Notes: a model not told the origin generated them from the sequence alone. Shown: positions 1 through 64,000, numbered from the stretch's first letter. The stretch is 64,000 bases of DNA from Patescibacteria group bacterium (GCA_035288465.1 DATEAH010000005.1:131636-195635), one strand, 5' to 3'. Numbers and translations: made by a program.

Positions 1-85
1 TTAACGAGGAGCCACTCCGGACCTGAAGCGGTCCACAAAGCAAAAACTGCTGCGTGGACCGCTTCTTATTTTTTTTAGAACCAAT

Positions 86-1105
86 TTATATAATAAACAT
101 CGCGTCGCCAAAAGAATAGAACCGATATTTTTTCTTAATCGCCAGCTGATAGGTTTTTTTGATCAATTCTTGACCGGCAAAAGCAGAAACTAACAACAAT
201 AAACTTGATTTTGGCAAATGAAAATTAGTAATCAGACTGTCAATAAATTTAAATTTATAACAGGGAAAGATAAATAATTGCGTTTGTCCAGAATAGGGCA
301 GGAGCTGATTTTTTTGATTTGCGGCAGTTTCTAAAACTCGAGCCGTGGTGGTGCCAACCACAATAATTCTTTGGCCATTTTTCTTGGCTTTATTTAAGCG
401 TCTGGCGACCTCTTTTGATAGATTTGCCCATTCTGAATGCAGATAATGATTTTTGATATTTTTTTTGCGAATTGGCGCAAAGGTTCCTAAACCTATATGC
501 AAAGTCACAAATTCAAAATCAATTTTTTGTTTTTTTAATTTATTTATTAATTTTTTAGAAAAATGGAAACCCGCTGTCGGCGCGGCGACTGAGCCTAAAT
601 TTTTCGCATATACAGTTTGATAATCGGGAAGGGGAGTCATTTTTTTAATGTACGGCGGAGTTGGAGTTTTGCCAATTTTAAATAATATTTCTTGAAATTT
701 TTTACCACCAAGATTAAATAAAATTTGCCATTTCCCCTCTTTTTCAGGTTTTACAATCTCGCCCACCAAACCTTTTGAAAATTCAATTTTCTGCCCCACC
801 CGCCGCCGATGTCCAGAAATTAACGCTTCCCAGCCTGCCTTGCCGCAATCTCTTAATAATAAAATTTCAATTTTACCACCGGTTTGGACTCGCTTGCCGA
901 TTAACCTGGCGGGAATAACTTTGGAATCATTAAAAACTAATACATCGCCTTTTTTTAAAAAAAGTGGTAAATTATAAAAATAATCCTCTGAAATTTTGCC
1001 GGTTTGGCGATTTAGAATCATCAAGCGACAATTTTCGCGAGGTTTTATTGGTTTTTGAGCAATTAAATTTTTCGGTAACTCAAAATCGAAATCTGCAGTT
1101 TTCAT
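86..1105 (-). CDS. queA: S-adenosylmethionine:tRNA ribosyltransferase-isomerase
   Basis: 339 aa; N-terminal FDFELPKNLIAQKPIKPRENCRLM and overall QueA-like layout; TAA stop. Confidence 0.85.
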   Translation of the reverse strand: MKTADFDFELPKNLIAQKPIKPRENCRLMILNRQTGKISEDYFYNLPLFLKKGDVLVFNDSKVIPARLIGKRVQTGGKIEILLLRDCGKAGWEALISGHRRRVGQKIEFSKGLVGEIVKPEKEGKWQILFNLGGKKFQEILFKIGKTPTPPYIKKMTPLPDYQTVYAKNLGSVAAPTAGFHFSKKLINKLKKQKIDFEFVTLHIGLGTFAPIRKKNIKNHYLHSEWANLSKEVARRLNKAKKNGQRIIVVGTTTARVLETAANQKNQLLPYSGQTQLFIFPCYKFKFIDSLITNFHLPKSSLLLLVSAFAGQELIKKTYQLAIKKKYRFYSFGDAMFII

Positions 1106-1111
1106 AATTAA

Positions 1112-2026
1112 TTATTTATCATCAGGATTTTGGTTTTGATCTGGCTTTTTAACTGTCAAGTCCACAATCGTACCTTCGTGGAGCTCACCTTCGATTGGTT
1201 TTTCGGGGGTTTCGGGGGTTTCGGGGATATTTAAAACAGGTTCATTTTTATTTTCTGGAATTTTCGGAATTTGAAAATCAGGCGGGGCTGTTTTTGGAAT
1301 ATTTTCGGAAATCGGTTTTGATTCAGGTTCGATTGGGGCAGATTTGGGGGATAAATTTTCTGATTTTTCAGCACCTAAATTGGCAATTCCGCCGGGACGG
1401 CGCAAATCTTTATGATTAAAAACGCCGACAGCCCTCTCACCCAAACCCTCTGCAGTATCAATTGTTTTAAGTGCCACATTTCCAGATGGAGAAGAAATTA
1501 ATCTTTTATATTCAGAGGTTAATTTTTGGGTAAATTCGCGCGGGTGGGGAATATTGGTGAAAATAAAATTACGGGCAGTACCGGCGGTTTGAATTTCGAC
1601 ACAACCGAAATCAAGCATGGTTCCAAAAAAACCGGTCACCTTGGCCGAAACATCTTCAACGTGCAAAATATCTAATTCGTCAATGGTGCGATTAAAGAGA
1701 CCATTTTGATTAATATCAACGATTCGTTTATTGGTTAAAATGACGATGTCAAAATACAAATTGACAAAACCGAGTAAAAAGGCGGCGGAGATAAACAATA
1801 AATACATTGACGAAAATACAACCACAAAATTAATTATTGAACCTACAAAAAATTGCGGATAAAAACGAATGGAAATCATCAACAAAGCAAAGGGCACGAT
1901 GAGCATCGCGAAAATGATGATAAAAATTATTAAAAACATAAACCAATGTTTTCTGGTGAAAATTAAAACTTCTTCGTCCACGTCAGCATTAGGAAAAATT
2001 TTACGTAACCGATCTTGATCTTCCAT
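1112..2026 (-). CDS. membrane protein with YdbS/YdbT-like bacterial PH (bPH_2) domain and Pro/Glu/Thr-rich C-terminal tail
   Basis: two N-terminal TM helices followed by ...VILTNKRIVDINQNGLFNRTIDELDI... pattern typical of bPH_2; C-terminal PETPETPEKP repeats. Confidence 0.5.
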   Translation of the reverse strand: MEDQDRLRKIFPNADVDEEVLIFTRKHWFMFLIIFIIIFAMLIVPFALLMISIRFYPQFFVGSIINFVVVFSSMYLLFISAAFLLGFVNLYFDIVILTNKRIVDINQNGLFNRTIDELDILHVEDVSAKVTGFFGTMLDFGCVEIQTAGTARNFIFTNIPHPREFTQKLTSEYKRLISSPSGNVALKTIDTAEGLGERAVGVFNHKDLRRPGGIANLGAEKSENLSPKSAPIEPESKPISENIPKTAPPDFQIPKIPENKNEPVLNIPETPETPEKPIEGELHEGTIVDLTVKKPDQNQNPDDK

Positions 2027-2275
2027 TTAGCCACCTCTAAAAATTTGGGGGATAAATTCTTCGATCGACGGAAAACTGACGCTCCCCCATTTTAAACTCA
2101 ACATAATCGCTAATGAGAAAAAGATAATAATTCCGGTAACAACAATATAAGTGATCATCACTATCTTGGTCATATCACCACGAAAACCATATTTCCATAA
2201 ATGATATAAACCTAAGCCGGAAATAATAATAAAACCTAATAAAAATGCCAAATAAGCTAATAATAAAATAATCAT
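2027..2275 (-). CDS. small integral membrane protein, unknown function
   Basis: 82 aa, two hydrophobic helices, abuts upstream gene. Confidence 0.35.
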   Translation of the reverse strand: MIILLLAYLAFLLGFIIISGLGLYHLWKYGFRGDMTKIVMITYIVVTGIIIFFSLAIMLSLKWGSVSFPSIEEFIPQIFRGG

Positions 2276-2360
2276 AAGTTTGCCTTTGACTGTATCATAT
2301 CACAAAAAAGCTCAAAAATTAATGGCTAAATTAAAAAAAGAGCAAGTTTCTAAATTTTCC

Positions 2361-3360
2361 CTAAGTAGGAAACCTGCTCTGAAGGCTTGACAATTTATCG
2401 CCAAAAGCTTTGATGATATTGTCGCAAGTTAAAGCTTGAATTTGCTCCGGACTTAAACCTAAATCCTCGGGCAAAAAGCGTTCGACAAAATCTCGATAAA
2501 GATAAAGGGAAGGGATGCCAGACGGCGGATCTTGAGAAAATAGTTTTTCGCCAATGGCGTGAGGAGCATGGTCAGTTTCAACCCAATCGATTAAACCTGC
2601 TTGAAGGCATCTCCTAAGTCCTTCTACAACCGGCCAAACTCGCAAGGGAGGATTTACTTTGTAAATCAAACCATTGGCCTCTTTTTTCATAAATTCATTA
2701 GCCCACATTAAATAATGAGGAGTGACACCACAGGTAATTTTGATTTTGCCCCGAGCGTTATTAATCACATCAACTGATTCAGGGCAAGAAACATGACAAA
2801 TATGCAGGGTACCAGCAAAACCCGTCTCAATCGCGAATTTAATTTGGTCTTGAATAGATTCAATTTCAGCTTCTTTAGGTCTCGACCAAGAATGTGAAAT
2901 GGGGTTGGCGCGATTCCAAAGTTCGGGTTTCATTAAGTCTTCTTTCTCGCAATGCGCGGCTAAGACTCCCTTATACCCCAATTTGGTCAAAGTCTGATAA
3001 ACCTGATACTGTTCAGTGTGAGTGGTAACTGCTAATGGACCAACTGATCTGCCGGCAAACATTTTTAAACCTACGATTCGATGGCTAAAATGTCTTTGTC
3101 CATAACATTCAATAGCTTCTTTTATTTGTTCAGGATCCGCGGTGACTCCCATGTATAAAAAGTATCTTTGATGTTGATCGTTTGGGACAAGTTCCAAAAT
3201 ATCAATAACGTCAGGTTCGGAAATAATTGGTCTCTTTTTATTCGGCATATCAAATACCACATCAACACCCTGTTGGGTGGCTAATTCCAGACCATGCGCA
3301 ATCGTTTCTTTATGGGCTTCTTCTCTATCCCTTAAATGCTCGTGTGGATCGATTCTCATC
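2361..3360 (-). CDS. dihydroorotase-like cyclic amidohydrolase
   Basis: DPHEHLRD metal-binding motif near N-term, DHAPH motif near C-term; start moved to ATG at 3360 (MRIDPHEHL) which has an AGGAGG SD ~10 nt upstream, rather than ORF-track start 3407. Confidence 0.6.
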
Positions 3361-3444
3361 TGGTTTGTGCCTCCTGTGTGTTGAGTTGTTAATGTCCAGC
3401 TGTGCAATTATTATACTTTAAAAAAATCTTTTACTCAAGCAAAA

Positions 3445-3969
3445 TTAAGATTTATTTTTTAAACTATAAAAACAGCCGCAGTATTTTTGGCAATATAAAC
3501 CCAAATCATGAGCTTTTTGGTGACCTTGGCGAAATTGGCTAACAAAATCTCGATCAATAAATTCTAAATGATATTTTTGAGCTAATTCCCCACCGATTTG
3601 GCGAACTTTGTCTAAATTCTGATAAGGACTAACCAATAAAGTGGTGGTGAAATATTTATAGTTTTTCGCGGCCGCAATCTGGGCAGTTTTCTCTAAACGT
3701 AATTTATAGCACGCAAAACATCTTTCGGGTTTTTCGAGATTTTCGTTCGCCACAAGATGCTCTTCGGCTTCATATTTTGCCACCATGATTGGCAAATTAA
3801 TAATTTTGGCCAATTGCCTAACGGCTTTGAGTCTTTTTTGAAATTCTTTTTTGGGCTGAATATTGGGATTATAATAGAAACCTGTAACTTCAAAATCTTC
3901 AGCCCTTAATTTTTCCACCACCGAAATTGCGCAAGGCCCGCAACAAATATGAAGCAAAATTTTTTTCAT
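3445..3969 (-). CDS. queH: epoxyqueuosine reductase QueH (DUF208)
   Basis: 174 aa; LLHICCGPC N-terminal cysteine motif and conserved C-terminal Cys pattern of QueH. Confidence 0.75.
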   Translation of the reverse strand: MKKILLHICCGPCAISVVEKLRAEDFEVTGFYYNPNIQPKKEFQKRLKAVRQLAKIINLPIMVAKYEAEEHLVANENLEKPERCFACYKLRLEKTAQIAAAKNYKYFTTTLLVSPYQNLDKVRQIGGELAQKYHLEFIDRDFVSQFRQGHQKAHDLGLYCQKYCGCFYSLKNKS

Positions 3970-3970
3970 T

Positions 3971-5044
3971 TTATTTGAACAATTTTTTCTGACGACGGCT
4001 AATTTTTTCTTTTTGAGCTTTTTTGCTAACTTCTTGAGGACATTTAAAACCTAAATATTCAAAGGCTTTGCTAGTCGCCATACGGCCCTTGGGAGTTCGC
4101 TTTAAAAAGCCTAAACGCATTAAATATGGTTCATAGACTTCTTCAATGTTGGCAATATCTTCAGAAGAGGCGGCAGCTAATGTTTCCAAACCTACCGGTC
4201 CGCCTGAAAATTTTTTAATTAATATTTCTAATAATTTTCGATCAGCTTTATCCAAACCAATACTATCAATTTGGAGCATTTTTAAGGCTTTAAGACAAAT
4301 TTCTGGAGTGATTTTGCCTTGGTGCCTAACCTGGGCATAATCTCGGACACGGCGTAAAATTCGGTTGGCGATTCTAGGGGTCCTGCGGGCACTTTTGGCA
4401 ATTAATATGATTGAAGTATTATCAATTGGAATCCTTAAAATTTTAGCGGCGCGCTTTAAGATCCTTTTGACATCTTTGATTTTATAATAATCTAGCTTAA
4501 AAATTGCGCCAAACCGGTCGCGCAAAGGCGAAGAAATCCCGCCGATTTTAGTGGTGGCGCCAATGACGGTAAACTTGGGCAGTTCTAACCGCAAGGTTTT
4601 AGCAGATGGTCCTTTTCCTATTATTATATCTAAGGCATAATCTTCCATCGCCGGGTAAAGCAATTCTTCAATCAAACGACCAAGTCGATGGATTTCATCA
4701 ATAAACAAAATGTCAAAATCTGACAAACTGGTTAATATCGAAGCTAAATCTCCGGGCCGATCCAGAGTGGGACCCGAAGTAATTTTAATATTGGCAGACA
4801 TTTCATGCGCCATAATTTGCGCCATACTGGTTTTGCCAATTCCGGCTGGACCATATAAAAGAATATGCTCTAAAGGCTCTTTTCTTTTTCTAGCCGCCTC
4901 GAGCATAATTTTTAAATTTTCTTTAATATTGTCCTGTCCGGCAAATTGCGCTAAAGTGCTAGGTCTCAAAGATGAATCGGCCGGGATTTCATCGGGTTTT
5001 AATTTACCACTTACTAAACGTTTTTTTTCTTTTTTGATTGCCAT
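3971..5044 (-). CDS. ruvB: Holliday junction branch migration ATPase RuvB
   Basis: LYGPAGIGKTS Walker A, RuvB-like N-terminus LRPSTLAQFAGQD, AAA+ and winged-helix C-term. Confidence 0.9.
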   Translation of the reverse strand: MAIKKEKKRLVSGKLKPDEIPADSSLRPSTLAQFAGQDNIKENLKIMLEAARKRKEPLEHILLYGPAGIGKTSMAQIMAHEMSANIKITSGPTLDRPGDLASILTSLSDFDILFIDEIHRLGRLIEELLYPAMEDYALDIIIGKGPSAKTLRLELPKFTVIGATTKIGGISSPLRDRFGAIFKLDYYKIKDVKRILKRAAKILRIPIDNTSIILIAKSARRTPRIANRILRRVRDYAQVRHQGKITPEICLKALKMLQIDSIGLDKADRKLLEILIKKFSGGPVGLETLAAASSEDIANIEEVYEPYLMRLGFLKRTPKGRMATSKAFEYLGFKCPQEVSKKAQKEKISRRQKKLFK

Positions 5045-5200
5045 TTTAGGCTCACTTTCTCCCCTCCTTAAGGTAATGATATACTTAACGTTTACGGCCT
5101 CAGACCCCCTTTCTTTTTCGTAAAGAAAGTGTCTGACGCAAAGAAAACTAATTTGAAATCCCTATTCTGACAGAACCATGGAAAAGTTATTTTATATAAT

Positions 5201-5770
5201 TTATTTTGCCATTTGCTTTAATGCCCAAGTAATTTTTTCTTCGGCGGTTTTTAAGTTTTTAGGAGTTTTGGCTAAGATTTTTTTGGCTTCTTCGGCTTTA
5301 TAACCCAATGACTTGAGACCTTCTAAAACTTCACTATAATCCCCACCAGCGTCTAAAATGCTCAAATCGTCAACTGAGATTTTACTTTTAAGTTCGAGGA
5401 TTAATCTGGTGGCAGTTTTTCGACCCACGCCAGAAATTGCCATAAACATTTCTAAATCATTGTTTAAAATTGCGTTTTTAATTTGTCCGCATTTGGCTCG
5501 GCTCAAGATTGCCATGGCCGCTTTTGGCCCAATTCCAGAAACTGTGAGCAATAATTCAAATAATTCCAATTCCTCAAAAGTTAAAAATCCAAATAGATCT
5601 TCGCAATTTTCCCGCAGATAATGATGCAAATATAATTTACTTCTTTTTCCAGTTTTTATGCCAGTCAAAGTTTGGGAATTTGCAAAAATTTTAAAGCCAG
5701 TATCGGCAGTTTCTAGAATCACAAAGTTTGGACCAACAAAATCTATTTTACCAGCCATGGTAATAATCAT
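5201..5770 (-). CDS. ruvA: Holliday junction DNA helicase subunit RuvA
   Basis: 189 aa; OB-fold N-term, HhH motifs (ISGIGPKAAMAIL / ISGVGRKTATRLI), C-terminal RuvB-binding domain. Confidence 0.85.
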   Translation of the reverse strand: MIITMAGKIDFVGPNFVILETADTGFKIFANSQTLTGIKTGKRSKLYLHHYLRENCEDLFGFLTFEELELFELLLTVSGIGPKAAMAILSRAKCGQIKNAILNNDLEMFMAISGVGRKTATRLILELKSKISVDDLSILDAGGDYSEVLEGLKSLGYKAEEAKKILAKTPKNLKTAEEKITWALKQMAK

Positions 5771-6943
5771 TTATATCCTTGATAATAATTGTTCAACTTC
5801 TAAATTTTCCGGTAATAATTTTATTTTAGTATTTTCGGCTAAGTTTAAGATTGAGTCTAAATCTTCTAAATTTGTTTTTCCACAATATAAATTTTTAAAA
5901 TTTTGAGGATGTTGATGCAGATTATTGGTAACTTTTTTTAGACCTTGCCAATATATATTATCATACCAAAAACGAAAATTATGTGTATTTTGACAATCTG
6001 TAATGCCGCGAAAAATTCGAGCAGTCCGGCGCCAAGCTAAATCTTTTTTTATGCCTTTAGATTTTAATTTTTCAAAAGTTTCGCGAAAGTTTAAATTTTT
6101 AGAAAGGTGAAAAGCTAAAATGCTCAAAGCCTCGGAGCCAGTTTTTGGGAATCTGCATTTGCCATTCAAAACCGCCAAACCTTCTTCGCAAGTTAAAAAA
6201 TTTTTACATCCCAAGGGCATACTTAAAATAGATAAGTTTGAATTCCAACCATTTTGTTGACGCAAAACATGGGTTTCAATTTCATGGGCAACTAATTGTT
6301 GAAGTCTAATTTTAGAAACTCGATGAGAATAAGGGATTATAATTCGAGGGCTATACTGACCCTCATTAATCACGCTTACGGTTATGGCAAGTGAAAATTT
6401 TTGATCAATAACCACGTTCCAGTGTCGAAGATGATAATGGCTAAGTGCTTTTTCAAAAACTTTTTTAATGGTAGTGGCGTCAAAATTACGAGATTTAATC
6501 TTTTTACGAGCTTTAAAAATCTTTTGGGCCTTTAAAATATCATCGGTGTTAGGTTTGCCGAATAAACTTTCAGATATTTTAGAAACTTGTTCGTCATTAA
6601 TGCCGATTGCCTGAACTAATTCAATTTGCATTTTTAATTCTAATAATCTGTCAGCATACAATTTTTTAATAATTCGATTTTTTTCATTTTTTAAATCACT
6701 GAGGAAAACATCAATTAATTTTAAATAAACTTTTAATTTTGGATCGGTTTCATATTTAAAATGCGGGTTTTCAATCTTTCCAGAAAGAAAATCTTTTTTT
6801 TCAGCATCTAAATTTTTAGGTTTTACGTTAGCTAATAATAAAAACTGCGAGGCGATATCTGCTAATCTTTTTCCCCACCTTGCATCTAATTTTTCACGAT
6901 TTAATTTTAGCATGGTTTTTTCAAAGCTCTTCAAAATATTCAA
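5771..6943 (-). CDS. DUF1704 / QEGLA-motif (tyrosine/phenylalanine carboxypeptidase-like) metallopeptidase-family protein
   Basis: HEIETH (HExxH) motif plus CEEGLAV matching the QEGLA signature; overlaps the downstream ATP-grasp gene by 23 nt. Confidence 0.55.
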   Translation of the reverse strand: MNILKSFEKTMLKLNREKLDARWGKRLADIASQFLLLANVKPKNLDAEKKDFLSGKIENPHFKYETDPKLKVYLKLIDVFLSDLKNEKNRIIKKLYADRLLELKMQIELVQAIGINDEQVSKISESLFGKPNTDDILKAQKIFKARKKIKSRNFDATTIKKVFEKALSHYHLRHWNVVIDQKFSLAITVSVINEGQYSPRIIIPYSHRVSKIRLQQLVAHEIETHVLRQQNGWNSNLSILSMPLGCKNFLTCEEGLAVLNGKCRFPKTGSEALSILAFHLSKNLNFRETFEKLKSKGIKKDLAWRRTARIFRGITDCQNTHNFRFWYDNIYWQGLKKVTNNLHQHPQNFKNLYCGKTNLEDLDSILNLAENTKIKLLPENLEVEQLLSRI

Positions 6944-7787
6944 TTATTTTTTTAGCAACATTAATACCAGTAATTTTTTCAAAAGACTTGAACATTGGCC
7001 CGCGATTAGCTTCTAATAAATAGTATTTCCCTTTATGCTCTAAAACATCAACGCCCGAAATATCATTTTTTTCCGCTTGGTTCGCAGCAATGGCTAATTT
7101 GGCTAATTTTGGATTCATCGGGTAACTTTTTGAATGCACACCAGAACTGGCATTTTGACCAGCCAAGGGAATTCCATGAGCCTTAGTTCTAACCATCGCA
7201 CCTAATACCTTATTGCCAACAACAAGAATTCGAATATAACTATTGGTGGGAATAAATTCCTGAATAAGATAATTATCGACTAAATGATTTTGGAAAAATT
7301 TTTCAGCTTCGCCGAAATTGTTAATCAGATAAATATCCTTACTCTGCTTGCCCAAATTATGTTTAATAATAATTGGATAGGGGAGATTGTTAAATTTTTC
7401 TGGAGAGATTTTTTTTGCCATAAAATACCAAGTCTCAGGCTGAGGGAGATGATTTTTAGCAAATTGAAAACTGGTAAAATGTTTTCCTAGGAAAAATGGC
7501 TGTTTGGCTAAGCGTTGATCAATAACTAATCTACCATTTTCCAACATATATTTAGCCAAAATTTGAGCTTCTTCGGGGTGCTTAGTGACGCCGCGTGGTA
7601 ATAGTAAATCATATTTTTGGGCTAAATCTTCACCGTCAATATTTATTACAAGTTTAGGTTCATATTTAATTGAAAATTGTTTGTAACCGACAAGATCGGC
7701 TGAGTGCCCTCTTTTTTCTGCTTCCTCTTTCAACCTGGTAGATTCTGGCGCGCCGCCCGCTCCTAAAATTGCAATTTTCACAATCAC
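6921..7787 (-). CDS. RimK-family ATP-grasp ligase (alpha-L-glutamate ligase-like)
   Basis: 288 aa; ATP-grasp fold motifs (IIKHNLGKQSKDIYLI..., EANRGPMF); 4-nt overlap with upstream gene. Confidence 0.7.
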   Translation of the reverse strand: MIVKIAILGAGGAPESTRLKEEAEKRGHSADLVGYKQFSIKYEPKLVINIDGEDLAQKYDLLLPRGVTKHPEEAQILAKYMLENGRLVIDQRLAKQPFFLGKHFTSFQFAKNHLPQPETWYFMAKKISPEKFNNLPYPIIIKHNLGKQSKDIYLINNFGEAEKFFQNHLVDNYLIQEFIPTNSYIRILVVGNKVLGAMVRTKAHGIPLAGQNASSGVHSKSYPMNPKLAKLAIAANQAEKNDISGVDVLEHKGKYYLLEANRGPMFKSFEKITGINVAKKIIEYFEEL

Positions 7788-9094
7788 TCCTTTTTATAAA
7801 CTTGTTTTAGGGTGGTTTTTTTAGCCGGGTCAATAATAAAATTTTTCAAGTCCCTTCTGCCAATAATCATGTCGCGCCTCAAATCACCACGATTAGCAAT
7901 TGTGGCCGCGGTTTTAATTTTTTTACCCGAAATAATAAAGATTAAATTAATTAAAGGTCTCACTTGGTGACCGTGTGAAGAATGAACTTTTTTTGAACCA
8001 ATTACCTTTTTATCTAAACTCAGTTCAGCGGCAATTTTTTGATCAATGCTGGTTCTAAAAGCACCGGTATCGGTTTTTGCCACCACATCTAAGTGTTGTT
8101 TTTTGGTAATTATTTTAACAGGTTCCAACATCCCCAAAACTCTTTTACCAGAAGCATCTTGAATTTCTCTAATTATTTCCCCACCAAATAGTTCTTTGGC
8201 AACGCGAATTGCTTTTTCCGTATCTTTTATTTTAAGATCTTCGACTCTTTCCAGCCTTCTTTTTAGGGGTGATAAATTTGCTAACTGGATCGCTAATCCT
8301 GGTCTGGCATTTAATTCCAATATTTGCGGGCCATCTTCGCGATCTAAAACAATATCCACTCCCAAATAACCCAAACCCACCGCTTGCTGTGCTTCGGAGG
8401 CTAAATATAAAATTTGTTCCCATTCTGGAATCTTTAAACCATTCAACTTTCTTTTAGTGCCTGGAAAATAACGAATTGTACGATTTTTCCACCAAGCACG
8501 CGTGGTAATGCCTGAAGCAATTTCTACGCCCACTGCTACCGCGCCCTGGTGAATATTTGCCCGCCCGCCAGAATCGCGAGTCGGCAATCTTAACATCGCC
8601 ATCACCGGAATTTTGTTATAAACGATGACTCTAATATCAGGCGTGCCGCGAAATGAAATTCGTTTGAAAAAACGGTGAGTTTTAACTTTTTGTTCGATAA
8701 AAGCCGTGTCTGGAGCATTATTCATGGAAAAATTTCCATCTAAAATATCCAAAATATGCATTTTAATATCAGAAATATTAATTTCCGAACTATCTTGTTT
8801 TGACCAACCATGCTTTTTTTTACCAAAAACCACTAATATTCCCTCGCCACCAAAACCTCGAGCCGGCTTGATCACAAAACTGTTTGGTAAGCTTTTCCAA
8901 TCAAAATTATCTAAATCTTTTTTAGATTCAAAAACTTGATAGATTTTTGGGGCTGACAAATGCGCTCGTTTAAGAATTTGTTTAGTAAGCAATTTATTAT
9001 CCACCAACCTTTTGAGGCGGCGGGGATTGGAGGGAGCAATAAAAAGAAGGTTTCTAGAATTCATCCCTAATAAATTTTTGAATTTTGCCATCAA
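7784..9094 (-). CDS. alpha-L-glutamate ligase-like ATP-grasp protein fused to C-terminal retropepsin-like (putative ATP-dependent Zn protease PF05618-like) domain
   Basis: N-terminal MNSRNLLFIAPSNPRR and ATP-grasp motifs; C-terminal ~120 aa with AKTDTGAFRTS (D-T-G-A aspartyl-protease-like) motif. Confidence 0.65.
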   Translation of the reverse strand: MMAKFKNLLGMNSRNLLFIAPSNPRRLKRLVDNKLLTKQILKRAHLSAPKIYQVFESKKDLDNFDWKSLPNSFVIKPARGFGGEGILVVFGKKKHGWSKQDSSEINISDIKMHILDILDGNFSMNNAPDTAFIEQKVKTHRFFKRISFRGTPDIRVIVYNKIPVMAMLRLPTRDSGGRANIHQGAVAVGVEIASGITTRAWWKNRTIRYFPGTKRKLNGLKIPEWEQILYLASEAQQAVGLGYLGVDIVLDREDGPQILELNARPGLAIQLANLSPLKRRLERVEDLKIKDTEKAIRVAKELFGGEIIREIQDASGKRVLGMLEPVKIITKKQHLDVVAKTDTGAFRTSIDQKIAAELSLDKKVIGSKKVHSSHGHQVRPLINLIFIISGKKIKTAATIANRGDLRRDMIIGRRDLKNFIIDPAKKTTLKQVYKKE

Positions 9095-9119
9095 AACCCC
9101 CTTTACAATCTGGGATTTA

Positions 9120-9809
9120 TTATTTAGATTTAATTACTTGTTGAAAACGAAAATATTCGGTCAACCTCAAACCTGTCCAACGACCAATTAAAAAATTAAA
9201 AATTATTAAGACTAAAATTATGGCCGGGTAACTAATAATAAAATTTTGAACCATCTTGGAGACCATTAAAAAATAGCAAAAAATAGAAATTATCAAAGTC
9301 TCAATCGTCAACCAACCAGCTTCACTCCAGCCACGTTCAATCTGTAAATTTATAAATCTTTCCACCAAAACAATCATCATCAACATTGGAAAAATCGCAA
9401 TCCCAGTGAGGTTGCCAATACCTAAATTGGCGCTAAAAACAATTAACAAAAGAGTGATAAAACTTACTAAAGTCAAAATTAATGCGGCTCTGGGTAAATA
9501 TAAAAGTCTTAATTTAACTAATAAAAAGCGAAAAACCGTACCTAGAACTAAGATGATCGCAAAAAAAAGCAAACCAAATTTAATGCCAGTGGCTAAAAAT
9601 GAGATTGACAAAATCGAGGGTAAATAAATTCCCAAGCTTTTTAGGCCCACCACCTGGCGAATAAAAGCAATAATAGTGGCAATGATTGGAAACATCAAGA
9701 CCAAAATAATCATTTCGCGGGGAATTCCATTCGTGATGGCTTGGTTTATCCAATCGCTCATAAAATTAAGAGACGATAAGTTCATAAGCCTCCTTATTAA
9801 ACTAATCAA
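9120..9809 (-). CDS. 7-TM integral membrane protein (7TM domain of the ATP-grasp/7TM/retropepsin system, no transglutaminase domain)
   Basis: 229 aa, ~7 hydrophobic helices; immediately upstream of the ATP-grasp fusion gene. Confidence 0.5.
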   Translation of the reverse strand: MISLIRRLMNLSSLNFMSDWINQAITNGIPREMIILVLMFPIIATIIAFIRQVVGLKSLGIYLPSILSISFLATGIKFGLLFFAIILVLGTVFRFLLVKLRLLYLPRAALILTLVSFITLLLIVFSANLGIGNLTGIAIFPMLMMIVLVERFINLQIERGWSEAGWLTIETLIISIFCYFLMVSKMVQNFIISYPAIILVLIIFNFLIGRWTGLRLTEYFRFQQVIKSK

Positions 9810-9888
9810 AAAGGAATAATTACTTTTTTAGCTAATTATTTACTGACTTTATTCTATTGTATATGAGGACGAAAAGCAACCTAGAGAT

Positions 9889-11022
9889 TTATTTGTGGTA
9901 ATATTTTTCCGCTAAATCAGCTAACTTTGATAAAAGTTGAGCATTGCCTTCAATTTTTTCCACTGAAACATCAGCAACATGGGCGGCTTTTTCTTGGCCT
10001 TTTTCACCGACTATTTCGGATTTGAGAACTAATACTCCGGCAGCTTTTCGTCCAGCTAAAGCAGCAGTTAAGTGCGCTGCCCGCAAGGCTTTGGCATCTT
10101 GGTTACTGTCTCCCATAAAGACTGCCCCATCAAAGCCGCCTGGAGTGCCTTTGAAATATGCTTTACGCTTCGGATCGTCTTCCTGGCGATATAACTGAAT
10201 CAAACTTTTTTCCTTGCCCTGTTCCCCATATGGTGAAATTGATACTCCGCATTGCGGATTTTTAAGATCTGGATTTTTTCCAATCGTTAATTTATACAAA
10301 GGTTTTAATTCATCTGGAATATCGTGTTCATATTTTTGTTGAATAATCCCAATATATTCGTCCCATTTGGCTGGATCAACTTGATTTAAATTGTAGGTTT
10401 GCGTTAATCCCTCAGAAAAATCAGTATTAACCGCTTTTTTCTCAAGAATGACTTTTCCGGATTTAGTTTGAATTTCCGAGGTTAATTCAGGCTGATCTGT
10501 ATCAATTATAGCCTCAGTTTAGGTTAAAAATTCATTTCGAATTCCGCCAAGTAAATTTGTAATTTGTTGTGAATGCGGCTGGAATTGTTCATCAATTATG
10601 CTTTCGCCTTGAGATGGATTATTGGGGTCTGTTTTGTAAACTTCCCAACCGGCAGTCCCAACGATTATTGAACCTGGAACTTCAATTTTAGCTGCACCAT
10701 CAGCCCCGCTCCGACCAGTCATAACCACAATTGGAATTCCTGAATTTTGTAAGCGTACTAATGAGTCTTTGGCTAAAGGATCAACTTTACAGTCGCGCGG
10801 ATCTTGAGCAAATGGTAGCACGGTACCATCTAAGTCTGTCGCAAAGACTAAACTTTGAGCAGTTTTTAATATATGCTCAAATTTATCTAGACTTTCTTCA
10901 ACGGTGAGAGGTCTTTCTAATTCTGGGGTCCGAAATCTTTCTGATTGAGCGACTTTGCTAGTATTTTGTGGGGCTTTAAAATTTTCCGCTCCTTCGGGAG
11001 TATTTGATAACGTTTCGCTCAT
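9889..11022 (-). pseudogene. otsB: trehalose-6-phosphate phosphatase (HAD-IIB) interrupted by an in-frame TAA at 10519-10521
   Basis: N-terminal piece has HAD motif I ATDLDGTVLP and motif II VVMTGRS; downstream piece in the same frame has the K motif and FMGDSNQDAKA (motif IV); a single TAA separates them, and the frame is open on both sides (checked codon by codon). Confidence 0.6.
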
Positions 11023-12083
11023 TTTAGCTTTCTATCCAAAACCTGCTTATATACTTTTTCATAATCATTAGTCATTTTTTGAATAGTAAAATTATCTTCA
11101 ACATGCTTTCGGCAAGCTCTTCGATCTATTTGACCAATTTTTTTGACTGCTTCTGCCATCGCATCAATATTTCCAGGCTCAACTAAAAACCCGGTTTTAC
11201 CATCAACAACGGTTTCAGATAATGCCCCGCGATTAAAAGTAACGACCGGCGCCCCACAAGCCATGGCTTCAACCGGCACTAAACCAAAGGGTTCGTCCCA
11301 AAAAATCGGATTTAAAAGACAAATTGCGTATTTTAATAATTTATTTTTTTCCTCAAAATCTGCTTCACCGACATAGCGGATCTGCGTGCCATCAATTAAG
11401 GGTTCTATTTCTTTTTTATAGTATTCAACATCGGCTTTTGATTCTTGATCTAATTTGGCTGCCATAATTAATTTCATTTTTAACTTTTTAGCCACCAAAA
11501 TCGCTTCCTTTGTACCTTTTTCGTAAGTTATTCGTCCCATCCAAAATAAATAGTCTTTGGGCTGATTTTTAAAGGCAAATTGATCAACTTCAACACCATT
11601 ATAAACCGTCGCAATATAATTTAAATCTTTTAAGGCACGTTGAGCATTAGAAATACTCACATATAAACTATCCCTAAATGTCTTGAGCAGTCTGGTTCTT
11701 TCAGGTGGATTTTCGGCGCGATCAATATTACCATGAAGGGTGTGAATAATTGGAACGTTGCTAATTTTGCTGAAAACTGAACTATAATTAACAGCGTGGC
11801 TATGAATAATATCAGCCTTATTTTTAATCGCATATTCAACAGCTTTAGCCACATTTGTTAAACTATCAGCATAGCTTGTCCAGGCAACCCCATCACGATA
11901 TAAGGCGCGCGGATAAACTGAAACTAATTTTGCTTTTGTAATTGAATCTCCAGTTGCAAATAAGGTGACATCGTGACCGCGTTTAACCAATTCTTCGGTT
12001 AAATTTGAAACAACTCTTTCCGCACCACCATATAAAGGTGGGGGAGTTCTTTCGCGCAAACTGGAAATAACGACAATTTTCAT
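11019..12083 (-). CDS. GT4-family glycosyltransferase (paralog A)
   Basis: 354 aa; N-term KIVVISSLRERTPPPLYGGAERVV and EPFGLVPVEAMACGAPVV (E-x7-E) GT4 motifs. Confidence 0.7.
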   Translation of the reverse strand: MKIVVISSLRERTPPPLYGGAERVVSNLTEELVKRGHDVTLFATGDSITKAKLVSVYPRALYRDGVAWTSYADSLTNVAKAVEYAIKNKADIIHSHAVNYSSVFSKISNVPIIHTLHGNIDRAENPPERTRLLKTFRDSLYVSISNAQRALKDLNYIATVYNGVEVDQFAFKNQPKDYLFWMGRITYEKGTKEAILVAKKLKMKLIMAAKLDQESKADVEYYKKEIEPLIDGTQIRYVGEADFEEKNKLLKYAICLLNPIFWDEPFGLVPVEAMACGAPVVTFNRGALSETVVDGKTGFLVEPGNIDAMAEAVKKIGQIDRRACRKHVEDNFTIQKMTNDYEKVYKQVLDRKLK

Positions 12084-12094
12084 TTTCCCTCGTT

Positions 12095-13552
12095 TTATAT
12101 TTTTAACAATTCTTCAAGAAATGTCCCAGCCCATTGAAAAACATTATTTTCCGCCGCAGATCGCTTTAAAATTTGCATACGTTCAATTTTTTGTTTACGG
12201 GGCATTTCTAGGGCTAATTTAATTTTATCGGCGGTTTGTTCAATATTATAAGGGTTAATCATCACCGCCTCAGTGAGACCTTTTGAAGCACCGGCAAATT
12301 TTGAGAGCATCAAAACCCCTTCAGGTCGGCAGCTCGCGACATATTCAAAACTAGCTAAATTCATGCCATCATCTAAAGAATTCACCAGACAAAGGTCGCC
12401 GCTTTTGTAAAAAGAAACAATATCTCGAAAATTAAGTTTTTCCTCAATAAAGTAAATCGGCACCCATGTTCCCTTTTTATATTTCCGATTAATCTTATCA
12501 ATCCGATTATAGACATCTTTTCGAAGCTGACGATATTGCGGGATTTTTTCTCTCGAAGTTGCCCCTAAACCAACATAAACAAATTTTTTCTGATACTTGG
12601 GATATTTTTCCAGGAAACGATCAATGGAATCGAGCCTTTCTAAAATTCCCTTGGTATAATCAATTCTATCCACGCTCACCGCTAAATGTTTGTAAGGACT
12701 CTTGACCACATTTTTAATAAAAGGGCTTATCCTTTCTCTAATTTTTTTAGCGGTTCCGGCAAATAAATTATAATCTGTCCCAATTGGAAAAGAACGGATA
12801 TACGTCCGGCGACCATGATATCTAACGTATGAATCTTCACGGTTAACGCGAGCTTCAAATGATCTTTCAATGCTATTGAGAAAATTATTAATATGATAAT
12901 TTCGGTGAAAACCTAATAAATCATTTCCCAATAAACCTTGAAGAATTTCTCGACCCCAAGGACAGGTTCGAAAAATTTCATAGGTTGGCCAAGGAATGTG
13001 CCAGAATTGGGCAACTTTAATCTTTGGATTTTTTTCTTTTAATAATTTTGGCAACAAAGCAAATTGATAGTCTTGAACCCAAATTAAGGCTTTTTTTGAA
13101 CCAACTTCTTTGAGGATAATTTCGGCAAACTTTTCGTTAACTTTTTTATAAGCTTGCCAATATTTTTCATCAAAAGTCGGCCGTACATAAACAATATGAC
13201 ACAATGGCCAAAGGGTTTGGTTGGAAAAACCAAAATAAAAATCATTAATTTCCTGATTGGTTAACCAAATTCTTTTGAGCTGATACTTGGGATTTTTTGG
13301 CGGCAAACCAACTTTGTCATCAACATCTACCACTTTTTTATCCGTTTCACCATTGCCAATTGCGGCCCATGTCCCACCGGTTGCCTGCATCACCAAATCT
13401 AATGACGCTCCTACGCCACCTGGGGTTCGGCGGGCAAGTATTTTACCATTGCTGACATAATGCTGATACGGTTCTCGAAAGGAAACAACGATTAAATTGT
13501 AATCTTTAAACTGGTCCTTGACTAATCTTTTTAGAGAATTCAGAGTCCACAT
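12095..13552 (-). CDS. otsA: trehalose-6-phosphate synthase (GT20)
   Basis: 485 aa; OtsA-like N-term (LIVVSFREPY..., GGVGASLD) and GT20 C-terminal domain. Confidence 0.8.
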   Translation of the reverse strand: MWTLNSLKRLVKDQFKDYNLIVVSFREPYQHYVSNGKILARRTPGGVGASLDLVMQATGGTWAAIGNGETDKKVVDVDDKVGLPPKNPKYQLKRIWLTNQEINDFYFGFSNQTLWPLCHIVYVRPTFDEKYWQAYKKVNEKFAEIILKEVGSKKALIWVQDYQFALLPKLLKEKNPKIKVAQFWHIPWPTYEIFRTCPWGREILQGLLGNDLLGFHRNYHINNFLNSIERSFEARVNREDSYVRYHGRRTYIRSFPIGTDYNLFAGTAKKIRERISPFIKNVVKSPYKHLAVSVDRIDYTKGILERLDSIDRFLEKYPKYQKKFVYVGLGATSREKIPQYRQLRKDVYNRIDKINRKYKKGTWVPIYFIEEKLNFRDIVSFYKSGDLCLVNSLDDGMNLASFEYVASCRPEGVLMLSKFAGASKGLTEAVMINPYNIEQTADKIKLALEMPRKQKIERMQILKRSAAENNVFQWAGTFLEELLKI

Positions 13553-13553
13553 T

Positions 13554-14648
13554 TCAACTCCTTTTTTCCCTCGGAAAATTATTAATTATTTCAAGATATA
13601 CTTTTTCATAATCTGCAACCATCTTAGAAACTGAAAAATTTTCCATGACATGCTGACGGCAAACTTTTCGATCAATCTGGTCAATTTTTTTTAAAGTTTC
13701 AATTGCACCATCAACATCTTTTACTAAAAAACCGGTCTCGCCATCTTTGATTAATTCTGGCATTGAACCACGCTTGGTGGCAATTACAGGCGTACCAGTC
13801 GCCATGGATTCAACCGGCACTAAACCAAAAGGTTCGTCCCACTGAATTAAATTTAATAAAGCTTTGGCATTTCGCAATAATTTATTCTTCTGTTCGTGAT
13901 TTGCTTCGCCAAAATAAATGATTTGCTTATTATCAAAATGCGGCTCAACTTCTTGATGATAATATTCCATATATTCTGGGTTCATTTCGTCAATTTTGCC
14001 AGCCAAGATTAATTTTTGGCCAGTTTTTTTGGCCACTTGAATCGCTTCCCTGGGACCCTTGGATTCTGAAAATCTGCCCATCCAAAATAAATAATCTTCG
14101 GGCTGATCATTAAAATCAAATTTATCAACTTCGATGCCATTATAAACTGTGGCCACATAATTTAGATTAGGAATTTTTCGCTGAGCATTGCTAATGGTGA
14201 CCAAAGGATGCTCTCGATATTTTTCTAAAAAGATTTTTCGATTTGCTTTATCCGGTGTAGTTGGCATTTCAAAATGCATTGTTGAGACAATTGGAGTTTT
14301 TAAATACCGGGCAAAGGGCAAAACAAAATAGTCAACCCGGGTATTAAATTGGACATGAATAATATCAAATTCTTTTTCCATATCTAAAGCCTGGGTTAAA
14401 TTTAATAAAGGATATAAAAATTCATTCCAGCCAATACCCATTTCTCGTAAAGTTTTAGGGACGACCGAAACTAAACGTGCGGAGGTTTTAGAATTGCCAG
14501 AAGCAAAAACTGTCACTTTATGCCCATTTTTAACCAACCCTTCCGCGAGGTTGTAAACGACCAATTCTGTCCCACCATATTTTTCTGGCGGTACTTTTTC
14601 CCAAATAGTTGAAACAATAGCAATTTTCATTGCGAGGTTTCCTTCCAA
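13554..14648 (-). CDS. GT4-family glycosyltransferase (paralog B)
   Basis: 364 aa; paralogous to 11019..12083 (KIAIVSTIWEKVPPEKYGGTELVV; EPFGLVPVESMATGTPVI). Confidence 0.7.
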   Translation of the reverse strand: MEGNLAMKIAIVSTIWEKVPPEKYGGTELVVYNLAEGLVKNGHKVTVFASGNSKTSARLVSVVPKTLREMGIGWNEFLYPLLNLTQALDMEKEFDIIHVQFNTRVDYFVLPFARYLKTPIVSTMHFEMPTTPDKANRKIFLEKYREHPLVTISNAQRKIPNLNYVATVYNGIEVDKFDFNDQPEDYLFWMGRFSESKGPREAIQVAKKTGQKLILAGKIDEMNPEYMEYYHQEVEPHFDNKQIIYFGEANHEQKNKLLRNAKALLNLIQWDEPFGLVPVESMATGTPVIATKRGSMPELIKDGETGFLVKDVDGAIETLKKIDQIDRKVCRQHVMENFSVSKMVADYEKVYLEIINNFPREKRS

Positions 14649-14684
14649 ATTTATTAACTATTTTGTTTATGAAATCGAATTTGC

Positions 14685-15650
14685 TTATTTTTTCTTTAAG
14701 AAAAGGGCGCCGCGTTCTGGCGAAACAATATCAATTGGGATGCCGGCGCCTAATTCAAAACCGCCCCAGAAAGACATTCTCGGTGTAATCTCAATATGAA
14801 AATGATAAAAATTATTACCTTCTAAAATATCAGGTGGAGTACTGTGAATATATAGATTATATCCCGGATCACCTAATTTTATATCAATTTTGGCTAAGAC
14901 TTCGTGTAAAATTTTGGCCATGTTTTTTCTTTTAGCATCCCTAATATCTTCAAAATGCGGGATGTGATCTTTTGGAACAATCCAAGTTTCAAACGGAAAT
15001 CTGGGGGCAAAAAAGGCAAAAGCGACAAAATCATCATTTTCTAAAATAATGCGGGCTTTTTGCTTTTTTTCTTCTTGAATAATATCGCAATAAACGCATC
15101 GATGGTGTCGCTGGTGATAATTTTTAGCACCATCCATTTCTTTGGTCAAATTAATAGGAATTACCGAGGAAGCGAAAAGTTGTGAGTGAGGATGAGCGAC
15201 AGTCGCCCCAGATTCTGGACCATGATTATGAATAACCATCACATATTCAATATCTGGATCTTTATAATAATATTTCATACGCTTTTGATAAGCCATTAAA
15301 ACTTCGTCGACTGATCGTGGACTTAATTCGGAAAAGTCACGAAAATGATCTCGAAAAATTAAAACTTCATGAGCGCCAACACTATTGGTCGAAAAATAAA
15401 GGTTTGAAGCTTGAAAAATAATTTTCTTTTCCATAGTAAAAACCGGGTATTTATTGGGAATCACGAGTACATTTTTAGTTGATACTTCGGCAATAACAGT
15501 TTTTCTGGCGGCACTGTCTGGACAAAAAGGACAATCCTGAGTTGGAACCTTTGGGGGTTTAGCGCGAACATAATCTCTTGGTCTTTTCGCACGTTCTGGG
15601 GCAATAATTGAATAATCCCCAGTAATAATATTTTGTCTTAAAACTGGCAT
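14685..15650 (-). CDS. galactose-1-phosphate uridylyltransferase-family (HIT superfamily) nucleotidyltransferase
   Basis: CPFCP zinc motif near N-term and HPHSQ (His-Pro-His) active-site motif. Confidence 0.65.
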   Translation of the reverse strand: MPVLRQNIITGDYSIIAPERAKRPRDYVRAKPPKVPTQDCPFCPDSAARKTVIAEVSTKNVLVIPNKYPVFTMEKKIIFQASNLYFSTNSVGAHEVLIFRDHFRDFSELSPRSVDEVLMAYQKRMKYYYKDPDIEYVMVIHNHGPESGATVAHPHSQLFASSVIPINLTKEMDGAKNYHQRHHRCVYCDIIQEEKKQKARIILENDDFVAFAFFAPRFPFETWIVPKDHIPHFEDIRDAKRKNMAKILHEVLAKIDIKLGDPGYNLYIHSTPPDILEGNNFYHFHIEITPRMSFWGGFELGAGIPIDIVSPERGALFLKKK

Positions 15651-15723
15651 CCGTCTCCTTGCTAGGCATTTGGTTTATTTTAATATTTTTTGATATTTTT
15701 TTCAAGCCCTAACATGATAATTT

Positions 15724-16215
15724 TTAGTATTTGCAATTATTATGCCCGCAAATAGCGACTGCTAAGGCGTCAGCCGCGTCATCTGGTTTGGGTAAAAAAT
15801 CTAATTTCAAAATTGCTTTAACCATATTTTGAACTTGGACTTTATCAGCCCGACCATGACCGCAAACCGATAATTTGACTTCAAGCGGAGTAAATTCTAA
15901 AATTTCTTTTTTGGCCTTTGCCGCCGCTAATAAAACGACTCCACGCGCTTGGCCGACTGCCATCGCGGTTTTGGCATTATTGAGAAAAAAAAGCTTTTCC
16001 ACGGCAACTAAATCAGGAGAAGTCTCTTGAATGATTTGGCTAATATCCTGATAAATTTCAATTAATTTTTCCGGCAAGGGAATTTTCGGCTTGGTGGCAA
16101 TCACCCCATAATCTAATAATTTATAACAATGTTTTTCCAGTCTAACTAAACCAAAACCAGTAGTGGTGGTGCCAGGATCAATCCCTAAAATTATCATCTG
16201 ACTCCATTTTATCAA
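15724..16215 (-). CDS. ruvC: crossover junction endodeoxyribonuclease RuvC
   Basis: MIILGIDPGTTTTGFGLV N-terminal RNase H-like motif; true start may be the internal Met at ~16197. Confidence 0.85.
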   Translation of the reverse strand: MIKWSQMIILGIDPGTTTTGFGLVRLEKHCYKLLDYGVIATKPKIPLPEKLIEIYQDISQIIQETSPDLVAVEKLFFLNNAKTAMAVGQARGVVLLAAAKAKKEILEFTPLEVKLSVCGHGRADKVQVQNMVKAILKLDFLPKPDDAADALAVAICGHNNCKY

Positions 16216-16245
16216 AAAATTAAAATCAAATCTCTTTTTTTAATA

Positions 16246-16992
16246 TTAAGCCTCGGTCTCTTTGATTAAATCATCAGGAATATCAAAATTTGCCGCCACA
16301 GAAACAACTTCATCAATATTATCTAACTCGTCCATTAGTTTTAAAATTTTTTTCGCCGCACTCGCATCTTCTACCTTGACAATATTTTTGGGAATCATGC
16401 TGATTTCTGAATTAATTATTGCGAGATTTTGTTTTTGGAGTTCATTTTTAACTTTTTCTAATTCCTCGGGTTTAGTATAAATTAGGATTTCACTTCCTTC
16501 ATCTGTGACATCATCAGCGCCGGCGTCAATGGCGATCAATTCTATTTCTTCTTTGTCTTCCCGATGGGACCCCTTTGGGACAATCCTTATAATTCCTTTT
16601 TGTTCAAACATCCAACTGACTGAACCTGAACCCGCTAATTTGCCACCGGATTTATCGAGGATGTTTCTAATTTGTGAAGAGGTGCGATTTTTATTATCAG
16701 TGGTAATAGAAATTAAAATTGCCACTTTTTCTGGACCAAAGGCTTCATAAGTGGCATCTTCAAATTTGACATCACCCAGTTCACCGGTGCCGCGTTTAAT
16801 CGCTCGATCAATATTTACTGAGGGCAAATTGGCTTGTTTGGCTTTTTCAATGGCTAAACGGAGCTTGATTTCGGATTTTTCGCGCGCAGCGATAGCAATA
16901 AGATGGGCTAATTTGGTAAAAATTTTACCTTTTTTCTTGTCAGCAATTTCTTTTCTAAATTTTATATTTGACCATTTTGAATGACCCGACAT
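16246..16992 (-). CDS. yebC: YebC/PmpR-family probable transcriptional regulator
   Basis: MSGHSKWSNIKFRK... hallmark N-terminus; start placed at that Met rather than ORF-track 17043. Confidence 0.85.
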   Translation of the reverse strand: MSGHSKWSNIKFRKEIADKKKGKIFTKLAHLIAIAAREKSEIKLRLAIEKAKQANLPSVNIDRAIKRGTGELGDVKFEDATYEAFGPEKVAILISITTDNKNRTSSQIRNILDKSGGKLAGSGSVSWMFEQKGIIRIVPKGSHREDKEEIELIAIDAGADDVTDEGSEILIYTKPEELEKVKNELQKQNLAIINSEISMIPKNIVKVEDASAAKKILKLMDELDNIDEVVSVAANFDIPDDLIKETEA

Positions 16993-17144
16993 CTTCGCTC
17001 CCTTCAGTCGCTCAAAATTAAAGATTAAAAATAAAAGATTCAAGATGAATATAAAAAACGATATGCAATTTTTGAAATTTACTCTTAATTTTTGCCCTTT
17101 GCTCTTTTATTTTACTCTCTTTTGATGAAAAGTCCAGTTTTTAC

Positions 17145-17173
17145 TTGACTTTTTGATTTTGATGTGTTATAAT
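17145..17173 (+). promoter_or_regulatory. perfect sigma70-consensus promoter TTGACT-N17-TATAAT
   Basis: TTGACT 17145-17150, 17-nt spacer, TATAAT 17168-17173; followed by a ~100-nt leader with a UUCG-tetraloop hairpin (AACCC-TTCG-GGGTT, 17226-17239) and a CCGCC...GGCGG hairpin. Confidence 0.55.
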
Positions 17174-17278
17174 ATAGGCATTCGAGGCTAACTTTAGCTT
17201 CGTTCGTGATATTGTTCGTTAACAAAACCCTTCGGGGTTAAACTTTCCGCCTCTGCGGCGGAGAAGGAGGTGTTAACC

Positions 17279-18241
17279 GTGAGGTTGGCACTTGCAATCG
17301 TCGTGTTGCTCGTTGTTGCTGCGTCAGTCACATTGGCGCAGTCGGCCCCAACCTGCGTGGTCGTCGTTGACCCGCAGGCCGAGTACGGCTACGGCGGTTA
17401 TGGGGGGTACGACGGGAGCTACTATTACAGCTCCCAACTCTCCCAGATCGCCAAGCAGGAACTGGAGGCTGCGCTCAGCGAGCGCGGCTGGCTGGTTCTG
17501 CTCAATGCCTCGGACGTCGGTCCGACCCAGGAGGAGTTGCTTCTTGAGAACTCCGAATGGGGCATCAACGGCAGAAATCGCCAACCTATCGGTGATTTCA
17601 CCGGAGCAACAGAGACATTTCTTGTCTCCGCCTTCACATTTGGCGGCCGCGATTTTGAACTCGCGGCTTGGCTGGATGATGCCTATCCTTCGGTCCGACT
17701 CTCGGACCTACGGGTGAAGGCGATTATCCGGCGTTCGTCAACGCGGACCCGGGAGGTTCCCGCGGTCTATGAGGGCTACGGCTCGAAGCGGATTGTCAAA
17801 GACGTCCGCTTGGGTATCCAGTCCTCGCGGAATTTCTGGGGTGGTCTTGTTCAATTGGCAAGCCAGGCTCTCGAAGCTGGTTTAACTGATTGGCAAGACG
17901 CCGGACGAGCCGCCGCACGAGGCGCCATCGAAAATGCCCTTCGGGGTATTGAAGCGCCACGCCAACTGGCTCCCACAACCAGTTCGTCAGCTTTCACAAG
18001 CGCTGACGCGCAAACGTCAACCCCCCGGTACATTTTCCTAATGCTTTATGGTCAGGAAGTTTCCGAGGGCGACCGCTTCGGCATTTGGCGAGACAATCGT
18101 CAGATCGCCGAGGTTGAGGTCGAGTTTGTCCGCTCAGACAACCGAGCATCCTGTCGAGTACTTCGCAGCTCGGTTCCTGATCTTGGCCGCCCCGGCGACT
18201 CCGCCCGCAGTCTCACCCCGACCATCCCCATAGAGCAGTAG
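17279..18241 (+). CDS. secreted protein of unknown function, GC-rich (~60% GC) in an AT-rich backbone
   Basis: GAAGGAGG SD, GTG start at 17279 (ORF-track start 17270 sits directly on the SD); signal peptide RLALAIVVLLVVAASVTLAQS; Gly/Tyr low-complexity YGYGGYGGYDGSYYY; no recognised domain. Confidence 0.55.
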   Translation: MRLALAIVVLLVVAASVTLAQSAPTCVVVVDPQAEYGYGGYGGYDGSYYYSSQLSQIAKQELEAALSERGWLVLLNASDVGPTQEELLLENSEWGINGRNRQPIGDFTGATETFLVSAFTFGGRDFELAAWLDDAYPSVRLSDLRVKAIIRRSSTRTREVPAVYEGYGSKRIVKDVRLGIQSSRNFWGGLVQLASQALEAGLTDWQDAGRAAARGAIENALRGIEAPRQLAPTTSSSAFTSADAQTSTPRYIFLMLYGQEVSEGDRFGIWRDNRQIAEVEVEFVRSDNRASCRVLRSSVPDLGRPGDSARSLTPTIPIEQ

Positions 18242-18274
18242 CTCCACCAATCTCTCCCTAAGGGAGGTGAAACA

Positions 18275-18472
18275 ATGCACTTCGAAACTAGAGTAGTCGT
18301 TGTAGAAACTGAAGGTAGGGGCGTCAGGGCAGCAACCGAACAACTCGCCGTGGATATTGCACTGCTTGGATCCGAAGGCTGGGAGGTCAAAGGACTCAGC
18401 AGCATGCTCCCCGACGAGTACCACGGGTACCATATCTGCGTCCTCCAACGCCCCACCTCTACCAAGTCCTAA
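18275..18472 (+). CDS. small DUF4177-like protein
   Basis: 65 aa; strong SD GGGAGGTG then ATG; pattern ETRVVVVETEG.G...LGSEGWEV...LQRP resembles the DUF4177 family; GC-rich. Confidence 0.45.
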   Translation: MHFETRVVVVETEGRGVRAATEQLAVDIALLGSEGWEVKGLSSMLPDEYHGYHICVLQRPTSTKS

Positions 18473-18568
18473 CGTCTCGTCGCAAGTGAGTACATCGTGT
18501 GCATCCTCGCCCGACCCATCGAGGCCGGCTAACATTAGCGGTCTCGCTACCTGGAGTTGGATCTGATG

Positions 18569-18622
18569 ATCATAACCTCAAGGTTATGATTTAGCGGCAA
18601 ACCGCTATCTGCCTCCCGGCAG
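18569..18622 (+). terminator. cluster of three hairpins downstream of the GC-rich two-gene cassette
   Basis: ATCATAACC-TCAA-GGTTATGAT (9-bp stem), AGCGG-CAAA-CCGCT, CTGCC-TCCC-GGCAG; no strong T-run, so terminator function is inferred. Confidence 0.35.
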
Positions 18623-18836
18623 AAAATCAGACCCAGCTCCTTTTCGTTTTCAAAAAATAAATTGAGAATATAGAGCGAGGCGTCTCCTAAGAAAAGTGTC
18701 TCGAGCCAAACCCGAGGGAATTTTTTAAATAAGTTGAAAGTTTATGGTTTGGCGAAAGTCAAGTGATGATCGAGAAAATTTTATCAAACAAGAAAAAATT
18801 ATCGGAGCGTCTTTTCGTGGAGTATGTTGAGCGAAA

Positions 18837-19715
18837 TTATTTGGCGGTTTTAACTTGATAAGTTTGACCGTTAGTATTTATCTCTATGATTCCGTTTTGA
18901 TCTGTTCTCAATATTTTAATATTTGGAATTTGTTTTAATAAATCTAAAGTTTTTTTGGTGGGATGGCCATATCGATTATTTGCACCCACAGAAATTATTG
19001 CCACTTCAGGATTTACTTGACTTAAAAATTCGGTCATAAGAGCGTTTGACGAACCATGATGCGAGACTTTCAAGACTGTACTTTTAACCATTTGATTATG
19101 ACTTAAAAATTCGGTTTGTGCATCTTGTTCTAAATCGCCCATAAAAATCGCGGAAAATTTTGAATCTTCTAATCTTATCACCACCGAACTATTGTTTGGG
19201 TTATTCATAGTTTTGCCTTGTAAATTTTTAATTGGATATAAAATTTTTAGTTTAATTTGGTTTTGTTGAAAAACTATTTGCCCTATTTGAGCTTTTTTTG
19301 TTTGTATTTGTTTATTTTTTATAAGACTTAAAATTTCAGTGTATTCTGGACTGGAATAGGCGACACCGGTTAACCAGATATTTCCTATTTGATATTTATT
19401 AATAACGTCAATCAAGCCAGCTATATGATCTGCGTGCGGATGAGTAATAATTATTGACTCAATTTTTCGGTCATTAAATGGCATATTCTCGCCCAGACAC
19501 GATAAGACAGAATTATCCGGACCACCATCAATTAAAATTTGTTCATTTAATCCAGGTTCAACAATAATTGCATCCCCTTGTCCAACATCACAAAAAACTA
19601 TTTCTAAATTATTTTCCGATTGTTGGTTTTGAAAAACCGACAACCAAATTAAAATTGCAATTCCCACTAAAAACCCAAAAAATGGCGCCATAATTTTATT
19701 AGATATTTTTGGCAT
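18837..19715 (-). CDS. comEC: ComEC/Rec2 C-terminal metallo-beta-lactamase domain protein
   Basis: ITHPHADHIAGL MBL motif, VFCDVGQGDAIIVE; separate ORF from the membrane part. Confidence 0.75.
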   Translation of the reverse strand: MPKISNKIMAPFFGFLVGIAILIWLSVFQNQQSENNLEIVFCDVGQGDAIIVEPGLNEQILIDGGPDNSVLSCLGENMPFNDRKIESIIITHPHADHIAGLIDVINKYQIGNIWLTGVAYSSPEYTEILSLIKNKQIQTKKAQIGQIVFQQNQIKLKILYPIKNLQGKTMNNPNNSSVVIRLEDSKFSAIFMGDLEQDAQTEFLSHNQMVKSTVLKVSHHGSSNALMTEFLSQVNPEVAIISVGANNRYGHPTKKTLDLLKQIPNIKILRTDQNGIIEINTNGQTYQVKTAK

Positions 19716-21330
19716 TTAATTTCTTTTGTAATTTAATAATTTTTTTATCTTTTTGATAATACCAAATTAGAAAAACAGCCATTAATAAATACCAAGAAAA
19801 TAAAATTGGACTCGAAATTGTAATTTGTTCTAAAGAAGCGAAAGGAATTTTAGCAAAATTTGTGACGACTAAAATTATATATTTCAATACCAGCCAAGAA
19901 AACCAACCGACAACTTGACTAAAACTGATAAAGATAAAAGATGACATAACTGCCAAAAAACCCAAAAGCATCGCTAAGGGAATGATTGGTAAAATCAAAA
20001 CATTCACAATCGGCGCGACCACTGAAATCCTATGAAAATTAAATAAAATCAAAGGGGTAGTTAAAATTTGTGCAGATAATGTGGCTAACAGAGGTTCGGT
20101 AATAATTTTAGGAATTTTAGGATACAAACGCCAACGAGAAAAATAATTTTCTAAGATCGGGACAAACCAAATTAAACCTGCCACGGCCATAAATGAAAGT
20201 TGAAAACCTAAATCTGCCCGAATAATACGCGGATTTATTAAAACCATCAGCAGCGCGGTAATTATTAAGGCTAAACTAATATCAGATTTTCGTCCCAATC
20301 TTTCTGCCCAAATTATAAACATTGCCATCACCGCTGCCCTGACTACAGGTGGCTCAGCGCCAACCATAACCGTGAAAAGAAAAACACCAAGAACCGCGGT
20401 GATAATTGACAATTTTTTCGACCACCTTTTGGTTAAGGACATAAAAACTTTAATAATAATGGTAATATTAAAACCAGAAATTACCACAATATGGGTAGTA
20501 CCGGTTAAATTAAAAGCAGACATTAAATTTTCAGGAATTGAATTTTTCGCGCCGATGAGCAAGCCGGCTAAAAATGAGCTTTCCGGTTCCGGTAAAATTA
20601 AATTAATTTTTTGAGAAAAATTCTGTTTAGCTTTTGACAAAGCACTCAGTAAGGCTTGCCAGCTGGAGGCAACAAAATTTTGCTTAAGATCGACGGGTTT
20701 TTCAATTTCGGTAATCTTAGGATAAGACATTAGTGAATAAATTTCTGACTTGGCTAAGTATTGACCATAATCAAATTCCGAAGATGATTTTGGCTTTAAA
20801 ATTTCCCCGGAAATTTCTAACCACTGGCCCTGTTGATATTCTGGAAATCGCCTGAGCTTGATTAAAATTTTACCTTGAGCATTTTGAAAATCTTTTTGAT
20901 TTTCTGGATGAATTCGATATGTCAAAATAACAAATTGCTGCTGGTCTGATTTTATATCTGGGGTTTTGACAATTTGACCCTGAATCTGAACAGTTTGATT
21001 TTGCCAGCTCGAAAGCTGATCTGGATGGCGCATTTCATAAAAATGTGAATAAAAGATGCCAAACAAGAAAAATAAACCGGCAATGACCATAAGGCGAATT
21101 TGAAGATCTTTCCAAAATGAAATTAGCAAAATCAATAAAAAAATTAGAGCCAAGACCATAATCAAATTATTATAACCCAAAAAAGAGGCCGCAAAGATAC
21201 CAAATAGTAATGCCGCCGAAGAAATTAACAAATATCTTGATTTGCCAATTTTTTTCATTATTATTATCTTAACATATTTGACGAAACTTCGAATATTTAC
21301 TAAAATGAAAGAGAGATTAAAGGAGGGCAA
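19699..21330 (-). CDS. comEC: ComEC/Rec2 N-terminal membrane (DUF4131 + competence) domain protein
   Basis: 543 aa polytopic membrane protein with ComEC competence-domain architecture; overlaps the MBL ORF by 17 nt in a different frame. Confidence 0.7.
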   Translation of the reverse strand: MPSFNLSFILVNIRSFVKYVKIIIMKKIGKSRYLLISSAALLFGIFAASFLGYNNLIMVLALIFLLILLISFWKDLQIRLMVIAGLFFLFGIFYSHFYEMRHPDQLSSWQNQTVQIQGQIVKTPDIKSDQQQFVILTYRIHPENQKDFQNAQGKILIKLRRFPEYQQGQWLEISGEILKPKSSSEFDYGQYLAKSEIYSLMSYPKITEIEKPVDLKQNFVASSWQALLSALSKAKQNFSQKINLILPEPESSFLAGLLIGAKNSIPENLMSAFNLTGTTHIVVISGFNITIIIKVFMSLTKRWSKKLSIITAVLGVFLFTVMVGAEPPVVRAAVMAMFIIWAERLGRKSDISLALIITALLMVLINPRIIRADLGFQLSFMAVAGLIWFVPILENYFSRWRLYPKIPKIITEPLLATLSAQILTTPLILFNFHRISVVAPIVNVLILPIIPLAMLLGFLAVMSSFIFISFSQVVGWFSWLVLKYIILVVTNFAKIPFASLEQITISSPILFSWYLLMAVFLIWYYQKDKKIIKLQKKLNAKNI

Positions 21331-22023
21331 TTGGGACGAACGGTTAAAATAATAATCACGATTTTATTAATAGGGATTGTCGGTTTTGGCGGATATTATT
21401 TTTATATGCAAAGGCAGCAAAATACAACTCAGACTAACACGACCACTGATAACACCACCCCCCCTACAAACGATGGGAGCTCAACAACCAGTACTGAAAT
21501 TAAAACGATAATCACTGTCAATCCGCAAGATTATGACAACGCTCTTCAAAAAAATTTTGATACCGCTTCCCAAAAAGCTAGCCAATGGCAAAGTGATGCT
21601 AAATTTGTATATTTACAAATAGATTTGCCAAATAATTTAAATCCAGATAAAGCTAATGAAACTTATGTTTTTATCTCTGCAAAATCACCCTCAAATTATT
21701 GGACGATTGCTCAAAATTTAGCTGGAGAATATATTCGAGCAATTATTCCCAAAACTGATTTTTTAAAAAACGGAAGTCCTAAAGAAATTTTTACAAAATA
21801 TTGGAAAACTGATTGGATAACGGCTTTTCAAAAAGCCGATTTAGAATCTGGAAAAGCCTTTCGAGAAAAATATCCCAATGATCTGGAAATTTCTGCCAAT
21901 CTTACACATGGCGGCCCCAATGATTATTTGACTTGGATTATCAAGTACAATGCACCCAAAGCTGGCGAAAAACTTGAGGTTCAGGTTGATGCGGCGACTG
22001 GTGAAATTAATCAATCTTCATAA
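21331..22023 (+). CDS. secreted/membrane-anchored protein, unknown function
   Basis: N-terminal hydrophobic anchor then Thr/Asn-rich linker; start codon uncertain (AAGGAGGG SD is only 3 nt from the annotated TTG). Confidence 0.4.
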   Translation: MGRTVKIIITILLIGIVGFGGYYFYMQRQQNTTQTNTTTDNTTPPTNDGSSTTSTEIKTIITVNPQDYDNALQKNFDTASQKASQWQSDAKFVYLQIDLPNNLNPDKANETYVFISAKSPSNYWTIAQNLAGEYIRAIIPKTDFLKNGSPKEIFTKYWKTDWITAFQKADLESGKAFREKYPNDLEISANLTHGGPNDYLTWIIKYNAPKAGEKLEVQVDAATGEINQSS

Positions 22024-22089
22024 TATTTTTTACAAATTGACAATTATTCTAAATAGATTAAGATAAAAAGAGAAAGAAAGGAGCGGGAT

Positions 22090-22614
22090 TTGAACTCTCC
22101 CAGCTGGGATTTATTTATTATTATCTTTTTAGCAATTGCCACCGGCTATGGTTTTATTTTGCAAAAAGAAAAAGCCGCCGCGACTTTAATCAGCACTTAT
22201 ATCGCCTTAGCTGTCACCTCGGTTTGGGGCGAAGCGGTTTATAATATTTTATCCGGCAACACCATTTTATTTAATCAGGTTTGGTTTCAATCACATTTAA
22301 GCATCTTTACGGTTAAAGCGATTATGTTTGGTGCTTTTATTGTTTTGCTCTCCTTAAAAGGGGAGTATCTTAGTTCCAGAACCGGCACCGTCGGCTCAAC
22401 GATTCTTCTATTCCTATATAGTTTCTTAAATGCTGGCTTGATTGTGGCGACAATAATTTCATTTATGGATGAAGCGGCGAGAACTAACCTACTTTTGCAA
22501 TCCCAAGCCGCAGAAATGATTTTTAAATATCAAAATTATTGGATCGCGTTGCCGGCAATTATTTTAATTGTGGCTGGTTTTCGCAAAAAATCTAATTCCC
22601 AATCCGAACAATAA
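22090..22614 (+). CDS. integral membrane protein, unknown function
   Basis: 174 aa, 4-5 hydrophobic helices; TTG start after AAGGAGCGGGA. Confidence 0.45.
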   Translation: MNSPSWDLFIIIFLAIATGYGFILQKEKAAATLISTYIALAVTSVWGEAVYNILSGNTILFNQVWFQSHLSIFTVKAIMFGAFIVLLSLKGEYLSSRTGTVGSTILLFLYSFLNAGLIVATIISFMDEAARTNLLLQSQAAEMIFKYQNYWIALPAIILIVAGFRKKSNSQSEQ

Positions 22615-22678
22615 ATTGACTTTAGTCTCCAAATTTGGTATTATAATTTTGAATTTGGAGATTTTTTATTATTAACGA

Positions 22679-22750
22679 GGGCCCGTAGCTCAGTGGTAGA
22701 GCGACAGCCTTTTAAGCTGTGCGTCGCGGGTTCGATCCCCGCCGGGCCCT
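22679..22750 (+). tRNA. tRNA-Lys (anticodon TTT)
   Basis: acceptor GGGCCCG/CGGGCCC, D-arm GCTCAGTGGTAGAGC, anticodon loop CTTTTAA, T-arm GCGGGTTCGATCCCCGC. Confidence 0.9.
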
Positions 22751-22945
22751 TTTTCAAGAATAACCTCTTTTGAGGTTTTTCTGAAAAATGCTAGGTGTGG
22801 CGAGAACTCGCTGGCGATAAGCAATATATTAAACAAAATATCATTCAAAACAGAAATTTATGATCTATTTTTTTGATATTCGTGGATATTAAAATATGGC
22901 CACCCGAAGGTAGCCATATTTATTAAGAAGATTTTATCAAATCAT

Positions 22946-23272
22946 TTATTGTGTTTTGGGGGCAGCCGGAGCAGAACCGACTTTGCCATATTTCTTGACC
23001 ACCATAAAGTAGTAAAGTAAGTCGGCTAACCAAAGGAAACCCAATAATAATCCCAAAATCATCACAATTAACCAAGTGGTTTTTTCAGGAAAATCTCTTT
23101 TACTCAAATCAATTACCAGGATAATCCACCAGATAAAAAATAACAGACCTATTAAACCGGCGATGATCCAAAAAATTAACATTCCACCCAAAATAGTAGC
23201 ACCGGCAGCGGCCGCGGCAGCATCAGTAGCTTCAGTAGAAGTGTCTGTCAACTGCGCTAATAATGAAAACAT
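22946..23272 (-). CDS. small membrane protein (possibly PLD-nuclease N-terminal-like 2-TM domain)
   Basis: 108 aa; Ala-rich N-term, two TM helices with W/Y-rich pattern. Confidence 0.4.
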   Translation of the reverse strand: MFSLLAQLTDTSTEATDAAAAAAGATILGGMLIFWIIAGLIGLLFFIWWIILVIDLSKRDFPEKTTWLIVMILGLLLGFLWLADLLYYFMVVKKYGKVGSAPAAPKTQ

Positions 23273-23409
23273 TGCCCTCCTTAATTTAACACCTAAAATT
23301 CAAAGCTCTGAATTGGTGTTGATTATTAATTAACTATATTTTTACTTTATCAAACTCTTTTGAGTTGTCAACCCGCCTCGCCTCATCGGCGAGCCGAGGC
23401 CTGGTCCGT

Positions 23410-25197
23410 CTATTTTAGAAATTTCCAAAAAACATCTTTGTCTAATTTTATATTTGCCGCCATTTTCATTCTTTTCTTGCCAGCTTTTTGTTTTTCTAAA
23501 AGTTTTCTTTTGCGGGTATAATCCCCGCCATACAATTTGGCAATCACATCTTTGCGGAGTGGGGGAATGTTTTCCCTGGCAATAACCTTAGCACCGGTGA
23601 CTGCTTGAATTGAAACTTCAAATAACTGTCTGGGAATAATTTTTTTAAGCTTGGCAACTTGAGCTCGGCTTAATCGGAATAAATCGTCTTGATAGACAAT
23701 TTGGGAAAAAGCAGGGAATTTTTGTCCGGAGATTAAAAAATCTAATTTAACCAAATTGGCTGGTTGATATCGCAAAAAACGCCAATTATATGAACCTAAA
23801 CCCGAAGTTAAGGTTTTTAATTGATCGTAAAAACCCCAAATCAAGTTTGATAAGGGAATCTCATAGGTTAATAAACTTCGGTCCTCGGCTAAATTTTGAG
23901 AGGTTAAAAATTTAGCTCGTTGTAATTTTAACAATTCAGCCACCGGTCCCAAATATTGGTTTGGGACCAAGAGGGTAATCTCCATAATTGGTTCTGAGAT
24001 TTCTAAAATTTGCGAACGGTCTGGAAATTGATCTGGATTGTTAACTTTAAGGATTTCTTTTTGGGTTGTCAAAACGTTGTACGACACGGAAGGCGTGGTA
24101 AAGACAATCCCTAAGTGATATTCTCTTTCTATTCTTAACTTCACTATTTCTAAATGCAGCATGCCTAAAAAACCACCACGAAATCCAGAGCCAAACAGGG
24201 AAGAGTGCTCAGGCTGAAATTGCAAAGAACTGTCATTTAATTTTAATTGCGAGAGGGCATTTTTTAATTTTTCTGACTCCCCTTTTTCAGAAAATAATGA
24301 AACAAAAATATTTGGTCGGGGCTCTAAATAGCCTGGTAATTTTTTAAAATTTTTCGGGATAGGGGAGAGGGCAATCGTATCGCCCACTTGACAATTTTCA
24401 GTTTTTTTAATATTAGTGGCAAGATAACCGATTTCGCCGGCTGATAATTTTCCTTTTTCTAAATAATCCGGGGCAAAGACCCCCACTGAGCCGACTTTAG
24501 TTTCAGTGTCCGTAGCTAAAAATTTAATATTTTGATTGGTGGAAATTTCACCTGCAAAAACCCTCACATAAGCAATTGCGCCTTGATATGGATTATAAAT
24601 TGAATCAAAAATTAAGGCCTTGAAATCTGAACTGCAATCAATTTTTGGAGCGGGAATATTGGTAATTATTTTATTTAATAACTCCCCTACTCCTAGGCCG
24701 GTTTTGGCGGAAATTTTTAAAATTTCTTTAGTTTCGACATTTAATAATTTAGCTAATTCAGCTTGTCTCTTGTCAGTTTCGGCTTGAGGTAAATCTATTT
24801 TGTTAATAACTGGGATAATTTCAAGCTTTAGTTTCTGGGCTTGTTCGAGAACGGCTAAAGTTTGGGCTTGGATGCCTTTGACGGCGTCGACTAACAAAAC
24901 TGCACCTTCAACGGCAGCCAAGCTGCGAGAAACTTCATAAGAAAAATCAACATGTCCCGGGGTATCAATTAAATTTAAAGTATACGGCTCGGAATTATAA
25001 AGATATTGCATTCGGACCGGCGCTAATTTAATCGTAATCTGTTTTTCTTTCTCAAGTTCTAAACTATCTAAATATTGAGGATGCATCCGATTTTCGGGAA
25101 TGGTTTTAGTAATTTCTAAAAAACGATCCGCGAGCGTGGATTTGCCATGATCGATATGCGCAATAATCACAAAATTTCGAATCTTATTTTGATCCAT
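23410..25197 (-). CDS. lepA: elongation factor 4 (LepA)
   Basis: 595 aa; AHIDHGKSTLADR G1 motif, DTPGHVDF, LepA C-terminal domain. Confidence 0.9.
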   Translation of the reverse strand: MDQNKIRNFVIIAHIDHGKSTLADRFLEITKTIPENRMHPQYLDSLELEKEKQITIKLAPVRMQYLYNSEPYTLNLIDTPGHVDFSYEVSRSLAAVEGAVLLVDAVKGIQAQTLAVLEQAQKLKLEIIPVINKIDLPQAETDKRQAELAKLLNVETKEILKISAKTGLGVGELLNKIITNIPAPKIDCSSDFKALIFDSIYNPYQGAIAYVRVFAGEISTNQNIKFLATDTETKVGSVGVFAPDYLEKGKLSAGEIGYLATNIKKTENCQVGDTIALSPIPKNFKKLPGYLEPRPNIFVSLFSEKGESEKLKNALSQLKLNDSSLQFQPEHSSLFGSGFRGGFLGMLHLEIVKLRIEREYHLGIVFTTPSVSYNVLTTQKEILKVNNPDQFPDRSQILEISEPIMEITLLVPNQYLGPVAELLKLQRAKFLTSQNLAEDRSLLTYEIPLSNLIWGFYDQLKTLTSGLGSYNWRFLRYQPANLVKLDFLISGQKFPAFSQIVYQDDLFRLSRAQVAKLKKIIPRQLFEVSIQAVTGAKVIARENIPPLRKDVIAKLYGGDYTRKRKLLEKQKAGKKRMKMAANIKLDKDVFWKFLK

Positions 25198-25223
25198 ATT
25201 CCAATCAATTTTCTAATTAATAA

Positions 25224-25385
25224 TTATGGGGTCATTTCGGCATTATCTTCTTTGGGAGTAAAACAATTGGCAATACAATCTTCAGAACTGCGATCATTTT
25301 CGATTAATTTGTCTTCCGAAGCCATACAATAACCCATCAAATCGTCTTTGAATTTAAAATTTTGGCAATCTTGGCATGTAGGCAT
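25224..25385 (-). CDS. possible small Cys-rich protein (53 aa) not in the ORF track
   Basis: ATG preceded by AAAGGAG at 6-nt spacing; MPTCQDCQNF...C...C...C, 5 Cys including CxxC; plausible small zinc-ribbon-like protein but unverified. Confidence 0.3.
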   Translation of the reverse strand: MPTCQDCQNFKFKDDLMGYCMASEDKLIENDRSSEDCIANCFTPKEDNAEMTP

Positions 25386-25411
25386 AAACGCTCCTTTATA
25401 TTATATGCGTA

Positions 25412-27085
25412 TTATTCTTGTTGGGATTGTTTAGCACCAACAGTCTGGTCAACGGCAATATCATCGGGCGGGGTAACTCTTTTTTTAAAAACCTCTAAAA
25501 ATGCGGAAAATTCCTCACATTTTAACAAATAGGTAATTAATAAATAAAACCCAAAACTAATTACAATCGTAGCTGTGGTTTTTAATAATACTCCCTGGAA
25601 AGTCTGCATGTTAACTTGCCAACCAATGTAATATTTTATCAGCTGAGCCACAAAGCCTAAAACTACGCTCGCAAAAAGATATTTAAAAACCGTTTTCGCA
25701 AAATCAAAACCATCCGCGTATTTTAATTTTATCCTCAATAAAATCGCCAAAACTACCACGTTAAAAATTGAACCTAAACTTACGGCTAAAGCTAAACCAA
25801 CCGCTTTTAAGGGAAAGTCTAAGCTCAGATTTGCAAATGATAAATGCCCAAGATTAATTCGGCTTAAAACAAAGCTTAAAATAATGGTGACGATTGCAGA
25901 AATTATCCCCGCAATTGCCGGGGTCCGAGTGTCTTCATAAGCATAAAAGGCTCGAGCCAATAACTGCACTAAGCTAGCCGCCCAAATCCCAATCGCGAAG
26001 GCGCCCAAAGAGTTTGCAGTTGCCACTGTGGCCGACCAGCTAAAATGACCAGTTCCTAAGGTTAGTCTGACGATTTCTGATCTTAACAAAAAGAGCAATA
26101 CCGAACAAGGAATAATAAAATATAAAATTTGCTTTGCGGCTAAATTTAAAGATTCCAAAAATTTCTTCTTATCGCCATCGGCGGCAAAATCGGCTAAAAA
26201 GGGAAAGACGGCGATTGCAAAAGAAGCGCCAAAAACCACCGAGAAAAAGGTTTGAATATCATTGGCAAAATTGAAATAGGTGACATTCCCCTTCCAGGTT
26301 GAGGCTAAAAACGTCACCACAATTAAAATTAACTGGTTGGCACCCAAACCGATCATACGAGGCACCATTAATTTGCCAATTCGCCGAACTGATTTATGGC
26401 GAAAATCCGCCACCGGTTGCCAATGAAAACCTAATTTTACTACCGTGGGAATTTGAATTACCATATGCAAAAATGCACCACCTACGACTCCAAACACTAC
26501 CCCCATGACGCCATAGTGATCCGCTAACAATAAAGTAGCTATAATAATTGATAAATTATAAATTAATGGTGATAAACTGTAAACAATGAATCTTTTAAAG
26601 GAATTTAGGATGCCACCCATAATATAACTGATACCGAAAAATAAAGGTGTCAGCAATAACCAACGTGAAAGCTGGGTAGTTTGTAATTGCTGAGATTCGT
26701 TAAAACCTGGAACCAATAAAGGAGTAATATGAGGCATAAAAATTGCTAAAATAATTGGCACAATTGTTAAAACAATGATAGCGATATTTATCACCGAACT
26801 GGCAACATGCCACGCGGTTTGATAATCTTTACGACGCAAATAATTTACAAAGACCGGAATAAAGGCTGAAGAAATCGCCCCTAAAATTAGCAAATTAAAA
26901 ATTAAATCTGGGATTCGAAAGGCTGCTAAATAAGTATCCAAATTGGCTGGAGTAATTTTTTGGGCTAAAAAACGATTTCTAAAAAGTCCTAAAATATTAG
27001 AGCTCACCAGCGTTGCCATTAATATTAAGCTCGCGCCCTTAATCGAATTTTTTCTCATAAAAAGAGTACGAAAAAATCTAATCAC
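25412..27085 (-). CDS. murJ: lipid II flippase MurJ/MviN
   Basis: 557 aa, ~14 TM helices, MurJ-like N-terminal region. Confidence 0.8.
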   Translation of the reverse strand: MIRFFRTLFMRKNSIKGASLILMATLVSSNILGLFRNRFLAQKITPANLDTYLAAFRIPDLIFNLLILGAISSAFIPVFVNYLRRKDYQTAWHVASSVINIAIIVLTIVPIILAIFMPHITPLLVPGFNESQQLQTTQLSRWLLLTPLFFGISYIMGGILNSFKRFIVYSLSPLIYNLSIIIATLLLADHYGVMGVVFGVVGGAFLHMVIQIPTVVKLGFHWQPVADFRHKSVRRIGKLMVPRMIGLGANQLILIVVTFLASTWKGNVTYFNFANDIQTFFSVVFGASFAIAVFPFLADFAADGDKKKFLESLNLAAKQILYFIIPCSVLLFLLRSEIVRLTLGTGHFSWSATVATANSLGAFAIGIWAASLVQLLARAFYAYEDTRTPAIAGIISAIVTIILSFVLSRINLGHLSFANLSLDFPLKAVGLALAVSLGSIFNVVVLAILLRIKLKYADGFDFAKTVFKYLFASVVLGFVAQLIKYYIGWQVNMQTFQGVLLKTTATIVISFGFYLLITYLLKCEEFSAFLEVFKKRVTPPDDIAVDQTVGAKQSQQE

Positions 27086-27128
27086 AACTTTATAATTCCT
27101 TATTATTGCTTATTTTGGCAAATTAGTT

Positions 27129-28949
27129 TTATTTTTTTGCTAATGATTTTGGAAAAAATTTATTAAATTCGTCAGCATACATAGTTTCTTTCTCGAGTAA
27201 TGTTTTAGCGATTTTTTCCCAAACCGATCGGTACTTCAACAAAACTGCATTGGATTTTTTCTCTGCAATCCGGATAATTTTTGCTACTTCATCGTCTATT
27301 TCCGCGGCAACTTTTTCAGAATATGTTTTTTGTTCGGCTAATTCCTTGCCCAAAAAAGTCATTTCTTCTCTTTCGCCAAAAGTCTCGGGACCTAGTTTTT
27401 CACTCATCCCAAAATCAGTCACCATTTTTCGAGCGAGCTTGGTTACCCGACGTAAATCATTTTCAGCACCAGTTGTGATTTCGTGAAATTTAATCTTTTC
27501 TGCAATCCGACCTGCCAAAAATGAAGCAATATCGTCTTCAAACTTACTCTTAGAGTACAAATGTGAATCTTCAGAGGGTAAATTCCAAGTATAGCCCAAG
27601 GCCATACCACGGGAAATAATAGATATTTTATGAACCGGGTCACAATCTGGCAAAACATGAGCAACAACCGCATGACCTGCTTCGTGAAAAGCAGTGATTT
27701 CTTTTTCTTTTTTAGACAAAACTCTGGATTTTCTTTCCGGTCCAAGCATCACTTTTTCAATCGCATCTTCTAAATCATGCATTTCTAATTTTTTCTGATT
27801 GCGGCGAGCCGCTAATATTGCGGCTTCATTGGCTAAATTCTTCAAATCCGCACCAGAAAATCCAATTGAGCTTCGAGCAATTTTTTCTAAATGAATGTTG
27901 CCAGCTAAAGGCTTATTCTTAACATAAATGTTTAAAATGTCCAAACGTTCCTTAAAGTCAGGCAAATCTAATACTATTCGGCGATCAAATCTACCTGGTC
28001 GCAATAAAGCGGGATCTAAAACATCGGGTCGGTTGGTAGCAGCCATAATAATGACATTAGTATCGGTTTCAAAACCATCCATTTCGACTAAAATTTGGTT
28101 TAAGGTCTGTTCCCTTTCATCATGACTGCCGCCTAAACCTGCGCCCCTAAGACGACCGATCGCATCTAATTCATCAATAAAAATAATCGCTGGTGCATTA
28201 CGCTTAGCTTTGTCGAACATATCACGTACCCGAGCCGCACCCACACCAACAAACATTTCCACAAATTCAGAGGCAGATATTGAAAAAAATGGCACTTGAG
28301 CTTCACCAGCCACAGCTCGGGCCAATAAAGTCTTACCAGTGCCAGGAGGCCCAACCAACAAAACGCCTTTGGGAATTTCGGCGCCCAGTTTTTTAAATTT
28401 TTGTGGACTTTTTAAAAATTCAACGATTTCCCAAAGCTCTTGTTTCGGCTCCAATAAACCCGCGATATCGGAAAATTTAACTCGGGATTGGCCAATTCCT
28501 AAAAGTCTGGCTCGAGATTGACCAAAAGACATCGCCCGATTATTTCCGGCTTGTGCTGATCTGAGCATAAAATAAATAAAACCGGCGATTAATAATACCG
28601 GTAAAACTCCAGATAAAACCGCGATCCAAATACTATTTGAGGAGGTGCTTTTGATATCAAGCTGGACGGCATCAAGATTAATATTGGCATCTTTGAGAAT
28701 TTGGACAAAAGAAGATTGTTGTTCAATCGCCGATTTCTGCAAATTGCCATTTTTTAAAACAATTTGTAAATTTTGACCATTAACCGTGATTTTGTTAACT
28801 TCTTTCTTTTTTACTTCATCAATGACTTGATTTAAAGGCACGGTTTGCTGATTTGTATTTTTCACAAAAAATAAATTATAAATTACATATAACGAGAGCA
28901 ATAAAACGACAAAATATAAAATAGTTCTACCCGAACAATATTTTTGCAT
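27129..28949 (-). CDS. ftsH: ATP-dependent zinc metalloprotease FtsH
   Basis: N-terminal TM + periplasmic domain, [18 protein letters not shown] Walker A, HEAGHAVV zinc motif. Confidence 0.9.
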
Positions 28950-28996
28950 TATAAATCTCCTCTAAGTTTAATTATTGGCTTTCGGCTCGAAATTTG

Positions 28997-29068
28997 TGGC
29001 TGGGGTGGGGCTCGAACCCACAACCTACAGCTTATGAGTCTGTTGCTCTACCATTGAGCTACCCAGCC
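28997..29068 (-). tRNA. tRNA-Met/Ile2 (anticodon CAT), elongator-type
   Basis: GGCTGGG...CCCAGCC acceptor, D-arm GCTCAATGGTAGAGC, loop CTCATAA, T-arm GTGGGTTCGAGCCCCAC. Confidence 0.8.
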
Positions 29069-29194
29069 ATGTCGCGACAACCTCCACATTGTTCGCTCTG
29101 ATGTGCAAATAATACATCATAGCTCATTAGCTATAGTGTCGTTCCTTTCCAAAAATCAAAGATTTTTGGTTTTTTCAGATTTCGAATTTGTATA

Positions 29195-29265
29195 TAGCGG
29201 GGCCTGGATTTGCACCAGGGTCTACTGCTTATGAGACAGTCGAGGTACTACTCCTCCACCCCGCA
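29195..29265 (-). tRNA. tRNA-Met (anticodon CAT), initiator-like
   Basis: 5' ...GCGGGGTGGAG resembles bacterial tRNA-fMet; position 1-72 mismatch; T-loop TGCAAATCC; anticodon loop CTCATAA. Confidence 0.7.
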
Positions 29266-29283
29266 GCGCTAATAATTTATAAA

Positions 29284-29679
29284 TTATTTAAAAACAAACT
29301 GCCACCAACGAATCAGGTTTGAGCGATTATTTTGTGTTTGGTTATTAGCAATTTCAGTCTTTTCTTCAGTCACAGGTTGGTTGTTGCTTGCCGAAACAAT
29401 AAAAACTTTTTCGCCCGGTTTTTGATAGCCAAGCTTTAAACGAGCTTGTTGTTCTTTGTAGGTACTACTTTGATAATATTCAATTTGCTTTTGTAATTCC
29501 TGATTATGATCTCGGAGCTGCTGCATTTCATTATCTAAATTAGTAACTTCAAGATTAATATTATAGTTTTGCCAAACTGCTTTTCCCAGCAAAAAAAGAA
29601 TATAAGCAATAATCAAAAAAAATGGTACCAAACGTAGTTTTGGGATGAATTTTTTAAAAGCTTTTCTATTGTTTGACAA
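29284..29679 (-). CDS. FtsB/DivIC-like septum formation initiator (TM + coiled coil)
   Basis: 131 aa; N-terminal TM helix, coiled-coil LEVTNLDNEMQQLRDHNQELQKQIEYYQ. Confidence 0.45.
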   Translation of the reverse strand: MSNNRKAFKKFIPKLRLVPFFLIIAYILFLLGKAVWQNYNINLEVTNLDNEMQQLRDHNQELQKQIEYYQSSTYKEQQARLKLGYQKPGEKVFIVSASNNQPVTEEKTEIANNQTQNNRSNLIRWWQFVFK

Positions 29680-29787
29680 ATTCCCCTCGCTCTCTTAAAA
29701 ATACCATGATTTCAATTTAAAATCAAGCCCAAAATTGGTTTGGAAATTATAATTTACCAAAATATTTAATTTGCAATGAAGAAATAA

Positions 29788-31620
29788 TTATTTTTTTCGA
29801 GATGAGGCTTTTTTATTTTCTTGCCAGCCAACATACCAATAGTATACCCAAAAAGCGATTACTAAAGCAGCTAAAATTATGCCAATAATAAGTGGCCAAT
29901 TTGTGGGTGCCTCTTCGGTTGTTTTTTCGCCCTCAACTGTGCCTTCGTCTTCTAAGGGTGTCGGGGTTGGTTCAGCAACAGCGGGAGCAGGTTTAGTTTC
30001 AACCACTGCTGAAGCAATTTGGGGTTGTTGAGTTTCAGTTCCAACCCGGGTGACGCTGGCCGGCATATCTGGCGCAATTATAATTAATTTTGGAGTAGCA
30101 GAGATGGTAACTTCATTAGATTTATTACCGGCTAAATCAAAGGCAATAATTTTATAAATATAGGTCTTACCGCCAATGACGCTGGTATCTTTATAGAAAT
30201 TATCGGTTGTGTCTGCAATCCATTTAAAGGGACTACCGCTACGATAAATCATATAATATGCCGCATCTAAGTCATCAGCCCAATAAAGAGATATGTATCC
30301 TTCACCAGAAATAGCCAATAAATTTTGTGGTGCTTGCGGCGGAACATTATCCTCAATAGTTAAATCGGCGGTGCTTTGTGAGAGATTATTAGCTGAATCT
30401 AAAATATTAATTGTCAAACTATAAATCTGGTTCGTGTTATTTATTAGGTTTGGGTAAAAAACAAGAGAATAAATATTATCTCCAGCAGTTTGATCACCAT
30501 TGGTGCCATCGTCATAGAGCGACGAAATACCCAAACCGCTATCCACAGCCGTTAAATCAATATTGACACTCCCAATACTAATATTGTCAGTAATTTCAGC
30601 AGTAATTAAAACCGGCTGAGAACCATTACCTTTAACTGTATTGGGGGTAAGAATTATATTGGAAATTTCGGGTAAAACCGTATCAATATCAAGATTATTA
30701 CCAGAAGATTGGCCCACATCAGAAATATTTCCGGCAGGGTCGATTAAAGTAGCATCTAAAATTTCAACATTATCTGCTGAAAAATCACTTGCCAAGACCG
30801 TGTAGGTGGCAGAATAAGTGCCATCGCCATTATCTGTCCATGACAAAGTTTGGCCGTTAAAAGAACCATTAGCGGTTAGACCTGCTTCCAGATTTTCAGC
30901 CGTAATGGTAATTTGAATCTGACCACCAATTCCCAATAAGGCTGAACTGGGATTAAAGGTGATTTGGCTAATTTGAGGCGTGGTAATATCTAAAAAAACG
31001 GTCGCTGAATAATGCGGTGAATAACTATATCCTGAGCTAATAAATGTCCTAAATTGAACGTACACAATTCTTGGCCCGTCTGTGCCAGCAGCTAATGTCC
31101 AATTTCTAGTTGTCGAATACGCCTCAAAAACTGAAAAATGGATATCATCATTTGAAAATCTCATTTCATCGGGCGTCACGTCGTTTCGGCTGCCAGAAAT
31201 AGTTAAAACCACTTCCCTATTAATATCAGTGGCATAAGTGGCTCCGCCGTCAATCAAAATCGAACCCACCCAAGAAACTACCTGGGGTTGAATTTGCGAA
31301 GAGCTGGCTTTGACTGGCAGGGTTGATGAGATAGTTCGGGTCGGTTGGGTTGAGGCAGTAATTGATTTGATGGGTACGTCTTTAACTTTGGGTAAGGTCG
31401 GCTGGTTGTCGACATCTTTAACTTGCGGTAAAGTTTCAAAATCATCATTTGTTTGAGATTCATTTGTTAAATTCGCTTCAGAATTTTCCGATTGGGCAAG
31501 ATTTTTTACAGCCCCAATATTTTGTACCGCCGCTCTCGCAACCCCCACAAAAGTAAATTGGCTCATTAAGCTCAAAGCTAATAAATAAGATAATAATTTT
31601 TTCACCACTTCCTCCTTCAT
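29788..31620 (-). CDS. large cell-surface protein with Ig-like/fibronectin-like repeats and C-terminal TM anchor
   Basis: signal peptide MKEEVVKKLLSYLLALSLMS, beta-rich repeats, C-terminal WPLIIGIILAALVIAFWVYYWY; start trimmed relative to ORF-track 31710 because upstream is a structured leader. Confidence 0.5.
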   Translation of the reverse strand: MKEEVVKKLLSYLLALSLMSQFTFVGVARAAVQNIGAVKNLAQSENSEANLTNESQTNDDFETLPQVKDVDNQPTLPKVKDVPIKSITASTQPTRTISSTLPVKASSSQIQPQVVSWVGSILIDGGATYATDINREVVLTISGSRNDVTPDEMRFSNDDIHFSVFEAYSTTRNWTLAAGTDGPRIVYVQFRTFISSGYSYSPHYSATVFLDITTPQISQITFNPSSALLGIGGQIQITITAENLEAGLTANGSFNGQTLSWTDNGDGTYSATYTVLASDFSADNVEILDATLIDPAGNISDVGQSSGNNLDIDTVLPEISNIILTPNTVKGNGSQPVLITAEITDNISIGSVNIDLTAVDSGLGISSLYDDGTNGDQTAGDNIYSLVFYPNLINNTNQIYSLTINILDSANNLSQSTADLTIEDNVPPQAPQNLLAISGEGYISLYWADDLDAAYYMIYRSGSPFKWIADTTDNFYKDTSVIGGKTYIYKIIAFDLAGNKSNEVTISATPKLIIIAPDMPASVTRVGTETQQPQIASAVVETKPAPAVAEPTPTPLEDEGTVEGEKTTEEAPTNWPLIIGIILAALVIAFWVYYWYVGWQENKKASSRKK

Positions 31621-31984
31621 CTCGAGCTTAGTCGAGAGATTATTTTTAATTTTTAACCCGCCTTCGTCCCCCACTAACAGCCGGGGGCTTAGGCGAGGTT
31701 TTCGCTCCAACTTGGCAGAGCTTCAAAAACCACAAATCAATAAAAGCAACCTTGGCTGCTCAAACTGATTTGTGGTTGGTCTCACTATTTTGCACCCATA
31801 ATTCCAAGTGGCCGAATAAAGAATCATAGGTTAAAGTTAAACCACGAAATTTTTCAATCTCACCCTAAGACTGGTGTCCTAAGACGCAAAAAAAAGAGGT
31901 TTCCCCTCCCTTTATTATAAAACCTTTTTTACAATTTAATTGTATTATTTATATTCCTACTGTCAAGCCTGACTTATCCACAGA

Positions 31985-32707
31985 TTATTTAAAAACTAAT
32001 AAAAGGTTTTTAGTAAAAATTTTTCTAAAATTAGTGGCAGTGTCTAACCATGAATTTGCATATTTTTCCATAAATTTTCCCCAGATTTTAAATTCATTAA
32101 AATTATCACCTTGAGGATTGGTGGGGATAGAAGTATTTTGATTTAATACTGAACTTGAATGAGTTGGAACAGATTTGGTAATATCGCGATTGGCGGCTTG
32201 AGGAGCTGGACCAATTTGAGTCCCAAACATTTGCACCACCACCGTGGTATTAGAACCTGAAAATTCACCACTCATAACTGCAATTCCAATTTCATTAAAA
32301 TCAGGATCTAAAATATTGGCACGGTGAGAAGGGCTGTTCATCCAAGCCGCAAAAACGGTATTGGAATCTTCAAAATCAATCGCTAAGTTTTCGCCGGCAG
32401 TGCGGTAATTATAACCCACAAGCTTAAACCAATACCAAGAAGTTAAACCTTCGGGAGAGGCATGGGCAAAATAATCTTTGGCAAGCATGTCATTGGCTTT
32501 GGCGGCAGCGGCTTGGTTTAATTTTGAATTTATTGATAAGGGAGCAACCCTATTATCTAAGCGAGCCGAGTTAGTTAAACTAAAAATACTATTGGTGCTA
32601 ATTTGCGCCAAAACAGTTTGAGGAACTAAACCGACAATAATAAAAGAAATCGAGAGAGCAACGACTTTGAATTGGTTTAAAATTTTATTTTTGTTTTGAG
32701 AATTCAT
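31985..32707 (-). CDS. CAP/SCP (PR-1-like) domain secreted protein
   Basis: GENLA...AWMNSPSHRANIL CAP signature; signal peptide after internal Met (start placed at 32707). Confidence 0.6.
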   Translation of the reverse strand: MNSQNKNKILNQFKVVALSISFIIVGLVPQTVLAQISTNSIFSLTNSARLDNRVAPLSINSKLNQAAAAKANDMLAKDYFAHASPEGLTSWYWFKLVGYNYRTAGENLAIDFEDSNTVFAAWMNSPSHRANILDPDFNEIGIAVMSGEFSGSNTTVVVQMFGTQIGPAPQAANRDITKSVPTHSSSVLNQNTSIPTNPQGDNFNEFKIWGKFMEKYANSWLDTATNFRKIFTKNLLLVFK

Positions 32708-32954
32708 AAAAACCCTGTCCGGATCGGCCCTCAACCTTCCATTGGGGTTTTTAAACATTATATTATTATATCAAAAAAATTATCATTTGTCAACCCAAGA
32801 TGAATTATCGCAATTTTTAAATTTTTAATGATCACTAAAAACGAAGCTAAAATTAGGCTATCCCCAAGTTATCCACTTGCCAAAACCTTATTTTGCAAAT
32901 AAAATGCAATTGGGAATAGTTTGCAGAATATTAATTAACCTGTGGATAACTATA

Positions 32955-33367
32955 TGGATAACTTTCAAAATAAATACAAATGGCAAAAGCTGACTAACCA
33001 ACGCACGCAGATTTTGGAATTTTTACAAACGAATTTAAACCACCCCACGGCCGAAGAAATCCATCAAGCTATCAGGCCATATTTAGCCAGGCTAAGTTTA
33101 TCAACTATATATAGGAACCTGAGAAGCTTAGAATCAGAAGGAGTGGTTAGCTCAATTAAGACTCCGGATAGAAAAATTCATTTTGAACATGCTGGTGCTG
33201 ATCACGCCCATTTTTATTGCCTTTTTTGCCGAAAATTGATCCAACTGCCTCTAGCCGAAATTATTGACATTAAAAAACGCCTGGCGATTAAAAATTACCA
33301 GGTTCAAAAAGTTGATATTATTTTTGAAGGCATCTGCCCAGATTGTGTTTTAAAAAAACTTGAGTAA
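32955..33367 (+). CDS. fur: Fur-family metal-responsive transcriptional regulator
   Basis: winged-helix N-term, HAGADHAHFYCLFC and CPDC metal-site motifs. Confidence 0.75.
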
Positions 33368-33790
33368 ATTATTTTTTATTTTATAAGAATTGCAATGCCC
33401 CAATAAGCCCAGATAAGAAGACAAATTTTTATGATTAATCTTTTTAAACATCCTTTTTTGGGTTTTAGCTCTTAAGAGCCGATAATGTGGCAAAACCACA
33501 TAGCCCAAGAAATCTATACCTTGTCTTAATTTACGAATGATGATTTTGTTTGGATATAAATTCAAGCTGAGTTTTTTGTTTAAAAAATTTATAATAGGAT
33601 TTAATAACTTTATTAAGTTATCTCTGTCAGCGTCTAAAAACACAAAGTCATCGCAATAGCGAAGATAATACTTAATTTTCAAATAGTGCTTTATGAATTT
33701 ATCCAGCTCGCCAAGATAAATATTGGCGAAAAGTTGGGAGGTTAAATTGCCGATTGGAATTCCCCTTTTCCACCTTCCGCCAGCTGGCGG
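33350..33790 (-). pseudogene. N-terminally truncated reverse transcriptase, DGR-type (motif 4 IGNLTSQ)
   Basis: open frame gives ...RGIPIGNLTSQLFANIYL (motif 4 with [I]GxxxSQ, the DGR hallmark), YCDDFVFL (motif 5), GIDFLGY (motif 7); frame closed by a stop ~33790, so motifs 1-3 are missing. Confidence 0.55.
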
Positions 33791-33953
33791 AGTGGATTTT
33801 GTCCCACGAAAGTGGGATTATAGGTGCATCCCGCACTTAGCGAGAATTGTCCATATTTTAGCATAGCTCAGTTAAAAAGTTAAGACCAAAAACGAAAATT
33901 AGTTATTTTAAACTATTATAAACTTTTATGTTAAAATGAAATCAAGAGGGAAA

Positions 33954-35633
33954 ATGCTGAATAAAATTGCGAAAAATTTATTAAACTTTGTTTTTTTAGC
34001 GATTTTATTAATTTTACCTATCAAATCACATGCCCAAACAGAAGCGATTAGAAATCTTAACGCCGAAATTACAGTTGAAAAAACAGGTTTAGTCGATATT
34101 GTGGAAACAATTGACTATTATTTTCCTACTGCCAAACATGGCATTTATCGCTATATTCCAAATCGATTCAAAGAGAGCTCTGGCCGCAAATTCAAAACTG
34201 AGCTCAAAATTCTAAAAATTAAGAATGAAAAAGGGAAGTCTATCCCCTACACCACTAGTCAAAATGGCGATAATTTAGAAATTAAAATCGGTGATGCCAA
34301 CAAAACGGTTAATGGTGATTATCAATATCAAATTCATTATCAAATTTCTGGTGTAATCAATAGTTTTTCAGATCATGATGAGCTGTACTGGAATGTCACC
34401 GGCACTGGCTGGGAAGTACCAATTGAAAAAGCCCAAGCGCGAGTGGTTTTACCAGATGTGATAAATCCCGCCAGTCTTCAAGATCGCTGTTTCACTGGTT
34501 CACAAGGTGCCACAAATGAAAATTGTTCAAAAAGTATCAATCAAAATCTGGTCGATTTTTCAGCCAGCGGAAATTTAACCGTGGTGGTAGGCTGGGAAAA
34601 AGGGGTAGTCACAATCCCCGCTCGAGAATATGTTTTTTCCGGTTTTAATTCTTGGTGGTTAATGATAATTCCATTTGTGGTTTTTTTGCTCTTTTCCTAT
34701 ATATTATTAAAATTTGGCCGAGATCCCAAAAAAATCACCACCATTGCCCCGGAATTTTCGCCACCGCAAAATTTGACAATTCCGGAAATGGGCACGATTT
34801 TGGATGACCGCGTCGAACCTGCTGATTTGACTTCGCAAATAATTTTTTGGGCCACCAAAGGATATATTAAAATCAAAGAGGAAGAAAAAACCTTTTTGCG
34901 GGGCCAAAATTATACTTTAATCAAACTCAAGGATCTGCCCCAACATGCCAAATCTTTTGAAAAAATGTTTTTTGAAGCCTTATTTGAAAACCAACAAAAA
35001 GTGAAGCTTTCCGAACTTAAAGTAAAAACCACTTTTTATAAAAAGTGGCGAGAAATTTCACAAAAAATTTATACAGATTTAATGATCGAAAAGTATTTTC
35101 CCCAAAATCCAGATAAAATTCGAAAAAAATATCTTTGGATTGGCCTTGGCATTATCATTGCCGCCGCGATCGCGGGCCCGTTACTTTTATCATATACTTT
35201 GGGCATTGCCCTATTTCTAACTGCCGCAACCGTGATGATTTTTGGCTATTTTATGCCCAGAAAAACCTTAAAAGGTGTAGCGGCTTTGCAAAAAATATTG
35301 GGTTTTAAAGAATATATTACTAAGGTAGAAAAATATCGCACGCATTGGGCAGAAGATGAAAATATTTTCTTGGATTTTCTGCCATACGCAATTTTGTTTG
35401 GCGTGGGTGATAAATGGGCAAAAACTTTTAAAGATATTTACAAAGAACAACCCGACTGGTATGAGGGTAATTGGACGACTTTTAACACCATGGTTTTTAT
35501 AAGTAATTTAAATGGTTTTAATAGCACTTGGTCTGGGGCAGTTTCCGGAGCAGCTTCAGGTTCGTCTGGTTTTTCGGGTGGTGGTGGTTTTTCTGGCGGT
35601 GGTTTTGGCGGTGGCGGTGGCGGCAGCTGGTAA
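33954..35633 (+). CDS. DUF2207-family membrane protein with Gly-rich C-terminal tail
   Basis: N-terminal signal/anchor, extracellular domain, central TM helices, C-terminal SGFSGGGGFSGGGFGGGGGGSW; start at second ATG (AAGAGGG SD). Confidence 0.6.
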   Translation: MLNKIAKNLLNFVFLAILLILPIKSHAQTEAIRNLNAEITVEKTGLVDIVETIDYYFPTAKHGIYRYIPNRFKESSGRKFKTELKILKIKNEKGKSIPYTTSQNGDNLEIKIGDANKTVNGDYQYQIHYQISGVINSFSDHDELYWNVTGTGWEVPIEKAQARVVLPDVINPASLQDRCFTGSQGATNENCSKSINQNLVDFSASGNLTVVVGWEKGVVTIPAREYVFSGFNSWWLMIIPFVVFLLFSYILLKFGRDPKKITTIAPEFSPPQNLTIPEMGTILDDRVEPADLTSQIIFWATKGYIKIKEEEKTFLRGQNYTLIKLKDLPQHAKSFEKMFFEALFENQQKVKLSELKVKTTFYKKWREISQKIYTDLMIEKYFPQNPDKIRKKYLWIGLGIIIAAAIAGPLLLSYTLGIALFLTAATVMIFGYFMPRKTLKGVAALQKILGFKEYITKVEKYRTHWAEDENIFLDFLPYAILFGVGDKWAKTFKDIYKEQPDWYEGNWTTFNTMVFISNLNGFNSTWSGAVSGAASGSSGFSGGGGFSGGGFGGGGGGSW

Positions 35634-35650
35634 AATTGTAAACAAAAAAT

Positions 35651-35721
35651 GGGCCTGGCAGGGATCGAACCTGCGACATGACGCTTATAAGACGTCCGCT
35701 CTGCCACTGAGCTACAGGCCC
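35651..35721 (-). tRNA. tRNA-Ile (anticodon TAT)
   Basis: GGGCCTG/CAGGCCC acceptor, D-arm GCTCAGTGGCAGAGC, anticodon loop CTTATAA (UAU), T-arm GCAGGTTCGATCCCTGC, discriminator A. Confidence 0.7.
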
Positions 35722-35770
35722 CCATTTATACCTAATTATACTTAAAATTGCTCTAAAAGGCAATTTTTTA

Positions 35771-35799
35771 TTGTCTTTATCAAATAATCATGCTATGAT
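35771..35799 (+). promoter_or_regulatory. sigma70-like promoter TTGTCT-N17-TATGAT (TGn extended -10)
   Basis: upstream of the three-gene GC-rich operon starting 35854. Confidence 0.4.
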
Positions 35800-35853
35800 T
35801 TATTTAATCCCGCGACACCTGCCGTAACGCCAGAAACCCGGAGGTAAACCGCG

Positions 35854-36348
35854 ATGTCAAACCCAAGAACTCCCTTAACCCAAATTGGCGAATTGCTTGG
35901 AATTGGTGACTTGGCCGAATACATCTTGCACGATCTGAATCCTGAATACCCTGCCTTGTCCCTTAGAATATCTGACTTAAACCGCGAAGTGGTGTATCAG
36001 TCTTTGCTCGAGATGGTTCTTCAAGCTTTAGAGGGCGACCGGATCATCAACCAGCCCACTTCTCCACTTAGATTGGCAATCGGTCCAGCAGTAGAAGCCT
36101 GCCGAGCCTACAATATTCTTTATGGCACGCTTGGTCGCCGCGGCACGCTTGGTTTACCGGAAAAACATTTTAGCGAAATGATTTGGCCCTATCAACTGGC
36201 CCTGACCAATTTCTTGGAACGTCCAGCAGATAAAACAGATGAAAACGAAGTTAAGATTTTAACTGAGTTCTTGGAAGGACTTCTTGGGTTCTTGGTCTGG
36301 GCAACTGCGATGATTCAGGAAGGATCTGACCCCTTTGACAGAAAATAG
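35854..36348 (+). CDS. hypothetical protein (164 aa), no recognisable domain
   Basis: GGAGGT SD + ATG; ~47% GC versus ~34% backbone. Confidence 0.5.
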   Translation: MSNPRTPLTQIGELLGIGDLAEYILHDLNPEYPALSLRISDLNREVVYQSLLEMVLQALEGDRIINQPTSPLRLAIGPAVEACRAYNILYGTLGRRGTLGLPEKHFSEMIWPYQLALTNFLERPADKTDENEVKILTEFLEGLLGFLVWATAMIQEGSDPFDRK

Positions 36349-36409
36349 TTTCATACGTTATCCATTTCGCCTGATGCGCACCGCGAGCAACCAGCAGAGG
36401 TGAGCTGAG

Positions 36410-36880
36410 ATGGCAGATAATGACGCAGTATCGCAAGTTGCTAATGCTTTTAATCTTGCTGCAGTAGTCGAGGCGATTCTTTATGAAGATTGGGAGACAC
36501 TTTTCAGCGGTCAAGGACATGCTAAAGGTGGGGCGGCAGAATATGAAGCTAATCGATTGGAAAGATTATCACACGTTACTGCGTTTCTTGAATCGGCAAT
36601 AATCGGTTATGAAATAATTATTGACCCAGGCCAAGCTACTAGATACGAAGGTGATTCAGCAAATACCTTTTGTAATAACTTCAGATTAGTTCAGTCTGCT
36701 TTTGAGAAAAATGAAATTAAAGATATTGAGCAGGCTTATCGGCATCTTCTGAATTTAGTTGAAATATTAAAAACCGTCCCCGAAATCATAACTAAATTAT
36801 TCGAGCTTCGTAATTCCTTAGGAGCGCTTGAAAGTCAATTACGAGACCAAGCCAAACAAACTCTTGGAGTGGAGGGGTGA
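36410..36880 (+). CDS. hypothetical protein (156 aa), no recognisable domain
   Basis: SD/start cassette AGGTGAGCTGAGATGG. Confidence 0.5.
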   Translation: MADNDAVSQVANAFNLAAVVEAILYEDWETLFSGQGHAKGGAAEYEANRLERLSHVTAFLESAIIGYEIIIDPGQATRYEGDSANTFCNNFRLVQSAFEKNEIKDIEQAYRHLLNLVEILKTVPEIITKLFELRNSLGALESQLRDQAKQTLGVEG

Positions 36881-36886
36881 GCTGAA

Positions 36887-37411
36887 ATGGATCAGCGAGA
36901 GCTTGAGAAGAAGCATAAACCCGAAAGGTATCCAGAACTTTATGGCGAGGAGTTGATTCGGAAAACACACGAAGCGGCAATGGCAATATTTCGAACTACG
37001 GCATTTATTAAAGATCAAACTATTAGAGATTATCCCGAAAGTGTTGTCCCACAATTTGAAATTCTCTGCCAATTTCTAATTGCCTCAGGGTGCGCCTTTA
37101 AACATTTTATGACTGATCCGAACGAACGAAGTTCTATCCCGCCAACCTTTAATCATTTTGAGATGATACAGTTTTTCGTCAGATTCGCCCACACCTTTGA
37201 CAATAAATTCAGTCCCGAAATCAAAGATTATAAAGATGGTTTCGAACCTCTGACCCAACTTCTGCAGAGATTCGAACTGGCCCTTTTCAATTATATGCAT
37301 AACCCAACCCTGACTGTCACCGATGATTTTCGACAATTGGTCATTTGTATTTCTCGGACCTACGAAGCTTATTATAATGAAGGTTTTAGGCGCCATCGCC
37401 TAGCTGCATAA
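36887..37411 (+). CDS. hypothetical protein (174 aa), no recognisable domain
   Basis: SD/start cassette GGGGTGAGCTGAAATGG that contains the TGA stop of the upstream gene. Confidence 0.5.
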   Translation: MDQRELEKKHKPERYPELYGEELIRKTHEAAMAIFRTTAFIKDQTIRDYPESVVPQFEILCQFLIASGCAFKHFMTDPNERSSIPPTFNHFEMIQFFVRFAHTFDNKFSPEIKDYKDGFEPLTQLLQRFELALFNYMHNPTLTVTDDFRQLVICISRTYEAYYNEGFRRHRLAA

Positions 37412-37426
37412 TTAGAATTATCACCT

Positions 37427-37479
37427 GCCCCGTGAGGCTAAAAACACTTTTTTGCCCTGCGGGGATTTTTTTATAGGCT
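37427..37479 (+). terminator. terminator-like hairpin + T-run after the three-gene operon
   Basis: CCCCG...CGGGG stem followed by ATTTTTTTAT. Confidence 0.4.
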
Positions 37480-37533
37480 CGGTGCCCATAATCCCGCCTT
37501 CCAAGCGTTATGACAGGTAACTTTGCGGGGTGA
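37475..37533 (+). repeat. island-associated repeat copy 1 (TGCCCATAATCCCGC ... GCGGGGTGAT hairpin element)
   Basis: ~75% identical over ~90 bp to the copy at 40515-40612; shares the ATAATCCCGC...GCGGGAT hairpin with 45499-45546. Confidence 0.5.
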
Positions 37534-37673
37534 TTCAACTCGATGGCGATAATCCCGATTTTACCTCCTTGACCCCGCACAATATTTAATATTCGCGAAG
37601 ATCTACGTTCTCGACTCAAGCGTCATATATGCGGGGTCTACGCCCCGCTCCGTGCGTAGCTCTGGTGTGGGGC

Positions 37674-37702
37674 TTGACAAACCCATTTTATTTTGCTATA
37701 AT
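37674..37702 (+). promoter_or_regulatory. perfect sigma70-consensus promoter TTGACA-N17-TATAAT
   Basis: TTGACA 37674-37679, 17-nt spacer, TATAAT 37697-37702; preceded by GCGGGG-TCTAC-GCCCCGC hairpin; drives the L,D-transpeptidase gene. Confidence 0.5.
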
Positions 37703-37796
37703 GGTATAATTTGAAAAATGTCTCGTCAACCATTGATTGAGACACGGTCCTCAATAAGGAGGGGGCTGTCAAAAACAAAAATAGAAAAGGAAAAAA

Positions 37797-39269
37797 ATGA
37801 ACGTGAAAGTTGGCAGTTTGACTTTTGGCAATAATTCCAAAGTCATCACTCAAAAACAAAATGTAAAAAATCAAAAAGCGGTTACTTTTTGGAATCACAA
37901 AGCGGTTAAACCTACTTTAGGCATTATGACCTTTTTAGCTGTCACTCTTTTAGGCTATGGCTCATTCGCCTATGCTTTTCAACACAAGATTTATCCGGGT
38001 GTTAATGTGGCCGGAATTAATTTGGGCGGAAAAACTAAAGACGAAGCGCTTCAGCTTTTAGGCCAAAAATACAAAGAATGGTCAAGCCAAAAAATGACGG
38101 TGGCAGTTGGTGATACCAAAGTGACGGAAAAATTAACCAACATCGGCGTTAGTTATAGCCCTGGCGACTTAGCTGATAAAGCGTTTGCGGTTGGTCATAG
38201 TCAAAATTGGTTTGAAAACGCCAAATCAACGGTGAATTTAGCTTTCAACGAAGTTAGTTTTAATCCTACCTATAATATTAGTAAAAAGAAATGGAACAAT
38301 TATTTAAATCAATTAAGTTCTAAAATTGAAAAAAAGGCCGAAGATCCCCACTTAGAATTAGCCAATGGTAAAACCAAGATCGTTTTAGGCCAAACTGGCA
38401 TTACTTTAGAAACTGATAAATTAAAAGACCAAATTTTTACCAAAGCTCAAGCTGGCACTTTAGATGAGATTCAAGCTCCAGTGACCAAAAGCCAAATTGC
38501 AGTTCCTGATGATCAAGCGGCTCAAATTACCCAAACTGCGGATAATTATTTAGCCCATACAATTTCTTTAACCTATGAAAATCAAAATTATGTGGCTTCA
38601 AAAAGTGAAATTTTCACTTGGTTAATTTTAACTAAAAATGGTGAAGATTTCAGTTTAAGCCTTTCTAGCCAAACCATTGCCGGTTTTGTGAGTTCTGCTG
38701 CCCGTCATATTGATAAAGCGGCAATTGCTAAAGAAGTCACTCCTGCTGGACAAGTTTTATCTGAAGGTGCGGCTGGTCAAGCAGTTAATCAATCTGCGGC
38801 AGTGTCGGCGGTTAAAGCGGCTTTAGCCGGTAAGGGTTCAGACCAAATCGCTTTAGCGGTATCACCAGTTCAACCATCGGTTCGCACTATTTACCCTGCT
38901 GGGACTCCTGGTTTATTCCCTGGCAAATACATTGAAATTGTGCTTTCTAAACAAACCTTATATGCTTTTGATGGACAAACTTTAGTCAGATCGTTCTTAA
39001 TTTCTTCTGGAGTTGCAAGTCACCCTTCTCCTGTTGGTATGTTCGCCATCTATTCAAAATCACGTTCTGTTTTAATGTCTGGCCCTGACTATTATTTACC
39101 TAATGTTCAATGGGTTAACAGATTTTACGGCCCTTATTCAATTCACGGCACTTACTGGCATAGCAACTTCGGTCACCCCATGAGCCATGGATGTATCAAC
39201 GCGACTAACGGCGATGCTGCCTTCATCTACACTTGGGCGCCAATGGGTACTCCGGTCGTAATTCACTAA
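37797..39269 (+). CDS. L,D-transpeptidase (YkuD domain) with N-terminal TM anchor and extended periplasmic region
   Basis: C-terminal YkuD catalytic motif HPMSHGCINATNGDAAFIY; N-terminal TM helix. Confidence 0.8.
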   Translation: MNVKVGSLTFGNNSKVITQKQNVKNQKAVTFWNHKAVKPTLGIMTFLAVTLLGYGSFAYAFQHKIYPGVNVAGINLGGKTKDEALQLLGQKYKEWSSQKMTVAVGDTKVTEKLTNIGVSYSPGDLADKAFAVGHSQNWFENAKSTVNLAFNEVSFNPTYNISKKKWNNYLNQLSSKIEKKAEDPHLELANGKTKIVLGQTGITLETDKLKDQIFTKAQAGTLDEIQAPVTKSQIAVPDDQAAQITQTADNYLAHTISLTYENQNYVASKSEIFTWLILTKNGEDFSLSLSSQTIAGFVSSAARHIDKAAIAKEVTPAGQVLSEGAAGQAVNQSAAVSAVKAALAGKGSDQIALAVSPVQPSVRTIYPAGTPGLFPGKYIEIVLSKQTLYAFDGQTLVRSFLISSGVASHPSPVGMFAIYSKSRSVLMSGPDYYLPNVQWVNRFYGPYSIHGTYWHSNFGHPMSHGCINATNGDAAFIYTWAPMGTPVVIH

Positions 39270-39297
39270 CAAAAATTAGAAATATCAAATAAAAAAA

Positions 39298-39328
39298 GGG
39301 CTCCGAAAATTCGGGGCTCTTTTTTTTG
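39298..39328 (+). terminator. rho-independent terminator
   Basis: A-run, CTCCGA-AAAT-TCGGGG hairpin, then TTTTTTTT. Confidence 0.7.
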
Positions 39329-39393
39329 TGCTTAAATTGAGGTATAATTAGGATAATTTCCAGGACTTTAACAACTTATTAAAAACAAGGGGG

Positions 39394-39573
39394 ATGAAGT
39401 CGATAGCTAAAGGAATGCGGCGCTCTAAAAAATTTGCGAGATTAAGGGCAGAATGCCAGGTTGCTACGGTAATTCAAAATTTCGGTAATGGAGAAATGAT
39501 TGAGCTAATCCAAAAACTTAACGATGAATCCAGGAGAAAGTATAATGGATATAAACGTCGAAGGAGGAGATAA
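39394..39573 (+). CDS. small basic protein (59 aa, C-terminal RRRRR), not in ORF track
   Basis: AAGGGGG SD + ATG; stop 6 nt before the next ATG; next gene's SD GAAGGAGGAG lies inside its 3' end. Confidence 0.35.
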   Translation: MKSIAKGMRRSKKFARLRAECQVATVIQNFGNGEMIELIQKLNDESRRKYNGYKRRRRR

Positions 39574-39579
39574 ATCTAG

Positions 39580-39852
39580 ATGCCTAGAGCGCAGAAATGG
39601 GACAAAGATAGAGCGGAATTTTGCGCTGCGCGAGATTTGCATCATGCTCTTAAACCTTATTATTCCGATAAAGTCTTGGCAGGAGTTTTGCCTGGCCGCA
39701 AAGAAGAACTTTCAGCCAGAAAAGGAAGAAAAAGAAAACGTCGAGAAGCAGAAGCTACTGGAAGTGTAAGAATTGTCGGAGAAAATTCCACTCCGAAACA
39801 AAAACCCGAAAAAACAATAATACCAAGACGAAAGAAAGGTGATCCGAAATGA
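39580..39852 (+). CDS. small Lys/Arg-rich protein (90 aa), unknown function
   Basis: GAAGGAGGAG SD + ATG; stop overlaps the next start (ATGA). Confidence 0.45.
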   Translation: MPRAQKWDKDRAEFCAARDLHHALKPYYSDKVLAGVLPGRKEELSARKGRKRKRREAEATGSVRIVGENSTPKQKPEKTIIPRRKKGDPK

Positions 39853-40346
39853 TCTGGCTACTCTTCGTGGAAACGCCGATTGCTTGGATATTGAGCGGTT
39901 ATATGCTATATTGGGTTTTTTCTTCTTCGCTGCCGACATCTGAAAGAAAAAGATTATTCCTGACCCAATTTTTACCTCTGTTTTTTGTACATTTTGTCGC
40001 TAAATATATTGGCCAAACCCGTTTTTATACTCCGCTATATATCGAAAAAGGTCCTCTATTTAGCGATGTTATGATCTGTATGCTTTTAGGCTGGTGGATA
40101 TATGTAATCGCATTCTACTGGTTTGAACTAAAGAAAAAGTCGACATCAACCCAAAGGGATTTCCTTCAAGTGCATGCGCTCCTCGGTTTCTTGCTGGCTT
40201 TTGTTGGTTATTTTGGCTTTTTGTTCTACTACCACGATTTATATATTGCAATTCCTGTTTTTTGGGTTTATCTGGTCTTTTCTCTTATGCTTTGGATTGC
40301 AGGAGAACATCTAGATCTAAAACTTAAACCCAAGGAGACAAAATAA
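39849..40346 (+). CDS. integral membrane protein (165 aa), unknown function
   Basis: 4-5 TM helices; translationally coupled to the upstream ORF. Confidence 0.5.
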   Translation: MIWLLFVETPIAWILSGYMLYWVFSSSLPTSERKRLFLTQFLPLFFVHFVAKYIGQTRFYTPLYIEKGPLFSDVMICMLLGWWIYVIAFYWFELKKKSTSTQRDFLQVHALLGFLLAFVGYFGFLFYYHDLYIAIPVFWVYLVFSLMLWIAGEHLDLKLKPKETK

Positions 40347-40349
40347 GCC

Positions 40350-40508
40350 GATGAAAACAGCGTCAAAAAGATCGTTAATACGGACGCCGCTGAGGGCTAG
40401 ATTTTATTGCTTGAGAGAAATGGCTCTTCGGACTCGTCTTTGGCCAACGGAATTAGTTAGATTCCCGGAAAAATCCCAAATTAAAACCAAATTAAATCCA
40501 AGAACCTG
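40350..40508 (+). CDS. possible small Arg-rich protein (52 aa)
   Basis: AAGGAGA SD + ATG 3 nt after the upstream stop; speculative. Confidence 0.25.
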
Positions 40509-40514
40509 ATTGGT

Positions 40515-40612
40515 GTATCATTTTTTGCCCACACCTGTTAGGTTCTTTTTTTATGGGTTCGATGCCCATAATCCCGCATTCCTCGCGTCACGATAGGAAA
40601 ATCTGCGGGATA
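40515..40612 (+). repeat. island-associated repeat copy 2 (T-run + GGGTTCGATGCCCATAATCCCGC ... GCGGGAT)
   Basis: aligns with 37440-37535. Confidence 0.5.
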
Positions 40613-40622
40613 ACTTGCGAGA

Positions 40623-41615
40623 TCAATTTTTTTCGCAGACGCGCATTTTGGCGGAGCGGCTTTTGGGATTTTGCTCAATTTCTGCAGGTGCAGGTACCAG
40701 AGGTTTTGAGGTCAAGATTTTAATTTTGGGTTTTTTGCCGCAAACGCAAACCGGCGCTTTTGGCGGACATTCGCAAGGATTAGCGAGCTGACGGAAAGTT
40801 TTTTTCACTAAGCGATCTTCGAGGGAATGAAAAGAGATAATTATTAATCTCGCGCCGGGCATTAAAACATCAGCAAATTCAAAAATGGCTTTTTCTAAAT
40901 TTTCAAGCTCTGAATTTACTGCCATTCGCAAAGCGCGAAAGATATTTGTCGCAAAATGTTTTTCGCGGCTATATCGCCACTTTGGCGGGGTAGCGGTTTT
41001 GATAATTTCCACTAATTGATTGGTAAAAGTTATTTTTTGGGTTTTTCTGGTAATAATAATTTGCTTTGCAATCCGACCAGCAAATGGGGACTCCCCTAAC
41101 TTTGAAAAAATATCCCGCAATTTGGATTCTGGCCATTCGTTGACTATAAGTTCTGCAGTTAGGGTTAGGGTTTGACTTTGGTCTAATCTCATATCAAGTT
41201 TGGCGAGCACATTAAAACTAAAACCGCGGCTGGCAGTTTCTAATTGATGAGTTGAAACGCCTAAATCCAACAAAGCGCCGGAAATTTGTTTTATTTTTAA
41301 TTTTGATAAAATTTGTTTGATATTAGAAAAATTATCCTGTACAAAAATTATTCGCTTTCCAAATTTAGCTAATTTTTTTTGAGAAGCCTTAATCGCTTCT
41401 ATATCCAAATCAATCCCAATAACATTACAGTTTTGAGATTTTCCGCCCGAGGCGGATCCACCTTTGACGGAGAGTTTGGAGATTTGAGTTTTTTCGAGTA
41501 GAGCTCGCGTATGGCCACCGCCGCCCAAAGTCCCATCAACAAAAAAACCACCCTTTTGAGGCTGGAAAAAATTCAAAACTTCATTTGGCATCACCGAAAG
41601 ATGATATTGTTTCAT
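40623..41615 (-). CDS. rsmH: 16S rRNA (cytosine1402-N4)-methyltransferase RsmH (MraW)
   Basis: VDGTLGGGGHTRALLEK SAM-binding motif and RsmH layout, with a Gly/Ser-rich insertion. Confidence 0.8.
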   Translation of the reverse strand: MKQYHLSVMPNEVLNFFQPQKGGFFVDGTLGGGGHTRALLEKTQISKLSVKGGSASGGKSQNCNVIGIDLDIEAIKASQKKLAKFGKRIIFVQDNFSNIKQILSKLKIKQISGALLDLGVSTHQLETASRGFSFNVLAKLDMRLDQSQTLTLTAELIVNEWPESKLRDIFSKLGESPFAGRIAKQIIITRKTQKITFTNQLVEIIKTATPPKWRYSREKHFATNIFRALRMAVNSELENLEKAIFEFADVLMPGARLIIISFHSLEDRLVKKTFRQLANPCECPPKAPVCVCGKKPKIKILTSKPLVPAPAEIEQNPKSRSAKMRVCEKN

Positions 41616-41761
41616 GTTATTATCTAAGGAAAAGGTAAATTAAAAAACCAATCCCGATCGCGATCGCGAGATATAACAAACCGTTATTTTTAGAATTGCG
41701 ATCATCTTGTTCTCTTAATTTGTCCTTGGTATAATCTCGATCCAAAATTCCCATTTTTACC

Positions 41762-42400
41762 TCAATTATTTGGCTGATATTTTAAAGCTTCATCGAAAAC
41801 TTTTTTATTAATTTCATGAAATTTTTCATTCAAACTCTCAGCTACCGCCTGCCAGGCAATTTCTGGCTTAATCGGTAAAATCCCCAAACCAACCGCCATT
41901 CCAAAAAAATAAATATTAGTAGACATTTTATCACCAGTTATTTCCAAAACCTTGTCTTCGACGGCGACTTTAATGACTTTTTTGGCTGATTGATTTATTT
42001 GCGTTTCAAGTTCTTCTAAGTTTACCTGATCGTCATATGGCCAGAATATTCCGGATTCAGCCAGGATAGTAGTTTTTTGCGGTTTTGCCCAATTCTTGGC
42101 ACGGACAGCTTCAATGAAATCCATACCAATAATTAAATCTGCATCGTTATCGGCAACTTGTGGGGAAAAAACTACTTCACCAAATCTAATTTGACATTGC
42201 AAGCTACCACCGCGCTGAGCTAAACCATGTAATTCACTTTCTAAAACCTGAAAACTTTGTTTTTGCGCCGCTGCCGTGACTAATTTTGCCAAAGTGATTA
42301 CACCTTGACCGCCATAACCGGTTAAAATTAAATTAAAAGTTTTATTATCCGAGGCTTGTTTTGTCCCAAAAATTGATTTTATTTTATTTAGCATTTTCAC
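41762..42400 (-). CDS. iorB: indolepyruvate/2-oxoacid:ferredoxin oxidoreductase beta (gamma-type) subunit
   Basis: LILTGYGGQGVITLAKLV motif of OFOR gamma-domain proteins; overlaps iorA. Confidence 0.65.
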   Translation of the reverse strand: MKMLNKIKSIFGTKQASDNKTFNLILTGYGGQGVITLAKLVTAAAQKQSFQVLESELHGLAQRGGSLQCQIRFGEVVFSPQVADNDADLIIGMDFIEAVRAKNWAKPQKTTILAESGIFWPYDDQVNLEELETQINQSAKKVIKVAVEDKVLEITGDKMSTNIYFFGMAVGLGILPIKPEIAWQAVAESLNEKFHEINKKVFDEALKYQPNN

Positions 42401-44234
42401 CTTCTTTCATGATTTCGACTGAATTTGGGGCGAGCTGCTTGCAAACTGAACAGCCAGTACAAGTGGCCGGATCAATGGCAAGGCCGTTGTCTGTTTCAAT
42501 AAAGGCTGGGCAATGATAAGCGCGTAAAATTTTATTATCTGTCTCGTTTTGTTTTACAATTTGGAATATTGGCAATTTTTGACCTGAATCTTTGGCTTTT
42601 TTGACGGTCATAAGCCGGCACTCGCCTTTGGCGACAAAGACGCTCACGCCTTTTTGGGCATAAGCTGATTTAATGGCCTCAACCGCGTTATTAAAATCAT
42701 AAATGGAAATTGTCTGAACTGCATCAACGCCGCAAGCTTTGACAATCGGTTCAATATCAATTTTTTTCACTACATCGCCTTCGCCGGTGAGGCCAGTGCT
42801 AGGATTGGGCTGATGGCCAGTCATAGCGGTGTAGTTATTATCCATAATGATTAATAAAATATCGCTTTGGTTGTAGACTAAATTAACTAAGGCTGGCAAA
42901 CCGGCGTGGAAAAAGGTTGAATCACCAATAAAGGCGACTGGTTTTTGACTAGTTGTTTTGGAGATGCCATGAGCGATCCCCACGCCAGCACCCATCGCCA
43001 CAACCCAATCCAACATTTGAATTGGTTTGTAAGCGCCGATCATATAACAACCAATATCCCCGCCATATATTTTATCTTCGCCTAAGGCTTTTTTGACCGC
43101 GTTAAAGGTAGCACGGTGCGGACAACCATGGCATAAAAATGGCAAACGGGTCGCCACTTCATTTTTTGCCGGGTTTTCGGCCGGGCTAATCGCCTGAGAA
43201 GCAATGGCTTTGGGCAAATTATCGGCAATGATTTTGGCATTTAGCTCGCCGATTTTGGGAAAATATTTTTCACCGACAATTTGGAGTTTTATGTTTTGAT
43301 CTTGAGCAATTCTTTTTAATTCATTTTCTAAAACCGGCTCTAATTCCTCAATAACGATCACTTTGGTTAATTTTGACATAAACGCGGCGGCTTTTTGGTC
43401 GGGAAATGGTGCGGATAGACCAATTTTAAAAACCGGTAGATTCCTGGCTGATTCTAACATCACTTCTTGTAAATATTGCCAGCTCACCCCTGAAACTGCC
43501 ACTCCAATTTTGCCTTTTTGATTATTCACAAAATTCAAAGGATCAGTTTCTGAAACCTCATTTTTGATTTTGATCATTTTATCTAAGATTTTCGCATGCA
43601 AAGCCACGGTTTGGCTAGCACCCATTTTAAAGCCTTCGGGATTTTTTTCAAACTTGCCTTGAGTCTGATATGAATCTGGAAGTTGGTCAAAATTAACCAA
43701 GCCGCGCACATAGGAAACTCGGGTGGTCATTCTTAAAATCACCGGGATTTTATATTTTGCCGAAACTTCAAAAGCTTTTTTAGTCATGATTCGCGCTTCT
43801 TCGGGGTTTGAAGGCTCTAAAACTGGCAAATGTCCAATTTTAGCTAACAATCTGGAGTCTTGTTCGGTTTGCACCGAACTATAAGATCCCGGATCATCTG
43901 CCACCACCACCACCAATGGGCATCCTAAATATCCCAAAGGCAATAATGAATCCAAGGCAACATTTAAGCCATAATGTTTCATTACCACCATTGATTTGAC
44001 GCCAGCAAATGCCGCACCGGCGGCCGCTTCTAAGGCGATTTTTTCATTGGTGCTATATTCAAAATAAATGCCGACTTTTTTAGCAATTTGGCCGGCGGTA
44101 TCGGAAATTTCTGAAGCTGGTGTTCCAGGATAGCCGGAAATAAAACCCACGCCAGCCTCTAAAGCGCCTCGCACCACCGCTTCATTGCCAAAAATTATTT
44201 CACCTTTTGAATCGCCGATCAAACCATCAGACAT
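42384..44234 (-). CDS. iorA: indolepyruvate ferredoxin oxidoreductase alpha subunit (TPP-binding, 4Fe-4S)
   Basis: 616 aa; TPP-binding region GDSTFFHAG, ferredoxin cysteines CHGCPHRA and CTGCSVC. Confidence 0.75.
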   Translation of the reverse strand: MSDGLIGDSKGEIIFGNEAVVRGALEAGVGFISGYPGTPASEISDTAGQIAKKVGIYFEYSTNEKIALEAAAGAAFAGVKSMVVMKHYGLNVALDSLLPLGYLGCPLVVVVADDPGSYSSVQTEQDSRLLAKIGHLPVLEPSNPEEARIMTKKAFEVSAKYKIPVILRMTTRVSYVRGLVNFDQLPDSYQTQGKFEKNPEGFKMGASQTVALHAKILDKMIKIKNEVSETDPLNFVNNQKGKIGVAVSGVSWQYLQEVMLESARNLPVFKIGLSAPFPDQKAAAFMSKLTKVIVIEELEPVLENELKRIAQDQNIKLQIVGEKYFPKIGELNAKIIADNLPKAIASQAISPAENPAKNEVATRLPFLCHGCPHRATFNAVKKALGEDKIYGGDIGCYMIGAYKPIQMLDWVVAMGAGVGIAHGISKTTSQKPVAFIGDSTFFHAGLPALVNLVYNQSDILLIIMDNNYTAMTGHQPNPSTGLTGEGDVVKKIDIEPIVKACGVDAVQTISIYDFNNAVEAIKSAYAQKGVSVFVAKGECRLMTVKKAKDSGQKLPIFQIVKQNETDNKILRAYHCPAFIETDNGLAIDPATCTGCSVCKQLAPNSVEIMKEGENAK

Positions 44235-44320
44235 GTGCCTCTCCTTTAAGAACTATTTCGATTATTTTCTATTTCCATTATAACATATTTATTTCGCCAA
44301 AATCCTGGTATAGTATTAAT

Positions 44321-44803
44321 ATGAATTATTTGAAAAAATTAGCAAAAATCATCGGTTTGTTTTTAGCATTGGCAATGGCTGTGGCGGTCATCATTTTTGG
44401 CTATTATTTTATTCAAGCCTTGCGCCAACAAAATTTAAAGGCTGAGGTGATGATAAAAAATCAACAATATCAAGTTGAAATGGTCAAAACTCCCATAAAA
44501 ATGGCTGAGGGATTATCGGGCAGAAATGAATTAGCGACAAATTCAGGGATGCTTTTTGTTTATGACGACAAACAAAAGCGTGATTTTTGGATGAATAAGA
44601 TGAATTTTGATTTGGATATAATTTTTATTGACGATAGTCGCGTGGTAGATTTTGTTACCCTGAAAAAACCGGAAAGTTCAAACAAAATTCCAAAATATAC
44701 CAATCTGAAACCGGCAAATTTTGTTTTAGAAATACCTGCTGGTGAAGCGAAAAAATTAGGGCTAAAAATTGGCGACATGGTTGAAATTAATCAATCTCAA
44801 TAA
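44321..44803 (+). CDS. DUF192-family protein
   Basis: signal/TM then PIKMAEGLSGRNELATNSGMLFVYD pattern typical of DUF192; start placed at MNYLKK. Confidence 0.6.
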   Translation: MNYLKKLAKIIGLFLALAMAVAVIIFGYYFIQALRQQNLKAEVMIKNQQYQVEMVKTPIKMAEGLSGRNELATNSGMLFVYDDKQKRDFWMNKMNFDLDIIFIDDSRVVDFVTLKKPESSNKIPKYTNLKPANFVLEIPAGEAKKLGLKIGDMVEINQSQ

Positions 44804-45008
44804 TTTTGTGGCGCGATTTTTCGCCTTTTTGAATAGTGATTTGGCTTTTTTTAATTTTAAAATAATCAGCTAAAATTTCAACGAGAGCCTTGTTGGCTTT
44901 ATTTTTTTGGGCAGGTTTGGTTAAATAAACTTTTAAGCCGTCTTCGGTTTCTTTGACGGTATTTAGTTTGGCTTTGGGAATAACTTTCACTTTAATAATT
45001 TTAGTCAT
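44787..45008 (-). CDS. DUF167 (YggU/UPF0235) protein
   Basis: 73 aa; KVKVIPKAK...ANKALVEILA pattern. Confidence 0.55.
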   Translation of the reverse strand: MTKIIKVKVIPKAKLNTVKETEDGLKVYLTKPAQKNKANKALVEILADYFKIKKSQITIQKGEKSRHKIIEID

Positions 45009-45429
45009 TTTCTAAAAATAGCCCCTCTAAACCGGTTTTAGGTTCTAATTTGCGAATCATTTTAAGGTTTGATTTTAATAGTACAATTTCTCCGGTAGTT
45101 TCAATGGTGCCGGAAATTAAATGTCCACCAAGGGTTTTTTTATTTTCATCGCCCAAAACTGCGTGTAAATGGAATTTATAATCTGATTTTTGTTCTGAAA
45201 TCATACCAGATAGTTGTAAAAGCTCATGGGCTTTTTTAAAATTTTGGGGTAAATATTCAGCTTTGGTTTTAAAAAAACCGAGCTCAAAATTTTTTAATTG
45301 TCCTAAAGCGGAAATAATAATGGCGGTTTGGATATGGTGATTTTGGCAAATTTGCTCTAAACTTTTGAACAAGTCTTTGTCTGGAAATAATCTGGTAATA
45401 ATGAGATTGTTATTTTCTTGAGATTGCAT
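45001..45429 (-). CDS. PPC/DUF296 domain protein
   Basis: YKFHLHAVLGDENKKTLGGHLISG conserved-His motif of DUF296. Confidence 0.5.
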   Translation of the reverse strand: MQSQENNNLIITRLFPDKDLFKSLEQICQNHHIQTAIIISALGQLKNFELGFFKTKAEYLPQNFKKAHELLQLSGMISEQKSDYKFHLHAVLGDENKKTLGGHLISGTIETTGEIVLLKSNLKMIRKLEPKTGLEGLFLEND

Positions 45430-45498
45430 TTTCGCCTCCTTGGATATTATATTGGAATTTTAAATCTGATTCAAATTATTCGATGTCGTCATTAAGGG

Positions 45499-45546
45499 AT
45501 ATAATCCCGCAAAGTTTTCTATTCTGACGCAGGGAAAGCGGGATTG
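45499..45546 (+). repeat. island-associated repeat copy 3 (ATAATCCCGC-loop-GCGGGAT hairpin)
   Basis: same stem sequences as copies 1 and 2; followed by CCCC-TTCG-GGGG tetraloop hairpin at ~45612-45624. Confidence 0.45.
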
Positions 45547-45705
45547 TGAGTATCAAACCCATAAGAACCTCTCGCTTCGCTCGAGAACCTTGTTGCGTGC
45601 TTGCGCTACCCCTTCGGGGCGGCGGCTTCGCCTGGCAAGCGATGCAATAAAAAAATCCCGTCAAGGTAAAAAGTAAAAACCCTAACGGGTGACAAATTGG
45701 TTTAA

Positions 45706-46629
45706 TTATTTAGCTAAAGTGCGTGAGGGACATTTCGGTTTTTTGGGTTTCGGCTGATATGTAGTTGGATCATCATATGGAGTACGCTTTCTATTATGGA
45801 TCAGCCATTCTCGCAATTCTCGTTGATATTGTATTTCAGCATATTCATAATTTAACAGTTCCTGGGCGCAATTTTTAATTTGTTCGCAATTTTCAATTTC
45901 CAAACCATTCTCGAGCCGCAAGACTCCAGCCAAATCATATCGTGACCGGTCTGTCCAATCAGCTTGTATCTCTTGGAAGGCTTGTTCTGGATTCGCAATC
46001 AACTCTTGCAATTCGGAAAATCTTTTGACTTCATATTCTTTCTCTATCTCACTAGCTTTAAATGTGCCGATTGTGTAACTTGTGACGCCAGCATCAAGAA
46101 GTTCTTGCCTTCTGATAATCCATTTCAGTAAAATTGTACCAGCAGTTCGATAGTAATAAACCATTTCCCGATGATTTGGAGATGATTGGTGAAGATGTTT
46201 TCTCAAATCCGAATCTTCAAAATAACCGAAAACCTGACCTTTTTGGGGCATAATCTCTGATAATTCTCGATGCTTGGTCAGCAATTCATCTTCCGGGACA
46301 TCAGGTGAGGCTAGCACTAAATCTACGATTTCCTGCAAAAGGCTTCTCGCCTGATCCGCAATGACTCGGTCAGTGGTGAGCTGCTTGACGGCCATTTGCG
46401 ACACCTCCGGTGGTTGGGTTTTCAGTCGATCTGTATCAAAACCCGAAAGAAGATGCACGGCTCGTTCTGCTTCTCGTTGTTCTGCCTCGTTAACGCAATA
46501 TGTTCCACCAGAATTATTGGGATGTTTTATCTGCGCTCGAATTCGTTCAAATTTTGCATGAATCGGCGTCCAAACCCGGTTTGGCCGTCGTTTTCGCAAA
46601 CCTCTCACCTCCGTAGGCATTAATAACAT
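45706..46629 (-). CDS. hypothetical protein (307 aa), GC-richer than backbone, no recognisable domain
   Basis: long ORF; a GGAGGTGA SD sits before an internal TTG, so the start is uncertain; divergent from the structured GC-rich RNA region. Confidence 0.45.
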   Translation of the reverse strand: MLLMPTEVRGLRKRRPNRVWTPIHAKFERIRAQIKHPNNSGGTYCVNEAEQREAERAVHLLSGFDTDRLKTQPPEVSQMAVKQLTTDRVIADQARSLLQEIVDLVLASPDVPEDELLTKHRELSEIMPQKGQVFGYFEDSDLRKHLHQSSPNHREMVYYYRTAGTILLKWIIRRQELLDAGVTSYTIGTFKASEIEKEYEVKRFSELQELIANPEQAFQEIQADWTDRSRYDLAGVLRLENGLEIENCEQIKNCAQELLNYEYAEIQYQRELREWLIHNRKRTPYDDPTTYQPKPKKPKCPSRTLAK

Positions 46630-46673
46630 TATAATTTAAAATTTTCAAAATGCAAATAAAAATTAGAAAAAAT

Positions 46674-46701
46674 TTGACTTTTGGAAATATCATTATAAAA
46701 T
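46674..46701 (+). promoter_or_regulatory. sigma70-like promoter TTGACT-N16-TAAAAT
   Basis: points into the GC-rich non-coding region. Confidence 0.4.
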
Positions 46702-46704
46702 TAT

Positions 46705-47527
46705 ATTTAAGGAGAAAATTACCAGCAACACAGTGCTGGTTGATATACGCACAAACAGATGGTCAAGCCTTGTTGTCAAGAAGTGAGAGGGCTTGGCAGT
46801 TCTGTTTGATCCTGTCACAGAAGGAGGTGATAGATAGACCACACCAAGAGGATGCCGTTAGACAGGACTCGGTCAGGGATCTCAGGGAACTCGGATCAAG
46901 AATCGGATGACGGGATCTACTGGGTCAGAAAGTGCTTCGGATCACGTGGACAGGTGGATCGGTCACAGATCGTGGTCGTGTTGTACCCGGGGGAGGATGC
47001 TCTAAGGTCGACAACGCGGTCAATGAGGATGTCGTAGTCCAAGTGGAAATGCCCATGCGGGCTTGTGGTCCAAGTAGTCTCGCATCCTCCCCCAGTCGCT
47101 CTTCCAGCTTCACCCTGATACACCCGACGACCAAACGTCGTTCCTGCCGGCTAAACCCGTAAATTCGTGCGGGTTTATGCCCCGGCCATCCTTCTCCAGT
47201 TGTGGAGAAAAACACCATGAAGAAGCTCGCCCTCTGCTGACGATCTACACCGTGGTCAACCCCAAACCTTCTCACCCCCGCATCGTTGCGGGACGCCGAC
47301 CCTACTAAGGGAAGGATCACCAGTCTAACTGGAATCGTCGCACCTTCCCTTAGGCCCTCATCGCCTACACGTCTTGGCGCCAGCCAAGAGCACGACCAGA
47401 GGTCGGAGAGGTTCGTCCTCACCCCTCGCCCCGGCTATTGGAGTACTACAAAGAGCATCCTTAGCTGGAGCACCCCCGAGAGTACGAGAGCTTAGCGCGC
47501 TTTCATGCCCCCGGGGTTTCTTTTTTA
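46705..47527 (+). ncRNA. candidate large (~820 nt) highly structured GC-rich ncRNA, class unknown
   Basis: no dominant reading frame (short overlapping ORFs on both strands); many nested inverted repeats, e.g. GGGGGAGGATGC...GCATCCTCCCCC, AAGGGAAGG...CCTTCCCTT enclosing CCAGT-CTAA-CTGG, ACCAGCA...TGCTGGT; bounded by a promoter and a T-run. Confidence 0.4.
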
Positions 47528-47546
47528 TTTAGAACAAAAAAATAAA

Positions 47547-48353
47547 TTATGAGACCATAATATCCCTTTTAGAAAACCAAGCAGCACCAATAACAATTAC
47601 AACCGCGGAAATGCCGATAAAAACTAAATACCCCCAGTGATCAATTTGATTATGGATTAGAGCTTTGGAAGGATTAAAATAATAAAAGAATGAGACATAT
47701 TTTAGATCAGCAAGTTGCTCTTTAATTGAAGAAACAATATTTAAAACGTACATGACCACCAACAAGGCCCCGGAAATAAAATAGACTTTGCCTTTATCAG
47801 AAAAAATTGCCGACAAGAACATCCCAATGCTATAAATGACCAAACCAAATAAAAATGCCAAAAGCGCCATGGTGGCAAAATTTTCAAAAGTATAAGAAAT
47901 TTTAAAAATCTCAATAATGGGAATGGCGATAAAGACCGAGAAAATGACAAAAACCACTAAGCTGGCTAGACCGGCCAAATATCGGCTAATAAATAATTTT
48001 AACCTTGAAATTGGCTGAGCTAACAAAATTTCAATCGTGCCTTTTTCAATTTCGCCAGCAAAAGCCGTGCCGGCAAAACCAACTGACATCAAAACTACTA
48101 ATAATGGCCACATAAACGAAAATTGTTCGGTCGATAAAAAACCTTCAATAGTAGTGAAGTTGGCAATATCGAAATTAAAAGCCTTTAAAAAAGACTCGGG
48201 ATAACTTTTAAACAATTGCTCCATGGCCGCTGATTGGTCTTTAAATGATGGGAACAAAGAAATATACATTAATAACAAGCCAATATTGACTAAAATATAC
48301 ACTAAAAAGACTGATTGTCGATCTTTTAAAATCCGCCAAAACACTGCTTTCAT
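47547..48353 (-). CDS. ABC-2 type transporter permease
   Basis: 268 aa, 6 TM helices, adjacent to the ABC ATPase. Confidence 0.6.
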   Translation of the reverse strand: MKAVFWRILKDRQSVFLVYILVNIGLLLMYISLFPSFKDQSAAMEQLFKSYPESFLKAFNFDIANFTTIEGFLSTEQFSFMWPLLVVLMSVGFAGTAFAGEIEKGTIEILLAQPISRLKLFISRYLAGLASLVVFVIFSVFIAIPIIEIFKISYTFENFATMALLAFLFGLVIYSIGMFLSAIFSDKGKVYFISGALLVVMYVLNIVSSIKEQLADLKYVSFFYYFNPSKALIHNQIDHWGYLVFIGISAVVIVIGAAWFSKRDIMVS

Positions 48354-49234
48354 TATTTTTCTCCGCCACGATAAAATTCTAAAAAGACTTCTTCTAAAGT
48401 CGCATGGGTGATTTCTAAATCTTTAATTTGGTTTTTAGCTAATTTCTGCAACACTATATTAATATCGCCTTTAGAATTTAAAACTAAGCCATCTGGCAAA
48501 ACTCGCTCAATAGCAACCTCTTTGGAAATAAAATCATTTTTATTGAATGTATTTTCAAAAATAACCGTAATAATGTGCGTTTTTTTGGCATGAAGTTTTT
48601 CAATATCTTCAAGCGCGATTAATTTGCCAGCTTTAATAATGCCAACTCGACGGCAAAGCCTTTCGACCTCAGCTAAATTATGAGATGACATAAAAATAGT
48701 GGTGCCTGATTTCTCTAAATCTTCTAAAATTTCATAAATGGTATTTTGTAATAACGGATCAAGCCCGACTGTGGGTTCATCCATAATGAGAATTTGCGGA
48801 TTAGACATTAAAGCTAAAATTAAACCTAATTTTTGTTTATTGCCGGTTGATAAATGCTTAAATTTTAATTTGGGGTTAAAGTCTAATTTTTTACACAACT
48901 CGCGGACATTTTGAGACTTACCACGGATCGATTCCACAAAATCAATATGCTCCTGACCAGTCCAGCCATCATAAAGTTGAACGTTGCCGGGTAAATAACC
49001 GACTTTGTCCATTATTTTCACGCTTTGTTTTTGAGCGTCTTGGCTTAAAATTTTAATTTCGCCTGAGGTGGGTTTGATAAAATTCATTAGGCAACGGATA
49101 GTGGTGGTTTTACCAGCACCATTGGGTCCTAAAAAGCCAAAAATTTCGCCTTTTTCGACTTCAAAAGAAATGCCATCAACGGCTTTAGTTTTGCCAAAAT
49201 GTTTTTTGAGATTTGAAACTTCAATCGCTTTCAT
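48353..49234 (-). CDS. ABC transporter ATP-binding protein
   Basis: GPNGAGKTTT Walker A, LSTGNKQKLGL signature, ILIMDEPTVGLD Walker B. Confidence 0.85.
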   Translation of the reverse strand: MKAIEVSNLKKHFGKTKAVDGISFEVEKGEIFGFLGPNGAGKTTTIRCLMNFIKPTSGEIKILSQDAQKQSVKIMDKVGYLPGNVQLYDGWTGQEHIDFVESIRGKSQNVRELCKKLDFNPKLKFKHLSTGNKQKLGLILALMSNPQILIMDEPTVGLDPLLQNTIYEILEDLEKSGTTIFMSSHNLAEVERLCRRVGIIKAGKLIALEDIEKLHAKKTHIITVIFENTFNKNDFISKEVAIERVLPDGLVLNSKGDINIVLQKLAKNQIKDLEITHATLEEVFLEFYRGGEK

Positions 49235-49246
49235 TATTTTACAATA

Positions 49247-49825
49247 TTATCTAGTTAGCCTAACTGGAATTTGAATTAAACCGATTTCACTGCTGTCAGC
49301 TTCAGAAACATCAAACAACTCCAGAATTGCATCCATTGGTGAACGACTTAAAGTTAAAGTGATCGTTTTGCGGTAAGGGGCGTTTTCAAAACTATCGCCG
49401 GTGACAGAAACAGCACCTTGCTTCAAAATTGGGCCGCGGCAATCTCTGAGTCGGTAATTAAATTCGCCTTCAAAAACCGTCGCCGTACCAGAAAAAGTCA
49501 AACTTAACCCAGAATTAATTGAATAATCCGCAGGGGATGTAACTTTAATGGTTGTACCCTTGGTCGGATTTTGAAGACAATGAACACTTTTTACGGTCTG
49601 ACTAGTGCCTTGTGAAGTTGCTGAAGAGTTAGTTGATGTGCTTGTGTCAGAAGTGCTTGAGGTTGATTCTTCAGCATTTTTTTTCAAGGTATCAATTTCT
49701 CGGCGCAAATTTTCAATTTCCGTGCTGGCTTTTTTGCTTTGAGCGCGATAATAATAAACCCCATAGCTTGTGGCAACCAACAATAATACTAAAAGGATCG
49801 AACCAACGATTTTTAATATTTTCAT
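49247..49825 (-). CDS. membrane-anchored Ser/Thr-rich secreted protein, unknown function
   Basis: N-terminal TM, coiled-coil, STSDTSTSTNSSATSQGTSQ linker, beta-rich C-term. Confidence 0.45.
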   Translation of the reverse strand: MKILKIVGSILLVLLLVATSYGVYYYRAQSKKASTEIENLRREIDTLKKNAEESTSSTSDTSTSTNSSATSQGTSQTVKSVHCLQNPTKGTTIKVTSPADYSINSGLSLTFSGTATVFEGEFNYRLRDCRGPILKQGAVSVTGDSFENAPYRKTITLTLSRSPMDAILELFDVSEADSSEIGLIQIPVRLTR

Positions 49826-49887
49826 ATTTCCCTCATTAATATTATATCAATTTTTATAAAATCTAAAAGCGGGAAGAATCTTAAATT

Positions 49888-49912
49888 GGCGGAAAAAAAG
49901 AGCCGAGGCTCG
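49888..49912 (-). terminator. rho-independent terminator after the 7-gene island operon
   Basis: minus strand CGAGCC-TC-GGCTC then TTTTTTT. Confidence 0.45.
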
Positions 49913-49951
49913 AAAACTGGTGTTGTTGTCGAACAACGGCTGTTAATTTTT

Positions 49952-50134
49952 TTAAAATTGTAATTTTTTAATTGCTAAGGCAAGTCCCGAAATAATAATG
50001 GCAATTGCCAGAAGATACAACCCTAAACAAATCCAAATGTGTAGATTTTGCCCCAGAGAAATAGCGGCTCCAATCATTGAGAAACATCCACAAACAAACA
50101 TAAAAATGCCTAAGCCAAACCAGGTTATCTTCAT
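49952..50134 (-). CDS. island operon gene 7: small 2-TM membrane protein (60 aa)
   Basis: ATG overlaps upstream TGA (ATGA); preceded by GGAGGGATAAGAG. Confidence 0.5.
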   Translation of the reverse strand: MKITWFGLGIFMFVCGCFSMIGAAISLGQNLHIWICLGLYLLAIAIIISGLALAIKKLQF

Positions 50135-50412
50135 CTCTTATCCCTCCAGATTGATACTTTTTTAACTGTTTTGGCTTTTAGGATTTTATTTTCTGTGTCA
50201 AATTCTAAAATTTCAAATGTCTGTGCATCTACTTCAAACACAGTTACTTTCTGACCCGTGAATTGATTGGTTGCAAATGCTGTAGCGAGAATCATTTGTA
50301 AATTTAGTCCTTGTACTTTTTCAATACGACATTTCTTAGCATCATCTATATAAACGTCCACATAATCCCCAGCATACACCGTGAGAAGAGATATTTTTTC
50401 TGCCGTTGCCAT
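50131..50412 (-). CDS. island operon gene 6: hypothetical protein (93 aa)
   Basis: preceded by CCAGGAGGCGATGAGAG-ATG cassette. Confidence 0.55.
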   Translation of the reverse strand: MATAEKISLLTVYAGDYVDVYIDDAKKCRIEKVQGLNLQMILATAFATNQFTGQKVTVFEVDAQTFEILEFDTENKILKAKTVKKVSIWRDKR

Positions 50413-50450
50413 CTCTCATCGCCTCCTGGAGTTTGTGGTTCGGCTTGATT

Positions 50451-50891
50451 CTAATCTTGCAACCGTGTTACGACTTGATTGCAAAGAACTTCAAACCGTT
50501 TGATTGCATCATGCGATAACCTTAAACTTGAAAGAGAAATTTTCCCATTATTATCGATGGCTTGGATAATCTCTTGGCAAGTAGGCACAACCACTTCTTG
50601 CAATTTATCAATTGCCTCGAGGTCATAATTGCCTTCCAAAGGAATTGAGAGATTGGCAGCTTGTTTGGAACAAATATCTCTGACTTCTGCCGAAAGCTCC
50701 TCAAATTTTGCTGGAAATGTGGTTAAAGGACGGCGATCATCTTCGTTGAGTTGCTCAAGAAAGTATTTAAGCTCTTCGGGCCCATGCATATGCATCTTCC
50801 AGACGCATTCAAGAATTTCCATAACTTCATTGGCTCTCACGAGATAAGCAGCAAGCATAATCCGAGTGACGACCGCTGGCATCTGTTCCAT
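50451..50891 (-). CDS. island operon gene 5: hypothetical protein (146 aa)
   Basis: preceded by TGGAGACGATGAGAG-ATG; the upstream gene's TGA lies inside the cassette. Confidence 0.55.
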   Translation of the reverse strand: MEQMPAVVTRIMLAAYLVRANEVMEILECVWKMHMHGPEELKYFLEQLNEDDRRPLTTFPAKFEELSAEVRDICSKQAANLSIPLEGNYDLEAIDKLQEVVVPTCQEIIQAIDNNGKISLSSLRLSHDAIKRFEVLCNQVVTRLQD

Positions 50892-50894
50892 CTC

Positions 50895-51356
50895 TCATCG
50901 TCTCCATAAGTCTTCGATTTGATCTTGAACTTCTTGAGCCAAAGCCTTACCTTTATCGGTTAAAACCACCAAATCTTGATCATTTATTTCAACAATTCCA
51001 GCAACTACAGCTTCGTCAAGAATCGTGAGAGGATGATTGGCATCAAGTAAAATCGCAATTCCATAATCTGCTGATTTTACGATGACTGCTTGAAGTAATT
51101 CCAAATGTTTCTCACGAATAAGACAACTCATAACTTCATTAGAAACACCTAGATGATACGAGATTACATTTTCAATACCTTTCATAAACCCTGTAATGGT
51201 TTCTGGGCAGAGAATTTGCAAACGTGCTCTTTGGTAATCTTCTTCAGGCATACGACGGGTCCACATATCAATATAACAACACCCGCTTGCCTCTATTTTG
51301 TGTAAATCGTCAACTAGATCACCCAAAGTTTTTCTGGCTTGATTGTTTTCGCTCAT
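50895..51356 (-). CDS. island operon gene 4: hypothetical protein (153 aa)
   Basis: preceded by CCAGGAGGCGATGAGAG-ATG. Confidence 0.55.
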   Translation of the reverse strand: MSENNQARKTLGDLVDDLHKIEASGCCYIDMWTRRMPEEDYQRARLQILCPETITGFMKGIENVISYHLGVSNEVMSCLIREKHLELLQAVIVKSADYGIAILLDANHPLTILDEAVVAGIVEINDQDLVVLTDKGKALAQEVQDQIEDLWRR

Positions 51357-51405
51357 CTCTCATCGCCTCCTGGGTAGGGGTTGTAAAAACCTGGACGGGC
51401 GAATA

Positions 51406-52167
51406 TTACTGTTGATTTTGAAGATTCATAATCTCACGTGCGAGCATGTTTAAGTAAGTGCAAGCATAAGTTCTCATTAAAAATGCTTGAGGAACGCGAT
51501 ACCCGCCATGAATCTCTGCCCGCAAAACATCAAAAATACCATGCCAAGAATCATCTGATCCGGAAAAATCGCCCTTGGCGAAAGGCTCAACTGTTTGGCG
51601 TTTACAATTGATCTCACTGCGTTCCAATTCTACATCTCTTTCGAGAACAAAATTAGAGGTATCAGTGTAGGGCGGGAATTTAATTAAGAGCAGGGCGCCT
51701 GAACCTGGACCAAGACTGATATAATCAGAATCAACCCAATTACATTTTCGATCATGACCATTATCAGCGTCCAAAAATTCACCAAGCCATTTCATTCTTT
51801 CTTTAATGGGAATATATTTTAATATTCGGGAAATTGGCGAATAAATTTCCTCGCCGACTCTTTCTCTGAGTTTTGTCGGTTCAGTGGGAGAATTTATCCA
51901 TCTGCCTATGTCTTCAATAAACCCATCAAGACATTCTCCAAAAGCATTTCTTTCGATTTGGCAATTCTGCTCATGAGATATTTTTCCGGAAGAAATCGCT
52001 TCGATAATCGGTGGCCAAATCAGGATCGGCGCAATTTCAATTTGATAGCCAACCTTTTCCTCGCAAGGCGGTTTTGCCCTTCCATAATGGCATCGGCATT
52101 GATGACGAAAAGGAGTCATTGCCATGGGGAAGTTAAAACGATGCAGATAGGGCATAGGGTCTGCCAT
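51406..52167 (-). CDS. island operon gene 3: hypothetical Cys-rich protein (254 aa)
   Basis: start moved to ATG at 52167 (MADPMPYLHRF) preceded by CGGAGGCAATCGAG; the ORF-track GTG start 52209 has no SD. Confidence 0.5.
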   Translation of the reverse strand: MADPMPYLHRFNFPMAMTPFRHQCRCHYGRAKPPCEEKVGYQIEIAPILIWPPIIEAISSGKISHEQNCQIERNAFGECLDGFIEDIGRWINSPTEPTKLRERVGEEIYSPISRILKYIPIKERMKWLGEFLDADNGHDRKCNWVDSDYISLGPGSGALLLIKFPPYTDTSNFVLERDVELERSEINCKRQTVEPFAKGDFSGSDDSWHGIFDVLRAEIHGGYRVPQAFLMRTYACTYLNMLAREIMNLQNQQ

Positions 52168-52201
52168 CTCGATTGCCTCCGTGGTGAGTTTTGAATCAGA
52201 A

Positions 52202-52420
52202 TCAAGCACTTATTTCAAATACATTATCACCAACAGGCGTCACATGAAATGTCATACTATAATCAAAGAGTAGAGACACTGTCAACACGTTAATTTGTTT
52301 GTATGTTCCTTTAATTTTAACCTTACCGTTATTCTTTAATATAAAAGAATGCAAATCATCAACGGTAAGCGAACCAGCATCAAGAACCTCCTGCTCTTGA
52401 CGAGATTCTGCCTCTGCCAT
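52202..52420 (-). CDS. island operon gene 2: hypothetical protein (72 aa)
   Basis: preceded by CAAGGAGGCGATCGAG-ATG. Confidence 0.5.
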   Translation of the reverse strand: MAEAESRQEQEVLDAGSLTVDDLHSFILKNNGKVKIKGTYKQINVLTVSLLFDYSMTFHVTPVGDNVFEISA

Positions 52421-52443
52421 CTCGATCGCCTCCTTGTGGTGTC

Positions 52444-52551
52444 GGATTACTATGTTTGCGCAAAACGTAAAAATTCAACAAGCAGCCATCCTACAAAAGT
52501 AGTATCAAAAAGGATAACAGAAAGACACACCATCGCTTCTTTGACACTCAT
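52444..52551 (-). CDS. island operon gene 1: small hydrophobic peptide (35 aa), not in ORF track
   Basis: CCAGGAGGCGATCGAG-ATGAGT; MSVKEAMVCLSVILFDTTFVGWLLVEFLRFAQT. Confidence 0.4.
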
Positions 52552-52619
52552 CTCGATCGCCTCCTGGGGAGTTTGGGATTCCAAATTGTTAAAGTACTGG
52601 CTCTTCGTAATTAGGTAAA

Positions 52620-52628
52620 TTATAGCAT
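52620..52628 (-). promoter_or_regulatory. extended -10 element TGCTATAAT upstream of the island operon
   Basis: minus-strand TGnTATAAT ~45 nt upstream of the first cassette. Confidence 0.35.
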
Positions 52629-52739
52629 AATTTGGGAAAAATAAAAATAGGAACTGTCAAAGTTCCCCAAATTTTCAATTTTAGATTTGTTGTTTGTAAT
52701 CTATTGTTGATTATCCACTGTTAATTGCTTACTGTTAAT

Positions 52740-53282
52740 CTATTCTATGCAGCAGTCGATCACTTTTTTAACCAAATCTCCCATTTTGCCGAGAACGCCT
52801 TTTTTGCTTTTGTCGTGAACATTTAAAGCTTGACCGCCAATTTTGCTAATTCCGGCCACGTCAATGGCACCCATATTAAGGCCCCAAAATAAAGAATAAA
52901 GTTGATATGATTTTGAAAAATAATCTTCAGCTTCTTTGTCTTTACCCATGGTTTGCGCTTTGGTGCCAACTTCCATCAAACGCATGGCGGCGGCTAACAA
53001 ATGCTTTGACAGACACCAAATTTCGCCTTCCGGATTTTTGACTAATTTTTTAAGCAATTCTTTGCGCATTTCGCGGACTAAATTTAACATTTTTAAATAC
53101 TTGGCTTTGCCGGTTTTTTCCGCGGTAAAGAAAAAATGTTCTTCAATTGAGACTAAATTCATGACGGCAATTGATAAATCTTGGTCGGATGACAGATCTA
53201 ATTTCTGCTCCTTTTTCATCTTGCTTACTTTAGCTAATAATTGATCAAGTTTATCTTTTTGAGAAGAATTTTTTTTCGGCAT
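52740..53282 (-). CDS. hypothetical protein (180 aa)
   Basis: long ORF, Lys-rich, no recognised motif. Confidence 0.45.
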   Translation of the reverse strand: MPKKNSSQKDKLDQLLAKVSKMKKEQKLDLSSDQDLSIAVMNLVSIEEHFFFTAEKTGKAKYLKMLNLVREMRKELLKKLVKNPEGEIWCLSKHLLAAAMRLMEVGTKAQTMGKDKEAEDYFSKSYQLYSLFWGLNMGAIDVAGISKIGGQALNVHDKSKKGVLGKMGDLVKKVIDCCIE

Positions 53283-53450
53283 AAGACCTCACTTTACTAA
53301 ATTTCTAATTATTCTAATTGACCTAATTAACCTAACCAATCCCCAATTATTAAATGTCCAATGTCTAAATTTTGGTCATTTTTTTATTTTATTATTGGGA
53401 TTTGATTAGAATAATTAGACTAATTGGGTTAATTCGACATTTTCCCTATT

Positions 53451-53981
53451 TTATTTTCTAGTGACAAAATAAAAAACTACGGTTAATAGAGCTAAGGGCA
53501 AAATTGGCATCACAATTTTTTGGAAGGCAAAATAAGCCCTGCCGCCATGACGTTTTTTCAAAAACGCATAAGTTAAATCACCAGCCAAAAAGAAAATGCT
53601 GCCGACGGCAAGTCCGAAAATAAGCTTATCAATTCCCCAAATTTTGTTTAAGGGATGTCCCAAGATTTCGGTATAATATAACGGAATTAAAATCGAGGTA
53701 TAATAAACCAAAGCGACCACCAATAAATCGCCGGGGAAAGTGTAATGCCTTTTTTTCATCCAAGAATATGTCCACAGGGTCGTGGAAACAATTAAACCGC
53801 CAATCCAAAGACCGGAAATAGTATCATCAACGCCCAACCAACGCGAAAGTCCTAAGCTGGCGCCAACCGCGATTGTGCAAACCGGACAAACCGCCCCAAC
53901 CTTGGCAATTGGCAAAAAAATTCCCACTAGGGGCGCTAAAATATATGAGAAAAATTTAATTAATTTAAATGATTTTTTCAT
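53451..53981 (-). CDS. integral membrane protein, unknown function
   Basis: 176 aa, ~5 TM helices, CPVC motif. Confidence 0.45.
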   Translation of the reverse strand: MKKSFKLIKFFSYILAPLVGIFLPIAKVGAVCPVCTIAVGASLGLSRWLGVDDTISGLWIGGLIVSTTLWTYSWMKKRHYTFPGDLLVVALVYYTSILIPLYYTEILGHPLNKIWGIDKLIFGLAVGSIFFLAGDLTYAFLKKRHGGRAYFAFQKIVMPILPLALLTVVFYFVTRK

Positions 53982-54016
53982 AGCTTAAGATTTAGTATAC
54001 TATATTTGGAAATAAA

Positions 54017-54844
54017 TTAAAAGCCTAAGTTTTCTTTGAATTTGTCTAGGGTATCAGTACCTCGAACTCGAACTCGAGTTAATTCATAATTTTTTGACTG
54101 GTAATTATATCGGCCGACCTTGGTCGTGACCGCACCTAAATAGCCGGCATCTTCGACTAATTTAATAATTTCATCGTTATATTGGCCAGATGGGTAGCAG
54201 AAGAAGCTGGCAGTTATGCCCAAACGAGATTCGAGTTGGGATTTGCTTTGGAAAATTTCTTTGGAGGCTTTATCGAGGCTGGCATTGGTTAAGTTTGGAT
54301 GAGACAAAGTATGAGAACCGATAGACCAACCGGCATTTTTTAATGCCACCAAATCGTCCCAAGTCAAATATCTAGTTTTGCCAACATCATTGACAATGAC
54401 AAAAACCGTGGCTGAATATTGGAATTTTTGCAGAATTGGCAAAGCATTTTCAATGATATCTTTATAGCCATCATCAAAAGTGATGATAAATTTTCGAGCC
54501 TCTCTTTTAGTAAATAATTCATCTAAATTAATGGTGCTAAAACCTAAGCTTTTCAAATAGCCGATTTGTTCTTCAAATTTGACCGGTGACAAACTCAAGC
54601 TTTGTTCGAGTTGGCTATCGGGACTTGGGTTGATTCGAATATGGTGATACATCAAAATTGGCGATAAACTCCAAACACCATTTGTGCTCACTTCTGGCAA
54701 ATTCGCCTCCGGGCCAGCGGGAATCGCGTAAAAAGGATAAGAATTATTGGTAATAGGATTTTGATTTTCATAAAAAAAGAAGGCTAACGCGGAAATTAAA
54801 AGCAAACCAAAAATTGTAATCACGATGATTGCCGCGACTCTCAA
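54017..54844 (-). CDS. polysaccharide deacetylase (NodB/CE4 domain)
   Basis: ITFDDGYKD motif and His-containing CE4 motifs; N-terminal TM. Confidence 0.75.
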   Translation of the reverse strand: MRVAAIIVITIFGLLLISALAFFFYENQNPITNNSYPFYAIPAGPEANLPEVSTNGVWSLSPILMYHHIRINPSPDSQLEQSLSLSPVKFEEQIGYLKSLGFSTINLDELFTKREARKFIITFDDGYKDIIENALPILQKFQYSATVFVIVNDVGKTRYLTWDDLVALKNAGWSIGSHTLSHPNLTNASLDKASKEIFQSKSQLESRLGITASFFCYPSGQYNDEIIKLVEDAGYLGAVTTKVGRYNYQSKNYELTRVRVRGTDTLDKFKENLGF

Positions 54845-54882
54845 TTTTTCTCCAATTTTTTGAAGATTTGAAATATTATAAA

Positions 54883-55452
54883 TTATTTACTGTTATTTAT
54901 AACGCCGTTGGCCGCTTCCACGATGACTCTAGCTAATCTTTTTGCCTGAGAAATATCGGTTTGGTTCCAAGCCCAATTTACTGTCGAGGTAAACTGAGAA
55001 TTGCCGGTGGCTTGCGCCAAGGCATACCCACGGTCATATTCGGCTTGAGAAATATTTTGCAAACCATCATGCAAATCAATAATTTCGCCCAGATATTTTA
55101 GAAAATTTGCATAAGCGGTGGCGGTGGTGTTTTGTGATACGTAGGTTTTGTTAGCATCTGCTAAAGTCTTTTTCTCTGCATCAAGTTTAGTTTTGGCAGT
55201 TTGGCAGGTTTTTAGTTGATCTTTAAGCTGATTAGTAAGATCTGTTGAAGATGAGGTCGCTGAAGAAAGTTGATTTTCTAAATTTTCTTTTTCTTGGGCT
55301 AAGGTTTTATACAATTGACGTTGGTGATAATACAAATAACCTAAAGCACCCGCTCCTAAGAAAAAGACAATTGTCAGCACTAACATTAAAATAAAAATTC
55401 GCTTGGACTTGACGGGGTCGTTTACAAACTCCATTTCCCTCCTTTTTCCCAC
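54883..55452 (-). CDS. membrane-anchored coiled-coil protein, unknown function
   Basis: TM helix then Q/T/K-rich coiled-coil. Confidence 0.4.
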   Translation of the reverse strand: MGKRREMEFVNDPVKSKRIFILMLVLTIVFFLGAGALGYLYYHQRQLYKTLAQEKENLENQLSSATSSSTDLTNQLKDQLKTCQTAKTKLDAEKKTLADANKTYVSQNTTATAYANFLKYLGEIIDLHDGLQNISQAEYDRGYALAQATGNSQFTSTVNWAWNQTDISQAKRLARVIVEAANGVINNSK

Positions 55453-55757
55453 ATATTAGGGAAAATAACAAAATAATATTATCTAATTTAATAATGCAAT
55501 AATTTATAAAATTGTCAAATAACCAAAAAGGCCATAAAAAAATCCGCCTCGGGCAATATTTGCCTCCTAGAGGCGGACTTGGCTCTTCCTCATAAATGAG
55601 GAATGAGATCGAGTCTGCATTTCTAATCTTATTATACTCTATTGTTTTTTATTGTCAAGCCGGTTGTTGGTTCTAAAAAAATAAATTGACTATAATATTA
55701 TTTTCGCAACCTTTGCTGAGAAAACGCTTAAAATTCAGTAATTTATATTCTTGGGAT

Positions 55758-58211
55758 TTACCCTAACCTCAATTGCCTGGGCTTTTTAGCTTTGATAATT
55801 TTAATTATTTCAACCCAAAAGATTGCTAAGAAACAAACTCCAATTACGAGCAACCAATAAGCGGCCGGCAATGGCGTTGTTCCCAAAACTTTATTAATAT
55901 ATGGGGCATAAACTGCCATAAAAACCAACACAAAACCCAAGGCAATGGTAATTATTAAAATGTAATTTTCAAAAAAATGAGCAGTTTTCAAGATGGTTTG
56001 CTTTAGATTTTTAAAAGCAAAGATATAGATTAAACTTGAAGACGCAACTGCGGCGAAAACCACGGTTCTGGCCAATTCTAAGCTGGCGTTAATATGTAAA
56101 AGGTACCAAAAGATAAAAAGCCCTGATAAGCCGACTGTAAAACTAACTGTCAAAATCAAAAAGATCGTGGAACGGTCAAAAATCTCTGTTTTTTGAGTTT
56201 GAAGCGGGGTTTGCGCCATTAAACCATCTTCTCTGGCTTCAAAACCTAAAACAATACCAGGCGGACCGTCACAAATCAAATTGGACCACAAAATTAAAAC
56301 AATAGTAAGAGGCGCGGGAAAATTCAATAACATAGCGCCAAAAATTAGTAAGATTTCGGCGAAAGAATTAGACAAAACATAACTAATGACTTTTCTGATA
56401 TTGGAAAGAATTAAACGACCTTCTTCGCAGGCAGCGACAATGGTTTTAAAATTGCTATCAAGCAAAATTAGATCCGAAACTTCTTTGGCCACATCCGAGG
56501 CATTTTCTACAACCACGGCAATATCAGCTTTTTTTAAAGCTAAAGCGTCGTTAACCCCATCTCCAGTCATTGCCACCACTTCGCCATTTTCTTGCAAGGC
56601 TTCAATAATTTTTAATTTTTGGTGCGGGGTAATTCGAGAAAAGATAATAATTTTATCTACCCTTTCCCTTAACTCATGGGTGGTGATTTTTTCTAATTCC
56701 TCAGCTTCCATGATATTTTCCGGTCCAATTTTAAAACCTAAATTCTGGGCCACTTTTTCGGCGGTGACGCGGTAATCACCGGTCACAATTTTAATTTTTA
56801 TGCCAGCCTGCCGACATTCATCAATGGCATGTTTTACCTCGGGTCTGAGGGGATCGGCAATTCCGACCAAGCCCAACCAAGTAAAATTTTCTTTTAATTT
56901 TAAATCACCCCGAGACTTATAAGCCGAACCTAAGACTTTTAAGCCAAGTTTGGCCCATTGTTCAACCTTGGCTATAATGATTTCTTTCTCTTCGTGATTG
57001 TGTTTGCAAAAATTCAAGACAATTTCTGGTGCTCCTAAAATATAGGCGGCCGTATCACGATTAATCTTTCTAATCACCAAAGAATGTTTTTTGTCGCTAT
57101 CAAAGGGTTCTTCATAAATTTTATAGCTTGAGTCTAAAATTTTTTGCGGATCAAATGAATCTTGCGTTTTAGCCCAATCCCAAAGACTTAATTCTAAGCT
57201 GTCTTTTTGTTGGTTGGATAAAATTAAGGAAAGTAAAAACTGCTTTGGTTTTTGGGTAAAAACTTCAGTAACTTGCATTTTGCCTTGAGTTAAGGTGCCG
57301 GTTTTATCGGTGCAGATGACTGAAGTTGAGCCTAAGGTTTCAACAGAAAGTAATTTTCTAACTAAACCTTTTCTTTTGAGAATTCTTTTCATGCCCAAGG
57401 ACAAAATTACCGTTACCGCCACCGGTAAGCCCTCAGGAATAGCTGCGACTGCCAAAACCGTGGCAACTCGCAAGATGTGCCAAATATTATCATTTTGAAA
57501 CAGGCCAAAAATAAAAATAGTAATGCAGATGAAGGCAACAATATAGGCTAATTTTTGCGAGAATTTTTCCAATTTTATTTGCAAAGGAGTTTTTTCAGTT
57601 TTTATTTCGGAGAGGCTTTTACTAATCTTGCCCATTTCTGTATTCGCGCCGATTTCGGTGACTTTAAGAATTGCTTGACCTGCCACCACCGTGGTACCCA
57701 TGAAAACTTGGTTTTTCCGGCCCATATCCTTTTCAACCGCTTCTTCTTCTCCGGTCAAGATTGCTTCTGAAACCAATAAATTATTAGCCTCCACTAATTT
57801 GCCATCGGCAGGAATCATATCGCCGGCAGTTAAGACCACTAAATCACCTGGCACTAAATTTATAATCTCAATTTCCTGACGTTTTGCCTCGCGAATCACG
57901 AAAGCTTTAGGTTTTAAAATATTTTTTAAAGCGGCCATGGTTTTTTGCGCTTTGTATTCTTGATAAAAACCCATCAAGGCATTAAAAGTGATGACAATTA
58001 AAATCAGGCTTAAATCAGTGTATTCTCGAAAAATTAGAGAAATCACGGCGGCAAAAAGTAAAACATAAATTAAAGGGCTTTCAAACTGGGCAAGAAATAA
58101 CAAAACGGCCCCAGGCCCCTCCTTTTGGGCTAAAATGTTGAGTCCGTGTTTTTTTCTCAATTCCAAAACTTGGTTTTGAGTCAAACCTGAAAATCTAGTC
58201 ATTCTACACAT
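55758..58211 (-). CDS. P2-type cation-transporting ATPase (Ca2+-ATPase-like)
   Basis: ICTDKTGTLT phosphorylation site, PEGLP, MTGDGVNDALALKKADI; 817 aa. Confidence 0.85.
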   Translation of the reverse strand: MCRMTRFSGLTQNQVLELRKKHGLNILAQKEGPGAVLLFLAQFESPLIYVLLFAAVISLIFREYTDLSLILIVITFNALMGFYQEYKAQKTMAALKNILKPKAFVIREAKRQEIEIINLVPGDLVVLTAGDMIPADGKLVEANNLLVSEAILTGEEEAVEKDMGRKNQVFMGTTVVAGQAILKVTEIGANTEMGKISKSLSEIKTEKTPLQIKLEKFSQKLAYIVAFICITIFIFGLFQNDNIWHILRVATVLAVAAIPEGLPVAVTVILSLGMKRILKRKGLVRKLLSVETLGSTSVICTDKTGTLTQGKMQVTEVFTQKPKQFLLSLILSNQQKDSLELSLWDWAKTQDSFDPQKILDSSYKIYEEPFDSDKKHSLVIRKINRDTAAYILGAPEIVLNFCKHNHEEKEIIIAKVEQWAKLGLKVLGSAYKSRGDLKLKENFTWLGLVGIADPLRPEVKHAIDECRQAGIKIKIVTGDYRVTAEKVAQNLGFKIGPENIMEAEELEKITTHELRERVDKIIIFSRITPHQKLKIIEALQENGEVVAMTGDGVNDALALKKADIAVVVENASDVAKEVSDLILLDSNFKTIVAACEEGRLILSNIRKVISYVLSNSFAEILLIFGAMLLNFPAPLTIVLILWSNLICDGPPGIVLGFEAREDGLMAQTPLQTQKTEIFDRSTIFLILTVSFTVGLSGLFIFWYLLHINASLELARTVVFAAVASSSLIYIFAFKNLKQTILKTAHFFENYILIITIALGFVLVFMAVYAPYINKVLGTTPLPAAYWLLVIGVCFLAIFWVEIIKIIKAKKPRQLRLG

Positions 58212-58247
58212 TATTATAAACGAATTTTTGGATAAAAACCAATAAAT

Positions 58248-58964
58248 TTAAAGAGCAAAATGGATTACTAAATACAAAACTGCCATTCCTAAAATTGTCA
58301 TAAAGGTTGTCCAAATTGTGGGATGACGATGGTGGCTTTCTGGAATTAGATCAGAAGCACCAACATAAAAGAACAATCCCGTGAAAATAGCCAAAATTAA
58401 ACCTAAAATTGATTCGGAAATAGTTATAAATAAAGTCATAAATATGCCCACAGCTGGTGCTAAAGCATTTAAAACCAACCAAGAGATTGCTTCTTTCCGA
58501 TGGCCTTTATTTTTCAGAATCATACTTACTGAATTAATTCCATCAGAAAAGGAATGAGATAAAACTGCGGCTGCGACAACCCAACCTACGGCCGGTGAGA
58601 CTTTAAAGGCCATGCCAATACCAAAACCATCTAAAAAGCTATGAAACGATAAAGTCGCCGCCCCAAGCTTGCCGCGATGACTTGGTTTTTCGCAATCATC
58701 TTTTTGGTGCACATGCAAAGAAAAGGCACGGTCTAAAATCATATATAATGAAAAGCCTATCGCCATAAAAAGTGCCACAAAATTAAAGCTATAATCTTTG
58801 GTAGCCAATTCGATCGACTCGGGTAATAAATCGAAAAAAGCCACGCCAATCACTGCGCCAGCGGAAAAACCTAAAATTAGATGAAGCTTGTCTCGAAAAC
58901 GAATTGCGAACAAGCCGCCTAGCAAGATGCTTAAAATTATAATTACGATGACTAATAAAATCAT
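58248..58964 (-). CDS. ZIP-family metal transporter (ZupT-like)
   Basis: 238 aa, 8 TM helices, HSFSDGI motif. Confidence 0.7.
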   Translation of the reverse strand: MILLVIVIIILSILLGGLFAIRFRDKLHLILGFSAGAVIGVAFFDLLPESIELATKDYSFNFVALFMAIGFSLYMILDRAFSLHVHQKDDCEKPSHRGKLGAATLSFHSFLDGFGIGMAFKVSPAVGWVVAAAVLSHSFSDGINSVSMILKNKGHRKEAISWLVLNALAPAVGIFMTLFITISESILGLILAIFTGLFFYVGASDLIPESHHRHPTIWTTFMTILGMAVLYLVIHFAL

Positions 58965-59071
58965 TTTCGACCCCTTTTTACCAACCTCTTATATCTTATT
59001 TTAACACAAAAAAGGGCATTAAAGGGATTTAATCATATCAAATCACTCCAATGTCCTTAATTTCAATTAAA

Positions 59072-59596
59072 TTATTTTTCAGAAATTTTTTCAATTTCAC
59101 TAATTTTCCAACGGTTGCTTGCAAGGCTTAATCTAAACTTCCAAATTACTTCTTTGGGAGCAGTATAAAACTCGCCCTTAACCTTAACAAGGGCTTCGTT
59201 TTCAATAGCCACTTCGGAAATAATTGAGTAACTTTTTGGCCCATTGGCAACTTGATAGCTTTTCGGCAAGGTTGGATTTTGGAAGGTGGGATTAACAATT
59301 AAATTTACTTTTTCAGGGACAACATAGCCCTTGGCCTTAACATAATCAACATTAGAATTTGGCAGACTGGCTAAAGTTAATTTCAAGAATGTTTCGACGG
59401 TTTGTGCGGGGGTTAGGGTTGGTTTTAAAGGATTATTTTCAGATTCTTGGGAAGTTGAAATGCGACTGAAGCAAACTTTTTGCCAACAATAAAATCCCAA
59501 AGTTGTTAATATCGCTAAAACAGAAAAAATAATAACAATAATCAAGAAAAACTTAAAGCGACGATTTTTTTTAGATTGTGCCATCATCTCTCCCAA
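59072..59596 (-). CDS. membrane-anchored hypothetical protein
   Basis: N-terminal TM, no motif. Confidence 0.4.
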   Translation of the reverse strand: MGEMMAQSKKNRRFKFFLIIVIIFSVLAILTTLGFYCWQKVCFSRISTSQESENNPLKPTLTPAQTVETFLKLTLASLPNSNVDYVKAKGYVVPEKVNLIVNPTFQNPTLPKSYQVANGPKSYSIISEVAIENEALVKVKGEFYTAPKEVIWKFRLSLASNRWKISEIEKISEK

Positions 59597-59603
59597 ATTT
59601 TGG

Positions 59604-61559
59604 TTATTGAGTTAATTGAAAGGTATTTGCAGAATCAATTGACCAATCCCAGTCTTGACGATATCCTTGGCCATCTTCTCGCCAAATCCACCATTCGATT
59701 CCATCTACATCAATAAAAGCGCCGGGCGGTGCCCAAGACAAACCATTATGCCAAGTATCTCTGACGGCATAAAATTGATTATTACTTTGGTCCACATAAT
59801 AGCCAAAGGCAACCACCGAATGACCAACCACGCCATCAGGTGAATCTGCAAAGACACTGAACATTACCGGTCTGTCAGCATCAATTTCGCTTTTAAAATT
59901 ATCATAAGTATAATTATCGTAAAAAATATCCTTAAGTGTGGCAGTGTTCTGATAAGCTTCTTTTAATGGGCTTGGCAAGGCTGGATCATCCCAAGCGGCA
60001 TAATCATGCAAACCTGGCGCGGCCATTGAGGTGTATGTCAAATAACCAACTGTCTGCATAAAATCTGCTAATGATTGCGGATTATGACCCACATAAGTAT
60101 TTCCAGCATCGACAAAAGCCTGACTCGCCACCATCGCTTGAGTCCTTGCATTCCAAACATTGGCATCGCCAATAAATAGATTTTGATATTGCGAAAATTG
60201 GTCCCAATATGCAATCATATTTCCACCAGAAGTTGGGGTGCAACCATGATACCAAGGATAATCAGTCATACCAGATAGAACTTTTTTGTTTTGTCCTGAA
60301 CACCCTTCATCAACTAAACCCGAACAATTATCGTCAATACCATTTGAACAAGTCTCAGTGACTCCAGGATGTATCGAAGCGTTATTGTCATTGCAGTCAT
60401 TGCCCCCTTCACCAGCTGAGCCATAATTATCACTGTCAGCATCAATAATGGTATTTAAAACATACCATCTTTGAGAAGTAGTGCTTATTACTCTAACTAA
60501 TGAAATTTCGTCATGATTATCACCTTTAAAATCGCCGAGATACCAAACATCTCTCGAATTACCAAAATCCGCAGCCCAAATTTTTAAGTTTTCGAAAACA
60601 ACACCGTTTGAATAAAAAATATACCATCTTTTAACAATACTGCTCACGTTTCGAACCATGACCAAATCTGAACGATTGTCTTTATTGAAATCTCCCACAA
60701 ACCATGAGTCACCTAAATTGCCAAAATCCGGTGCCCAGATAGTGGGAGCTAAAAAACTGGTTCCAGACGATAGCGAAATATACCATCTTTGAACTCCAGC
60801 ACTGACATTTCGCACCAGGGCTAAATCTGAGCGGCTGTCAGCGTTGAAATCTCCCGCAAACCATTTATCGCCTAAATTGCCAAAGTCGGGAGCCCAAATA
60901 GCGGCGGTGCCAAAATCTGAACCTGATGATAAAATTGTATACCATTTTTGGGTGCCGGCGCTGATATTTTTTACCAAAGCTAAATCTGAGCGGCTATCAG
61001 CGTTGAAATCGCCGACAAACCATTTGTCACCTAAATTGCCAAAATCCGCTTCCCAAATTGCGGCCGCGCCAAATTCAGTACCGGTTGAGGGTAAAACATA
61101 CCAGCGTTGTGCGGCTGAGGAAACATTTCGCACTAAAGCTAAATCATCCTTGCCGTCCCCGGTAAAATCTCCCACAAACCAGGAATCACCTAAGTTGCCA
61201 AAATCCGCTTCCCAAATTGCGGCCGCGCCAAAACTTGTCCCAGTTGATAATTTAACATACCAACGTTGGGTAGAAATGGAAACATTTTTAACAAAAGCCA
61301 AATCATCTTTGCCGTCTCCGGAAAAATCACCCACAAACCAGAAATCTTGGGAGGTATTTGCCGAGTTTGACCAGACTGGAGCTGCTCCAGAAAGAGCAGA
61401 TGCCAAAGTGCCAGCTTCTAATTTTTGGACAATCCGAGGCAGGACAAATTTTAAACATTTATCCAAATATAAATATTCAATCGCAAAAACGACCACTAAA
61501 AGCAAAAAAATGATGGTTAATTTTGAGAAACGATTTGTCTTATTATCCTTGGATTTCAT
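59604..61559 (-). CDS. FG-GAP/VCBS-repeat protein with Cys-rich metal-binding-like linker and C-terminal papain-like (C39-like) cysteine peptidase domain
   Basis: six repeats of FGNLGD(S/K)WF(V/A)GDF(T/N)(G/A)D(G/S)(K/R)(D/S)DLALV(R/K)NVS; DNCS...CS Cys cluster; YHGCTPTSGGNMIAY (Cys) and VVGHSVVAFGYY (His). Confidence 0.55.
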   Translation of the reverse strand: MKSKDNKTNRFSKLTIIFLLLVVVFAIEYLYLDKCLKFVLPRIVQKLEAGTLASALSGAAPVWSNSANTSQDFWFVGDFSGDGKDDLAFVKNVSISTQRWYVKLSTGTSFGAAAIWEADFGNLGDSWFVGDFTGDGKDDLALVRNVSSAAQRWYVLPSTGTEFGAAAIWEADFGNLGDKWFVGDFNADSRSDLALVKNISAGTQKWYTILSSGSDFGTAAIWAPDFGNLGDKWFAGDFNADSRSDLALVRNVSAGVQRWYISLSSGTSFLAPTIWAPDFGNLGDSWFVGDFNKDNRSDLVMVRNVSSIVKRWYIFYSNGVVFENLKIWAADFGNSRDVWYLGDFKGDNHDEISLVRVISTTSQRWYVLNTIIDADSDNYGSAGEGGNDCNDNNASIHPGVTETCSNGIDDNCSGLVDEGCSGQNKKVLSGMTDYPWYHGCTPTSGGNMIAYWDQFSQYQNLFIGDANVWNARTQAMVASQAFVDAGNTYVGHNPQSLADFMQTVGYLTYTSMAAPGLHDYAAWDDPALPSPLKEAYQNTATLKDIFYDNYTYDNFKSEIDADRPVMFSVFADSPDGVVGHSVVAFGYYVDQSNNQFYAVRDTWHNGLSWAPPGAFIDVDGIEWWIWREDGQGYRQDWDWSIDSANTFQLTQ

Positions 61560-61719
61560 TGATTCGGTAATTAAATAGAACCAGATTTCAATATATATCT
61601 TAATTTAATTGTATGTTATTCAAATCACCTGTCAAGTTGAGATAAATTTGTGATTTTTAACATATCAATCAAATAATTTTTGGGTTAAAATGGAGTTAAT
61701 AATAATATTTGGAGGTAAA

Positions 61720-61875
61720 ATGGCGGAAAATGAAATCGGAATGGGCTCAGATAAAAAAGGCTCATACTACCATAAAAGGCCAGTCTGGCAATGGATTTTA
61801 ATTTATTTGATAGCGGCTGGCGTGATTTACTATTTGGTTTATTTGCTCTTTTTTAATAATAAAATTAGCTACTAA
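61720..61875 (+). CDS. small membrane protein (51 aa)
   Basis: GGAGGTAAA-ATG; one TM helix. Confidence 0.3.
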   Translation: MAENEIGMGSDKKGSYYHKRPVWQWILIYLIAAGVIYYLVYLLFFNNKISY

Positions 61876-61933
61876 AAATAAAAAAAGCCGCGAATTGGGC
61901 AAAAGTTGGTGTGCCTAATTGCGGCTGGTTGGA

Positions 61934-62398
61934 TTAAGGTTGTTGGTGTTCTAATGTTTTGATACGGAGTTTCTTGGTTTCTTGATCGAATATTCTTGCG
62001 ATCTTCATTAAAGTTGTCTGAGTGTCAGGAGAATATTTAGATGTCTGACTCAAATATCTGCCACGACGGACTGATTCCTGAAGCATTACTGCTTCCTGAT
62101 CGTTATAACCAAAGAACTCACCATGGACGACAACAGCATTTCCACTTGCCTGAAGATTACCGAATGCTTCATGGATATAATAACAATGCGGACCCCGAGG
62201 AGTTGGGTTAAAATGCAAACATTTACTGTCAAGAAACCGGTAACAATCTTCTTTGGTTTGGAAAAGTGCGTTCATCATCGCTTGTGTCGGAACCACCCAA
62301 AAGCGTCCGTCAGGTGGAATTATAGAAAACGCCATCACTGATTGAATAATCTCATACAAACTCAAGCGATTGTCTATGGCAGTTGCCTGATCAGTCAT
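61934..62398 (-). CDS. hypothetical protein (154 aa), mid-GC
   Basis: GGGAGGAATCAGCCG-ATG initiation context similar in style to the island cassettes. Confidence 0.45.
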   Translation of the reverse strand: MTDQATAIDNRLSLYEIIQSVMAFSIIPPDGRFWVVPTQAMMNALFQTKEDCYRFLDSKCLHFNPTPRGPHCYYIHEAFGNLQASGNAVVVHGEFFGYNDQEAVMLQESVRRGRYLSQTSKYSPDTQTTLMKIARIFDQETKKLRIKTLEHQQP

Positions 62399-62504
62399 CG
62401 GCTGATTCCTCCCGGGGGGTCTGATAATGAATCAGTTAATTTATTATCTCAAATAAATTTGAAAAAATCAAGATTATATAGTAAAATAATGATATAAAAT
62501 TTGA

Positions 62505-62781
62505 TCCGGTGTAGCTCAGTGGTAGAGCAGCTCGCTGTATATCGTTGCAGCCCCCAAAGGTAACTTTGAGGTGAAAATCGGGTTAATTGTCGGGAAGCCC
62601 CGCTTAAGTGAGGTAATCCGCAGCCAAGCCCGCCGAAGAGGCGTGGAAGGTTCAGAGACTATACGCCCGATTCCGCACCCGTCAATTTGACGGACGGAAA
62701 TGAGATAGTCCACTCCTAAAGGTAACTTTAGGGTAAAGTGTAACGAGAAGGTCGCTGGTTCGAATCCAGCCACCGGAGCCA
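62505..62781 (+). tRNA. tRNA-Asn (anticodon GTT) interrupted by a ~202-nt intron in the anticodon loop; CCA encoded
   Basis: 5' exon TCCGGTGTAGCTCAGTGGTAGAGCAGCTCGCTGT, 3' exon TAACGAGAAGGTCGCTGGTTCGAATCCAGCCACCGGAGCCA; spliced loop CTGTTAA; closely resembles E. coli tRNA-Asn. Confidence 0.7.
62539..62740 (+). ncRNA. group-I-like intron within tRNA-Asn (between anticodon-loop positions 35/36)
   Basis: 5' exon ends in U pairing with G of an intron GCAG guide-like sequence (U.G); intron ends in G; contains AGAGACTATAC P7-like element; no ORF. Confidence 0.55.
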
Positions 62782-63061
62782 AATCAAAACATCTCAATTT
62801 TATGAGAAATTTTGATTTGTTTTGGCAAGGGCGAGAACCCATGGCGTAAAACATCGTCAAATAAAAAAGTGACATTTTAGCAAAAAGTTTAAAGAATTAA
62901 AACATTTTTGTATCGAGACGGGCTTTAGCCCTTTGAATCGCCTCATCGGCGATCCAGCGAAGAGGTGAATCCCTGCCCCGGAGCCACGAAAAATGACTCA
63001 GCCATAAAATGACTCAGCCACGCTTCGCTGTCTCGTAGCGATAGAAAGGACGCAAATAATC

Positions 63062-63916
63062 ATGCCCAACCCAGAAGAAGAACAGCCATATCTTACTCCA
63101 AAAGAAGTCGCCCGCTTTGATCCCTATGGAGTTAGAAAACAAGCTTTAGCCAAAGAAGCTGAGTCTTTAGAATCCCAAACCCCAGAACCAACTCCAGAAG
63201 AAGCAGTTGAAAGACCAGATATTATTGAAGCTTCTGAGATTATGAAAGATGACTTTTTTGGTCCAGAAGAAATAGGGAAAGCCTTTCAAGTAGAACTAGA
63301 TCCAAATGAAATCCCGGCTCAGCCCTTCTCAAGAGAAGAACTCAAACACTTTCAACAAGAAGGATATTTTCTCTCCCTTAGAATTGATCATGATAAAGAT
63401 GGTAAGCCTTTAACTATTCAACAGCTTAAATCTCTCTATGAACTAGACCCCAAAGATCAAGCTGTCAGAATCTTCTATCAACAAGATTGGTATGAAAAAC
63501 CAGAAAACTCTGATCCTTTCTACACCACCCAAATCCCTAAAGTCCAATGGGCTTTAACTAAAAAAGAAATCCTGCCTGATTCAACCTCTAAAACTCATCA
63601 AGATCAAGAAACCCTCTTGAACCAATATACTCAACAACAATCTCCTCACTTAGAATCAGATCATACTATCCAAAGAAGAGAAGCCGTAGACATCGCCTAT
63701 GATCTAGCATTAGCCTATTTATCCAAAGGTCAAAAACAACTCCCTACAAGATATGATTGGTCTAAAACCCAACTTACTCAAGGGGCGGTTTCCGGCTTCT
63801 TTGCTCCTCTTGGCCACTTTGATGCGAGGGGTTTCGTTGTTCATGCGGTTCGAACTGGGGATTCTGATGGCGATTTGGGGGTTTGCCCCTCGGTAGTTTC
63901 TGAAATTGAGACTTGA
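63062..63916 (+). CDS. hypothetical acidic protein (284 aa)
   Basis: long ORF, Glu/Pro-rich N-term, no recognised domain; mid-GC. Confidence 0.45.
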   Translation: MPNPEEEQPYLTPKEVARFDPYGVRKQALAKEAESLESQTPEPTPEEAVERPDIIEASEIMKDDFFGPEEIGKAFQVELDPNEIPAQPFSREELKHFQQEGYFLSLRIDHDKDGKPLTIQQLKSLYELDPKDQAVRIFYQQDWYEKPENSDPFYTTQIPKVQWALTKKEILPDSTSKTHQDQETLLNQYTQQQSPHLESDHTIQRREAVDIAYDLALAYLSKGQKQLPTRYDWSKTQLTQGAVSGFFAPLGHFDARGFVVHAVRTGDSDGDLGVCPSVVSEIET

Positions 63917-64000
63917 TCTTTGAATTTTTGATATCTTTTGTCTCTTTTGATGTTTTGGTTTTCGTTTTTTTGAAATTTAAATGAGACACTCATCAATCCC

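What the first reader, a model, noticed from the sequence alone, without database searches (positions are those of the whole stretch)
62505..62781. tRNA-Asn(GUU) split by a ~200-nt group-I-like intron in the anticodon loop
The two exons assemble into a canonical tRNA-Asn with acceptor TCCGGTG/CACCGGA, loop CTGTTAA, discriminator G and encoded CCA. The insertion at 62539-62740 follows a U that can pair with G of an intronic GCAG. It ends in G and contains an AGAGACTATAC P7-like segment. It also carries an internal direct repeat AAAGGTAACTTT(G/A)GGG near both ends. tRNA group I introns are classically known in tRNA-Leu(UAA), tRNA-fMet, tRNA-Arg and tRNA-Ile. To my knowledge one in tRNA-Asn is not a described case. 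The intron has no ORF.
Basis: partly seen in the sequence, partly recalled or inferred. Interest (0 to 1): 0.65.

Follow-up and report, generated by a model that had tools for sequence, protein, structure and literature searches.

The report
Self-splicing intron inside tRNA-Asn gene
The asparagine tRNA gene of this Patescibacteria genome is interrupted in its anticodon loop by a 202-base group I intron, which is real but belongs to a class catalogued in 2020 and shown to self-splice in 2025-26, so it is an ordinary new example, not a new discovery.

Summary
Window 62505-62781 (+) is a tRNA-Asn(GUU) gene. Its anticodon loop is split between nucleotides 35 and 36 by a 202-nt group I intron (62539-62740). 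Rfam's group I model scores 81 bits (E 4e-19). A complete P1-P10 fold can be written, and it covaries across 17 relatives. The in-silico spliced product is 89% identical over all 75 nt to annotated tRNA-Asn genes.

The "internal direct repeat" is the pair of GUAA-capped hairpins P2 and P9.

The host is a Patescibacteria (CPR) MAG. Group I introns at 35/36 in tRNA-Asn(GUU) were catalogued by Williams (bioRxiv 2020, "Asn.4Ug"). Nakagawa et al. (bioRxiv 2025; mSystems 2026) described them in Patescibacteria and showed precise self-splicing in vitro. The window's intron is a homologue of their validated intron. A motif scan found the same intron family in 104 species-representative genomes, and 84 of those allow the same Asn 35/36 reading.

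Verdict: real, functional-looking and correctly interpreted, but a new member of a known kind. Interest is low. Splicing of this particular copy was not tested.

The parts
62459..62487 (+). Promoter-like site TTGAAA-17 nt-TAAAAT, ending 18 nt before the tRNA 5' end
   Evidence: Consensus scan, 10 of 12 matches. This is a consensus match only; function is inferred.
62505..62538 (+). tRNA-Asn 5' exon: acceptor 5' strand, D arm, anticodon stem 5' strand, loop C32 U33 G34 U35
   Evidence: ARAGORN -i. The spliced product is called Asn gtt. Homology to annotated tRNA-Asn.
62539..62740 (+). Group I intron, 202 nt, no ORF, inserted between tRNA positions 35 and 36
   Evidence: RF00028 81.2 bits, E 4e-19. 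ARAGORN intron call. Homologues in 104 genomes.
62534..62551 (+). P1: GCUGU (62534-38, exon) pairs with GCAGC (62547-51, internal guide). U62538.G62547 is the wobble at the 5' splice site.
   Evidence: Direct reading. The U.G, G-C, U-A and C-G pairs are invariant in 18 of 18 aligned sequences. Recovered in the MFE fold.
62543..62546 (+). P10 guide CGUU, complementary to AACG at 62742-62745 in the 3' exon
   Evidence: Direct reading. Across relatives the two U-A pairs hold in 15 of 18 and 11 of 18. The outer pairs are variable or mis-aligned, so support is only partial.
62552..62571 (+). P2 hairpin, 8 bp with one C.A mismatch, GUAA tetraloop.
   Evidence: All 8 pairs show compensatory changes; 93% of cells are paired. 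L2 is GNRA in all 18 sequences.
62577..62583 (+). P3 5' strand (AUCGGGU), pairing with 62665-62671
   Evidence: Rfam alignment. Found as an inverted repeat. 76% of cells paired, 2 pairs with double changes.
62588..62622 (+). P4 (62588-94 with 62617-22) enclosing J4/5, P5 (62598-62613, UUAA loop, one C.A mismatch) and J5/4
   Evidence: Rfam alignment. P4 is 99% paired and nearly invariant. Distal P5 is poorly aligned by MAFFT, 59-60% paired.
62623..62651 (+). P6 (G62623.U62651, C62624-G62650) and P6a (62629-34 with 62640-46, bulged U62644)
   Evidence: P6 is invariant in 18 of 18. P6a varies in length, 53% paired in the MAFFT alignment, with 5 pairs showing double changes.
62655..62661 (+). P7 5' strand G-A(bulge)-GACUA within the conserved CAGAGACUA. 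The guanosine-binding helix is assigned by analogy.
   Evidence: Pairs with 62706-62711. 99% paired and invariant. The G-binding role is inferred from established group I structure.
62665..62671 (+). P3 3' strand (GCCCGAU). With P7 it forms the P3/P7 pseudoknot.
62673..62697 (+). P8 hairpin (3 bp, internal loop CAC/A, 5 bp, loop AAUUU)
   Evidence: Direct reading and MFE fold. Length varies among relatives, so column counts are weak, 52-72%.
62706..62711 (+). P7 3' strand (UAGUCC), within the conserved GAGAUAGUCC
   Evidence: Invariant across 18 sequences.
62712..62739 (+). P9.0 (ACU 62712-14 with AGU 62737-39) enclosing P9 (62715-32, 7 bp, GUAA tetraloop). P9 is the second copy of the 'direct repeat'.
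   Evidence: P9: 7 of 7 pairs with compensatory changes, 93% paired. P9.0: 2 of 3 pairs covary (AU/CG/UA), 94% paired. The distance from P7' to the intron end is constant at 27-30 nt among measurable family members.
62740..62740 (+). Terminal guanosine (omega-G) at the 3' splice site
   Evidence: Invariant G followed by invariant UAA in 18 of 18 sequences. The G-to-C mutant of the homologous intron fails exon ligation (PMC13011429).
62741..62781 (+). tRNA-Asn 3' exon: U36 A37 A38, anticodon stem 3' strand, variable loop, T arm, acceptor 3' strand, discriminator G, encoded CCA (62779-81)
   Evidence: ARAGORN. 90% identical to annotated tRNA-Asn of Caulobacter phage CcrSC.

Best explanation
A single transcript, probably started at the promoter-like site about 18 nt upstream, contains tRNA-Asn(GUU) with a 202-nt group I ribozyme between anticodon-loop nucleotides U35 and U36.

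Proposed steps, all inferred here by homology:
1. The intron folds into the standard P1-P9 core. Its guide GCAGC pairs with exon nucleotides G31-C32-U33-G34-U35 (tRNA numbering) and places the U35.G wobble at the 5' splice site.
2. Free guanosine bound in P7 attacks that site.
3. The terminal G62740, positioned by P9.0 and by P10 (CGUU with A37-A38-C39-G40), replaces the free guanosine.
4. The freed U35 3'-OH attacks the 3' splice site. The exons are ligated to give the loop CUGUUAA.
5. The product is an ordinary tRNA-Asn with discriminator G and encoded CCA.

L2 and L9 are both GUAA tetraloops and presumably clamp the compact fold by tertiary docking, as in other small tRNA introns.

Shown here: the sequence, the fold with covariation, homology and exon identity. 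Inferred here: catalysis, which has been shown experimentally only for a homologous intron.

The intron has no homing endonuclease. It sits at the same site in related lineages, so it is most likely vertically inherited and must be spliced for the cell to make this tRNA.
For: - RF00028 hit of 81.2 bits, E 4e-19.
- ARAGORN -i gives Asn(gtt) with intron i(35,202) at 62505-62781.
- A complete P1-P10 model has only two non-canonical pairs.
- On an 18-sequence alignment, 81.4% of cells are paired against 71.4% in shuffles. 37 pairs have changes on both sides and the covariation score is 0.306 against 0.131; 0 of 500 shuffles reach any of these. Slid registers give 34-50% paired.
- P2, P9 and P9.0 covary. 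P1, P4, P6 and P7 are essentially invariant.
- The MFE fold of the precursor recovers the acceptor, D and T stems plus P1, P2, P3, P8 and P9, with z = -3.8.
- The spliced product is 89% identical over 75 of 75 nt to annotated tRNA-Asn. The 15 best full-length annotated matches are all Asn; two lower-ranked partial matches in the listing are annotated Lys and Thr.
- An uninterrupted tRNA-Asn with the identical anticodon arm exists in a metagenome contig.
- The host is Patescibacteria.
- A homologous intron at the same site self-splices precisely in vitro, and its omega-G-to-C mutant is blocked (PMC13011429). It shares GGTAATCCGCAGCCAAGCC, GGAAGGTTCAGAGACTA and ATGAGATAGTCCAC with the window.
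- The family is present in 104 representative genomes. In the set of 105 (104 loci plus the window), 85 allow the Asn 35/36 reading, and all 85 spliced products are called Asn gtt.
Against: - There are no transcript or splicing data for this copy.
- P2 and P5 each contain one C.A mismatch.
- P10 is only 4 bp and is not evident in all relatives, for example L079.
- Distal P5, P6a and P8 show only 52-60% pairing in the MAFFT alignment. I attribute this to length variation and mis-alignment but did not prove it with a structure-guided alignment.
- Only 64 kb of a contig of about 207 kb was visible, and the MAG may have further contigs. I cannot say whether this is the only tRNA-Asn gene.
- Six metagenome copies of the locus are 100% identical over the gene, but their mismatches are clustered elsewhere. 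This says little about selection on the intron.
Confidence: 0.93

Rival explanations
1. The gene is tRNA-Thr(UGU) with the intron at 33/34, that is, splice sites shifted 2 nt upstream (62536|62739). This is the reading that ARAGORN and tFind often give for this intron family.
For: In silico, joining 62536 to 62739 also gives a cloverleaf that ARAGORN calls Thr(tgt). U62536 and G62738 satisfy the 'U before, G at end' rule. ARAGORN -i family members Thr; 25 of these allow the shifted Asn reading. The paper documents the same ambiguity.
Against: - U62536 pairs with A62549 by a Watson-Crick pair, not the U.G wobble. The wobble U62538.G62547 is invariant in 18 of 18 sequences.
- G62738 lies inside P9.0. 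That column covaries (AU 10, CG 6, UA 2), so a G there is absent in most relatives, whereas G62740 is invariant.
- The tRNA body (UCC...GGAG, discriminator G) matches annotated tRNA-Asn at 89% over its full length.
- Sequencing of ligated exons from the homologous intron showed the 35/36 junction.
Confidence: 0.02
2. The tRNA-Asn gene is a pseudogene disrupted by a dead or degenerating group I intron. A second, intact tRNA-Asn elsewhere in the genome does the work.
For: No expression data are available. Only part of the genome was visible. There are two C.A mismatches in peripheral helices.
Against: - All conserved core segments (J3/4, P4, P6, J6/7, P7, J8/7, omega-G, U.G) are identical to those of the validated intron and invariant in the family.
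- The exons form a flawless cloverleaf apart from a G27.A43 pair. That pair is also present in the uninterrupted homologue L111.
- There is a promoter-like site upstream.
- No other tRNA-Asn lies in the 64-kb window.
Confidence: 0.04
3. The intron is a recently acquired mobile element, gained by homing or horizontal transfer, and not an inherited resident of this tRNA gene.
For: Longer family members (over 500 nt) exist, with the extra sequence in the 5' part. The paper reports HNH homing endonucleases in four Patescibacteria tRNA-Asn introns. By record titles the family occurs in several phyla, and one copy lies in a viral contig (L129).
Against: - This copy has no ORF and is only 202 nt.
- Its nearest relatives (about 70-73% identity) are in other Microgenomatia-type Patescibacteria (Roizman-, Collier-, Levybacteria), at the same site. 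That divergence is typical of vertical descent.
- Its P10 guide matches its own 3' exon.
- Several 'non-Patescibacteria' titles look mislabelled.
Confidence: 0.1

Closest known systems
Group I introns at position 35/36 of tRNA-Asn(GUU) in Patescibacteria (Nakagawa et al., mSystems 2026, PMC13011429; bioRxiv 10.1101/2025.07.03.662931). The validated example is from GCA_016700035.1. Also the 'Asn.4Ug' class of Williams 2020 (bioRxiv 10.1101/2020.01.27.920355).
   Same: Same host phylum, same tRNA and anticodon, and same insertion site. Same guide GCAGC pairing with CUGU, and same U.G and omega-G. Identical core blocks (GGTAATCCGCAGCCAAGCC, GGAAGGTTCAGAGACTA, ATGAGATAGTCCAC). GNRA-capped P2 and P9. 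About 66% identity over the aligned 272 positions.
   Different: The window's copy is shorter (202 vs 234 nt). It lacks the roughly 25-30-nt insertion between P7 and P3' that I read as P7.1/P7.2 (P7-to-P7' distance 40 nt vs about 56-62). Comparably short introns are already in their tables (Asp 184 and 196 nt, Asn 205 nt). Its P2 and P9 are unusually alike, 19 of 23. The exact sequence is not among the parts of their tables I could read, nor in the 104 representative genomes (best 73%).
Azoarcus tRNA-Ile(CAU) and cyanobacterial tRNA-Leu(UAA)/tRNA-fMet group I introns (subgroup IC3).
   Same: These are self-splicing group I ribozymes in bacterial tRNA anticodon loops. They are about 200-250 nt and ORF-less, with a compact P2-P9 architecture and GNRA tetraloops on L2 and L9. 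Those structural points are from my own knowledge of the Azoarcus structure. The tRNA-Leu intron served as positive control in PMC13011429.
   Different: Different insertion sites: 36/37, 34/35 and 33/34, against 35/36 here. Different guide sequences and core sequence (for example GGCAATCCTGAGCCAAGCC in the Leu introns). The paper assigns them to IC3, whereas it classes Patescibacteria tRNA introns as IA. I could not run the subgroup models on this copy.
Phage subgroup IA introns (T4 td, Twort)
   Same: The P4-P6/P7 core motif used for the scan also occurs in 35 viral contigs. The paper places the Patescibacteria tRNA introns in IA together with phage-type introns.
   Different: Those interrupt protein-coding genes, usually carry P7.1/P7.2 and often carry homing endonuclease ORFs (my own knowledge). 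Only 1 of the 35 viral hits is in a tRNA-Asn-like gene.
Archaeal/eukaryotic bulge-helix-bulge tRNA introns
   Same: They also interrupt the anticodon loop region of tRNA genes.
   Different: They are short, typically at 37/38, and are removed by a protein endonuclease and ligase (established knowledge). Here a full group I ribozyme core is present and the host is a bacterium. This is not a member of that class.

Membership tests
Group I intron (Rfam RF00028) | Covariance-model score above the curated gathering threshold | tested here: met
   81.2 bits against a threshold of 50, E 4.4e-19.
Group I intron (Rfam RF00028) | P1 helix between the 5' exon end and an internal guide, with a U.G wobble at the 5' splice site | tested here: met
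   GCUGU/GCAGC with U62538.G62547. The U.G pair and the three adjacent pairs are invariant in 18 of 18 sequences.
Group I intron (Rfam RF00028) | Terminal guanosine (omega-G) at the 3' splice site | tested here: met
   G62740, an invariant column in alignment A1.
Group I intron (Rfam RF00028) | Conserved core P3-P8 including the P3/P7 pseudoknot, supported by covariation | tested here: met
   All helices can be written. 81% of cells paired against 71% in shuffles, 37 pairs with double changes, 0 of 500 shuffles as high. P4, P6 and P7 are invariant and so uninformative. P5 distal, P6a and P8 are weak because of alignment.
Group I intron (Rfam RF00028) | Guanosine-dependent self-splicing activity | not testable with these tools
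   Shown only for a homologue (GCA_016700035.1) in PMC13011429.
Patescibacteria tRNA-Asn(GUU) 35/36 intron class (Nakagawa et al. 2026) | The host gene is tRNA-Asn with anticodon GUU | tested here: met
   ARAGORN on the spliced and unspliced sequence. The best full-length annotated matches are tRNA-Asn. An intron-less homologue exists, L111.
Patescibacteria tRNA-Asn(GUU) 35/36 intron class (Nakagawa et al. 2026) | Insertion between anticodon-loop positions 35 and 36 | tested here: met
   CUGU|...G|UAA. Only this junction has both flanking residues invariant in the family.
Patescibacteria tRNA-Asn(GUU) 35/36 intron class (Nakagawa et al. 2026) | The host organism belongs to Patescibacteria | tested here: met
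   The window's LepA, FtsH and OtsA are exact matches to NCBI proteins HLC38794.1, HLC38797.1 and HLC38783.1 of 'Patescibacteria group bacterium'.
Patescibacteria tRNA-Asn(GUU) 35/36 intron class (Nakagawa et al. 2026) | Sequence homology to the published and validated members | tested here: met
   BLAST E 5e-13 and 2e-12 to the validated sequence, 66% identity over 272 aligned positions, identical core blocks.
Patescibacteria tRNA-Asn(GUU) 35/36 intron class (Nakagawa et al. 2026) | Structural subgroup IA by subgroup-specific covariance models | not tested
   The subgroup models are not available here. This copy lacks the insertion between P7 and P3' seen in the validated intron, so its subgroup call is open.
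Homing-endonuclease-bearing (mobile) group I intron | An ORF for an HNH, LAGLIDADG, GIY-YIG or PD-(D/E)XK endonuclease inside the intron | tested here: not met
   The intron is 202 nt with no sense-strand ORF of at least 40 aa. Endonuclease-bearing relatives are over 500 nt.

The most novel reading that the evidence does not exclude
The window's copy may represent a distinct minimal architecture within the tRNA-Asn intron family. It is 202 nt, has no P7.1/P7.2-type insertion, and has near-identical GUAA-capped P2 and P9 clamps (19 of 23 nt, against 5-15 of 22-23 in relatives). This lineage may have converged on an Azoarcus-like IC3 layout. It may also act as more than a passive passenger, for example by gating tRNA-Asn supply on guanosine or Mg2+ availability in a regulator-poor cell, as Nakagawa et al. 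speculate. Nothing here tests the regulatory idea. Comparably short introns of the class are already published.
Probability: 0.08. Interest if true: 0.45.

Novelty: new member of a known kind. Interest (0 to 1): 0.13.

Why it matters
- Annotation: default tRNA finders miss this gene, as the default ARAGORN run did. The MAG would therefore appear to lack tRNA-Asn and would be scored as less complete. Recognising the intron restores a full tRNA set.
- Survey data: the locus adds one more data point, plus a scan showing the family in 104 species-representative genomes, to the recent finding that Patescibacteria keep self-splicing introns in essential tRNA genes despite extreme genome reduction.
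- New biology: none. The tRNA, the insertion site, the phylum and the self-splicing chemistry are all published.

Tried and rejected
- Default ARAGORN run: it missed the gene. The intron option was needed.
- First genome-contig scan, with the neighbouring 651-aa FG-GAP protein: found no relatives and gave no taxonomy.
- tblastn of window ORFs against the 104 family loci, to get taxonomy or synteny: uninformative. The hits to the minus-strand ORF 62516-62875 only mirror the conserved RNA. Taxonomy came instead from an exact protein look-up.
- The window's own genome is not among the 185k species representatives. The best intron match there is 73%.
- Brute-force enumeration of all U/G splice-site pairs across the loci gave 1.2 million candidates and was abandoned. 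I used ARAGORN -i boundaries plus a targeted CTGT|...G|TAA test.
- Population-level conservation: six metagenome copies have 0 differences in the gene. In the most divergent copy the 100 mismatches are clustered elsewhere and a whole kilobase around the gene is identical. This is not evidence specific to the intron.
- P10 covariation across the family is only partly supported and depends on the alignment. I did not pursue it.
- I did not build a covariance model. The model would have about 277 positions and would probably exceed the calibration limit, and the Rfam score and homology had already settled identity.
- Readings considered and rejected: the Thr(UGU) 33/34 reading, a pseudogene, a BHB-type intron and a group II intron. 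No RF00029 hit appeared in the gathering-threshold scan.
- Literature: searches with 'tRNA-Asn' and 'tRNADB-CE' returned nothing relevant. 'tRNAAsn' found the key papers.

Full report
**Observation**

- The default tRNA scan finds four other tRNAs in the window but not this one.
- Rfam's group I intron model RF00028 scores 81.2 bits (gathering score 50, E 4.4e-19) at 62451-62732. The first roughly 90 aligned bases of that hit are a mis-placement of the model's P1/P2 onto upstream AT-rich DNA and the tRNA 5' half. From about 62575 the core is aligned with high posterior probability.
- Joining 62538 to 62741 in silico gives a 75-nt tRNA that ARAGORN calls Asn(gtt).
- ARAGORN run with its intron option on the raw window returns exactly [62505,62781], Asn(gtt), with a 202-nt intron between gctgt and taacg.
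- The intron has no sense-strand ORF of at least 40 aa. A 119-aa minus-strand ORF over the gene is spurious.
- The direct repeat is real: 62553-62575 versus 62715-62737, 19 of 23 identical.

**Anatomy**

Reading the sequence against the Rfam alignment, I could write a complete group I secondary structure.
- P1: GCUGU (62534-38) with GCAGC (62547-51), with U62538.G62547 at the 5' splice site.
- P10: CGUU (62543-46) with AACG (62742-45).
- P2: 62552-71, GUAA loop.
- P3: 62577-83 with 62665-71.
- P4: 62588-94 with 62617-22.
- P5: 62598-613.
- P6/P6a: 62623-51.
- P7: 62655-61 with 62706-11, with a bulged A.
- P8: 62673-97.
- P9.0: ACU (62712-14) with AGU (62737-39).
- P9: 62715-32, GUAA loop.
- Omega-G: G62740.

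Only two pairs are non-canonical, a C.A in P2 and a C.A in P5.

Thermodynamic folding of the 277-nt precursor recovers the acceptor, D and T stems plus P1, P2, P3, P8 and P9.0/P9. The energy is -99 kcal/mol against -82 +/- 4.5 for shuffles (z = -3.8). A promoter-like TTGAAA-17-TAAAAT ends 18 nt upstream of the gene. No intrinsic terminator-like site was found.

**Relatives and covariation**

I scanned one genome per species (185,579 species) for two core blocks, GGTAATCCGCAGCCAAGC and GGTTCAGAGACTA, separated by 5-35 nt. The scan found 104 loci.
- By record title most are Patescibacteria: Saccharibacteria, Collier-, Roizman-, Levy-, Davies-, Nealson-, Peregrini- and Berkelbacteria, among others.
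- In the set of 105 (104 loci plus the window), 85 allow the CUGU|...G|UAA reading, and all 85 spliced products are called tRNA-Asn(gtt).
- Intron lengths run from 191 to 632 nt. A cluster above 500 nt carries its extra sequence in the 5' part.

I aligned the window with 16 compact relatives and the published validated intron, then counted my structure on that alignment.
- 81.4% of cells are paired, against 71.4 +/- 0.7% in shuffles.
- 37 pairs have changes on both sides, against 26 in shuffles.
- The covariation score is 0.306, against 0.131 in shuffles.
- None of 500 shuffles reaches any of these values.
- Sliding the 3' partners by 1-3 columns gives only 34-50% paired.
- P2 (8 of 8 pairs), P9 (7 of 7) and P9.0 (2 of 3) show compensatory changes at 93-94% pairing.
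- P1, P4, P6 and P7 are 90-100% paired but essentially invariant, so they say nothing either way.
- Distal P5, P6a and P8 score only 52-60%. I attribute this to length variation that MAFFT does not handle, but I did not prove it.

**Which tRNA, and which junction**

A 2-nt shift (62536|62739) gives a formally possible tRNA-Thr(UGU). This is the mis-call that the literature reports for this family. Four results argue against it.
- The invariant wobble is U62538.G62547, whereas U62536 would pair with A62549.
- G62738 sits in a covarying P9.0 column where most relatives do not have G, whereas G62740 and the following UAA are invariant.
- The spliced Asn product is 89% identical over all 75 nt to annotated tRNA-Asn of Caulobacter phages. 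The 15 best full-length annotated matches are all Asn; two lower-ranked partial matches are annotated Lys and Thr. The best E. coli-collection matches are also tRNA-Asn.
- A metagenome contig carries an uninterrupted tRNA-Asn that has the identical anticodon arm. It differs from the window's exons only in the acceptor stem and one D-loop base.

**Host**

The window encodes LepA, FtsH, MurJ and ComEC. Its LepA, FtsH and trehalose-phosphate synthase are exact matches to NCBI proteins HLC38794.1, HLC38797.1 and HLC38783.1 from a "Patescibacteria group bacterium" MAG. The same locus occurs in several groundwater-type metagenome assemblies with an identical gene. That identity is uninformative about selection, because the differences between copies are clustered elsewhere. 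The nearest intron relatives, at 70-73% identity, are in Roizman-, Collier- and Levybacteria.

**Mechanism**

The best explanation is ordinary group I self-splicing.
- The guide GCAGC pairs with exon nucleotides G31-U35 and presents the U35.G wobble.
- Exogenous guanosine bound in P7 cleaves the 5' splice site.
- Omega-G62740, positioned by P9.0 and P10, then occupies the same site.
- The exons are ligated to restore the loop CUGUUAA.

The fold, the homology and the exon identity are shown here. Catalysis is inferred.

The inference is strong. Nakagawa et al. (PMC13011429) transcribed a homologous Patescibacteria tRNA-Asn gene (GCA_016700035.1). They observed GTP-dependent splicing products and sequenced the ligated exons at 35/36. 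An omega-G-to-C mutant accumulated the intron-3' exon intermediate. That intron shares the guide and the blocks GGTAATCCGCAGCCAAGCC, GGAAGGTTCAGAGACTA and ATGAGATAGTCCAC with the window.

One inference of my own: the guide recognises C32-U33-G34-U35, which is common to all GUN-anticodon tRNAs. This fits the paper's finding of 35/36 introns in Asn, Asp and Tyr tRNAs.

**Comparison with what is known, and novelty**

- Williams (bioRxiv 2020) expanded the classes from 4 to 21. Nakagawa et al. cite that preprint's "Asn.4Ug" class.
- Nakagawa et al. (bioRxiv July 2025; mSystems January 2026) report 15 tRNA-Asn(GUU) and 3 tRNA-Asp(GUC) genes with 35/36 group I introns in 95 complete Patescibacteria genomes.
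- They also report 28 such insertions among 4,934 complete bacterial genomes, 19 of them in Patescibacteria.

The window's intron meets every testable defining feature of that class. It differs only in detail.
- It is compact and lacks the 25-30-nt insertion between P7 and P3' present in the validated intron. Comparably short members (184-205 nt) are already in their tables.
- Its P2 and P9 are unusually similar to each other: 19 of 23, against 5-15 of 22-23 in 17 relatives. I cannot explain this beyond chance or internal conversion.
- I could not run the subgroup (IA or IC) models.

**Verdict**

The structural interpretation is correct. The novelty claim is refuted by the literature. This is a new member of a known, experimentally validated kind. 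Its practical value is for annotation, since it rescues a "missing" tRNA-Asn in a CPR MAG. Interest is 0.13.

Noticed in passing
window 35650-35721 (-): A tRNA with anticodon TAT, called Ile(UAU) by ARAGORN and matching Rfam tRNA at 70.9 bits. From my own knowledge, most bacteria read AUA with a modified CAU tRNA, so a genomic UAU tRNA-Ile is uncommon.
   Followed up: no
window 28996-29068 and 29195-29265 (-): Two CAT-anticodon tRNAs lie 126 nt apart. The second has an initiator-like 5' end (TGCGGGG) and a mismatched 1-72 pair. The first looks like an elongator Met or Ile2.
   Followed up: no
window 62991-63021 (+): A tandem duplication of AAAATGACTCAGCCA, containing the palindrome TGACTCA, lies about 40 nt upstream of ORF 63062-63916. 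It may be a regulator binding site.
   Followed up: no
L112-L146 (IMG/VR viral contigs): The same P4-P6/P7 core motif occurs in 35 viral contigs, including giant-virus MAGs (GVMAG) and phage contigs over 300 kb. Only L129 places it in a tRNA-Asn-like gene (intron 544 nt). What the other 34 interrupt was not examined.
   Followed up: partly
L012, L013, L015 compared with L090, L046, L030: MAGs titled 'uncultured Pseudomonadales' carry tRNA-Asn plus intron that is 86-94% identical to Collierbacteria. L012 and L013 also share 1.3-3 kb of syntenic flank at 68-79% identity; L015 shares only the gene and a 49-nt stretch. The record titles are probably wrong, so counts of this intron outside Patescibacteria based on titles are unreliable.
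   Followed up: partly
window 62553-62575 and 62715-62737: P2 and P9 of this intron are 19 of 23 identical. In 17 relatives the same two hairpins share only 5-15 of 22-23 positions. This is specific to the window; the cause is unknown (chance or internal sequence conversion).
   Followed up: yes
window 59604-61559 (-): A 651-aa secreted-looking protein has FG-GAP, MopE-like and Peptidase_C39-like Pfam hits (faint to weak). It has internal DNA repeats about 159 nt apart (self-hits at 74% identity). No relative was found in the species-representative genomes.
   Followed up: partly
window 62516-62875 (-): A 119-aa ORF antisense to the tRNA and intron. Its tblastn hits in other loci only reflect the conserved RNA sequence. 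It should not be annotated as a gene.
   Followed up: yes
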